Shown: one piece after another, positions 1 through 29,865 of the stretch | Layout of the letters: every line of letters begins with the position of its first letter | Position numbering within the stretch: position 1 is the stretch's first letter | Assembly (NCBI GenBank): GCA_964553355.1 | Contig: CAZKKJ010000002.1 | Span: forward strand, 1-29,865 | Source: an uncultured Candidatus Saccharibacteria bacterium | Lineage (GTDB): Bacteria > Patescibacteriota > Saccharimonadia > Saccharimonadales > AWTP1-31 | Direction of reading: 5' to 3' | DNA: 29,865 nt | The notes under the pieces: generated by a model | Databases searched by the model: none | Told to the model about the DNA's origin: nothing | What the model saw: only the letters and a program-made list of their open reading frames with translations | Program-made: the position numbers and the translations under genes

Positions 1-22
1 CAAGCGCAGCTTGAGTTTTAAT

Positions 23-54
23 GAAGCTACGGGCGGAAGCCCGTAGAGGCTCAC
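23..54 (+). mobile_element. Probable right end of an IS200/IS605-family element (rest lies upstream of the window)
   Basis: GAAG (23-26) directly at the foot of a perfect hairpin CTACGGGC-GGAA-GCCCGTAG (27-46), followed by TCAC (51-54). This is the guide/hairpin/cleavage-tetranucleotide layout of IS200/IS605 right ends. An upstream frame ends ...QAQLEF-TAA at 19-21. Confidence 0.55.
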
Positions 55-119
55 TGTTTTTGGATTGTGAGCGAGTGCTAGAATTAGGTAAGTTAAACCT
101 AGCGTCAAGGAGCATACAA

Positions 120-402
120 ATGACAAAATATGTTGATGGATTCGTACTTGTAGTACCAAAAGGCAAAGAAGCCGAATACCAAAAAATGGCCGAGATGGGC
201 CGCGACTCTTGGATGAAGCATGGCGCGCTCCAATACTTCGAGTGCAAGGGCGATGACCTTAAGCAACACGAAATGGGAGACATGAAGTCACGCGCATTTC
301 AGGAAATGACCGGCGCAGTCGACAGCGATAACGTCTGGTTCTCATTTATTGTTTTTAAATCCAATGGCATACGGTGGTTTTGCAGTAGCGGTAGAGGGGT
401 AA
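120..402 (+). pseudogene. DUF1428-family protein with internal deletion and frameshift
   Basis: SD AAGGAG precedes ATG 120. MTKYVDGFVLVVP...WFSFIVFKS matches DUF1428. The family-type C-terminus MAYGGFAVAVEG* is present only in the +1 frame (364-402). Confidence 0.75.
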
Positions 403-414
403 ACTAGCTTTATT

Positions 415-858
415 ATGAGCAAGGCCGATGAACGACACGACATAACCGTAGACCAGTACGTTGGATCGCTGGATGATGATCTTAAAAAAGATACCCAAAC
501 ATTACAGAACTTGATGCAGAAAATAAGCGGCCAAGAGCCAACTCTCTATGGCTTTGGAACGATAGGGTTTGGGGTATATAAGTACGAATATACCAGTGGA
601 CGAAAAGGCGAAGCACACACCTTGGGTTTTTACCCTAGAAAGGGCAAGATTACCATCTACCTTATGGACGGCACCACTCGCTACGCAGATTTACTGGCTA
701 AACTAGGAAAACACTCCACTACTGGCTACTGTATTTACATTAAACAACTCAGCGACATAGAGTTGCCGGTGCTAACGCAGATTCTTGAAAAGTCATTTAA
801 GTATATAACCACCATGGCAGCAAAAGGTCCTATCGACAAGATATTGTGGCAGACGTAG
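415..858 (+). CDS. DUF1801 (YdhG-like) domain protein
   Basis: Motifs IGFGVYKYEY.SGR.G, GFYPRKGKITIY and LGKHSTTGYCIYIKQLSDI are typical of DUF1801. Confidence 0.8.
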   Translation: MSKADERHDITVDQYVGSLDDDLKKDTQTLQNLMQKISGQEPTLYGFGTIGFGVYKYEYTSGRKGEAHTLGFYPRKGKITIYLMDGTTRYADLLAKLGKHSTTGYCIYIKQLSDIELPVLTQILEKSFKYITTMAAKGPIDKILWQT

Positions 859-905
859 GGCGATGCACTATCCGTGCCATCTTGTCAGGTTTTTGCCCAG
901 TAGGC

Positions 906-1397
906 TTAGCTTAAAAGTTTGTTTACTCGTCGTGTGCTGGTAAACAACATCGCTAAGACCGCTACAGTGATGCCTGCAATGGTACTGTCAAGTTCGAGTA
1001 AGACTACCAAAGGAATAACTAGCCCAGCCGTAGTAATTGGCAAGCCAATAAGAAAGCCTTTGGTCTGATTCCGGTTGATGTTGTGGCGTGCGAGCCGTAG
1101 AGCACCGGTAACAGGTAGCAAAACGGCTAGTAGCGATAACCAAGTGGTGTCGTAAAAGGTCGTGACTAGCACCATAGGTGCCACGCCAAAGGTTACCAGG
1201 TCTGCCAGGCTGTCCATTTCGGCCCCAAAGTCAGACTCGACTCCCATACGGCGTGCAACCCAGCCATCGATGGCGTCAAAGAACATGCCCGCAATAATTA
1301 GCACGGCTGCCTGCCAAAAGTTGCCGTGTATTGCCGCATAAATGGCCAATAACCCCGAAACTAAATTAAGACAGGTAATATAGTCGGGCAGTTTCAT
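906..1397 (-). CDS. pssA: CDP-diacylglycerol--serine O-phosphatidyltransferase (CDP-alcohol phosphotransferase class I)
   Basis: DAIDGWVARRMG..SDFGAEMDSLADLVTFGVAP motif, LRLARHN, multiple TM segments, adjacent to psd. Start moved to ATG 1397 (MKLPDYIT), 7 nt after the psd stop. Confidence 0.85.
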   Translation of the reverse strand: MKLPDYITCLNLVSGLLAIYAAIHGNFWQAAVLIIAGMFFDAIDGWVARRMGVESDFGAEMDSLADLVTFGVAPMVLVTTFYDTTWLSLLAVLLPVTGALRLARHNINRNQTKGFLIGLPITTAGLVIPLVVLLELDSTIAGITVAVLAMLFTSTRRVNKLLS

Positions 1398-1404
1398 GAT
1401 TTTT

Positions 1405-2034
1405 CTAATTGATTTCTGCAAGAATAGTCTCCCCGGCAACGGTGCGGTCGCCCTTTTTAACTTTTAGCGTAACAGATTTTGGAATAATCATAGTCACTTG
1501 GGACCCAAGATTGATCAGCCCAACTTCTTGCCCAGCAGTCACCGCGTCGCCCGGTGAAACGTTGGTAATCACGCGTCGAGCCAAAAAACCAGCGATCTGA
1601 ATCATCTTTACTGTCACTTTTCCCTTAATAATGGTTTCTGCCTTCTCGTTTACTAGACCGGCCTCAAAGGTGTTGACGGCCAAGAACTTTCCAGCGCTGT
1701 GCACCACGCTTTCTACGGTTCCACTTATGGGCGCACGATTAATATGTACGTCTAGCGGCGACATAAAGACCGAAATAATATAACCCTCTTTTGCAACATC
1801 GCGGGTTAAGGTGTTAACAATACCTAAAAGACGCTTGGTGCCTTTGAATAACTGTACTTGGTCGCCCTTGAACTCTAACAATTCAACAATTTTACCATCC
1901 GCTGGCGCGATGATAAGATTATCACCGGTAGGTGTTGTGCGGGCTGGGTTACGCAAAAAATAGACTTTCCAAAATACTAATAAGAGCACAAAAAGTACAG
2001 CTATGATAACTAGTGCGTAAGTGATAATTATCAC
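1405..2034 (-). CDS. psd: Phosphatidylserine decarboxylase proenzyme (short type)
   Basis: N-terminal TM, IAPADG, FMSPLDVHINRAP, QIAGFLARR and LGS self-cleavage motif (LINLGSQV). GTG start. Confidence 0.9.
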   Translation of the reverse strand: MIIITYALVIIAVLFVLLLVFWKVYFLRNPARTTPTGDNLIIAPADGKIVELLEFKGDQVQLFKGTKRLLGIVNTLTRDVAKEGYIISVFMSPLDVHINRAPISGTVESVVHSAGKFLAVNTFEAGLVNEKAETIIKGKVTVKMIQIAGFLARRVITNVSPGDAVTAGQEVGLINLGSQVTMIIPKSVTLKVKKGDRTVAGETILAEIN

Positions 2035-2041
2035 AGTAAAC

Positions 2042-2449
2042 CTATTGAACGACTATTCGTGTAGCCACGGTATCTTTGCCGACTACTTTGGTAAATAAGA
2101 TTGACTTGGATCCTACGGTTACATCGCTTGCTTTTACATTTCCCTTGGCATTAGTGATGCGTGTTTCTTTGGTAATTATGGCAGACTTAGATACGTCGCC
2201 CTGGAGTTTAACTACCACTTCAGAATCGCTAATCTTGCTAATCTCCCCAGTTGCAGGTAGGCCCTTAACAAGTGAGTTTCCTGAATCTTTTTTGTTTGTA
2301 CTCGTGTCATCATCCTTACCGTTGTTGTAGCCAAATTGATACACACCCAGCGCGATGAGAGTTACCACAAGTAGGACTACGAGAACAATTATCCTGGGCA
2401 AACGAAGTTTGCGCACTGGATTAGGTGATTGCTTAATTTCTTCCTGCAT
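2042..2449 (-). CDS. Single-pass membrane protein with small beta-rich (DUF5666-like) outer domain
   Basis: Basic N-terminus, strong TM (IIVLVVLLVVTLIALGVY), then GEISKIS...T.I...V.VG...ATRIVV, which resembles DUF5666 repeats. Confidence 0.6.
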   Translation of the reverse strand: MQEEIKQSPNPVRKLRLPRIIVLVVLLVVTLIALGVYQFGYNNGKDDDTSTNKKDSGNSLVKGLPATGEISKISDSEVVVKLQGDVSKSAIITKETRITNAKGNVKASDVTVGSKSILFTKVVGKDTVATRIVVQ

Positions 2450-2501
2450 GAGTACTGGCCCTCGTTAAAATCTTACGTCAATAATAACATAAGCGAATAT
2501 A

Positions 2502-2530
2502 TTTAGAACTTGAAGCTATAGTGCTATTAT
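2502..2530 (+). promoter_or_regulatory. Sigma70-type promoter for the giant kinase gene
   Basis: TTTAGA-N17-TATTAT with an extended -10 TG motif (TGCTATTAT). Confidence 0.5.
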
Positions 2531-2563
2531 TAAACACATAGTAAGCATAACTGTGGTAGAAGT

Positions 2564-5500
2564 GTGAAGTCAAAAAGAGTGGTAAATTTATCGATGCCGG
2601 ACCGTATAGCCAGGCAGCCTAAGCATATTAGGAGTATGTTGGCTGTATTTGGTGTTGTGACCGTCGGTGTTTTTGTGTACTACTTGGCTTCGCTGTTACC
2701 GATGTTTAGTTCTGCCGCAAGTCCTACGCTAACAACCGGCGGTGCATCAAATATCGGACGCACCACTGTCAAGCTTACAGGGGACACGACTTCCAATGGC
2801 GGGAGCGAAGTCACCGAGTGGGGTTTCCAGTATGGTACTACCACTGGATATGGCACAACTGCTTCAGAAACACAAAAGCCCTACGCATTTGCTAGCAAGA
2901 TCGGTGGACTAGGCACGAACGATGGTGAGTTTACAAATCCATATGGCGTTGCTTTCGACAGTACCGGCAATATGTATGTGGTGGACGCAACAAACAACCG
3001 TATACAGAAGTTCGATAGTAATGGGAACTTTATTACTAAGTGGGGTTCTAGTGGTAGTGGTGACGGCCAATTCAGTGGCGCTTACCATATAGCCCTCGAT
3101 AGCTCAGATAACGTATTCGTGGTTGATATGTACAACGCACGTGTTCAGAAATTTAACAGCAGTGGAACATTCATTAGCAAGTTTGGGACACAAGGTTCTG
3201 GAGACGGCCAGTTCAGTAGCCCAAGCGGAATTGTCATAGATAGTTCAAATAATATCTACGTCGCCGACAGATCAAACCAGCGTATCCAAAAATTCAACAG
3301 TAGCGGTGTATTTATCACCAAGTGGGGGTCATTGGGCGATGCCGATGGACAATTCCGTAATCCAACTTCACTTGCTTTGGACGGAAGCGGCAATATATAC
3401 ATTGGAGCGACCAGGATAATCCATAAGTACACAACTAGTGGAGTATTTGTTACAAAATGGGGAAGTGCCGGTACTGGCAATGGTCAATTCAACGGCGTCC
3501 ACGATTTAAAAGTAGATGGCTCGGGTAATATTGTTGCACTGGACGGATTTAATTACCGAGTACAGATATTCGACAGTAGCGGTACCTACCTAAGTCAGTG
3601 GGGTGAACGCGGCGACAATGACGGCCAGTTCCAAATTCCTTATGGTCTGGCGATTCGCAATAACGACATATACATAGCCGACAACTCTGACCGTGTACAA
3701 AAGTTTAGCCCGTACTCGCAGGCTGGCACCTATACGATAAGCATTACGGGGTTAACCTGTGGCACTACCTATCACTACCGAGCATTCGCAACGAATATAG
3801 ACGGTACCAGTTATGGTGACGATGCAACATTCGACACATTTGGCTGTGCGCCAGTTCTGGACATTTCTACCAGTTATTCTCAAGACATCACACAGTACGA
3901 TGCACGAGTCCGGGCCACTATAAACGAGGGTAGTAGCATAGCTACATCCAAGGGCTTTCAGTATGGCACTACCACCAGCTATGGCCAAACTAAATCAGTA
4001 CCCGTGCAAGAAGAGTATAAATACAAATCCTCGATTGGCAGTGTCGGCACGGGAGATGGACAGTTCCAGCAAGCCCGCAATTTTGCCTTTGACTCAGCCG
4101 GAAATATGTATGTGGCTGACACCTACAATGACCGTATCCAAGTATTTAACCCAGCCGGTAGTTACGTTAGTCAGTGGGGAGTTTCGGGTTCTGGCCCGGG
4201 TCAATTAACCGAGCCAGCGCACATTGCCATTGGGCCAGATAACACTGTGTATATAGCGTATGGATCTGCTTCCGAAAAGGTTCAGCGCTTTACAGTTAAT
4301 GGGACATACCTTGGAGCCTGGGGCACATTTGGTTCGGGTAATGGAGAATTTAGTGACATTGGCTATATAGCCGTAGATTCTACCGGTAACGTATATGTAG
4401 CAGATCTTGGCAACTATCGCATCCAGAAGTTTACAAGTACAGGTTCGTTTATAACCAAATGGGGCAGTTTTGGTTCTGGTGATGGCCAGTTTACGCAAGT
4501 TAAAGGAATTGATTTTGACTCATCAGACAACGTTTATGTTTTGGACTACAATACACCTAGAGTCCAAAAATTTAACAGCAGTGGAACATTCATTAGTAAG
4601 TTTGGTAGCCTGGGATCAGGGGATGGTCAGTTCTCTTTTCCTGCGGACATTACAATTGACGATCAGAACAATATATTTGTATTAGACGCTGGCAATCGAC
4701 GTGTCGTTAAGTTTGATCCTAGCGGCAATTATATAACTAAATTTTCTCGAGATGGTGCGAGCACAGGTGAGCTTGAGCTGTCTACGGCCATTGGAGTAAA
4801 AGCTGACGGTGTGGTATATGTTGCAGACACAGCAAAAAGTAAAATCATATCCTTTGAGACAGTTAATCAAGATACCCCATTCTTCTTGCCAATAAGTGGG
4901 CTTACTTGCAATACGACTTATCACTATCGAGCTTTCTTGGCCAATGGCACCGACACAGATTACGGTATTGATAATACGTTTACCACTGATGCTTGTCCTA
5001 CGGCTCCGGGTGTTACCACAAACATTAGTACTGGCTTGACCCAGACTACCGCTACATTAAACGGACGAATCGACAGTCTAAAAAGTACCGTGTCCAGTCG
5101 TGGCTTTAGGTTTGGTACAACCGATAGTTATGGTCAAACATTCCCAGAGGCAGTTACGCATAATATTAACTACACCAGCGTATTGCAGACTAGCGACATG
5201 CAGTCTCCATCTGACAACTTCCCACGAGACATTGCCAGAGACTTAGCTGGAAATATGTATGTTATAGAGTGGGGAGGGGGTAACCCTCAAGTTGAAAAAT
5301 TCGACAGTAACGGTAACTTTATTACAAAGTGGGGGAGTTACGGTACAGGTGATGGTCAATTTAGTCTCCCCGATAGTATAGAAGTAGACGCAGCTAATCG
5401 GGTGTATGTAGCTGACGCGGTAAATGGGAATATTCAAAAGTTTGACAGTAACGGCAATTTCATATCCAAGTGGGGCACTATAGGCTCTGGCATGGGAGAG

Positions 5501-8500
5501 TTTGGACGCCATGGTCTAATTGATATGCGGCTTGCTATTGACTCACAGTACAATATTTATGTTTCAGAACTTGGCTCAACTCCTAATGATGGAACACCAA
5601 TCCACCGAGTACAGAAGTTTACGAATACTGGTACGTACTTGGGCCAGTGGGGAGGCATCGGTACTGGGAACGGCACCCTGACATTAAATTCTGCAGCTGA
5701 TATTGCGATTGATGACGATGACTATGTTTACATTGTTGACGATAATGGCACCAACCCTGTAGTAAAGAAGTTTGATGTTGATGGAAATTACATTACAGAG
5801 TGGGGTTCTGTAGGTAGTGCCGATGGACAATTTGGCGAGACCAGCAATGTGCGATACATAGACATTGATTCTAATAATGACGTTTTTGTCGCGGAGATCT
5901 CTGGTCCCAACCGAGTGCAAAAGTTTGACCGTTATGGAAACTTCTTGACTAAGTTTGGCTCATCTGGCTCAGGTAATGGCCAGCTGAATTGGCCAAGTGG
6001 CATGATATTTAAGAACGATAGTACCATTGTTGTTAGTGATCACTTGAATAACAGGCTGCAGTTGTTTAACTACGAAACTGTTAGTGATTCGTTTACTAAG
6101 AACCTGACTGGCTTAACCTGCGGCACCACCTACCATTACCAGGCGTATGCGACCAACGGAGTAGGAACCGAATATGGCAGCGACCAAACCTTTACTACCG
6201 ACGCGTGTCCACAACAGACCGATTTTGCACTCGAGAAAACTATGACCAATGCTGTTCCAGTTAACTCTGGTGATGATGTAAATTACCACTTCAAGATTAC
6301 AAATGTAGGGGCAAGTAGCGCATCATACAGCGGTCAGTTTACCGATGTGCTGCCTGCCGAATTTACTCTTAATAACGATTACTTCGATACGCTTAACAAC
6401 GCTCAGGTTAGTTGTGTGGACGGTGGCTTGGCAGAAGAAAGTGGCGATGCTTATCTTGCCGGTCAATATGCAGGTCATCATGTCGTGGGTTGTAATATCG
6501 ATGCAGGGTTGGACGAGCTTGCACCAGGTGAATTTATAGAGTTTGACCTAAGTGGTGCCGCCAATGCCAACTACACCAACGCGAGCACTAAAAACCGATC
6601 GTTGTACTACACATCTCTTGATAACGAAGACGATGTGCTAACCGATGTAGAGAATGCAATTGCTGCCAATCAGGATATGTTCGAACTTGCGACGAACAAC
6701 GTTAGCACCCACACGTATAGTTTTGTTGCCAATACCGCCCCAGTTGTTGCAATTGTTAACCCAGACGAAGATCAACAGTTCAATCAAGGAGAGGTAATTA
6801 ATCTGGCAGCCGAAGCGAGTGACTCGGATGGAACAATTACAGAAGTAGAGTTCTATCTGAACAGTCAACTTGTAGGTAGTGTTAGCTCTCAGCCGTACGA
6901 AATTCAGGCCAGTGGTTTGGCTCCTGGTGTATACACCGTAGTAGCGCGGGCAATTGACAATGACGGTGCAGCTACTAGTTCTGCGGTAGTCAACTTTACG
7001 GTAGTTGCAGTTGACCCTTCTGTTACAACCGTTTCTGCAACGAGCGTAAACAAAACCAGTGCAATCTTGAACGGCGATGTGACGGTTATAGGCAGCACGC
7101 CTCTCACGCAACGTGGTTTTCAGTACGGCACAACCACTTCCTATGGCTCAACCGTTGGTAATGCGACTAGCCAAACTGGCGCGTACAGTGTCTCGGTCTC
7201 TGGATTAACCTGTGGCACTACCTATCATTACCGAGCAATCGCTACTAATACTTCCGGAACGGGATATGGCGTAGATAAGACCTTCACGACGTCTGTTTGC
7301 CCAGCTCCGCCAACGGTAGTTATTACTGCGCCAACAAATAATCAAGTATTTGGAGCCAAAACTACCAGTGTTAGCCTGGCAGCCGTAGCAACCTCGCTAA
7401 CGAGCGAGATAGCTCGAGTTGAGTTCTTTGTTGATGGAGCATACGTGGGTACAGTTGTAGATTCTCCGTATACCATGGACGCTCTTGGCTTGAGTGTAGG
7501 GCAGCATATCCTAGAAACCAAGGCCTACGATGTTCTTGGAGCCACTGCAGAAGCCGTACCGGTACCGTTCTACGTTGCACCACCAACCGGAAATCCAGCA
7601 GTTGATAACCCGCCAACAACTCCGCCCGTAACTACACCCCCTGCAGCTACGCCTACTGTTCCGACAGATGCTAACAATACTTCTGGAGAGGGTATTAAGC
7701 TAGAGAAAAAGGATGGCTTTAGCCGAACTAACGTGGCCGGTCGTACGTGGGTTGATGCGGTCTTTGCTCATAAAGTCTTTAGCGTTGTCCCATGGATCCT
7801 CATCTTGTTACTTCTCATTCTTGCAGCCGCATATGCCTATCGAGCACGCAGAGAGTACGTGCTCCGTAAGCAAATCATTCAGACGCTTGGTCGCTACCAG
7901 AAGACATTAGATGCCACTGATAACTACCTGGCATTAACTGCTCACCACCTTAATACACCTCTGGCTATTATGAATGGTTCTGCAGAACTGGTGGTCGCTA
8001 AAAAAGCCTTACCAACATCAGTTACAACTCATGCTCAGGCTAAGCTCAAAGACTTCTCTATAGCTATAGGCCAAGTTTTGTCGGCCAACCAGGTGTCCGA
8101 GGCCGAGCTTAAGCGCGACCAGCAACAGGCAACCGCTCACGATATCCAACCTCGATCCAAAAATCCTCTAAAAGATAGAGCAGTGTGGCTGCCCATGGTT
8201 GTTGTCTTTGGTTGTCTTGTGTTGGCAAACCTATTGTTTATCCGAGTTGGAGTGCTGAGTAATGGGTGGGTGCGCATGCTTATCGAGTTCGGATTGTTCG
8301 TCCTTACCTGTGTACTGCTTGTCCTGTCCTATATGTACCACAACAAAGCAGAGGCCTTTAAGCTACTTAGCCAGCAGCAGCTGGCTGCACAGGGCAGATT
8401 GATGACTCGTCGCAGACAGTTCATTGCTGACGCTCACCAGACTCTTAACAAACATCTCGAAGATCTTAAACTATCCGGCGCACGATTTGCCGAAGTAGAA

Positions 8501-9103
8501 CAAGGCAAACTCTACCAAAATGGTCTGGCTATGTTGCAGGAACTGGTCGGGGGCATGAATCTGATATATAACACTACAAATATGACCTCCCAGGCACCAT
8601 TATTAGCGGTTGGCCCTATACTAGAACAAAACATCAAGAACCTCGAATCATTTGCACAAAGTAAGCACGTCCAACTGTCTAACTCGTCACAGCCAAACAT
8701 GAGCGTTCACGTACCTGCCGAAGCCCTTAGTCAGCTACTTCATTCAACAATTCATAATGCAATCAAGTTCAGTAAAGAGAATGGCCTGGTTAAGATTGCT
8801 GGCACGCGACGTGGCAAGAAGCTAATTATGACGGTTACCGATACTGGCGTTGGAATTTCAAAGGACAAGCTCGACAAACTCTTCCAACCGTTTACAAGAG
8901 CAACCGACACCGAAACATTCGACTACGATGGCCTGGGCTTGAACTTGTACATCAACAAGGTTATTCTGGCTCGCCTAGGGGGCGACATCCACATCAAGAG
9001 CACAAGCAACAAGGGAACCAAGGTCACCGTTACGCTACCCGAGGCAAACAAGGACGAATCATTAGTTGCCCCTGCCATGATTTTCCCCACAGTCTCTTCC
9101 TAG
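2564..9103 (+). CDS. Giant surface protein: signal/TM, 3x (FN3-like domain with inserted NHL propeller), DUF11-like, Ig-like x2, FN3, Pro/Thr linker, 3 TMs, two His-box-like helices, HATPase_c domain
   Basis: About 18 NHL repeats (P.GIA.DS.GN.YV.D..N.RIQKF...G.FI.KWG..G.GDGQF). FN3-like GFQYGTTT.YG and GLTCGTTYHYRA.ATN motifs. AHHLNTPL His box, HNAIKF N box, DTGVG G1 box, LFQPF F box, GLGL G2 box. Confidence 0.9.
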   Translation: MKSKRVVNLSMPDRIARQPKHIRSMLAVFGVVTVGVFVYYLASLLPMFSSAASPTLTTGGASNIGRTTVKLTGDTTSNGGSEVTEWGFQYGTTTGYGTTASETQKPYAFASKIGGLGTNDGEFTNPYGVAFDSTGNMYVVDATNNRIQKFDSNGNFITKWGSSGSGDGQFSGAYHIALDSSDNVFVVDMYNARVQKFNSSGTFISKFGTQGSGDGQFSSPSGIVIDSSNNIYVADRSNQRIQKFNSSGVFITKWGSLGDADGQFRNPTSLALDGSGNIYIGATRIIHKYTTSGVFVTKWGSAGTGNGQFNGVHDLKVDGSGNIVALDGFNYRVQIFDSSGTYLSQWGERGDNDGQFQIPYGLAIRNNDIYIADNSDRVQKFSPYSQAGTYTISITGLTCGTTYHYRAFATNIDGTSYGDDATFDTFGCAPVLDISTSYSQDITQYDARVRATINEGSSIATSKGFQYGTTTSYGQTKSVPVQEEYKYKSSIGSVGTGDGQFQQARNFAFDSAGNMYVADTYNDRIQVFNPAGSYVSQWGVSGSGPGQLTEPAHIAIGPDNTVYIAYGSASEKVQRFTVNGTYLGAWGTFGSGNGEFSDIGYIAVDSTGNVYVADLGNYRIQKFTSTGSFITKWGSFGSGDGQFTQVKGIDFDSSDNVYVLDYNTPRVQKFNSSGTFISKFGSLGSGDGQFSFPADITIDDQNNIFVLDAGNRRVVKFDPSGNYITKFSRDGASTGELELSTAIGVKADGVVYVADTAKSKIISFETVNQDTPFFLPISGLTCNTTYHYRAFLANGTDTDYGIDNTFTTDACPTAPGVTTNISTGLTQTTATLNGRIDSLKSTVSSRGFRFGTTDSYGQTFPEAVTHNINYTSVLQTSDMQSPSDNFPRDIARDLAGNMYVIEWGGGNPQVEKFDSNGNFITKWGSYGTGDGQFSLPDSIEVDAANRVYVADAVNGNIQKFDSNGNFISKWGTIGSGMGEFGRHGLIDMRLAIDSQYNIYVSELGSTPNDGTPIHRVQKFTNTGTYLGQWGGIGTGNGTLTLNSAADIAIDDDDYVYIVDDNGTNPVVKKFDVDGNYITEWGSVGSADGQFGETSNVRYIDIDSNNDVFVAEISGPNRVQKFDRYGNFLTKFGSSGSGNGQLNWPSGMIFKNDSTIVVSDHLNNRLQLFNYETVSDSFTKNLTGLTCGTTYHYQAYATNGVGTEYGSDQTFTTDACPQQTDFALEKTMTNAVPVNSGDDVNYHFKITNVGASSASYSGQFTDVLPAEFTLNNDYFDTLNNAQVSCVDGGLAEESGDAYLAGQYAGHHVVGCNIDAGLDELAPGEFIEFDLSGAANANYTNASTKNRSLYYTSLDNEDDVLTDVENAIAANQDMFELATNNVSTHTYSFVANTAPVVAIVNPDEDQQFNQGEVINLAAEASDSDGTITEVEFYLNSQLVGSVSSQPYEIQASGLAPGVYTVVARAIDNDGAATSSAVVNFTVVAVDPSVTTVSATSVNKTSAILNGDVTVIGSTPLTQRGFQYGTTTSYGSTVGNATSQTGAYSVSVSGLTCGTTYHYRAIATNTSGTGYGVDKTFTTSVCPAPPTVVITAPTNNQVFGAKTTSVSLAAVATSLTSEIARVEFFVDGAYVGTVVDSPYTMDALGLSVGQHILETKAYDVLGATAEAVPVPFYVAPPTGNPAVDNPPTTPPVTTPPAATPTVPTDANNTSGEGIKLEKKDGFSRTNVAGRTWVDAVFAHKVFSVVPWILILLLLILAAAYAYRARREYVLRKQIIQTLGRYQKTLDATDNYLALTAHHLNTPLAIMNGSAELVVAKKALPTSVTTHAQAKLKDFSIAIGQVLSANQVSEAELKRDQQQATAHDIQPRSKNPLKDRAVWLPMVVVFGCLVLANLLFIRVGVLSNGWVRMLIEFGLFVLTCVLLVLSYMYHNKAEAFKLLSQQQLAAQGRLMTRRRQFIADAHQTLNKHLEDLKLSGARFAEVEQGKLYQNGLAMLQELVGGMNLIYNTTNMTSQAPLLAVGPILEQNIKNLESFAQSKHVQLSNSSQPNMSVHVPAEALSQLLHSTIHNAIKFSKENGLVKIAGTRRGKKLIMTVTDTGVGISKDKLDKLFQPFTRATDTETFDYDGLGLNLYINKVILARLGGDIHIKSTSNKGTKVTVTLPEANKDESLVAPAMIFPTVSS
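3149..4596 (+). repeat. Identical 29-nt segment in propellers 1 and 2 (3149-3177 and 4568-4596)
   Basis: AAATTTAACAGCAGTGGAACATTCATTAG occurs at both positions. Confidence 0.9.
3752..7237 (+). repeat. Near-identical 33-nt segment in two FN3-like domains (3752-3784 and 7205-7237)
   Basis: TTAACCTGTGGCACTACCTATCA[C/T]TACCGAGCA, 32/33 identical. Confidence 0.85.
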
Positions 9104-9137
9104 CTTGCAGATACCTGTATGACAATAAGTTTAGTTA

Positions 9138-9166
9138 TTGACAAGCATTAACGTAAATGATATTAT
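9138..9166 (+). promoter_or_regulatory. Sigma70 promoter
   Basis: TTGACA-N17-TATTAT. Confidence 0.75.
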
Positions 9167-9186
9167 TATAGCTTCGTGTTTGAGGC

Positions 9187-9228
9187 AAATTACCCTCCTC
9201 TATTCAAAATATGGGGTAATTTTTATTT
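9187..9228 (+). terminator. Terminator-like hairpin within the leader of the 108-aa gene
   Basis: AAATTACCC (9187-95) pairs with GGGTAATTT (9214-22), followed by TTATTT. Confidence 0.5.
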
Positions 9229-9256
9229 CTACAGAAAGTAACCAGAAGGGAGAGCC

Positions 9257-9583
9257 ATGACAAACGAAGTATCAGGAGAACAACTACGTAGAGACGCTGC
9301 CCGTCGCGGTTTTGTTATGGCCGCAGTCTCTATCGGTAGTCGAATATTACCGGATAGTATTACAACACCTCTGGGTCGTATGAACCCACTCGCCGTTGAC
9401 CGCCATAACCGTAATCAACAAGCAGCGGTTGAACAGCGTATCGAAGGTCTAAAAATAATGCTCGAGGCAGCTGAAGCTTTAGGCGAGATTGCCCCAGTTG
9501 CAGAAGCCCCTCGAGACGTTAGTCGTGTAGATGCTGCACTCATTGTTGATCACACGGCTCCAGACATTAAGTCTTGGGACTAG
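9257..9583 (+). CDS. Hypothetical protein (108 aa)
   Basis: Purine-rich SD (GAAGGGAGAG), upstream promoter, plausible composition. No recognised family. Confidence 0.6.
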   Translation: MTNEVSGEQLRRDAARRGFVMAAVSIGSRILPDSITTPLGRMNPLAVDRHNRNQQAAVEQRIEGLKIMLEAAEALGEIAPVAEAPRDVSRVDAALIVDHTAPDIKSWD

Positions 9584-9635
9584 TCACTACTGCTTTGAGC
9601 CGCGACCTCTTTACCGTATAATTACCATCTGTAAT

Positions 9636-9709
9636 GGCGCCTTGGCCGAGTGGTTAGGCAGAGCTCTGCAAAAGCTCGTACACCGGTTCGAATCCGGTAG
9701 GTGCCTCCA
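9636..9709 (+). tRNA. tRNA-Cys(GCA)
   Basis: Cloverleaf: GGCGCCT/AGGTGCC acceptor stem, GAGCT-CTGCAAA-AGCTC anticodon arm, TTCGAAT T loop, U73 discriminator, encoded CCA. Confidence 0.97.
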
Positions 9710-10152
9710 TTACGACTTATACCAGTTGAACTGATTCGCAGTATGTTTCTTGTGGCAGTTAGCGCAAAGTATCCTGCACTTGGCAATTTCTGCGAGTGTT
9801 GCTTCCCAGGAGTATCCATCCCTAAGGGCAGTAGCAATGCCAAATGATTTCAGACTAGGGTCAAGATGATCAAATTCCAAAACTCGATTATCTGACTCTG
9901 CACATTGCACACATTGTTTATCAGATAGATATTCAATCATTTTTAATCGAAATTGACGTTTATATTCTTTTTGTCTTAATCTTGCCCTTTGTCGGTAGCT
10001 GTCTCTTTGCAACTCATAGTGATGCCTATATGTCCGAATCCTTTGTGTCTTGTAGCATGTCTTGCATGTGTGTGCAGACGGCCAGAAGTGCTATCTTTAA
10101 TATAGTAATCACCCTCTGGCTTTTCATGATTGCATTTACTACAGACCCTCAT
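9710..10152 (-). pseudogene. HNH endonuclease with N-terminal Cys zinc finger, frameshifted at about 10066-10074
   Basis: MRVCSKC...RLHT in one frame continues as CKTCYKTQRIRTYRHHYELQRD... in another. The C-terminus has CVQC..LEFDH...CRILCANCH. The shift falls at a (CA)4 tract. Confidence 0.85.
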
Positions 10153-10238
10153 ACGTGAATTATACATCCATGTCGGGATGGGTGCACGAACATTAATGGG
10201 GTGGGAATGTTATTTACTAAATGTTAAGATGGCAAGAT

Positions 10239-10325
10239 GCGCGGGTGTTGGAATTGGTAGACAAGTTTGACTTAAAATCAAATGCCTTTACGGGCGTGCG
10301 GGTTCGATTCCCGCCCCGCGCACCA
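10239..10325 (+). tRNA. tRNA-Leu(TAA)
   Basis: GCGCGGG/CCCGCGC acceptor stem, TTTGA-CTTAAAA-TCAAA anticodon arm, long variable arm, A73, encoded CCA. Confidence 0.97.
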
Positions 10326-10343
10326 GCGTGAACCCCAAATAAT

Positions 10344-10366
10344 AACTGCCGCAAGGCAGTTTTTTT
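10344..10366 (+). terminator. Intrinsic terminator after tRNA-Leu
   Basis: AACTGCC-GCAA-GGCAGTT followed by a T run. Confidence 0.85.
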
Positions 10367-10425
10367 GACCCTTAAAAAGTGCTATAATTAAAGAGTAATC
10401 AATTGAAATTATAGGGGAGTAGAAG

Positions 10426-10986
10426 ATGCCACTAATTATTGTTCTTGCGGTTCTAGCTGTAATCGTTATTGCAGGTGTTGCCATGTATAACGGTTTGGTT
10501 CGTGCCAATGTCCGCGTAGATGAGGCTTGGAGCGACATTACCGTACAGCTTAAACGTCGTGCCGATCTCATACCTAATCTCGTCCAGACAGTTAAAGGTT
10601 ATGCCAAGCACGAAAAAGAAGTATTCGAAAATGTTACCAAAGCTCGTGCAGCAATCCTTGGCGCTCAGGGCGTAGAAGAAACCGCAGCTGCAGACAACCA
10701 GTTTACAGGAGCCCTAAAGAGCTTGTTTGCCGTAGCAGAGGCGTATCCTCAGCTAAGAGCAAGCGAGAACTTTACTCAGCTTCAGGCTGAATTAACTGAC
10801 ACTGAAGATAAGGTTCAGGCTGCCCGCCGTTTTTATAATGGTTCGGCTCGCGATCTTAACATCAAGGTGCAGACTTTTCCGACCAACATCTTTGCCAACA
10901 TGCTGGGCTTTAAGAAGCGTGCATTCTACGAACTAGACGAAGCCGAGAACGCTGCAGTCCAAAACCCAACCAAAGTAGAATTCTAA
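10426..10986 (+). CDS. lemA: LemA family protein
   Basis: N-terminal TM, YNGLV...VDEAWSDITVQLKRRADLIPNLV..VKGYA.HE, LFAVAEAYPQL, RRFYN, FPTNIFA. Confidence 0.95.
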   Translation: MPLIIVLAVLAVIVIAGVAMYNGLVRANVRVDEAWSDITVQLKRRADLIPNLVQTVKGYAKHEKEVFENVTKARAAILGAQGVEETAAADNQFTGALKSLFAVAEAYPQLRASENFTQLQAELTDTEDKVQAARRFYNGSARDLNIKVQTFPTNIFANMLGFKKRAFYELDEAENAAVQNPTKVEF

Positions 10987-10999
10987 ATAATTCCCGACG

Positions 11000-11884
11000 A
11001 TGTATGACCAAATAGCCTCCAATAAGCGCAAGAGCGCCGTCATTATGATAGGCTTTGCTGCCTTTGCTTCGGCAATCGCCTATATCGCTGGCAGCTATGC
11101 AGTCAATCGGAGTTTTGCACCGTATGCCATTGCGGCGGCCCTAATCTATGTGGTTATTTCGTACTATGCCGGTAGCAAAATGGCCCTCGCCCTGAATGGT
11201 GCCAAAGAAGTCACCAAGAAAGACGAGCCTCGTTTGTATCGCACCGTAGAAAACCTAGCGATTACCAACGGCATGCCCATGCCAAAGGTCTATGTTATGG
11301 AAGATCCCGCTCTAAATGCGTTTGCGACGGGCCGCGATCCAAATCACTCAGTAGTTTGTGCTACACGCGGGCTGTTAGATGCTATGACCGATACCGAACT
11401 AGAGGGAGTAATGGCCCACGAGCTTGGACATGTGCAGAACTACGATATACGAGTTAGCCTTTTAGCATTTGCCTTGGCGTCTGTAATTGGCATCATTAGT
11501 GACATGGTCTTGCGTATGTGGTTCTGGGGTGGCAGCAATGACGATGATGGGCCGGCTAGTAATCCAGTATTTATGGCCATTGGTGTGCTAGCCATTATCT
11601 TGTCGCCAATTGTGGCAGCTTTAATCCAGACAGCTATCTCTCGCAAACGAGAGTATTTGGCCGATGCAACCGGTGCGCTAACAACACGCTATCCAGAAGG
11701 ACTGGCTAGTGCACTTGAAAAGATCGCCGCAGCAGGAAGTGTGGTTAAAAAGCAAAATACTAGCACGGCACACTTATTCTTCGCTAATCCCCTCAAAGGC
11801 AAATCAATATCAAATTTGTTTAGCACACATCCACCAGTACAAGATCGAATCAAACGCCTTCGGCACATGGGAAATGTAGGCTAG
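11000..11884 (+). CDS. htpX: M48 zinc metalloprotease HtpX
   Basis: LNAFATGR, AHELGH (HExxH), SRKREYLADA, LFSTHPP..DRI; follows lemA. Confidence 0.93.
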   Translation: MYDQIASNKRKSAVIMIGFAAFASAIAYIAGSYAVNRSFAPYAIAAALIYVVISYYAGSKMALALNGAKEVTKKDEPRLYRTVENLAITNGMPMPKVYVMEDPALNAFATGRDPNHSVVCATRGLLDAMTDTELEGVMAHELGHVQNYDIRVSLLAFALASVIGIISDMVLRMWFWGGSNDDDGPASNPVFMAIGVLAIILSPIVAALIQTAISRKREYLADATGALTTRYPEGLASALEKIAAAGSVVKKQNTSTAHLFFANPLKGKSISNLFSTHPPVQDRIKRLRHMGNVG

Positions 11885-11889
11885 GAGAG

Positions 11890-14947
<3,058 letters not shown>

Positions 14948-14955
14948 TATAGTAT

Positions 14956-15042
14956 TCGTGCGTATCACGCGGCGCGTTCCAATAACATAAACATACAAAT
15001 GTGAAACAAAAAGTATCACCCGCCGTGGGTGGGCACGCACGA
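14956..15042 (+). ncRNA. Candidate structured RNA / leader (unassigned)
   Basis: TCGTGCGT/ACGCACGA 8-bp closing helix, CACCC/GGGTG hairpin and GCGGCG/CGCCGT complementarity, all in an otherwise AT-rich intergenic region. Confidence 0.35.
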
Positions 15043-15043
15043 C

Positions 15044-15077
15044 AAAAATACTCCCTGGGCTTCCAAGGAGTATCTTT
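15044..15077. terminator. Terminator-like hairpin, possibly bidirectional
   Basis: ATACTCC-C-TGG/GCTT/CCA-A-GGAGTAT, flanked by A5 on the left and CTTT on the right. Confidence 0.55.
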
Positions 15078-15123
15078 ATGCTAAACTGTAGCTAATACAA
15101 ACTAAAATAAACACTTAAAAAAT

Positions 15124-17661
15124 ATGCCAAAACAAGCAATCAAAAAGTCATCCGTAAGGCCACACGGCAAAGTGGTCAAAGCCAGTGTTCGTGCATCAAA
15201 TACGAGTCTAAAGCGACTGAGGTTGTTGGTACTAGCAGTCTTTGCATTTGTTGGCGCTGCAGTTTTGACATTGTCGCATGCCGAAGACACCACCAAAGTT
15301 ATTGTCGATATTCCTGACAGCAACTTTGCTATTCCTGCCGGTGCAATATATGTTTCTCCAACTGGCAATGACTCTGCAGCAGGTACCGAAGCAGCGCCGT
15401 TTAAAACTCTTAAATATGCGGTCAGTCGTGCTGGAAGCGGCACGGTGGTTATGCGTAAGGGCGTATACCGAGAAGCTGTGAGCACTATTACAAAGCCGGT
15501 TACTATTCAGGCATATCCGCACGAAAAGGTTTGGCTTGATGGTTCCGACGAAGTGACCGGCTGGGTACAAGAGGGTAGTTTATGGCGTAAAGATGGCTGG
15601 ACAGCTGCTGCACAAATGTGCCCCAAGACAGCAATTCCGGCTGGCGAAGTCGATCCTGATCAGCCAAAGTACTATAGCTGCTACGACGCTGCCAAAGACT
15701 TTGTGACTCCCGAAAATCCACTGTCATTCCTGCCTGATATGCTTTTTGTAGATGGAATAGAGCAACGCCAAGTACGAACCAAAAGCGAAGTGGTGGTTGG
15801 TACGTTCTATATCGATCAAGCCACCTCTCGGCTTTATACGGGTACCAATCCTGGAAGCAAACTTGTCGAAGCCTCTACCAGGCAGCAAGCTATTCAGTAT
15901 TATCAAGCTGGAGTAGCTGGCGCTAAGCTGCGCGGTATCGGTGTGCGTCGTTTTTCTTCCAAGATTGTTTTTACCTCAAAACCCGGACAAGTAGAGGTGA
16001 GTAATGGGGCAAAGGGTATTGAGTTCGATAAGATGCTGTTTACTCAATCCGCCTCCAATGGGCTACTAATGGTGGGTTCGAGCGCAGATAAGGCCACTGG
16101 GCTTGTAGTAAGGGACAGTGTTTTTGCCAATAATGGTGCCTCTGGCCTATCGGGTAACTACTTGGATGGGCTCGTGTTGGATCAAAACATTATATATAAC
16201 AACAACACCCAGAAGGTTCAGCCCGAAGGCAGGTACGGTTCGTTTGGTGGCGCCAAGATATCACGCTTAACCAACTCTACGGTTCGCAATAACCTGATCC
16301 AAGATAATTATGGTAACGGCTTCTGGTGTGATCTAGCCTGCCAAAACAACAAAATCACTGGCAATATGTCACGTGGTAACATCGGCCATGGCTTGTACTA
16401 CGAGATCAGTTACGGTGGTCTGTTGGCTTCTAATGTGGTTTACGACAATACTGGTAGCGGAATTAAGGCCAGTGGTCAGGGGATTAAGATTTTCAATAAT
16501 ACCGCTTACAGCAATGGCGCAAGTAACATTTTTGTGTATGACGATCCCGACACATCCCGCATAAGTTCGTCAGACATACAAGTAAAAAATAACATTGTCG
16601 CGGCTGGCCCACGGTCTACATCAGGCGTACAGTTAATTCGCACCTGGATGGGGCGAACAAATATAGCTCAGACTATCACAGCTCTCGATAATAACTTGTA
16701 TTTCCGTTCTAATGCAGTTGTACCCAAGACAGTCCTGACCTGGCAAGGGACGAGTCCGACTGTTAACTATGCTACGTTAGACGCAACTTTGCGAAGCCAG
16801 ACTGGTCGAGAGACAAATGGCTTGGGTGTGGACGGCAAAGCGACAGCCACGCTGTTTAAAGATGCAGCTATGGGTAACTTCCAGCTTGTGAGTGGCGCCG
16901 CGGCCGTAAATGTGGGCGAAGCACTACCAGCTGATGTCGCGGCTGCTCTAGGCCAATCAACTGGTGTCAGAGTGCACATTGGCGCATTGAGTTGGAGGGC
17001 AGGCAGCAGCAACACCCAAGCAACTGCAACACCCGATCCGGTAACTCCTCCCACACCACCAGCTAATAAGCTGCCCACTGTTACCGTCAATGTAAGCAGC
17101 GCAAGTATTTCCGCCCCCGCAAGCTTTAACATTACGGGCAGTGCCAGTGACCCGGACGGTACGATTTCCAAGATCGAGATCCTCCAGAACGGAGCCACTA
17201 TCGCCTCTTGCTACAACACTACTAGCTGTACATACCAGGCAAAAGATTACCAAGCTGGTGAATTTAATTTCAGCGCACGTGCTACAGACAACGCCACCCC
17301 TGCTGGCCTAGCGACCAGTACGAGCCAAAATGTAACTGTCTTGCCAGTTACACCGGTTGCTCTGGCTGCCCCTATGGGTGTTAGTCCATACCTGCAACAA
17401 GACTGGTTCCAGTTCTACATGGGTCTAAAATGGACTGCCGTCCCCGGTGCTACCAGCTATGTTGTTACGCAATCGGGCAGTAACCCTGTCACGGTCACTA
17501 ACCCTAATTTCCGTACCGGTTACACTATTACTATTGGCTATCGGTACAACTTCGAAGTCGCCGCTGTTAATGCCACTCAAAAATCAGCCCCAACAAGCGT
17601 AATAGCCACCTCTAGCTGCGGCTTCTGGGTCTTCAACTGCAACGCAACGAGCGTTAGATAG
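15124..17661 (+). CDS. Secreted right-handed parallel beta-helix (pectin-lyase-like) protein with Ig-like and FN3-like C-terminal domains
   Basis: Basic N-region plus signal ending LSHA. YVSPTGND...GT...PFKTL (DUF1565-like), repeated N..G.G.W.D/NN.I..N turns, Pro/Thr linker, ASDPDGTISKIE Ig-like domain, LKW..VPGATSY FN3-like domain. Confidence 0.85.
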   Translation: MPKQAIKKSSVRPHGKVVKASVRASNTSLKRLRLLVLAVFAFVGAAVLTLSHAEDTTKVIVDIPDSNFAIPAGAIYVSPTGNDSAAGTEAAPFKTLKYAVSRAGSGTVVMRKGVYREAVSTITKPVTIQAYPHEKVWLDGSDEVTGWVQEGSLWRKDGWTAAAQMCPKTAIPAGEVDPDQPKYYSCYDAAKDFVTPENPLSFLPDMLFVDGIEQRQVRTKSEVVVGTFYIDQATSRLYTGTNPGSKLVEASTRQQAIQYYQAGVAGAKLRGIGVRRFSSKIVFTSKPGQVEVSNGAKGIEFDKMLFTQSASNGLLMVGSSADKATGLVVRDSVFANNGASGLSGNYLDGLVLDQNIIYNNNTQKVQPEGRYGSFGGAKISRLTNSTVRNNLIQDNYGNGFWCDLACQNNKITGNMSRGNIGHGLYYEISYGGLLASNVVYDNTGSGIKASGQGIKIFNNTAYSNGASNIFVYDDPDTSRISSSDIQVKNNIVAAGPRSTSGVQLIRTWMGRTNIAQTITALDNNLYFRSNAVVPKTVLTWQGTSPTVNYATLDATLRSQTGRETNGLGVDGKATATLFKDAAMGNFQLVSGAAAVNVGEALPADVAAALGQSTGVRVHIGALSWRAGSSNTQATATPDPVTPPTPPANKLPTVTVNVSSASISAPASFNITGSASDPDGTISKIEILQNGATIASCYNTTSCTYQAKDYQAGEFNFSARATDNATPAGLATSTSQNVTVLPVTPVALAAPMGVSPYLQQDWFQFYMGLKWTAVPGATSYVVTQSGSNPVTVTNPNFRTGYTITIGYRYNFEVAAVNATQKSAPTSVIATSSCGFWVFNCNATSVR

Positions 17662-17907
17662 TTAGTCGTCGGAGCTTGCTAAATAAGCGGCACTACTCAG
17701 GGCGAGTGCCGCAGTGCCAATCTCGAATATAATTGTCTCGGTACTGCCAGCAACCTCATAACTACTGATGAAGGACTGATTATGTGTAAAGTCTTCTATG
17801 GTGTCTTTGGCCATCATTCCAGCTATACATCCAATTGCCGAAAGACATACTATAGATAGTGCGCGGCAAAGACTGACTCGGTGATTTGGGTTATTATAGC
17901 GTTCCAT
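17662..17907 (-). CDS. Small hypothetical membrane protein (2 hydrophobic segments)
   Basis: 81-aa ORF filling the gap between the beta-helix gene and the tRNA-Ala terminator. No recognised family. Confidence 0.5.
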   Translation of the reverse strand: MERYNNPNHRVSLCRALSIVCLSAIGCIAGMMAKDTIEDFTHNQSFISSYEVAGSTETIIFEIGTAALALSSAAYLASSDD

Positions 17908-17919
17908 ATTGTACGATTT

Positions 17920-17944
17920 AAAAAACTCCCGATGTGGAAGTTTT
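17920..17944 (-). terminator. Intrinsic terminator after tRNA-Ala
   Basis: Minus strand AAAACTTCC-ACATC-GGGAGTTTTTT. Confidence 0.7.
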
Positions 17945-17947
17945 GCT

Positions 17948-18024
17948 TGGTGGAGCCACGGGGATTCAAACCCCGGACCTCATCGCTGCCAGCGATGCGC
18001 TCTAATCAGCTGAGCTATGGCCCC
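17948..18024 (-). tRNA. tRNA-Ala(GGC)
   Basis: GGGGCCA/TGGCTCC acceptor stem with G3:U70, anticodon GGC, C32:G38 pair, encoded CCA. Confidence 0.95.
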
Positions 18025-18070
18025 GAACCAGATTATTCTACCGTAAAAACATGTGTTTGACCAGTGTTGG

Positions 18071-19270
18071 CTAGGTATCAAATAGGTCGGTGTCGGCTAG
18101 CTCAGGTGGCAAAAAGCCTTTGTTGTGCAGGAAGTTAGCTTCCCACTTGTAGTCTTTTCCATAGCCCAGGTCTTTCATGAGCTTGGTGGGTGCGTTGCGC
18201 AGCTGCAGCGGAATGGGCAGATCTGGATAGTCACGAGCTAAACCTTGGGCGGCCATCATGGCGTTAGATACTTCGCGGGACTTTGGCGCTTTGGCTAAGA
18301 CTGTAGCACAGTGGAATAGATTGTACTGAGCCTCGGGCATACCAATCTGGGTTACCGCCTGAAAGGTACTTACCGCTAAGTTGAGTGCTGCAGGTGCGGC
18401 GAGACCAATGTCCTCAGAAGCAAAGATCACCATCCTCCGGGCGACAAACTTGGGATCTTCGCCAGCTTGCAGAATGCGTGCCATATAGTACAGTGCTGCA
18501 GTGGCTTGGCTACCGCGCAGTGATTTAATAAAAGCACTGATCAAGTTGTAGTGGTTCTCGCCGTTCTTATCGTACCCCGGCACTCGTCGCTGGGCTGCAG
18601 TTTGGACGATCTCTTTAGTAATGGTTTTAATGCCAGCTAACTGATGAGCGACTTCTAAGTTTCCCAGAGCTACTCGTCCGTCACCACCAGACAACTCTGC
18701 AAGCAAATCCAGGCTGGTCGCTGGAAGTCGTTTAGTAGGAATTCTTAGCTGTTTGGCAGCTCGTTGTAATAGCACCGTAACTTCTTCTTTGGTGAGTGGC
18801 TCCAATATGACCACTCGGCTACGACTCAGTAAGGGGGTAATTATCTCGAAGCTGGGGTTTTCGGTGGTGGCACCAATAAGAGTAATGGTGCCGCGCTCGA
18901 CATGTGGTAAAAACGCATCTTGCTGAGCTTTGTTAAAGCGGTGGATCTCGTCCACAAACAGCAGTGTAGGGATTTGCAGGCGGGCGTTTTGTTCGGCATG
19001 TTCAATAACCTTACGGACATCTGCTACACCAGAAGTAACGGCGCTCAACTCTATCCAATCCGATCCGGTCTCGCGGGCAATAATTCGGGCTAGGGTTGTC
19101 TTACCTGTCCCTGGTGGTCCCCATAAAATTAAACTAACGGGTTTCTTGCTGGTTACGATTTGCCGAAGTAAGCCACTTGGGCCAACTAAGTGCTGTTGGC
19201 CAATTACCTCATCGAGCGTCTGCGGACGAAGCTGTTCTGCTAAAGGTTGGCTACTATTTTGTTCGGACAT
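18071..19270 (-). CDS. rarA: Replication-associated recombination protein A (MgsA/RarA AAA+ ATPase)
   Basis: PLAEQLRP..L, GPPGTGKTT, FVDEIHRFNKAQQDAFLP, GATTENPSF, SEDIGLA, LRNAPTKLMKDLGYG. Confidence 0.95.
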   Translation of the reverse strand: MSEQNSSQPLAEQLRPQTLDEVIGQQHLVGPSGLLRQIVTSKKPVSLILWGPPGTGKTTLARIIARETGSDWIELSAVTSGVADVRKVIEHAEQNARLQIPTLLFVDEIHRFNKAQQDAFLPHVERGTITLIGATTENPSFEIITPLLSRSRVVILEPLTKEEVTVLLQRAAKQLRIPTKRLPATSLDLLAELSGGDGRVALGNLEVAHQLAGIKTITKEIVQTAAQRRVPGYDKNGENHYNLISAFIKSLRGSQATAALYYMARILQAGEDPKFVARRMVIFASEDIGLAAPAALNLAVSTFQAVTQIGMPEAQYNLFHCATVLAKAPKSREVSNAMMAAQGLARDYPDLPIPLQLRNAPTKLMKDLGYGKDYKWEANFLHNKGFLPPELADTDLFDT

Positions 19271-19323
19271 GCCCTAAGTATACCTGGCGTGGCCAAAGAG
19301 TCAGGGTAGGGTACAATAGAGAC

Positions 19324-20229
19324 ATGCCAAAAACAGACTCTTCTCAAATAAGTTCCGAAAAACCATTTATTGTTACTCATACACCACTCGTGCTAGTTGG
19401 GATCGGCCTGGTGCTACTAGCCCTGTTCGGTAGTTTGTGGTGGACTAAGGTCCACGACAGTCCCCGTAATGTATTTGCCGATATGTTGGCCAACAACTTA
19501 TCTACAGCAAGCGTCACGCGCAGCAGTAGCTCTACTGGTCAGCAGGGCTTTGAACGAGTTGAGCAACTGAGCTTTACACCAACCGCCACCACCCGAAGTT
19601 ATGTAAAGGTAAGTCAAGAATCCGAGCAGGGCAAGACAACCGTCAAAACCGAGACTATTGGTACCATAACTAACGACTACAGCAGGTATCTAAATATTGA
19701 TGTGGCTCCAAGCGGTGGTCAGGCGGCACCAAACTACCGATCGGTAGAGAACATCTGGGCTAAGTCCTCATTGGTAGAAGGCCAACCTCAATACTTAAGC
19801 CAGTCAATGCAGGGGCTCATTCCGTTCGCAAACCTTAACGCAAGTAAGCGTCAAGAAATAATCAAGCTCATCCAAGACAAAAAGATTTATAAAGTAAATT
19901 ATGCTTCCTCAAAACCCAAACGACTTAACGGTAAATCAGCTATCGATTTTTCCGTGAGCGTAGATCCTGTGCAGTATATCGAACTACTAAAAGCTTTAAA
20001 TAAAGCCGTTGGCGTAGACGTACAAGGACTGAACTCAGACGAATACAAGGGGCAGCCGCCCATTAGCCTGAGTGTGGTCGTAGACAAGCTTTCCCGACAT
20101 GTTTTACAGGTCACCTACGGCCAGCAAAAAGAAGTCTTTAGCGCCTATGGTCTGACCCAACCCATCACCATCCCCGAGCAAACAGTTTCCGTCCAAGAGC
20201 TTCAACAAAAAATTCAAATGGCGCAGTAA
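19324..20229 (+). CDS. Single-pass membrane protein with large extracytoplasmic domain
   Basis: TM (LVLVGIGLVLLALFGSLWW). Start reassigned to ATG 19324 because the longer ORF overlaps rarA and TACAAT lies just upstream of this ATG. Confidence 0.75.
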   Translation: MPKTDSSQISSEKPFIVTHTPLVLVGIGLVLLALFGSLWWTKVHDSPRNVFADMLANNLSTASVTRSSSSTGQQGFERVEQLSFTPTATTRSYVKVSQESEQGKTTVKTETIGTITNDYSRYLNIDVAPSGGQAAPNYRSVENIWAKSSLVEGQPQYLSQSMQGLIPFANLNASKRQEIIKLIQDKKIYKVNYASSKPKRLNGKSAIDFSVSVDPVQYIELLKALNKAVGVDVQGLNSDEYKGQPPISLSVVVDKLSRHVLQVTYGQQKEVFSAYGLTQPITIPEQTVSVQELQQKIQMAQ

Positions 20230-20234
20230 ATATC

Positions 20235-20981
20235 ATGCAGGTGGTGGTCAACAACTTATTAACCAACTATGTCCAAAAGGGCAGTGGCAAAAACGTTCTG
20301 TTGCTGCACGGCTGGGGTGATAGCTCAAAGGGAATGCACCTGTTTATAGAGGCCTTAGCAAAGAAGTATAAAGTCACGTCCATAGATTTGCCTGGCTTTG
20401 GTGGCACGCAGGCACCTTCAGAAGCGTGGAGTGTTAGTGACTATGCTGGCTTTGTGCAGCAGTTTGCCTATAAAATCGGCCTAGAGCCGGCACTGGTAAT
20501 CGGTCACTCAAATGGTGGTGCTATTGCTATAAGAGCACTGAGTGGTGGCTTGGTGGCAGATAAGCTAGTATTAGTTGCCTCGGCTGGTATTCGGGGTGAG
20601 TACAAGGGGCGCATGCAAATTCTTCGCTACATAACTAAGGCAGGCAAGGCAATAGCCATGTTGCTACCAAAACGAATCCAAAAGAAGTTACGCCGTAAAC
20701 TTTATACTACAGTTGGCTCAGATATGTTGGTTGCCGAGCATTTACAAGAAACTTTTAAAAAAGTGGTGGCTGATGATGTTCGCCAAGCCGCTAGCACCCT
20801 GACTGTTCCGACCCTTCTAATTTACGGAGATAACGACGTCTCTACGCCGCTGGCATTTGGCCGTAAACTAGAGCAAGCCATCCCGAATTCACGGCTAGAA
20901 GTTATTCCTGGTGGTGAACATGGTTTACCAACCGAAAATACCCAGCAGGTAATTAATTTGATAAAGGGGTTTGACAGGTGA
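20235..20981 (+). CDS. Alpha/beta hydrolase
   Basis: LLHGWG, DLPGFG, GHSNGG nucleophile elbow, catalytic D (GDND) and H (GGEH). Confidence 0.9.
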   Translation: MQVVVNNLLTNYVQKGSGKNVLLLHGWGDSSKGMHLFIEALAKKYKVTSIDLPGFGGTQAPSEAWSVSDYAGFVQQFAYKIGLEPALVIGHSNGGAIAIRALSGGLVADKLVLVASAGIRGEYKGRMQILRYITKAGKAIAMLLPKRIQKKLRRKLYTTVGSDMLVAEHLQETFKKVVADDVRQAASTLTVPTLLIYGDNDVSTPLAFGRKLEQAIPNSRLEVIPGGEHGLPTENTQQVINLIKGFDR

Positions 20982-22420
20982 TGGGTTTGCTCTCATTGTA
21001 CTCTCCAACCTTGGTTCTAACTTTGGTGTACATGCTGCAATCATGCGATTATGACACTAAAGCCTACCTTAAGTGGTTTTGGCGAACAGAAGATTTTAGA
21101 TATTCTCGAGTAACTAGGCGTCGACAACTCGACTACACCAAAGCGGCTCGATTTCTGATCTTAGTGCTCCGTATTGGCATTGCCCTACAATTACTTACAG
21201 GCGCTTTTATACTTTATAGAGGGAGTAGTACGGGTTCGATTGGTCAAATTATAACCGGTTTACTTGTAATTATTTCCTATCCGGTTGCGTGGGCTCACAT
21301 TTTGGCACTGCCAGTAGTGGCTGGTAGATTATTCATTTCACGTCCAGCAGAAAAAAAGCTTATTGTACAATCCAAGAAAGTGTTTGCAGAACATCCGGGG
21401 GTAATCATTGCCGTGGCGGGGAGTTACGGTAAGACAACAGTAAAAGAGTTGCTACTGACAGTTTTATCCACCGCCAGGCACGTTCAGGCAACGCCCGCCA
21501 ATAAGAACGTTGCTAGCTCACACGCAAAGTTCGCCAAAAAGCTCAAAGGTGATGAAGACGTACTGGTTATCGAGTTCGGCGAAGGCCAACCTGGCGATGT
21601 GGCGCGCTTTACACAAACTACCCGGCCAAACATAGGTATTATTACCGGCATAGCTCCAGCACACCTGGACAAATACCATTCGCTAGAGGACGCCGCACAA
21701 GACATTTTTAGCTTGGCTTATGCGTTACCGGCTGGCAATGTGTACGTAAATGGTGAATCACCGGACACTGGACCGTACATCAAACCAGGATACATTGTTT
21801 ACGACCAAGAAGGAGTGATGGGCTGGAAGATAAGCAAGATTATCGTGGCCGTCGATTGCTTGAGTTTTACCATGAGAAAAGGAGGGCGTACTCTAAAGCT
21901 AAAGAGCCATTTGGTTGGTCGACATTTGGTAGGCACATTGGCTATGGTAATAGCTATAGCTGCGGAGCTAGGGCTAACTGATACACAGATCATCGAAGGA
22001 GTCGCCCAGACTAAACCTTTCGAACATCGCATGCAACCTCGACTATTGGCCGGCGGCTGGGTTATTGACGATACCTACAACGGTAACTTGGAAGGGCTTC
22101 GTGCTGGACTTTCCTTGCTGGCAGAGCTTAAGGCTACACGCAAGATCTATGTGACACCAGGTTTAGTTGACCAGGGACGCGAGGCAGAACGAGTACATAA
22201 AGAGGTCGGACGACTTATTGCTCAAGCCAAACCAGATAAAGTTGTGCTTATGCAAAACTCAGTTACCAACTGGATTAGGGAAGGGCTTACTAAAGAAAAT
22301 TACCAGGGAGAGCTAGTCATAGAAGACGACCCATTAGGTTTTTACACTAACTTAGACCAAGTCATTGCGGTTGGCGACGTTGTGCTTATGCAAAACGACT
22401 GGACAGATAACTACAATTAA
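20978..22420 (+). CDS. murF: Mur ligase, MurF-like, with N-terminal TM segments
   Basis: GSYGKTT P-loop, GITGIAPAHL, HRMQ, IDDTYNGN, TPG.V; adjacent to ddl. Confidence 0.8.
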   Translation: MMGLLSLYSPTLVLTLVYMLQSCDYDTKAYLKWFWRTEDFRYSRVTRRRQLDYTKAARFLILVLRIGIALQLLTGAFILYRGSSTGSIGQIITGLLVIISYPVAWAHILALPVVAGRLFISRPAEKKLIVQSKKVFAEHPGVIIAVAGSYGKTTVKELLLTVLSTARHVQATPANKNVASSHAKFAKKLKGDEDVLVIEFGEGQPGDVARFTQTTRPNIGIITGIAPAHLDKYHSLEDAAQDIFSLAYALPAGNVYVNGESPDTGPYIKPGYIVYDQEGVMGWKISKIIVAVDCLSFTMRKGGRTLKLKSHLVGRHLVGTLAMVIAIAAELGLTDTQIIEGVAQTKPFEHRMQPRLLAGGWVIDDTYNGNLEGLRAGLSLLAELKATRKIYVTPGLVDQGREAERVHKEVGRLIAQAKPDKVVLMQNSVTNWIREGLTKENYQGELVIEDDPLGFYTNLDQVIAVGDVVLMQNDWTDNYN

Positions 22421-22470
22421 GAGCAATTAATTGTATGCTACAATTGTCGTAATGTAAGTATGAGGGTTTT

Positions 22471-23634
22471 ATGAAATCTATTGCTGTTGTATTTGGGGGT
22501 CAATCTACCGAGCACGACGTGTCTATAGTTACGGCACTCGCGAGTGTAATTAAGCCACTGGAATTAACCAAACAATACCAGGTAGTACCGGTTTATATTG
22601 CCAAAGACGGTAGTTGGTATTCAGATTCTAAACTTAAAGATATAAGCTTGTATCAATCTGGTGAGATTAGTGATTTTGTTCATAAAGCACCCAAAGTACA
22701 TCTACTGTTTGACAATGGTTTGACTCTAGTAAAATCCAGTCAGTTTGCAGGCCGTAAGCAATACACCAAGATCGATGTGGTCTTTCCAGCAATGCATGGA
22801 ACGCACGGCGAAGATGGTGAGCTCATGGGAATTCTCGAGATGGCTAATGTCCCATACGTAGGTTGCGGCGTGGCTGCAAGCGCAATTGCCATGGATAAAG
22901 TTCTTTCTAAGCAAGTGGCAGAAAGTGCTGGTTTGCCCTCAACGCCATGGATGTGGTTCTACTCCCGTGAGCTCGGTAGCAAGCACTCTACAATCCTTAA
23001 AGACATCGCTAAGCTTAAATATCCTCTTTTTATTAAGCCGGCTCATTTGGGTTCGAGTATTGGCATAACTCGGGTAAGCGAGTCAAGCCAACTGATGAAT
23101 GCACTCGAAGTAGCTGCTCATTATGACGATAAAGTGATCGTCGAGCAGGGTGTGGCTAACCTAGTAGAAGTGACCTTGCCAATTATTGGAAACGACACGC
23201 CAGAACCGGCGTTACTCGAGCAACCGATGGTGGCTAGCGAAGATTTTTTTGACTTTGAGACAAAGTACATGCAAGGTGGCAAAAAAGGTAAGAAGGGCGG
23301 CGGCAAACAGGGTGCTCAGGGCTACAGCAAGATTCCGGCGGACCTACCGAAAGATCTTTATGACCAAGCCATGCAGTTAGGGCAAGACGTCTATCGCACC
23401 GTAGGCTGCACGGGTATCGCTCGTGTAGATATGCTTGTAGATACAAAGGCCAAAAAAGCATTCTTTAACGAGATTAATCCACTGCCGGGCGATTTGTATC
23501 GTCATAACTGGCGCGCAGCTGGTGTGTCTACGACAGATCTGGTTGGCAAGCTTGTTCGGCTGGCAGAAGAGCGGTGGGCGGCCAAGCAAAAGATTGCTAC
23601 TGCTTTTTCGACTAACTACCTAAAACAATTCTAA
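22471..23634 (+). CDS. ddl: D-alanine--D-alanine ligase
   Basis: FGGQSTEHDVS, HGTHGEDG, MDK, KPAHLGSSIG, FDFETKY, ARVD, NEINPLPG. Confidence 0.95.
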   Translation: MKSIAVVFGGQSTEHDVSIVTALASVIKPLELTKQYQVVPVYIAKDGSWYSDSKLKDISLYQSGEISDFVHKAPKVHLLFDNGLTLVKSSQFAGRKQYTKIDVVFPAMHGTHGEDGELMGILEMANVPYVGCGVAASAIAMDKVLSKQVAESAGLPSTPWMWFYSRELGSKHSTILKDIAKLKYPLFIKPAHLGSSIGITRVSESSQLMNALEVAAHYDDKVIVEQGVANLVEVTLPIIGNDTPEPALLEQPMVASEDFFDFETKYMQGGKKGKKGGGKQGAQGYSKIPADLPKDLYDQAMQLGQDVYRTVGCTGIARVDMLVDTKAKKAFFNEINPLPGDLYRHNWRAAGVSTTDLVGKLVRLAEERWAAKQKIATAFSTNYLKQF

Positions 23635-23635
23635 A

Positions 23636-24403
23636 ATGTCTACTGCAAGCGCAGAGATTGAATTATTTGCTAGTATTGCACCGCTCGGCTTGGCTACAGA
23701 TAGTCGAGAGTTGGTGGATGGATTGGCGCGAGAAACCGAGTGGTATCGAGGGGCCGTAAAGTACCGGAATCCTTTTGATATTGCCGCCGCGTTCTTTAGT
23801 GATGAGCTTATTGAGTTTGTGAGTGATGATAATATTCGTCGGTTGCCCCGATTCGATTTGGACCACCCAGGCAGCTGGCCAATACTCGCCCCACATGCTG
23901 TTGCGGCTGCACGCGATTACGGAGCATTATGGCGAAGAATCTTGCAAAAGGATTACGATATTCATAGGCCAGAACTTCGCTTGGCAATAACTTCCATGAC
24001 GCGCCCTGAGAATTATCAGAACGAGCTTGTGCGCCAGGGTCGTTTTGCATCGCCAACTAGCAAACATATGGCCGGCGTGGCTTTTGATATCGACGACACA
24101 AGTTACTACAAACAGCTTCCTGATGGTACTTGGGCGTCTTGTGCTGATCCAAGAGCGGTTGATGAGCGTATCAAAGCCGGAGAAGCCATTCGCAAGCGTA
24201 TTGAACATGGTGGGCAGATTGGTAGTACATTTGTAGGCAATTATGCTAGCGAGTATGACCCTCGCATCATGCAGGCCGCCCTACAGGCCGCACAGTTGAT
24301 GCATGATCAGAACCTACTGAATGTGTTGGTTGAGTTTTCTGGTGAGCCGTATTCGGTCTTGCATATTGCCCCCCACCCAGACTACTTCGCTCTAACAGCT
24401 TAG
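23636..24403 (+). CDS. Putative zinc metallopeptidase, M15/LAS (DUF5715-like) fold
   Basis: ITSMTR...Q, SKHMAGVAFDI (H144-x6-D151) and a C-terminal LHI (H243). Confidence 0.65.
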   Translation: MSTASAEIELFASIAPLGLATDSRELVDGLARETEWYRGAVKYRNPFDIAAAFFSDELIEFVSDDNIRRLPRFDLDHPGSWPILAPHAVAAARDYGALWRRILQKDYDIHRPELRLAITSMTRPENYQNELVRQGRFASPTSKHMAGVAFDIDDTSYYKQLPDGTWASCADPRAVDERIKAGEAIRKRIEHGGQIGSTFVGNYASEYDPRIMQAALQAAQLMHDQNLLNVLVEFSGEPYSVLHIAPHPDYFALTA

Positions 24404-24423
24404 AACTGGTATAATTACTCCTT

Positions 24424-26916
24424 ATGAAGCGATACAATCCTAAGGACATCGAGCCCAAGTGGCAAAAAATCTGGCAAGAGACTGGCGTCTACACCACCAA
24501 TTTGAATAGTGACAAGCCAAAATACTTTGGTTTTAGCATGTTCAACTACCCCAGTGGTTCGGGCATTCACGTGGGGCACGCCATGAACTACACCATTTCC
24601 GATGTAAAGTCACGCTTTAAGCGTCAACAAGGTTACGAAAGCTACCACCCAGTAGGCTGGGATGCTTTTGGTTTGCCTGCCGAAAACTATGCCATTAAGG
24701 CTGGTGTATCCCCGCAAGAAAGTATGGCTACTATTATTCCAAGCTACCATAAGCAGTATCAAGCTATGGGGTGGAGTAACGACTGGGAGAAAGAGATCAG
24801 TACTCATTTGCCCGAATACTACAAATGGACCCAATGGATCTTTGTAAAAATGCACGAGCATGGTTTGGCCTACCAAGACAGCCGCTGGCAGTGGTGGTGC
24901 ACAAAATGCCAGACAGTGCTAGCCAACGAGCAAGTGATCGACGGTAAGTGTTGGCGCCATGACGGCAAAGACGACCCACAGGTCGAAAAGAAAGAAGTTA
25001 AGCAGTGGTTTTTCAAGATCACCGATTATGCTGATGAGCTGTTGGAAGCCACCGATGCATTGGATTGGACACCCAGCGTAAAGCTGGCCCAAAAGAACTG
25101 GATAGGTCGCAGTGAAGGCATCAACATCGACTACGAAGTAGTTGGTACCAACAAGAAACTAACATGTTTTACGACTACTCCCGTAAACTACGGAATGACC
25201 TTTATTGTAGTGGCGCCCGAGCATGACATGGTACCGGAGCTAACCACTCATGAACAAAAGAAAATTGTAGAAGAGTATGTAAAGAAAAGCATCTTAAAAT
25301 CTAGTATCGAACGCCAGCAAGAAGGTAAGGCCAAAACCGGTGTCTTTACTGGTTCGTATGCTTTAAACCATGTGACTGGCGAGCAAGTTCCTATTTGGGT
25401 AGCAGACTTCGTGCTCGCCGAGTTCGGTACTGGCGCAGTACAAGGCTGTCCAGCTCATGACGAACGTGATTTTGAGTTTGCACAGAAGTTTGACCTCCCA
25501 ATTATTCGAGTGGTAGAGGGTGTAAATGGCGAAACTAGTAGGATTGTAGATCCAAAGAAAGAATCCGTGGATCAGGTCAAGCTTAACCATGGCATTAAGC
25601 GTAAAATGATAAACTCTGAGCAATTCAATGGACTTCTTTTTGACGATGCAATGCAGAGAACAATGGATTATTTCGAAGAACAAAACTGGGGTACGCGTAT
25701 AGTCAACTATCGCATGCGCGACTGGAGCATCAGCCGCCAGCGCTATTGGGGTGCACCTATTCCTGTAGTCAACTGCCCAGACTGTGGGCCAGTGGTTTTA
25801 GGCGAAGAGTCTCTACCGGTTATATTGCCAGAGCTTACCGACTTTGCGCCAAGTGGCGATGGCCGCAGTGCCTTGGCTCGAGCCGAAGACTGGCTCAAGA
25901 CCACTTGTCCTAAGTGTGAGGGTCCAGCAGAGCGCGAAACAGACACAATGGACACCTACGTGTGCAGTAGTTGGTATATGTTCCGATATCTTGATCCTCG
26001 TAATCAAGAACAAATTTTTGATAGTAAGATAGCTAATCAATGGCTACCTGTTGGCTTTTACAACGGCGCCGACCATGCAACCGCTCATTTACTATATGCT
26101 CGCTTTATTACGAAGTTCTTTAAGAAAATTGGTCTAGTGGACGTGGACGAGCCGTTTAGTCAGATGCTATACAACGGTAAGGTTACCGCAAAAGACGGAA
26201 GTGCTTTTAGTAAAACGCTTGGCAATGGCCCAGATCCACTAGATATTATAGATCAGGGCTATGGTGCCGACGCGCTTCGAACTTACTTAATGTTTGCTGC
26301 TCCTTTAGAGCTTGGCGTACGTTGGGACGAGCAAGGCGTGCCTGGCGCGCACCGTTTCTTATCTCGCGCCTGGAATATAACCCAAGAATACCTAGAGGCT
26401 AAAGAAGTTTCTTTAGACAAGACACAGGTTAAGCAAGTTCTTTCAATCACGCACAAGGCAGCCAAAAAGATCACTCAAGATCTAGAAGAGAATCGCTACA
26501 ACACCGCTATTGCCGCCAGCATGGACGCGGTAAACAAGTTATATCTTGTTAAAAATAAAGTTCCTTTTGGCAAAAGTGATGCTTGGCAAGAAGCACTCGA
26601 ATCCATCGCTATGCTAATTGGTCCGTTTGCTCCGCACATTAGTGAAGAGCTGTGGCAGCAGCTTGGTCATAGCGATACGATCCACCAAGATCACTGGCCC
26701 GAGTGGCAAGACGAATATCTAACAGAAGACACCATTACCTTAGTAGTACAGGTCAACGGCAAAGTACGTGCCCAGTTGCAGGTTGCTGCAGACATTTCGA
26801 AAGAAGATGCTATCGAAGCAGCCAAGCAAGACGAGAACGTTACAGCTCATTTGGGAGGCAAAGAAATCCGCAAAGAGATTTTCGTCCCCGGTAAACTTGT
26901 TAACCTAGTAGTCTAA
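24424..26916 (+). CDS. leuS: Leucine--tRNA ligase
   Basis: YPSG..HVGH (HIGH), GWDAFGLPAEN, QKNWIGRSEG, GTGAV..PAHDERD, SRQRYWG.PIP, HLLYARF, C-terminal VQVNGKVR. Confidence 0.97.
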   Translation: MKRYNPKDIEPKWQKIWQETGVYTTNLNSDKPKYFGFSMFNYPSGSGIHVGHAMNYTISDVKSRFKRQQGYESYHPVGWDAFGLPAENYAIKAGVSPQESMATIIPSYHKQYQAMGWSNDWEKEISTHLPEYYKWTQWIFVKMHEHGLAYQDSRWQWWCTKCQTVLANEQVIDGKCWRHDGKDDPQVEKKEVKQWFFKITDYADELLEATDALDWTPSVKLAQKNWIGRSEGINIDYEVVGTNKKLTCFTTTPVNYGMTFIVVAPEHDMVPELTTHEQKKIVEEYVKKSILKSSIERQQEGKAKTGVFTGSYALNHVTGEQVPIWVADFVLAEFGTGAVQGCPAHDERDFEFAQKFDLPIIRVVEGVNGETSRIVDPKKESVDQVKLNHGIKRKMINSEQFNGLLFDDAMQRTMDYFEEQNWGTRIVNYRMRDWSISRQRYWGAPIPVVNCPDCGPVVLGEESLPVILPELTDFAPSGDGRSALARAEDWLKTTCPKCEGPAERETDTMDTYVCSSWYMFRYLDPRNQEQIFDSKIANQWLPVGFYNGADHATAHLLYARFITKFFKKIGLVDVDEPFSQMLYNGKVTAKDGSAFSKTLGNGPDPLDIIDQGYGADALRTYLMFAAPLELGVRWDEQGVPGAHRFLSRAWNITQEYLEAKEVSLDKTQVKQVLSITHKAAKKITQDLEENRYNTAIAASMDAVNKLYLVKNKVPFGKSDAWQEALESIAMLIGPFAPHISEELWQQLGHSDTIHQDHWPEWQDEYLTEDTITLVVQVNGKVRAQLQVAADISKEDAIEAAKQDENVTAHLGGKEIRKEIFVPGKLVNLVV

Positions 26917-27470
26917 AGTCTAGAATCACACTCTTTTGGAACGACGTAGATGCCAGGTCGTACGTCGTCAGGATTTGGACTGTCGGTATCGTAGTTTATA
27001 CCAACTAAATCAGCATTATCCAAGTTGTCGGCAATAGTGTCGATAACTTTTGTTATGGGAGTATTTTCGTGTGGAATTTGTCGAGCTAGATCAGTCAAGT
27101 CACCGCCGGAATGCAGTTCCATATTTTGTTCACCACTACATGCAAAATGGTTATCTGCTAGCGCTGAACCGGTGTAGGTTGCTGCCATGCTGCCTGCCAT
27201 GGTTATGGCTGCCAGCCCGCCCCAAACACGCCGTGCGACATGTGCATGACGAGAATTCTTGTAGGCATTTCGTCTCAAAGATGACAGGTGATCTTCTAGG
27301 CCATCATTGGCGTTTAGCAGATCAACTGCCTTGCCAGCTGTTGTCATGGCAAAAGCACCAAATCTTTCGAATCTAGAAAGACGAGGCATTATGTGTTGCT
27401 TGCGCTCATTGATAACAATTTGGTCACGCTCTTTTGTAAAAGCTCTAACGGTATTACCTGATGTTTTCAT
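26913..27470 (-). CDS. Hypothetical membrane-anchored protein, possible LysM-like C-terminal domain
   Basis: Start reassigned to ATG 27470 because the upstream extension lies within a perfect promoter. One hydrophobic segment ending ALA-D, then a Cys-bounded domain with GGDLTDLA...VRPGIYVVP. Confidence 0.6.
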   Translation of the reverse strand: MKTSGNTVRAFTKERDQIVINERKQHIMPRLSRFERFGAFAMTTAGKAVDLLNANDGLEDHLSSLRRNAYKNSRHAHVARRVWGGLAAITMAGSMAATYTGSALADNHFACSGEQNMELHSGGDLTDLARQIPHENTPITKVIDTIADNLDNADLVGINYDTDSPNPDDVRPGIYVVPKECDSRL

Positions 27471-27479
27471 AATCAGGCA

Positions 27480-27508
27480 ATTATAGCAATAAGGGGCATA
27501 AATGTCAA
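27480..27508 (-). promoter_or_regulatory. Consensus sigma70 promoter
   Basis: TTGACA-N17-TATAAT with TG extended -10 on the minus strand. Confidence 0.85.
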
Positions 27509-27520
27509 TACCTGTTATGC

Positions 27521-27549
27521 TTGCCATCAGAGGTAGCATAAGGTATACT
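27521..27549 (+). promoter_or_regulatory. Sigma70 promoter for rpmF
   Basis: TTGCCA-N17-TATACT, divergent from the previous promoter. Confidence 0.7.
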
Positions 27550-27594
27550 TTGTCTAACTTTATTAACATAATTTAACAGGAGTTCTGTTTTTCT

Positions 27595-27744
27595 ATGGGT
27601 AAACCAAAGAAGCGAACCAGTCCCCGTCGTACCGGCACCCGCCGCAGCCATCTTGTGCTTAAGCTGGCACGTGCTGTGAATGGTAAATCACCGGTAAAGG
27701 TATTTACTACCCGACGCGAGAGTTCCAAAACACTCAGCAAATAA
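27595..27744 (+). CDS. rpmF: 50S ribosomal protein L32 (49 aa, Cys-free; absent from ORF track)
   Basis: MGKPKKRTSPRRTGTRRSHL matches the L32 N-terminal PK(K/R)xTS..R...RRSH pattern. AGGAG lies upstream. Confidence 0.88.
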   Translation: MGKPKKRTSPRRTGTRRSHLVLKLARAVNGKSPVKVFTTRRESSKTLSK

Positions 27745-27821
27745 TAAGCTGCGAAGTTTATTATCGGGTTATAATGGTTATGTCTACAAACCTCGGTTTG
27801 TAGCAGATAGGATTTAACAAT

Positions 27822-28322
27822 ATGGCATCAAACCGTCACCTCGGTCGTATCCTGGCACTCCAGACGCTCTACGAGTACGATTTTCGTCGTGACTGCGGTG
27901 ATGAAGCTGTAGAGTTAACAGAAATCCTAGAGCGCAACATCGAACGCTATGCCAAAACGGTAGACGACAAAGCATTTATCGCACGCCTTTCAGAGGGCGT
28001 AACAAAGCTTATAGAGGATCTTGATGCCGTCTTACAGCCTATTGCGCCCGAGTGGCCCATTGCTCAGATCGCACGCATGGACCGCATGGTACTACGTTTA
28101 AGCTTATACGAGTTACTGTGCGAGAGTGATGTTCCACCGAAAGTAGTCATAAACGAAGCCGTAGAATTGTCTAAAGCTTTTGGTGGAGAGAATAGCTCTA
28201 AGTTCATCAACGGCGTACTCGGAACCGTTTTGCGTAAACTCGAAGAAAAATCCTTAGAACTCCCAGTAAGTCTGCAACTCAAGAAAACTACCAGCAGCCC
28301 TCAGAAAGGGGCCACAAAATGA
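27822..28322 (+). CDS. nusB: Transcription antitermination factor NusB
   Basis: RH..R.LALQTLYE, DRMVLRL..YE, PPKVVINEAVELSKAFG..NSSKFINGVLG. Confidence 0.95.
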   Translation: MASNRHLGRILALQTLYEYDFRRDCGDEAVELTEILERNIERYAKTVDDKAFIARLSEGVTKLIEDLDAVLQPIAPEWPIAQIARMDRMVLRLSLYELLCESDVPPKVVINEAVELSKAFGGENSSKFINGVLGTVLRKLEEKSLELPVSLQLKKTTSSPQKGATK

Positions 28323-28867
28323 AGCGACCTCCAGATATGAAAGGACCTTTCAAAAAGCCTTTCCAAAATTTTAAGAAATACGTCAAGCGTCGCCCCGCTA
28401 TTAGCGAGGTCTTGCGCGAACCTACCGCCGGTGGCGTTATTTTTCGCCGTGATAAAGAAGGCAAGATAGAAATCTTGCTTATTCAGGATGCTAAAGACCG
28501 CTGGACTATACCAAAAGGTCATATGGAAGAGGGCGAAGACGCCAAGCAAACCGCCGAGCGTGAAGTAGGCGAAGAGACCGGGCTCAAAGAAGTTAAAGTA
28601 CTCAACTGGCTGGGAAAGATTAACTTCCGATACCGTCGTACTAATAGTCTTGTACTAATATCTCAGGAAATATTTCTCGTCCAGGCGCTTGGCGACACCG
28701 ACGACATTACTCCGGAAGATTGGATGAATGGCATCAAATGGTTCCCAGCCGCCGAAGCGCTAGACAAAATTGAGTATGACGACATTCAAAAGCTTATACT
28801 CCTGGCCCTCAAGAAGATACGTGATGATAAACTAGGCCTAGAACATAATAAAGGACCCGCTCAATAA
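28319..28867 (+). CDS. NUDIX hydrolase
   Basis: Nudix box GHMEEGEDAKQTAEREVGEETG, AGGVIF, WTIPKG. The true start may be a few codons later. Confidence 0.9.
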   Translation: MKRPPDMKGPFKKPFQNFKKYVKRRPAISEVLREPTAGGVIFRRDKEGKIEILLIQDAKDRWTIPKGHMEEGEDAKQTAEREVGEETGLKEVKVLNWLGKINFRYRRTNSLVLISQEIFLVQALGDTDDITPEDWMNGIKWFPAAEALDKIEYDDIQKLILLALKKIRDDKLGLEHNKGPAQ

Positions 28868-29568
28868 TGGACCATTCCGCATATATTGCCTTTGCTAAAG
28901 AAAAGCTAGGCGTTGATTTTAAAGATATTCAAAAGCTTGTAACCGCTTTTACCCATCGCTCTTATGTAAACGAGCACCGCAAGACTGCCAGCGAGCATAA
29001 CGAGCGCCTGGAGTTCCTTGGTGATGCCGTATTAGAATTAGTAGTTACCAGCTATCTATTCGAAAACTTTAAAGATCCCGAAGGTGTACTCACCAACTGG
29101 CGAAGTTCTTTGGTGCGCACCGAAAGTATCGGGGCTGCTGCCAGCAGATATGATTTTGAGCCGCTGTTGCGACTAAGCCGTGGTGAGCGACGTGGTACAG
29201 ACCGTGCTCGGGCACAAATACTAGCTAATAGCTACGAAGCTGTTGTCGGTGCACTGTACCTAGACCAAGGTTACCAAGCCGCCAGTGACTTTATTCACAA
29301 AAGTCTTATTACTACCTTCCAGGACATCCTAGACACCGGCTCGTGGATGGATCCTAAGTCTCATTTTCAGGAAGCTGCCCAGAGCCGCGAAGGTTCCACT
29401 CCAGTTTACAAAGTACTCTCAGAAGAAGGTCCCGACCACGACAAAGTCTTTACCGTTGGAGTATATGTAAACGGTAAGCTCAAAGGCCAAGGCACTGGCC
29501 CCAGCAAGCAAGCTGGCCAACAAAAAGCCGCCGAAGTCGCCCTCGCTGCCTACAAGATAGCCGACTAG
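28867..29568 (+). CDS. rnc: Ribonuclease III
   Basis: AFTHRS, HNERLEFLGDAVL signature, C-terminal dsRBD (DPKSHFQE...GPDHDKVF...G.GPSK..QQKAA). Confidence 0.97.
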   Translation: MDHSAYIAFAKEKLGVDFKDIQKLVTAFTHRSYVNEHRKTASEHNERLEFLGDAVLELVVTSYLFENFKDPEGVLTNWRSSLVRTESIGAAASRYDFEPLLRLSRGERRGTDRARAQILANSYEAVVGALYLDQGYQAASDFIHKSLITTFQDILDTGSWMDPKSHFQEAAQSREGSTPVYKVLSEEGPDHDKVFTVGVYVNGKLKGQGTGPSKQAGQQKAAEVALAAYKIAD

Positions 29569-29597
29569 TTGACAACTGAGGTCGTAATCTGTAAAAT
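29569..29597 (+). promoter_or_regulatory. Sigma70 promoter for rpsP
   Basis: TTGACA-N17-TAAAAT immediately after the rnc stop. Confidence 0.8.
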
Positions 29598-29668
29598 AGG
29601 TTCAAGAGTTTTTATTAATTTTAAGTAATTAACTTTGTAAGAGACAAGAAAGAAAAGACACCTACAAT

Positions 29669-29865
29669 ATGCTAGCTATTCGAATGCAACGAACCGGACG
29701 AAAAGGACACGCGATGTTTCGCGTTGTGGTCCAAGATTCTCACGTAACTCCTACCAGTGGTAAGGTGGTTGCTCAAATCGGTCACTACGATCCTCACACC
29801 AAAGCCGTGTCCGTTGATAAAGAAAAGGCTAGCTTTTACCTAACTAACGGTGCTCAGCCATCTGA
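29669..29865 (+). CDS. rpsP: 30S ribosomal protein S16 (partial, runs off window)
   Basis: MLAIRMQRTGRKGHAMFRVVVQDS...SGKVVAQIGHYDP...YLTNGAQPS. Confidence 0.95.
   Translation, partial: MLAIRMQRTGRKGHAMFRVVVQDSHVTPTSGKVVAQIGHYDPHTKAVSVDKEKASFYLTNGAQPS

Follow-up and report, generated by a model that had tools for sequence, protein, structure and literature searches.

A psd-pssA operon of one Saccharimonadia family groups with DPANN archaeal clusters and probably makes phosphatidylethanolamine head groups on scavenged lipid

What does a bacterium from a radiation that lacks lipid synthesis do with an adjacent pair of genes for phospholipid head groups? That CPR bacteria do not synthesize lipids and recycle them instead is established (PMC8080830). 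Their membrane lipids are generally held to come from other cells, and the steps that they still perform are poorly mapped. Head-group interconversion was proposed by Starr et al. 2018 for the soil Saccharibacterium 'T. rhizospherense' (PMC6031116). Here we analyze a psd-pssA pair on a contig of 29,865 nucleotides (the window), and consider it probable that this operon makes phosphatidylethanolamine (PE) head groups on scavenged lipid and was exchanged between the domains in an old transfer.

The source assembly comprises 732,911 bp in 98 contigs (47.9% GC, 82.65% completeness, 2.61% contamination), and we denote the GTDB Saccharimonadia family to which it belongs as the source family. A reading of the window made from sequence alone (the sequence-only reading) had placed the DNA in a putative CPR genome. 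This placement is borne out by two family mates in GTDB (G156, G158), whose psd and pssA ORFs are identical to those of public contigs named Candidatus Saccharimonas sp. and Candidatus Saccharibacteria bacterium.

The psd-pssA pair and its products

Three tightly packed ORFs are encoded on the minus strand: orf135, psd and a CDP-alcohol phosphatidyltransferase gene, pssA (Table 1). The pair had been described as intact and adjacent, and so it is; both ORFs occupy the positions in Table 1, 7 nt apart, with complete catalytic motifs, and the outer end of the pair at 2034 is the psd start. The TAG stop of psd is followed after 7 nt by the pssA ATG, and 7 nt also separate the orf135 stop from psd. 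A mechanical ORF call extends pssA to 906-1439 by beginning with an upstream TTG; public gene calls and homologues begin at the ATG at 1397, and with this start psd and pssA do not overlap.

Table 1. Features of the psd-pssA region in window coordinates.
Feature	Coordinates	Strand	Description
pssA	906-1397	minus	163 aa; six-helix CDP-alcohol phosphatidyltransferase, phosphatidylserine-synthase type
PssA catalytic motif	1200-1277	minus	D41xxDGxxAR(x8)GxxxDxxxD66; exact regex match, residues 41-66
psd	1405-2034	minus	209 aa, GTG start; predicted short-form, membrane-anchored, pyruvoyl-type phosphatidylserine decarboxylase proenzyme
Psd self-cleavage site (predicted)	1501-1509	minus	L176-G177-S178; sole GS[QST] site in the protein
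Psd transmembrane helix	1957-2031	minus	residues 2-26; lone long hydrophobic helix in the model, segment also in homologues
orf135	2042-2449	minus	small, N-terminally anchored protein; no Pfam or NCBIfam match
Promoter-like site 5′ of orf135	2544-2573	minus	weak: 9/12 consensus positions; regional site count equals chance expectation

In the source family, pssA directly follows psd in 20 of the 21 psd-bearing genomes, and the same arrangement is found in most DPANN and bacterial loci. The two genes are likely to be co-transcribed, and orf135 may be the first gene of their transcript; among the loci compared, an orf135 homologue lies 5′ of psd in one only (L036). Promoter and terminator scans of the region returned counts at chance level.

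Psd matches PF02666 over nearly the whole profile (positions 6-197 of 198; 153 bits, cut-off 22). Its best NCBIfam equivalog, NF003685, scores just under the cut-off (179.3 versus 183), and the nearest class is that of the short-form (PRK05305 / TIGR00164-type) phosphatidylserine/archaetidylserine decarboxylases. Across 13 aligned homologues, residues D46 (PADGK), H97 (DVH), G177 and S178 (LGSQ) do not vary. In a HMMER alignment, D46 and H97 fall on D90 and H144 of E. coli Psd, which together with S254 form its self-processing triad. The AlphaFold model of Psd (pLDDT 85.5) consists of one N-terminal membrane helix and a beta-rich domain that matches the E. coli PSD beta chains with Z 9.0-9.7 over 143-148 residues; these alignments end at model residue 176, just before the predicted cleavage site. 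The related EIIA-Glc fold is matched with Z 12. Psd shares with its solved E. coli relative (PDB 7CNW, 6L06) the PF02666 domain, the N-terminal membrane helix and the G-S self-cleavage site, but identity is only ~21%, the protein here is ~110 residues shorter, and its cleavage motif is LGSQ rather than LGST. Cleavage at G177/S178 would turn S178 into the pyruvoyl group and release a 32-residue alpha chain. Psd is thus predicted to be a phosphatidylserine (PS) decarboxylase that makes PE.

PssA contains a PF01066 domain (81 bits) and exceeds the cut-off of the NCBIfam pssA model TIGR00473 (130 versus 107 bits), whereas the models for sister specificities remain far below theirs (pgsA, 34.6 versus 109; PIP synthase, 37 versus 170). 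D41, D44, G45, A48, G58, D62 and D66 are invariant among 31 PssA homologues. The closest solved relative is the M. jannaschii PS synthase MjPSS (7pow/7b1k; E 3e-23), on which the PssA model (pLDDT 88.8, pTM 0.86) superposes with Z 20.1 and an rmsd of 1.6 Å over 153 residues (7B1K); the next structural matches are PIP synthases (Z 13-15) and PgsA (Z 11.4). On the NCBIfam scores and the structural ranking, PgsA or another specificity was rejected for this transferase, in agreement with the PssA-type assignment of the sequence-only reading. By its family assignment and the adjacent psd, PssA probably uses serine as its acceptor alcohol.

Like MjPSS (PDB 7B1K, 7POW), PssA has the CDP-alcohol phosphatidyltransferase fold and motif, with 38% identity and with the metal-binding aspartates and the RLAR arginines kept. 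It differs in length (163 versus ~200 aa), and its model spans only residues 8-160 of MjPSS. PssA is therefore a minimal six-helix integral-membrane form, without the last ~40 residues of MjPSS, which probably make up helices 7-8. The C-terminal helices of MjPSS shield lipid tails (PMC8633023). Neither Psd nor PssA is unusual among the known enzymes of its family, and both are already annotated in public records, as PS decarboxylase and PS synthase, respectively.

Lipid genes and a predicted route to PE

As the source genome is 82.65% complete, gene absences in it are provisional, and the key searches were repeated on 98-99% complete source-family genomes. The absence searches covered PlsY, PlsC, DegV and, of the fatty-acid synthesis genes, FabF/B (ketoacyl synthase). 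Profile searches for these four families returned no match in the source genome. In five near-complete relatives, FabF/B and PlsY were each found in none (0/5) and PlsC in two (2/5). The suggestion that the organism lacks a full lipid pathway is upheld by these counts.

A search for cdsA had been proposed, and it returned no canonical CdsA and one CarS-like enzyme. The single PF01148 match in the source genome is a 173-aa CarS-like protein on another contig (G000:C10) that scores 95.9 bits on PF01864 (cut-off 22) and 128 on the CDP-archaeol synthase equivalog NF003114 (cut-off 148). Canonical CdsA is absent from all 26 source-family genomes sampled, and the PF01148 matches found in 25 of them are all short and CarS-like. 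PssA is the sole CDP-alcohol transferase in the source genome. In most source-family members, carS adjoins a second transferase, whose best score is to archaetidylinositol-phosphate or PIP synthase, accompanied by a PHP-domain phosphatase and a PIG-L deacetylase; the source genome has kept carS and the PIG-L gene, with a DUF1361 gene in place of the second transferase.

Two further families bear on the supply of phosphatidate. A divergent DgkB/YegS-family lipid kinase (DAGK_cat) is encoded in the source genome (G000:C5; L139:1754-2635) and in 12 of the 26 source-family genomes, with all NCBIfam models below cut-off; DgkA-type kinases were found in none (0/26). Matches to PLDc_2 in the source family are mostly ~165-aa single-HKD proteins, which as a source of phosphatidate are ambiguous and could equally be nucleases. 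Two-HKD forms of ~495 aa occur in only 3-4 source-family genomes, and the match in the source genome is a 117-aa ORF.

From these genes a chain from diacylglycerol through phosphatidate, CDP-diacylglycerol and PS to PE can be proposed. The DgkB/YegS-like kinase would phosphorylate diacylglycerol to phosphatidate, which the CarS-like cytidylyltransferase would activate to CDP-diacylglycerol. PssA would then join the CDP-activated lipid to L-serine to form PS, and Psd, anchored by its N-terminal helix and self-cleaved to form the pyruvoyl cofactor, would decarboxylate PS to PE, the expected end product in vivo. As the source organism has no match to FabF/B, PlsY, PlsC or canonical CdsA, the CDP-lipid most likely derives from scavenged glycerolipid, and a salvage route that starts at diacylglycerol or phosphatidate and ends in PE is plausible. 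The head-group remodelling on scavenged lipid put forward by the sequence-only reading remains, at this level of evidence, the interpretation that we favor.

The same enzymes might instead work on archaeal-type lipids, with the source family living on or beside archaea; the CarS-like enzyme would activate scavenged archaetidic acid, an isoprenoid ether lipid, and PssA and Psd would convert it to archaetidylserine and archaetidylethanolamine. The CarS-like rather than CdsA-type cytidylyltransferase, the grouping of both operon genes with DPANN archaea (see below) and the archaetidylinositol-phosphate-synthase-like transferase and PIG-L deacetylase near carS in the relatives are all consistent with such a module. 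So is the enzymology of MjPSS, which takes serine as its only acceptor and either CDP-diacylglycerol or CDP-archaeol as its lipid substrate (PMC8633023). However, CarS-like genes are present in 60 of 301 Patescibacteria, spread over many families, and are no special mark of an archaeal partner. The archaetidylserine synthase and decarboxylase models NF038087, TIGR04217 and TIGR00164 (AS_decarb) are all below cut-off (119/240, 104/200 and 173/230, the last on Psd), while the bacterial-named pssA model is above its own. Further, GGGPS was found in none of the five near-complete relatives (0/5), and cultured Saccharibacteria are known to live on Actinobacteria. We judge this reading distinctly unlikely.

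Archaeal core-lipid synthesis in the source family was considered separately and rejected (GGGPS as above; UbiA in 2/5 of the same genomes and not conserved). In an extended form, the source family would rebuild the isoprenoid ether lipids of an archaeal partner with a full archaeal-style head-group toolkit, made up of the CarS-like activator, the DPANN-type PssA and Psd and, in relatives, the archaetidylinositol-phosphate-synthase-like enzyme and the PIG-L deacetylase. If true, this would give these bacteria a membrane of archaeal type and make archaea their hosts. We hold this form to be very improbable.

It is also conceivable that PS and PE serve as donor or anchor, in the lipid-anchoring of surface proteins or as a source of ethanolamine-phosphate on envelope polymers, and not as bulk membrane lipid. 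A gene for a giant surface protein adjoins the operon, and the archaeosortase-linked 'protein sorting system' PssA/PssD models are weakly matched (NF038086, anchor_synt_A, 52.9 bits; NF038088, anchor_synt_D, 104.8 bits), but both scores are far under their cut-offs (200 and 240, respectively) and the genes flanking the operon vary across the source family. This use of the products appears very doubtful, and bulk head-group synthesis on scavenged glycerolipid is the reading that we carry forward.

Distribution and ancestry of the operon

Psd was found in 21 of 26 source-family genomes and in 13 of 15 genera. Beyond the family, the remaining Saccharimonadia encode it in 2 of 125 genomes and the rest of the Patescibacteria in 2 of 400; these four outliers are long-type Psd, distant forms or fragments, none of the operon type. 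In the DPANN phylum sampled, Psd is encoded in 16 of 151 genomes. The CarS-like genes have a different distribution; besides their occurrence across Patescibacteria families, a sample of Saccharimonadia contained a PF01148 match in 24 of 151 genomes (~11 canonical CdsA, ~13 CarS-like), with two further genomes matching the CarS-like profile alone and ~125 of the 151 matching neither the CdsA nor the CarS-like profile. From the distribution of Psd as compared with that of the CarS-like genes, the operon is therefore a source-family-level trait added onto an older CPR carS.

The same counts address the possibility of a binning artefact, that is, of a contig or operon derived from a co-assembled DPANN archaeon. 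The assembly is a 98-contig MAG with 2.6% contamination, and the nearest relatives of the operon beyond the Saccharibacteria clade are DPANN archaea. Yet the operon recurs in 21 of the 26 source-family genomes, including one of 3 contigs and 99% completeness; its clade is monophyletic (100/98) and distinct from DPANN; its GC is typical of the window; and the same 29.9-kb contig encodes a bacterial NAD-dependent DNA ligase and LeuS. An artefact is effectively refuted.

In a search of 5.8 billion proteins, the closest relatives of Psd (60-82% identity) are unnamed or carry Saccharibacteria or Patescibacteria names, followed by archaeal names at 49-57%. Among GTDB species genomes, identities are 60-66% to Saccharibacteria, 45-52% to Woesearchaeota/Nanoarchaeia/Nanoarchaeota and 35-42% to other bacteria. 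Some members of the 45-52% band are MAGs labeled 'uncultured Methanosarcinales', which group with DPANN.

Quick trees of Psd and of PssA were concordant, each separating Saccharibacteria plus DPANN from other bacteria (SH-aLRT 98 and 95), with Acidobacteriota, Nitrospirota, Deferrimicrobiota and others across the split. A concatenated Psd+PssA tree (61 rows, 446 columns, LG+C20+F+G4) groups the Saccharibacteria clade with Woesearchaeota/Nanoarchaeia against other bacteria at 100/100 (combined branch length 1.37). Within this grouping the Saccharibacteria-type clade (100/98) and the DPANN clade (97/86) are reciprocally monophyletic. Sampling in the trees is confined to the 80 loci closest in sequence to the query, with very few non-DPANN archaea, and the concatenated tree is to be read as three clans with no root. 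That the pair 'may be horizontally acquired' had already been raised; family restriction together with the grouping with DPANN archaea supports this and makes it specific.

Gene order points to the same relatives. The DPANN clusters, psd-(methyltransferase)-pssA-carS, contain the closest relatives of both proteins, commonly with psd before pssA. In many of them, however, a ~560-nt gene separates psd from pssA and the transferase is a tandem-domain protein of ~350 aa, and the Saccharibacteria operon has neither feature; it is a stripped-down version of the DPANN cluster, lacking the methyltransferase. In DPANN, carS is often adjacent, and psd-pssA-carS is contiguous in many DPANN loci and in one Patescibacteria MAG (L023), whereas in the source genome carS lies apart from the operon. 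Source-family carS groups weakly (SH 87) with the carS of its own bacterial order and not with DPANN carS, which suggests that carS was inherited vertically in this order and did not travel with the operon.

These results favor an old transfer between a DPANN lineage and an ancestor of the source family, through which the operon shares ancestry with the DPANN clusters. Composition gives no sign of a recent transfer (GC: psd, 44.6%; pssA, 49.2%; window, 46.8%). An account with no transfer at all would have an archaeal-like early bacterial pair descend vertically and be lost in nearly all other CPR, and the unremarkable GC would be expected from it. It would also agree with a Saccharibacteria clade that is sister to the DPANN clade and not nested inside it, and a root placed on the DPANN branch would yield a simple domain split. 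Such descent, though, needs loss in almost every other lineage, given the few Psd genes in other Patescibacteria and Saccharimonadia, none of the operon type. Moreover, the Psd tree places Methanocaldococcus with the bacterial group and nests a Chitinophagales clade among DPANN sequences, and so does not divide cleanly by domain, and Psd identity to DPANN is higher than to other bacteria. We consider vertical descent unlikely.

As to direction, the donor trees for Psd and PssA that the sequence-only reading had called for give a divided answer. The affinity with DPANN is fully supported (100/100), but neither clade nests within the other, which leaves the direction a matter of probability. Transfer from archaeon to bacterium seems more likely, because it is more parsimonious given the distributions.

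Head groups without acyl chains

The nearest published precedent is 'T. rhizospherense', which likewise lacks fatty-acid synthesis and is proposed to use CDP-diacylglycerol-based head-group enzymes on imported phosphatidate (PMC6031116). It differs in its enzymes: CdsA, PgsA, cardiolipin synthase and PI synthase are described there, with PssA/Psd or a PE route unreported (PMC6031116), whereas the activating enzyme of the source organism is CarS-like and its predicted products are PS and PE. A similar head-group idea is thus already published (PMC6031116), and what is new here is the restriction of the operon to the source family and its affinity with DPANN. In the literature searched we found no treatment of psd/pssA in Saccharibacteria and none of a link between CPR and DPANN through these genes, and no report of the family restriction or the DPANN affinity of the operon; Coleman 2019 and Probst 2020 do not deal with psd or pssA.

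The source family can serve as a concrete test of whether CPR bacteria may be autonomous for head groups but not for acyl chains, with PE possibly made from imported diacylglycerol or phosphatidate. An operon common to a CPR family and to DPANN, the archaeal counterpart in lifestyle, is a membrane-lipid example of gene sharing between the two radiations, and it raises the question of which lipid backbones PssA and Psd accept.

Gene order and bacterial relatives of the operon

Many loci of DPANN archaea (Woesearchaeota/Nanoarchaeia), the nearest non-Saccharibacteria relatives of the operon, encode pssA ORFs of ~350 aa with two PF01066 stretches, denoted here as tandem-domain transferases (L027, L028, L029, L030, L033, L034, L035, L038, L041, L045). 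Several of these loci carry a ~560-nt gene between psd and pssA, which is absent from L029 and L033. The Psd, PssA and CarS sequences of MAGs deposited as 'uncultured Methanosarcinales archaeon (binchicken)' group with Woesearchaeota/Nanoarchaeia (L026, L029, L035, L039, L040, L045, L048, L070, L089), and the submitter's Methanosarcinales label looks unreliable.

The contiguous psd-pssA-carS arrangement of DPANN archaea is also found in a CPR MAG, SMAG_U15659 (L023), which forms the basal branch of the Saccharibacteria-type clade and could represent a transitional form between the transferred cluster's two arrangements. A well-supported Psd clade of Bacteroidota (Chitinophagales MAGs; L051, L065, L079, L088) is nested among Woesearchaeota sequences, with no adjacent pssA beside psd at these four loci, and may be a second, independent acquisition of DPANN-type psd by bacteria.

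CDP-lipid activation in Saccharimonadia

Of the 151 Saccharimonadia species genomes in a class-level sample, ~125 had no hit to either the canonical CdsA or the CarS-like (CDP-archaeol-synthase-like) profile; the capacity to produce CDP-activated lipid appears to be missing altogether from most of the class. In relatives from the same GTDB family, the CarS-like gene belongs to a conserved cluster with genes for an archaetidylinositol-phosphate/PIP-synthase-like transferase and a PHP-domain phosphatase, adjoined by histidine phosphatase and PIG-L (GlcNAc-PI deacetylase family) genes, a gene set suggestive of the synthesis of inositol or glucosaminyl-inositol lipids. The source genome of the window retains carS and PIG-L, with a DUF1361 gene in the transferase position.

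Other ORFs in the window

Coordinates of features in the window and at related loci
Feature	Position	Strand	Remarks
Small 135-aa ORF, N-terminally anchored	window 2042-2449	-	7 nt upstream of psd
Alpha/beta hydrolase	window 20235-20981	+	Hydrolase_4 / Abhydrolase_1; weak Phospholipase/Carboxylesterase match
carS cluster, family relative G140	L019:1492-3427		own-genome counterpart L001:583-2603 (contig G000:C10)
psd-pssA-carS, contiguous	L023:2944-4628		Patescibacteria group bacterium SMAG_U15659

No family match was found for the small ORF preceding psd, which is conserved solely in L036 among the loci compared. The alpha/beta hydrolase is a possible lipase or lysophospholipase and, if so, could be relevant to lipid scavenging.

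What the first reader, a model, noticed from the sequence alone, without database searches (positions are those of the whole stretch)
2564..9103. Giant orphan adhesin-histidine-kinase fusion: candidate contact/host-sensing receptor
Seen: about 1700 aa of extracellular adhesin-type modules (3 NHL propellers, FN3-like, DUF11-like, Ig-like, Pro/Thr stalk) are joined across the membrane to His-box and HATPase_c motifs in one ORF, and no response regulator is in the window. Established: two-component sensors normally have small input domains, and CPR/Saccharibacteria are reduced epibionts that depend on attachment to host cells. Inference: a long-reach receptor that couples surface binding to intracellular phosphosignalling, possibly a family in which different ectodomains are swapped onto a conserved kinase tail.
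Basis: partly seen in the sequence, partly recalled or inferred. Interest (0 to 1): 0.9.

Follow-up and report, generated by a model that had tools for sequence, protein, structure and literature searches.

The report
Giant surface-receptor histidine kinase, split core
A tiny Saccharibacteria-type bacterium from wastewater encodes one intact 2,179-residue membrane protein that joins a huge adhesin-like outer part to an unusually wired histidine kinase; it belongs to a large family I could not find described, which may let these cells sense what their surface touches.

Summary
Window 2564-9103 (+) is one uninterrupted 2,179-codon ORF.

- **Outer part (about 1,690 aa):** three NHL beta-propellers, each inserted into an FN3-like module, then Ig (Big_7) domains and a Pro/Thr stalk.
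- **Tail (about 440 aa):** TM1, a HisKA-type hairpin with H1794, a two-helix membrane hairpin, a second DHp-like hairpin without the conserved His, and an intact HATPase_c domain.
- **Not a chimera:** independently assembled contigs from three runs of two studies bridge the ectodomain/kinase junction, and about 240 database representatives share the architecture.
- **Family:** the tail was found in 59 of 401 sampled genomes of the class, and in all four other genomes of the same family, at 2-4 copies each. It sits on ectodomains of about 30 to over 6,000 aa (NHL, FN3, DUF285/BspA, DUF11, unknown).
- **Orphan status:** no response regulator is linked here or in four of five relatives checked. 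Seven REC domains lie elsewhere in the genome.
- **Departures from canonical kinases:** the His hairpin is separated from the ATPase, and the kinase-specific acid next to the His is always aromatic.

Host or contact sensing remains inference. This scan has already noted the same family on other DNA, in at least 21 genomes. I class it as a new variant of a known kind, of moderate to high interest.

The parts
2502..2530 (+). Promoter-like site (TTTAGA-17-TATTAT with TG) just upstream of the gene. This is a consensus match only.
2564..9103 (+). Whole ORF of 2,179 codons (GTG start; alternative ATG at 2594 is used by the database gene call)
2636..2707 (+). N-terminal hydrophobic segment (res 25-48), a signal anchor or uncleaved signal peptide. 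It has 7 K/R before it and none after.
2753..3847 (+). Unit 1: FN3-like module (res 64-100 + 385-428) with NHL six-bladed propeller 1 (about res 105-384) inserted in a loop
3929..5014 (+). Unit 2: FN3-like module (456-476 + 775-817) with NHL propeller 2 inserted
5036..6211 (+). Unit 3: FN3-like module (825-859 + 1176-1216) with NHL propeller 3 inserted
6212..6733 (+). Region res 1217-1390 of uncertain fold, with a sub-threshold DUF11-type repeat at 1225-1272
   Evidence: E 2e-4, below cut-off; no Pfam hit
6740..6943 (+). Big_7 bacterial Ig domain 1 (res 1393-1460)
7046..7318 (+). Fourth FN3-like module, contiguous with no propeller insert (res 1495-1585)
7316..7576 (+). Big_7 Ig domain 2 (about res 1585-1671)
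   Evidence: two Big_7 stretches; boundaries from the sequence
7577..7678 (+). Pro/Thr-rich stalk (res 1672-1705), inferred to span the cell wall
7775..7840 (+). TM1 (res 1738-1759), modelled as one continuous helix with the H-box helix
7832..8134 (+). First cytoplasmic helical hairpin, the HisKA-type DHp. It carries the conserved H-box; H1794 is at nt 7943-7945.
8180..8338 (+). Membrane hairpin TM2 (1873-1895) and TM3 (1902-1925) with a 6-residue outer loop
8339..8581 (+). Second hairpin with a DHp fold but without a conserved His. H1958 is peculiar to this protein.
8600..9046 (+). Catalytic ATP-binding domain (HATPase_c) with N box (N2065), G1 (D2093xGxG), F box and G2 (G2123xG) all conserved

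Best explanation
This is an intact, orphan, membrane-spanning receptor of the histidine-kinase class. It belongs to a family specific to Saccharimonadia and, patchily, other Patescibacteria. The family shares a conserved tail of about 430 aa carried on highly variable ectodomains.

**Proposed mechanism (inferred unless marked shown)**
- A Pro/Thr stalk holds the 1,690-aa ectodomain (three NHL propellers plus FN3/Ig modules) beyond the wall, where it binds a macromolecular ligand.
- Binding or pulling moves TM1, which is one continuous helix with the H-box helix (shown only in the model).
- This changes how the His-bearing HisKA hairpin (H1794) packs against the second, His-less DHp hairpin that carries the ATPase domain.
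- The two hairpins form an intramolecular four-helix bundle, a single-chain mimic of the usual kinase dimer. The ATPase phosphorylates H1794 'in trans-like' geometry, or the hairpin acts mainly as a phosphatase or phosphotransfer surface.
- The signal then passes to an unlinked receiver protein.

**Shown:** the architecture, the topology signals, the conservation of H1794 and of all ATP-binding motifs, the family spread, and the lack of a linked regulator.
For: - **ORF and domains:**
- **Junction continuity:** contigs from runs X1, X2 and X3 (two studies) cover 7395-8392, 6744-8000 and 7235-8002 with no mismatches.
- **Family size:** 240 representatives at E<=1e-30. In nearly all of the 150 listed, the whole tail matches at the extreme C-terminus. 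Total lengths run from about 420 to 4,413 aa.
- **Ectodomain variety:** NHL, FN3, DUF285, DUF11, cadherin/PKD or no Pfam hit.
- **Spread:** 59 of 401 class genomes, 41 of 187 genera, all four other genomes of the same family (2-4 copies each), with ORFs of 373-6,781 aa. Only six of 401 genomes in the phylum-wide sample had it.
- **Conservation in 144 tails:** H1794 in 141, T at H+4 in 135 (S in 9), P in 140, N2065 in 144, and the G1 and G2 glycines in at least 139.
- **HisKA placement:** the Pfam model hits 20 of 30 members; in the five checked, and weakly in P0001, the hit lies on the first hairpin.
- **Structure:** AF2 model pLDDT 78, pTM 0.73. The second hairpin plus CA superposes on DHp-CA of ZraS, HK853, WalK, CpxA, DivL and RetS.
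- **Split-chain fold:** hairpin 1 against hairpin 2 plus CA scored ipSAE 0.56 against a best control of 0.00. The tool's verdict was 'weak support'. The interface covers both helices of both hairpins and the ATP-lid region 2109-2137.
- **Topology:**
- **Receivers:** seven REC domains lie elsewhere in the genome.
Against: - The residue after the phospho-acceptor His is Tyr, His or Phe in 141 of 144 members and never Asp or Glu. In HisKA kinases that acid is specifically required for autokinase activity, while the retained Thr at H+4 is the phosphatase residue (PMC3510030). Canonical autophosphorylation is therefore doubtful.
- The His hairpin is not contiguous with the ATPase.
- The complex score is in the range the tool calls weak, and it may only echo known kinase dimers.
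- No partner regulator was identified.
- No ligand is known.
- No RNA run was listed as holding the gene.
- Natural short forms with ectodomains of about 30-250 aa exist, two of them in this genome. The tail therefore does not need a giant sensor.
Confidence: 0.6

Rival explanations
1. The protein is chiefly a phosphatase or pseudokinase-type scaffold. The ATPase domain binds nucleotide as a regulatory switch. The HisKA hairpin, with its Thr retained but its catalytic acid lost, dephosphorylates or sequesters a receiver protein that another kinase phosphorylates. The ectodomain controls that activity.
For: H+1 is never acidic, while T/S at H+4 is kept in 144 of 144 members. PMC3510030 assigns the acid to kinase activity and the Thr/Asn to phosphatase activity. 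The hairpin joined to the ATPase has lost its His, as in DivL and RetS, which are among the fold matches. The genome has about ten HATPase_c ORFs against seven REC domains, so cross-regulation is plausible.
Against: All ATP-binding and lid motifs (N, G1, F, G2) are almost invariant across 144 divergent members, and so is the His itself. That pattern is what selection for phosphoryl transfer from ATP to His would give. HisKA_2/HWE kinases are active with a non-acidic H+1 (my own knowledge, not tested here).
Confidence: 0.2
2. The protein is primarily a surface adhesin or S-layer-like structural protein. The conserved tail serves mainly as a polytopic membrane anchor, and its signalling role is vestigial.
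For: The ectodomain modules (NHL, FN3, Big_7, DUF285/BspA) are typical of binding proteins. NCBI names relatives only as '6-bladed beta-propeller' or 'BspA family leucine-rich repeat surface protein'. There is no LPXTG signal, so the tail is the only anchor.
Against: An anchor would not keep every catalytic motif of a GHKL ATPase and an H-box invariant over hundreds of diverged copies. Tail-only forms with almost no ectodomain persist, including two in this genome.
Confidence: 0.1
3. The ORF is an assembly chimera or mis-join that links an adhesin gene to a separate small kinase gene.
For: The genome is a fragmented metagenome bin of 98 contigs. The gene contains diverged internal repeats.
Against: Logan contigs from three runs of two studies cross the stalk, TM1, the H-box and TM2-3 with no mismatches, and no joints were reported. 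The same architecture recurs in hundreds of independent assemblies, including single-contig genomes.
Confidence: 0.02

Closest known systems
Class I (HisKA-type) transmembrane sensor histidine kinases, e.g. Thermotoga HK853, ZraS, WalK, CpxA, EnvZ
   Same: HATPase_c domain with N/G1/F/G2 boxes. DHp-CA fold (Foldseek E about 1e-11, about 230 aligned columns). An H-box of HisKA type (F-L-x-x-x-S-H-x-L-x-T-P). An extracytoplasmic input domain between membrane segments.
   Different: The His-bearing hairpin is separated from the ATPase by a two-helix membrane hairpin and a second, His-less DHp hairpin. H+1 is Tyr rather than Glu or Asp. The ectodomain is about 1,690 aa of adhesin-like modules, where typical sensors have roughly 100-300 aa (my own knowledge). 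No regulator is linked.
Bacteroides hybrid two-component systems (e.g. BT4663-type, double beta-propeller plus Y_Y_Y periplasmic sensor)
   Same: A large beta-propeller ectodomain is wired to a histidine kinase, showing that big propeller sensors on kinases have precedent. Such proteins appear among the weaker hits (PF07494/PF07495).
   Different: They use Reg_prop/Y_Y_Y propellers rather than NHL. They have a canonical contiguous HisKA-HATPase_c and carry fused REC and AraC output domains. Their tails match only the last 25-40% of this tail.
Mycobacterium tuberculosis PknD (NHL beta-propeller sensor on a transmembrane kinase)
   Same: An extracellular six-bladed NHL propeller joined through a single TM helix to a cytoplasmic kinase. 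The sensor (1rwi) matches at E 4.8e-17.
   Different: PknD is a Hanks-type Ser/Thr kinase with one propeller. This protein has three propellers, each nested in an FN3-like module, on a histidine-kinase core.
Histidine-kinase-like proteins with a degenerate phospho-acceptor site (DivL, RetS)
   Same: The hairpin attached to the ATPase lacks the conserved His. DivL (4q20) and RetS (6dk7) are among the fold matches.
   Different: Here a second, upstream hairpin in the same chain supplies a conserved His.

Membership tests
HisKA-type sensor histidine kinase (two-component system) | HATPase_c catalytic domain with N, G1, F and G2 boxes | tested here: met
   Pfam PF02518 E 1.8e-20. N2065 is kept in 144 of 144, D2093 in 139, G2095 in 144, G2123 in 139 and G2125 in 142.
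HisKA-type sensor histidine kinase (two-component system) | DHp/HisKA domain with a conserved phospho-acceptor His in an H-box | tested here: met
   H1794 is kept in 141 of 144 members. The HisKA model hits 20 of 30 members, on the first hairpin in those checked, with the best at 30.3 bits above the cut-off. In P0001 itself the hit is only E 0.043.
HisKA-type sensor histidine kinase (two-component system) | The His-bearing DHp hairpin lies directly N-terminal to the CA domain | tested here: not met
   TM2, TM3 and a second DHp-like hairpin (res 1873-2006) lie between H1794 and the CA domain.
HisKA-type sensor histidine kinase (two-component system) | Acidic residue at H+1 (kinase) and Thr/Asn at H+4 (phosphatase), as defined in PMC3510030 | tested here: not met
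   H+1 is Y in 132, H in 6 and F in 3 members, never D or E. H+4 is T in 135 and S in 9, so only that half of the motif is met.
HisKA-type sensor histidine kinase (two-component system) | ATP-dependent autophosphorylation and transfer to a receiver domain | not testable with these tools
   This needs biochemistry. Seven REC domains exist in the genome, but none is linked.
HisKA-type sensor histidine kinase (two-component system) | Four-helix bundle formed by two DHp hairpins | tested here: inconclusive
   The split-chain fold packs hairpin 1 against hairpin 2 with ipSAE 0.56 against controls at 0.00. The tool rates this 'weak support' and warns it may come from memory of known dimers. Homodimerisation was not tested.
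Bacteroides-type hybrid two-component system | Reg_prop/Y_Y_Y periplasmic sensor plus fused REC and HTH_AraC output domains | tested here: not met
   No PF07494, REC or AraC domain was found. Y_Y_Y scored only E 0.0038, below its cut-off.
PknD-like NHL receptor Ser/Thr kinase | NHL propeller ectodomain plus a Hanks-type kinase domain | tested here: not met
   The propeller is present (1rwi E 4.8e-17). No Pkinase domain was found, and the cytoplasmic part is HisKA/HATPase_c.
Wall-anchored Gram-positive adhesins (sortase substrates) | C-terminal LPXTG sorting signal; demonstrated binding to a surface | tested here: not met
   There is no C-terminal LPXTG, only an internal LPISG at residue 775. 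Binding cannot be tested here.

The most novel reading that the evidence does not exclude
These proteins are a CPR-specific class of long-reach contact or mechano-receptors built on a single-chain 'pseudo-dimeric' histidine-kinase core. TM1 feeds force or ligand-induced motion straight into the His-bearing hairpin. A membrane hairpin tethers a second, His-less hairpin that presents the ATPase to that His. Paralogues with swapped ectodomains let an epibiont distinguish host surfaces and switch pili, attachment or growth through unlinked single-domain receivers.
Probability: 0.3. Interest if true: 0.85.

Novelty: new variant of a known kind. Interest (0 to 1): 0.62.

Why it matters
Cultivated Saccharibacteria live attached to host bacteria. 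In the papers I searched and read (PMC10633639 among them) I found no description of how they sense a host. CPR genomes generally carry few histidine kinases: 0.29 per 100 genes in one survey (PMC10805038). This 733-kb genome nevertheless spends 6.5 kb on one kinase and keeps two shorter paralogues, and its relatives keep two to four copies with different giant ectodomains.

If the family signals, it is a concrete and genetically testable candidate for surface or host sensing in ultrasmall epibionts. The core wiring would also be a new way to build a histidine kinase: a HisKA hairpin, a membrane hairpin, a His-less DHp and the ATPase in one chain. H-box searches confined to the region just upstream of the ATPase (for example -130 to -30 aa in 10.64898/2026.02.27.708494) would miss a His about 260 aa upstream. 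NCBI names for relatives ('6-bladed beta-propeller', 'BspA family ... surface protein') do not mention the kinase.

Tried and rejected
- **Chimeric assembly:** rejected.
- **H1958 (FIADAHQTL) as phospho-acceptor:** rejected, because it is not conserved.
- **Pfam HisKA on P0001 alone:** not significant (E 0.043). The assignment rests on family members.
- **Pfam DUF11 at 1217-1390:** no hit, and BLAST against a DUF11-bearing relative was not significant. Only a sub-threshold TIGR01451 match was found.
- **Linked response regulator:** none on the contig. None lies near the family genes in G726, G763, G439 or G516. One convergent 146-aa REC gene follows the G484 relative, which is too little to name a partner.
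- **Synteny with same-family genomes:** their giants (FN3 type) share only the tail with P0001.
- **Ectodomain clustering by BLAST single linkage:** uninformative, because shared Ig/FN3 modules merge nearly everything.
- **jackhmmer class labels:** noisy. P0144, for example, was labelled NHL although Pfam finds only Big_7. The count of at least 50 class changes on the tail tree is therefore indicative only.
- **Expression:** no RNA run was listed.
- **Literature:** searches for a description of the fusion or of tandem DHp cores found nothing relevant.

Full report

Window 2564-9103 (+) is a single open frame of 2,179 codons. It is the longest ORF in the window by far. The public gene call for the same DNA starts ten codons later and gives 2,169 aa.

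Pfam finds NHL repeats and a six-bladed propeller (E 3e-48 and 7e-40), two Big_7 Ig domains and a C-terminal HATPase_c domain at residues 2053-2161 (E 2e-20). NCBIfam aligns the last 150-200 residues with many named sensor kinases, all far below their equivalog cut-offs. Against solved structures, the propellers match TRIM-NHL domains and the NHL sensor of the mycobacterial kinase PknD (1rwi, E 4.8e-17). The Ig domains match bacterial Ig/FN3-like modules of glycoside hydrolases.

A 90-residue Cys-pair module occurs once intact, at 1495-1585. It occurs three more times split in two, around propeller inserts of about 285-320 residues: 64-100 + 385-428, 456-476 + 775-817 and 825-859 + 1176-1216. 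The three propellers are therefore nested inside FN3-like modules. 'DUF11-like' rests only on a sub-threshold TIGR01451 hit at 1225-1272.

Hydropathy gives four membrane segments: 25-48, 1738-1759, 1873-1895 and 1902-1925. The charge distribution fits N-in, 1,689 residues outside, a 113-residue cytoplasmic loop, a 6-residue outer loop and a 254-residue cytoplasmic C-terminus. The ten ectodomain cysteines form five regularly spaced pairs, and the cytoplasmic parts have none. A Pro/Thr stalk at 1672-1705 precedes TM1. There is no LPXTG signal.

**2. Is it an assembly artefact?**

No. The DNA is present in wastewater and sludge metagenomes. Separately assembled contigs from three runs of two studies cover 7395-8392, 6744-8000 and 7235-8002 with no mismatch, and no joints were reported. 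They cross the stalk, TM1, the H-box and the membrane hairpin. The internal DNA repeats are only about 65% alike. The same architecture recurs in hundreds of independent assemblies (section 4).

**3. The kinase tail is not canonical.**

I aligned 12, 30 and then 144 relatives. One His is conserved: H1794, kept in 141 of 144, in the motif (F/Y)-L-x-(I/L)-x-(S/T)-H-Y-L-(N/R)-T-P. It lies about 35 residues after TM1.

This is a HisKA H-box. The Pfam HisKA model hits 20 of 30 members. In the five relatives whose coordinates I checked, and weakly in P0001 itself, the hit lies on this first hairpin, and one of them scores above the curated cut-off. In P0001 alone the match is only E 0.043.

An AlphaFold2 model of the tail (pLDDT 78, pTM 0.73) shows the following elements in order:
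- TM1 continuous with the H-box helix;
- a return helix;
- TM2;
- TM3 continuous with another long helix;
- a short return helix;
- an alpha/beta domain.

Foldseek aligns about 230 columns, the full length of the matched DHp-CA chains, which I take to be the second hairpin plus the alpha/beta domain. The targets are the DHp-CA units of ZraS, HK853, WalK, CpxA, DivL and RetS (E about 1e-11).

The order is therefore: HisKA hairpin with His, then a membrane hairpin, then a His-less DHp hairpin, then the CA domain. All ATP-binding motifs are nearly invariant (N2065 in 144 of 144; G1, F and G2 boxes).

Two features depart from HisKA kinases:
- The phospho-acceptor hairpin is not the one attached to the ATPase.
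- The residue after the His is Tyr, His or Phe and never acidic, while Thr or Ser at H+4 is kept. Willett and Kirby showed that the acid is required specifically for kinase activity and the Thr/Asn for phosphatase activity (PMC3510030).

I folded the two cytoplasmic pieces as separate chains. The result packs hairpin 1 (1775-1852) against both helices of hairpin 2 (1939-2006) and against the ATP-lid region (2109-2137). The ipSAE was 0.56, against 0.00 for three controls. The tool rates this 'weak support' and warns that resemblance to solved kinase dimers can produce such scores. I read it as compatible with an intramolecular four-helix bundle in which hairpin 1 takes the place of the partner protomer. 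It is not proof.

**4. It is one member of a large family.**

A phmmer search of the tail against 1.84 billion representatives gave 240 proteins at E<=1e-30. In nearly all of the 150 listed, tail positions about 20-440 match at the extreme C-terminus. Total lengths range from about 420 to 4,413 residues.

The ectodomains carry NHL, FN3, DUF285/BspA, DUF11, cadherin/PKD, Big_7 alone, or nothing Pfam recognises. Named members are 'Candidatus Saccharibacteria bacterium'. NCBI annotates them only as '6-bladed beta-propeller' or 'BspA family leucine-rich repeat surface protein', and JGI as 'streptogramin lyase/signal transduction histidine kinase'.

I used a profile of the family-specific part of the tail, without the ATPase. 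The full module was found as follows:

| Sample | Genomes with the module |
|---|---|
| Class-wide sample | 59 of 401 (41 of 187 genera) |
| Other genomes of the window's own family | 4 of 4, with 2-4 copies each |
| The largest family of the order | 7 of 168 |
| Phylum-wide sample | 6 of 401 |

ORFs carrying the module run from 373 to 6,781 residues. One relative has four copies within 35 kb.

On a tree of 144 tails, my rough ectodomain classes need at least 50 changes. The minimum possible is 7 and the shuffled mean is 93. The labels are noisy, so this shows only that ectodomains are clustered yet often exchanged, gained or lost.

The closest tail, P0144 at 47% identity, sits on an ectodomain of only 440 residues. 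A relative in another family (G484, 2,104 aa) shares the NHL ectodomain at 40% identity over 776 residues, but its tail profile score is much weaker (E 2.6e-45).

**5. This genome.**

The bin is 733 kb in 98 contigs and 83% complete. LigA relatives at 72-73% identity are named Candidatus Saccharimonadales or Saccharibacteria.

It has seven REC domains, none on this contig, and eleven HATPase_c matches. Four kinase-regulator pairs are adjacent (C7, C14, C21, C62).

Two short paralogues of the tail exist:
- A 461-residue one lies on C7, divergent from an OmpR-type regulator-kinase operon.
- One of about 500 residues is split over the ends of contigs C49 and C41.

The split paralogue lies between LepA and HrcA. 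In three same-family genomes, the MurJ-LepA ... HrcA locus holds FN3-type giants of 2,137-2,280 residues.

The neighbours of the giant gene are the psd-pssA pair, LemA, an M48 peptidase and LigA. None is a signalling gene. A promoter-like site precedes the gene, and a strong one follows it before the next ORF. The gene is therefore probably monocistronic.

In four of five relatives checked, no REC gene lies near any family member. In G484 a 146-residue receiver gene lies convergent just downstream.

**6. Interpretation.**

The best-supported reading is a membrane receptor of the histidine-kinase class. Its variable outer part binds some macromolecular ligand, and its conserved tail signals to an unlinked receiver.

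What is shown is the architecture, the conservation and the distribution. Adhesion, host contact, autophosphorylation and the partner are all inferred.

The missing acid at H+1 and the split core keep open a reading as mainly a phosphatase or scaffold. The short natural forms show that the tail can exist without a large sensor.

**7. Novelty.**

Full-text searches found no description of such fusions or of a tandem DHp core with an intervening membrane hairpin. This is a limited library, so it does not prove the family is undescribed.

Large propeller sensors on kinases have precedent in the Bacteroides hybrid two-component systems and in PknD. The kind is therefore known, and the wiring and scale are the variant.

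Earlier agents of this scan reached the same reading of the same family on other DNA, in at least 21 genomes. That is not independent evidence, and I scored only on what I tested here.

Noticed in passing
window 2753-6211: Each of the three NHL propellers is inserted into a loop of a Cys-pair FN3-like module. An uninterrupted copy of that module lies at 7046-7318. The nested arrangement is repeated three times in tandem.
   Followed up: yes
G000 contigs C49:3-749 (-) and C41:3-825 (+): A short paralogue of the kinase tail (about 500 aa, with almost no ectodomain) is split over two contig ends; the overlapping peptide is SLYLLAVLLLALAYRYR. It lies between LepA and HrcA. Three same-family genomes hold FN3-type giants of 2,137-2,280 aa at that locus. 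Part of C41 reads as masked N.
   Followed up: partly
G000 contig C7:11172-12554 (-): A second short paralogue (461 aa, 26% identity over the whole tail) lies divergent from an OmpR-type response regulator (231 aa) plus kinase (335 aa) operon at C7:12531-14224.
   Followed up: partly
L053/L054 (G726:C12:192000-230000): Four family members with different ectodomains (open frames of 1,270, 2,311, 1,496 and 1,725 aa) are clustered within about 35 kb of one relative's genome.
   Followed up: partly
L055 (G484:C1:24000-37000), 3637-9948 (+) and 10096-10533 (-): A 2,104-aa relative shares the NHL ectodomain (40% identity over 776 aa) but has a more divergent tail. A convergent 146-aa single-domain receiver gene follows it directly. 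This was the only kinase-receiver adjacency seen in five genomes.
   Followed up: partly
window 2342-2436: One run's contig (X1) differs at 17 positions within 95 bases, inside the upstream minus-strand ORF 2042-2449, which has no Pfam hit. The giant gene itself shows almost no variants. This probably reflects a co-occurring strain.
   Followed up: no
window 906-2034 (-): An adjacent CDP-alcohol phosphatidyltransferase (pssA-like) and phosphatidylserine decarboxylase are confirmed by Pfam. This is a head-group pathway in a reduced CPR-type genome.
   Followed up: partly
window 10426-11884 (+): A LemA family protein is followed directly by an M48 (HtpX-like) peptidase, both membrane-associated, downstream of the giant gene.
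   Followed up: no
whole genome G000: The 733-kb genome has about ten HATPase_c-bearing ORFs, roughly one per 75 kb. That looks high against the CPR average of 0.29 kinases per 100 genes reported in PMC10805038. I did not check whether some of these are GyrB- or MutL-type ATPases.
   Followed up: no

Follow-up and report, generated by a model that had tools for sequence, protein, structure and literature searches.

Canonical histidine kinases carry their DHp hairpin directly before the ATPase (CA) domain and dimerise through it, and they are textbook obligate dimers. The gene analysed here, which lies in a 29,865-nucleotide stretch of DNA from an uncultured Candidatus Saccharibacteria bacterium (the window), raises the question of how a kinase might work when two DHp-like hairpins and a single ATPase domain are strung along one chain, with a membrane loop between the hairpins. 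The initial annotation had described a duplicated TM-helix-His unit and suggested three readings of it: an intramolecular pseudo-dimer, a His-to-His relay or a pseudokinase scaffold.

Layout of the gene and its C-terminal module

The open reading frame is unbroken, without stops, and ends in an ordered series of elements, namely TM1, hairpin 1 with H1794, a variable linker, TM2/TM3, hairpin 2 with H1958 and an intact ATPase domain, all of which were found where the initial annotation had placed them. Residue numbering follows the GTG start. A database representative, P0122, is 100% identical to the product of ORF 2564-9103 and has 2169 aa, as expected if translation began at the ATG 10 codons 3' of the GTG. 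The features are as follows.

2564..9103, + strand: whole gene, 2179-aa giant surface sensor kinase, GTG start
Residues 26-45 of the 2179-aa protein: N-terminal signal anchor or signal peptide
Ectodomain of ~1690 aa, ahead of the kinase module: three NHL propellers, with Big_7 Ig and fn3-like domains
7775..7834, + strand: TM1, residues 1738-1757, peak Kyte-Doolittle (KD) value 2.83
7835..7999, + strand: helix alpha1 of hairpin 1, HisKA-type H-box with predicted phospho-acceptor H1794 (nt 7943-7945)
8015..8137, + strand: helix alpha2 of hairpin 1, residues 1818-1858
8177..8329, + strand: membrane hairpin, TM2 (~1872-1895) and TM3 (~1902-1922) joined outside by a short loop, KD 2.42 and 2.37
8330..8575, + strand: hairpin 2, alpha3 (continuous with TM3) and alpha4 leading into the ATPase, without a His in the family
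8594..9058, + strand: CA domain (HATPase_c, Pfam E 1.8e-20) with N2065, G1 DTGVGI, F-box, G2 YDGLGL and G3 GT

The conservation counts given below refer to 206 aligned modules. Across these homologues, the 17-residue KD maxima of the three hydrophobic segments have medians of 2.3-2.4 and a minimum of 1.4, so that the segments are not a chance feature. The hydrophobicity of TM1 is kept in all 203 scorable homologues, and the TM2/TM3 hairpin, with its loop of ~6 residues, is conserved in 206/206, which fits a transmembrane segment at ~8185-8340, as the original proposal required. P1877, at the start of TM2, is present in 172/206. In the AF2 model, TM1 runs into alpha1 as one helix (model residues 5-71), alpha2 spans model residues 94-134, TM2 forms a helix at 148-171, and a further helix extends from TM3 onward (178-247).

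A mis-assembly or frameshift that fused two kinase genes or fragments has a negligible probability. The source genome is a fragmented MAG of 98 contigs, but the frame is continuous, and 206 independent sequences, drawn from many assemblies, show the same order of elements with indel-free spacing.

Unequal conservation of the two hairpins

Hairpin 1 hangs directly from TM1. Its H-box (H-box 1, YLALTAHHLNTPLAIMNGSAEL) places H1794 37 residues past TM1, a spacing that is constant in 206/206 modules with zero indels, and the linker from alpha2 to TM2 varies from 18 to 46 residues across the family. The H1794 column is His in 194/206 modules, which answers the question of its conservation in homologues posed by the initial annotation, and the H-Y-L-x-T-P motif around it is strongly conserved, with the H+4 Thr retained in 187/206. 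A hairpin-1 profile matches the DHp of HK853 over both helices (E 2.2e-6), and the Pfam HisKA profile is matched by 50/60 family members at E<=0.01 (best 1.1e-8); the window copy by itself stays under the Pfam cut-off (12-18 bits vs 26.9). On this comparative evidence, hairpin 1 is a genuine HisKA-type DHp and H1794 is its conserved candidate phospho-acceptor. The H+1 position, which is occupied by Tyr in 183/206 modules and by His in the window copy, departs from the acidic H-E/D pattern of HisKA, and catalysis may be atypical because this Tyr takes the place of the usual acidic residue.

The CA domain has the N, G1, F and G2 boxes of GHKL ATPases, with G2 in a variant form, and matches the CA domains of VanS, WalK and ThkA structurally (VIA Z ~20). 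N2065 (nt 8756-8758) and G2095 are present in 206/206 modules and D2093 in 200/206; the N, G1, F and G3 boxes are essentially invariant. The absence of the first Gly from the G2 box (YDGLGL), pointed out in the initial annotation, is real and extends to the whole family, in which this position is mostly Y (108 of 206), H (49) or Q (16).

This conservation bears directly on the suggestion that the protein is a pseudokinase or scaffold, which would bind ATP or partners without autophosphorylation and keep its H-box as a relic. The missing acidic H+1 residue, the substituted Gly, the lack of a nearby partner regulator and the loss of the His in a short paralogue group all speak for it. However, the His in its conserved motif and the near-invariant N, G1, F and G3 boxes indicate purifying selection on the catalytic set, HWE/HisKA_2 kinases are active although they too lack the acidic residue, and the conservation of H1794, N2065 and G2095 argues against a pseudokinase in the window. 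We regard this reading as improbable for the window protein, whose acceptor His and N, G1, F and G2/G3 motifs are all conserved; it may instead fit the short paralogues, which form a group separate from the module family.

Hairpin 2 differs markedly. Its box 2 (FIADAHQTL) carries H1958 (nt 8435-8437) 35 residues past TM3, and this spacing is constant in 206/206 modules, but no more than 6/206 have His in the H1958 column, which otherwise contains a small residue (A/S/G/T). The profile register suggests that H1958 may sit one residue ahead of where an acceptor His would fall. The hairpin has a conserved R..F(I/L)..A motif and G1987 but lacks the remainder of an H-box; none of 60 family members matched Pfam HisKA in this region, and a hairpin-2 profile had no significant match among PDB sequences and none to a kinase. 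In the window copy as in the family, the better His box is thus the one far from the ATPase, as originally noted, and the adjoining one is degenerate. H-box 1 is separated from the CA domain by ~215 residues that include the alpha2 linker, TM2, TM3 and hairpin 2, so that in place of the His-bearing DHp that directly precedes CA in HisKA kinases, the module has a CA-adjoining hairpin without a His in 200/206 cases.

An internal phosphorelay, in which a phosphoryl group would pass from the ATPase to H1958 and on to H1794, or the reverse, is highly improbable on these counts. Both histidines lie at a similar membrane depth in the window copy, and four other homologues likewise carry both, but a His in 6/206 sequences as against 194/206 does not support a relay, and neither does the rest of box 2. 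In our reading, H1958 is incidental to the window copy or left over from an ancestral His, rather than a second acceptor. Of the two-His module first proposed, the H1794 half holds and H1958 as a family feature does not. As for the idea of a duplicated unit, two hairpins are present, and their origin by duplication is weakly backed by a profile-profile comparison (hhalign P 0.014-0.018, a weak match in the expected register); the F(I/L)..A motif shared by both hairpins and occasional FI.DAH variants are suggestive only.

Predicted core and proposed mechanism

AF2 predicted the full module with high confidence (pLDDT 90.8, pTM 0.86; 87.6-90.8 over five models), and a version without CA gave pLDDT 86.4 and pTM 0.70, its most confident regions being the membrane-distal half of each hairpin. 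Over residues 35/50-276, this CA-less model can be superposed on single-chain four-helix bundles (Maquette-3 with 171 aligned residues) and on the bundle domains of PDK and BCKDK, and its four cytoplasmic helices fit single-chain ROP (1yo7) over 119/120 residues at an rmsd of 2.4 A; these matches, at Z 10-12, reflect geometry and not homology. The packing of the bundle is read from pTM and structural-alignment ranges, not from coordinates. In the full model, the H1794 helix lies against the ATPase as in canonical kinases. The DHp-CA units of KinB, CusS, VicK and AdeS align from the H1794 region (model 66-70) to residue 438 (rmsd 3.3-3.8 A), and those of DivL, ZraS, HK853 and CpxA align from alpha3 (205-230) to 438; two such alternative overlays are as expected of a dimer-like core with one CA. 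The fixed spacings from TM1 to H1794 and from TM3 to box 2, together with the variable linker, fit a pair of rigid helices that stay in register and reach the same depth. Exploratory mean-field DCA on the 206 modules (Neff 163) was noisy, with implausible TM-CA pairs ranking high; its top pair joins 1791 in H-box 1 to 2119 in the ATP lid, and the pair 1791-1998 joins alpha1 to alpha4.

At the level of prediction, the confident compact model, the single-chain bundle superpositions and the DHp-CA overlays support the intramolecular pseudo-dimer among the readings first offered. In this model, a single chain probably stands in for the usual kinase dimer, with the His and the ATPase on separate hairpins joined by the membrane loop.

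A rather unlikely alternative is a homodimer with two bundles, in which hairpins 1 and 1' would form a His-bearing DHp, hairpins 2 and 2' a His-less bundle like CheA P3, and the ATPase would reach the neighbouring DHp. Such an arrangement would agree with the obligate dimerisation of canonical HisKA kinases and has a precedent in CheA, where CA is preceded by a His-less hairpin and the His belongs to another domain; the equal membrane depth of the hairpins makes side-by-side bundles geometrically possible, and the arrangement is beyond the reach of a monomer AF2 run. Against it, AF2 places both hairpins confidently together in one chain, as reflected in both pTM values and the single-chain matches. 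A homodimer prediction with two copies scored 0.00, below the mark, which counts neither for nor against dimerisation.

We consider it reasonably probable that the module is a working histidine kinase whose transmitter is split across the membrane, with an intramolecular four-helix core, one His and one ATPase. As judged from the sequence and its homologues, the His-bearing alpha1/alpha2 hairpin descends straight from TM1, and the chain leaves through TM2, returns through TM3 and descends again as the His-less alpha3/alpha4 hairpin that bears the sole ATPase. According to AF2, alpha1-alpha4 would form an antiparallel four-helix bundle within the chain, beneath a three-helix membrane bundle. 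With a single-chain core and the ATPase tethered to hairpin 2, the enzyme would phosphorylate H1794 on hairpin 1 in a hard-wired, 'trans-like' manner. TM1 and alpha1 may act as one rigid helix coupled to the giant ectodomain, with TM2/TM3 and alpha3/alpha4 as a membrane-anchored stator. A ligand or a contact force on the ectodomain could then shift or rotate alpha1 relative to this stator and thereby control whether the ATPase reaches H1794, with no need for receptors to dimerise. From there, the phosphoryl group might pass to an unlinked response regulator: seven receiver domains are encoded in the genome, and neither the window nor the surroundings (within 1.5 kb) of 29 homologous loci contain a receiver domain or cognate response regulator. 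More tentatively, the kinase could be obligately monomeric, a covalent pseudo-dimer with hard-wired asymmetry, linked through the membrane hairpin, that serves as a portable output and lets giant monomeric surface proteins of Saccharibacteria signal host contact across the membrane without dimerising.

Distribution and comparison with known systems

The whole module is present in 25/25 searched genomes of the same family, many of which encode several paralogues (up to ~10 per genome), and ~240 clusters worldwide contain it (50% identity, E<=1e-30). The phylum-wide profile search at E 1e-30 could not separate full modules from CA-only matches, so match coverage alone was used; its tally takes in one unpublished genome, and none of the conclusions here depend on it. 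A length-limited homologue search with a fragment yielded a single full-module relative (P0002), and exhaustive and genome searches were needed. A scan with a degenerate DNA pattern for the motif ITTHYLNTP gave 17 matches, of which 16 were in records of Candidatus Saccharibacteria, Saccharimonas, Saccharimonadota or a MAG. The Portnoybacteria match, which had no tblastn similarity, was set aside as a chance hit, so that Candidatus Saccharibacteria account for all real matches of the scan. The ectodomains attached to the module vary, and the giant surface proteins that bear it reach ~4400 aa. The module is a family trait, and giant surface proteins of Saccharibacteria, a large and expanded set, share it as their output. 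Among AFDB fold clusters, no representative spans the whole module (TM by query <=0.43), with only TM3, hairpin 2 and CA covered, and we found no published description of the split-kinase layout in the literature on Saccharibacteria kinases, monomeric kinases, tandem DHp domains or giant Patescibacteria NHL proteins.

Saccharibacteria are ultra-small, and cultured members live attached to host bacteria; to our knowledge, almost nothing is known about their signalling. Giant surface proteins with this module are plausible sensors of host or surface contact. The asymmetry of kinase halves and cis versus trans phosphorylation have been studied mostly with engineered heterodimers. If the proposed mechanism is true, a naturally occurring chain that keeps its single His and single ATPase in fixed places would be a ready-made system for such questions, and would suggest transmembrane signalling without receptor dimerisation.

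Among the systems nearest to the module are the canonical transmembrane sensor kinases of HisKA class I (HK853, EnvZ, CpxA, WalK/VicK, KinB, CusS), which share the HisKA-type two-helix hairpin and the GHKL ATPase boxes, and on which the predicted helix-to-ATPase geometry overlays at an rmsd of 3.3-5 A. Unlike in these kinases, the His-bearing DHp of the module is not adjacent to CA but separated from it by a linker, two TMs and a His-less hairpin, the core is predicted to be intramolecular, with a single His and a single CA, the H+1 residue is Tyr rather than Glu/Asp, and another residue stands at the first Gly of G2. CheA likewise has its acceptor His on a unit apart from CA and a His-less hairpin (P3) directly before CA, and its CA domain matches that of the module (Z ~15), the sole part that does. 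However, the His of CheA lies on an HPt four-helix bundle (P1), P3 homodimerises, and the protein is soluble without a membrane hairpin; the module has a HisKA-like instead of an HPt His unit and no P5, and so falls outside the CheA-like class II.

Single-chain four-helix bundles followed by a GHKL ATPase domain also occur in the mitochondrial kinases PDK and BCKDK (3tz0 and 6lil; Z 16.5-16.7 against the full model, 9.6-10.5 when the bundle is compared by itself), which differ in being Ser kinases without an acceptor His and without membrane embedding; an evolutionary link is not claimed. BceS/LiaS-type intramembrane-sensing kinases have the same topology as the C-terminal half of the module (TM2, short loop, TM3, hairpin, CA), and BceS (8g3a_D) aligns over 294 residues (model 142-446), at a poor rmsd of 13 A. 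BceS keeps its own His and dimerises, whereas the corresponding half of the module has lost its His and follows, in the same chain, a TM-DHp unit that lacks a CA. Finally, the HWE/HisKA_2 kinase EL346 functions as a monomer with DHp-like helices packed intramolecularly (PMC10359499), and its structure (4r3a) is among the structural matches of the full model. It differs in that its hairpin packs on a LOV sensor domain rather than on a second hairpin, in being soluble, and in belonging to another H-box family.

Module architecture and the conserved histidine

The source genome assembly (733 kb in 98 contigs, about 83% complete), of which the window is contig C2, encodes a giant surface kinase with a hydrophobic anchor at its N-terminus and an ectodomain of about 1690 aa, composed of three NHL propellers, Big_7 Ig domains and fn3-like units. 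Its C-terminal tail forms the module analyzed here. Hydropathy and motif positions recovered TM1, both His boxes, TM2/TM3 and the ATPase where the initial annotation had placed them, and its predicted topology, which has the two hairpins and the ATPase on the cytoplasmic side, agrees with the positive-inside distribution.

2564–9103, + strand: open reading frame of the giant surface kinase, 2179 aa
Residues 1738–1757, + strand: transmembrane helix TM1, from hydropathy
YLALTAHHLNTPLAIMNGSAEL, + strand: H-box 1, containing H1794, from motif position
Residues about 1872–1895 and 1902–1922, + strand: TM2 and TM3 with a short connecting loop, from hydropathy
FIADAHQTL, + strand: box 2, containing H1958, from motif position
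N2065, DTGVGI, F-box and YDGLGL, + strand: HATPase_c domain, E 1.8e-20

Just before TM1, on the outside, lies a conserved amphipathic juxtamembrane segment (window 7700–7775, consensus G.K..L...P...A.SIPY). Since it is helical and runs unbroken into TM1 in the AlphaFold2 model, it is a possible element coupling the ectodomain stalk to TM1.

Conservation was counted across 206 aligned module sequences. The H1794 column holds His in 194 sequences, and the 12 without it are all short proteins, among them nine stand-alone paralogues of 414–458 aa from related genomes. Hairpin 1 (helices alpha1 and alpha2), which carries this residue, matches Pfam HisKA in 50 of 60 members, and its profile matches the His-bearing two-helix hairpin (DHp) of HK853 across both helices (E 2.2e-6); by its sequence, this hairpin is a true HisKA DHp. 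Across the family the H-box reads H-Y-L-x-T-P (window 7943–7963), and Tyr (183/206) takes the position after the His that holds the catalytic Glu/Asp of HisKA kinases, so that the usual acidic residue is absent. Fourteen residues downstream of the His, 197/206 sequences keep an E/D (E1808).

Hairpin 2 (alpha3 and alpha4) matches Pfam HisKA in none of the 60 members, and has no significant match among PDB sequences. All that it retains is an R..F(I/L)..A motif and, in alpha4, a Gly that is nearly invariant. Profile–profile comparison aligns the two hairpins in register; because the similarity is weak (P 0.014–0.018), a duplication origin is possible but not shown. The H1958 column contains His in 6 of 206 sequences, and otherwise A (69), S (44), G (21) or T (17), among others. 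H1958, which gave the window copy the look of a "duplicated His unit", is a rare variant in the family. A His-to-His relay, also proposed initially, is very unlikely because of this difference in conservation between the two columns. The catalytic set of the ATPase is likewise conserved, with N2065 and G2095 present in 206/206 sequences and D2093 in 200/206, which conflicts with reading the module as a pseudokinase scaffold. The G2 box lacking its first Gly (YDGLGL) proved to be a family-wide variant.

Both His residues occur together in four other sequences besides the window copy, and the second alone in one short paralogue. The box-2 column is His, frequently within FI.DAH, in locus L069 (contig C5 of relative genome G013), which has none at box 1, and in the database proteins P0159, P0218, P0182 and P0230. 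Their box-2 His may be a relic of, or a reversion to, the canonical acceptor position.

Predicted arrangement of the two hairpins

The distances from TM1 to the first His (37 residues) and from TM3 to box 2 (35 residues) are free of indels in 206/206 sequences, and the linker between alpha2 and TM2 varies from 18 to 46 residues. This pattern indicates two rigid helices that leave the membrane in a fixed register and reach equal depth, with a slack tether between them. In the AlphaFold2 monomer model of the module (69-sequence alignment; pLDDT 90.8, pTM 0.86), TM1 and alpha1 form one unbroken helix, as do TM3 and alpha3. Hairpin 1 makes up about a fifth of the modelled chain, and if it could move independently of the remainder, so high a pTM would be unreachable.

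Exhaustive structural comparison overlaid the full model on canonical DHp–ATPase chains in two ways. One overlay runs from the H1794 region (model residues 66–70) to 438 and covers about 200 residues at an rmsd of 3.3–3.8 Å (KinB, CusS, VicK and AdeS); the other runs from alpha3 (205–230) to 438 (DivL with Z 20.8, ZraS, HK853 and CpxA). Two such overlays are expected of a dimer-like core of four helices that has one ATPase. Among AlphaFold DB cluster representatives, none spans the whole module fold.

The bundle was isolated by folding residues 1733–2008 without the ATPase (139 sequences; pLDDT 86.4, pTM 0.70); confidence peaks in those halves of the two hairpins that lie farther from the membrane. 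The top structural matches of this model, spanning its residues 35/50–276, are single-chain four-helix bundles: Maquette-3 (171 residues aligned), a single-chain re-engineered ROP dimer (119/120 residues at 2.4 Å) and a designed single-chain bundle (117/118 residues); the bundle domains of BCKDK and PDK2 are also among the best. As Z scores of 10–12 are common for helical bundles, these matches describe the geometry of the model only. The intramolecular pseudo-dimer suggested in the initial annotation is thus favored by the monomer model and the single-chain matches, as a structural prediction. The chief alternative, less probable but plausible, is a homodimer built from like-with-like pairs, hairpin 1 with hairpin 1 and hairpin 2 with hairpin 2, in a CheA-P3-like manner.

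Distribution, paralogues and genomic context

Full-length module matches (query 17–454) are present in 25/25 genomes of the same family. A single genome can carry as many as about ten paralogues, and most of the matches form the C-terminus of open frames of 1200–2900 aa. Four further families within the order have the module too, and sampling 300 genomes across the phylum added full modules in one family of another class. In this family, f52 (genomes G069, G122 and G190), full-length modules match the family profile with E values of 1e-90 to 1e-100. The module is patchy across the phylum: its presence in the distant f52 and absence from most sampled families suggest either transfer or loss.

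When 1.84 billion representatives were searched exhaustively, 240 clusters reached E<=1e-30. Of the 150 listed, nearly every one spans the full module, and protein lengths range from 267 to 4413 aa. Members carry different ectodomains (NHL, Big domains, DUF285, or none that is recognizable), which makes the module a portable output domain. Scanning 185,579 species genomes with a DNA pattern for ITTHYLNTP gave 17 matching records, of which one is a chance match and the 16 real ones are all of Saccharibacteria type.

The source genome holds two further copies, one stand-alone and one split over two contig ends.

C7:11184–12485 (L002:1468–2796), − strand: stand-alone module paralogue, 442 aa, His absent at both boxes
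C49:3–734, − strand, and C41:3–828, + strand (L003 and L004): third module copy, split over two contig ends

The two parts of the split copy share the overlapping sequence SLYLLAVLLLALAYRYR and include an internal run of N; this copy has an ectodomain of only ~50 aa, keeps the box-1 His (TTHYISTPV) and has Ile at the box-2 position. The C7 paralogue, whose His boxes read ITSLPL and ADTGQKL, still has its N and G1 boxes, and its orthologues in eight other genomes likewise lack the first His. In 9/9 genomes, it stands head-to-head with an OmpR-type response regulator and a canonical HisKA kinase, and in 7/9 it is flanked on the opposite side by a CorA gene. Proteins of this type may be His-less accessories or pseudokinases of the adjoining two-component system.

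No receiver domain was found inside the window, nor within 1.5 kb of any of 29 homologous loci; the source genome encodes seven in total, along with about seven canonical HisKA kinases. Neighboring genes in the window are housekeeping genes (psd/pssA, LemA, M48 peptidase, ligA, murF, ddl and leuS). Window frames of 100–350 aa without a Pfam match lie at 9257–9583 (+), 11890–12894 (+), 19177–20229 (+) and 26913–27569 (−), and a frame of this size group at 9710–10012 (−) has a weak HNH match only.

A proposed single-chain asymmetric kinase

Based on the models of the module, the reading with the best support is an asymmetric kinase hard-wired within a single chain. Hairpin 1 would provide the substrate His, and hairpin 2 the scaffold and the ATPase, with the membrane hairpin serving as a covalent link that lets both halves lie side by side. 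Signalling might involve movement of the ectodomain-linked TM1–alpha1 helix against a stator anchored by TM2/TM3. We found no description of this split-transmitter layout in the literature.
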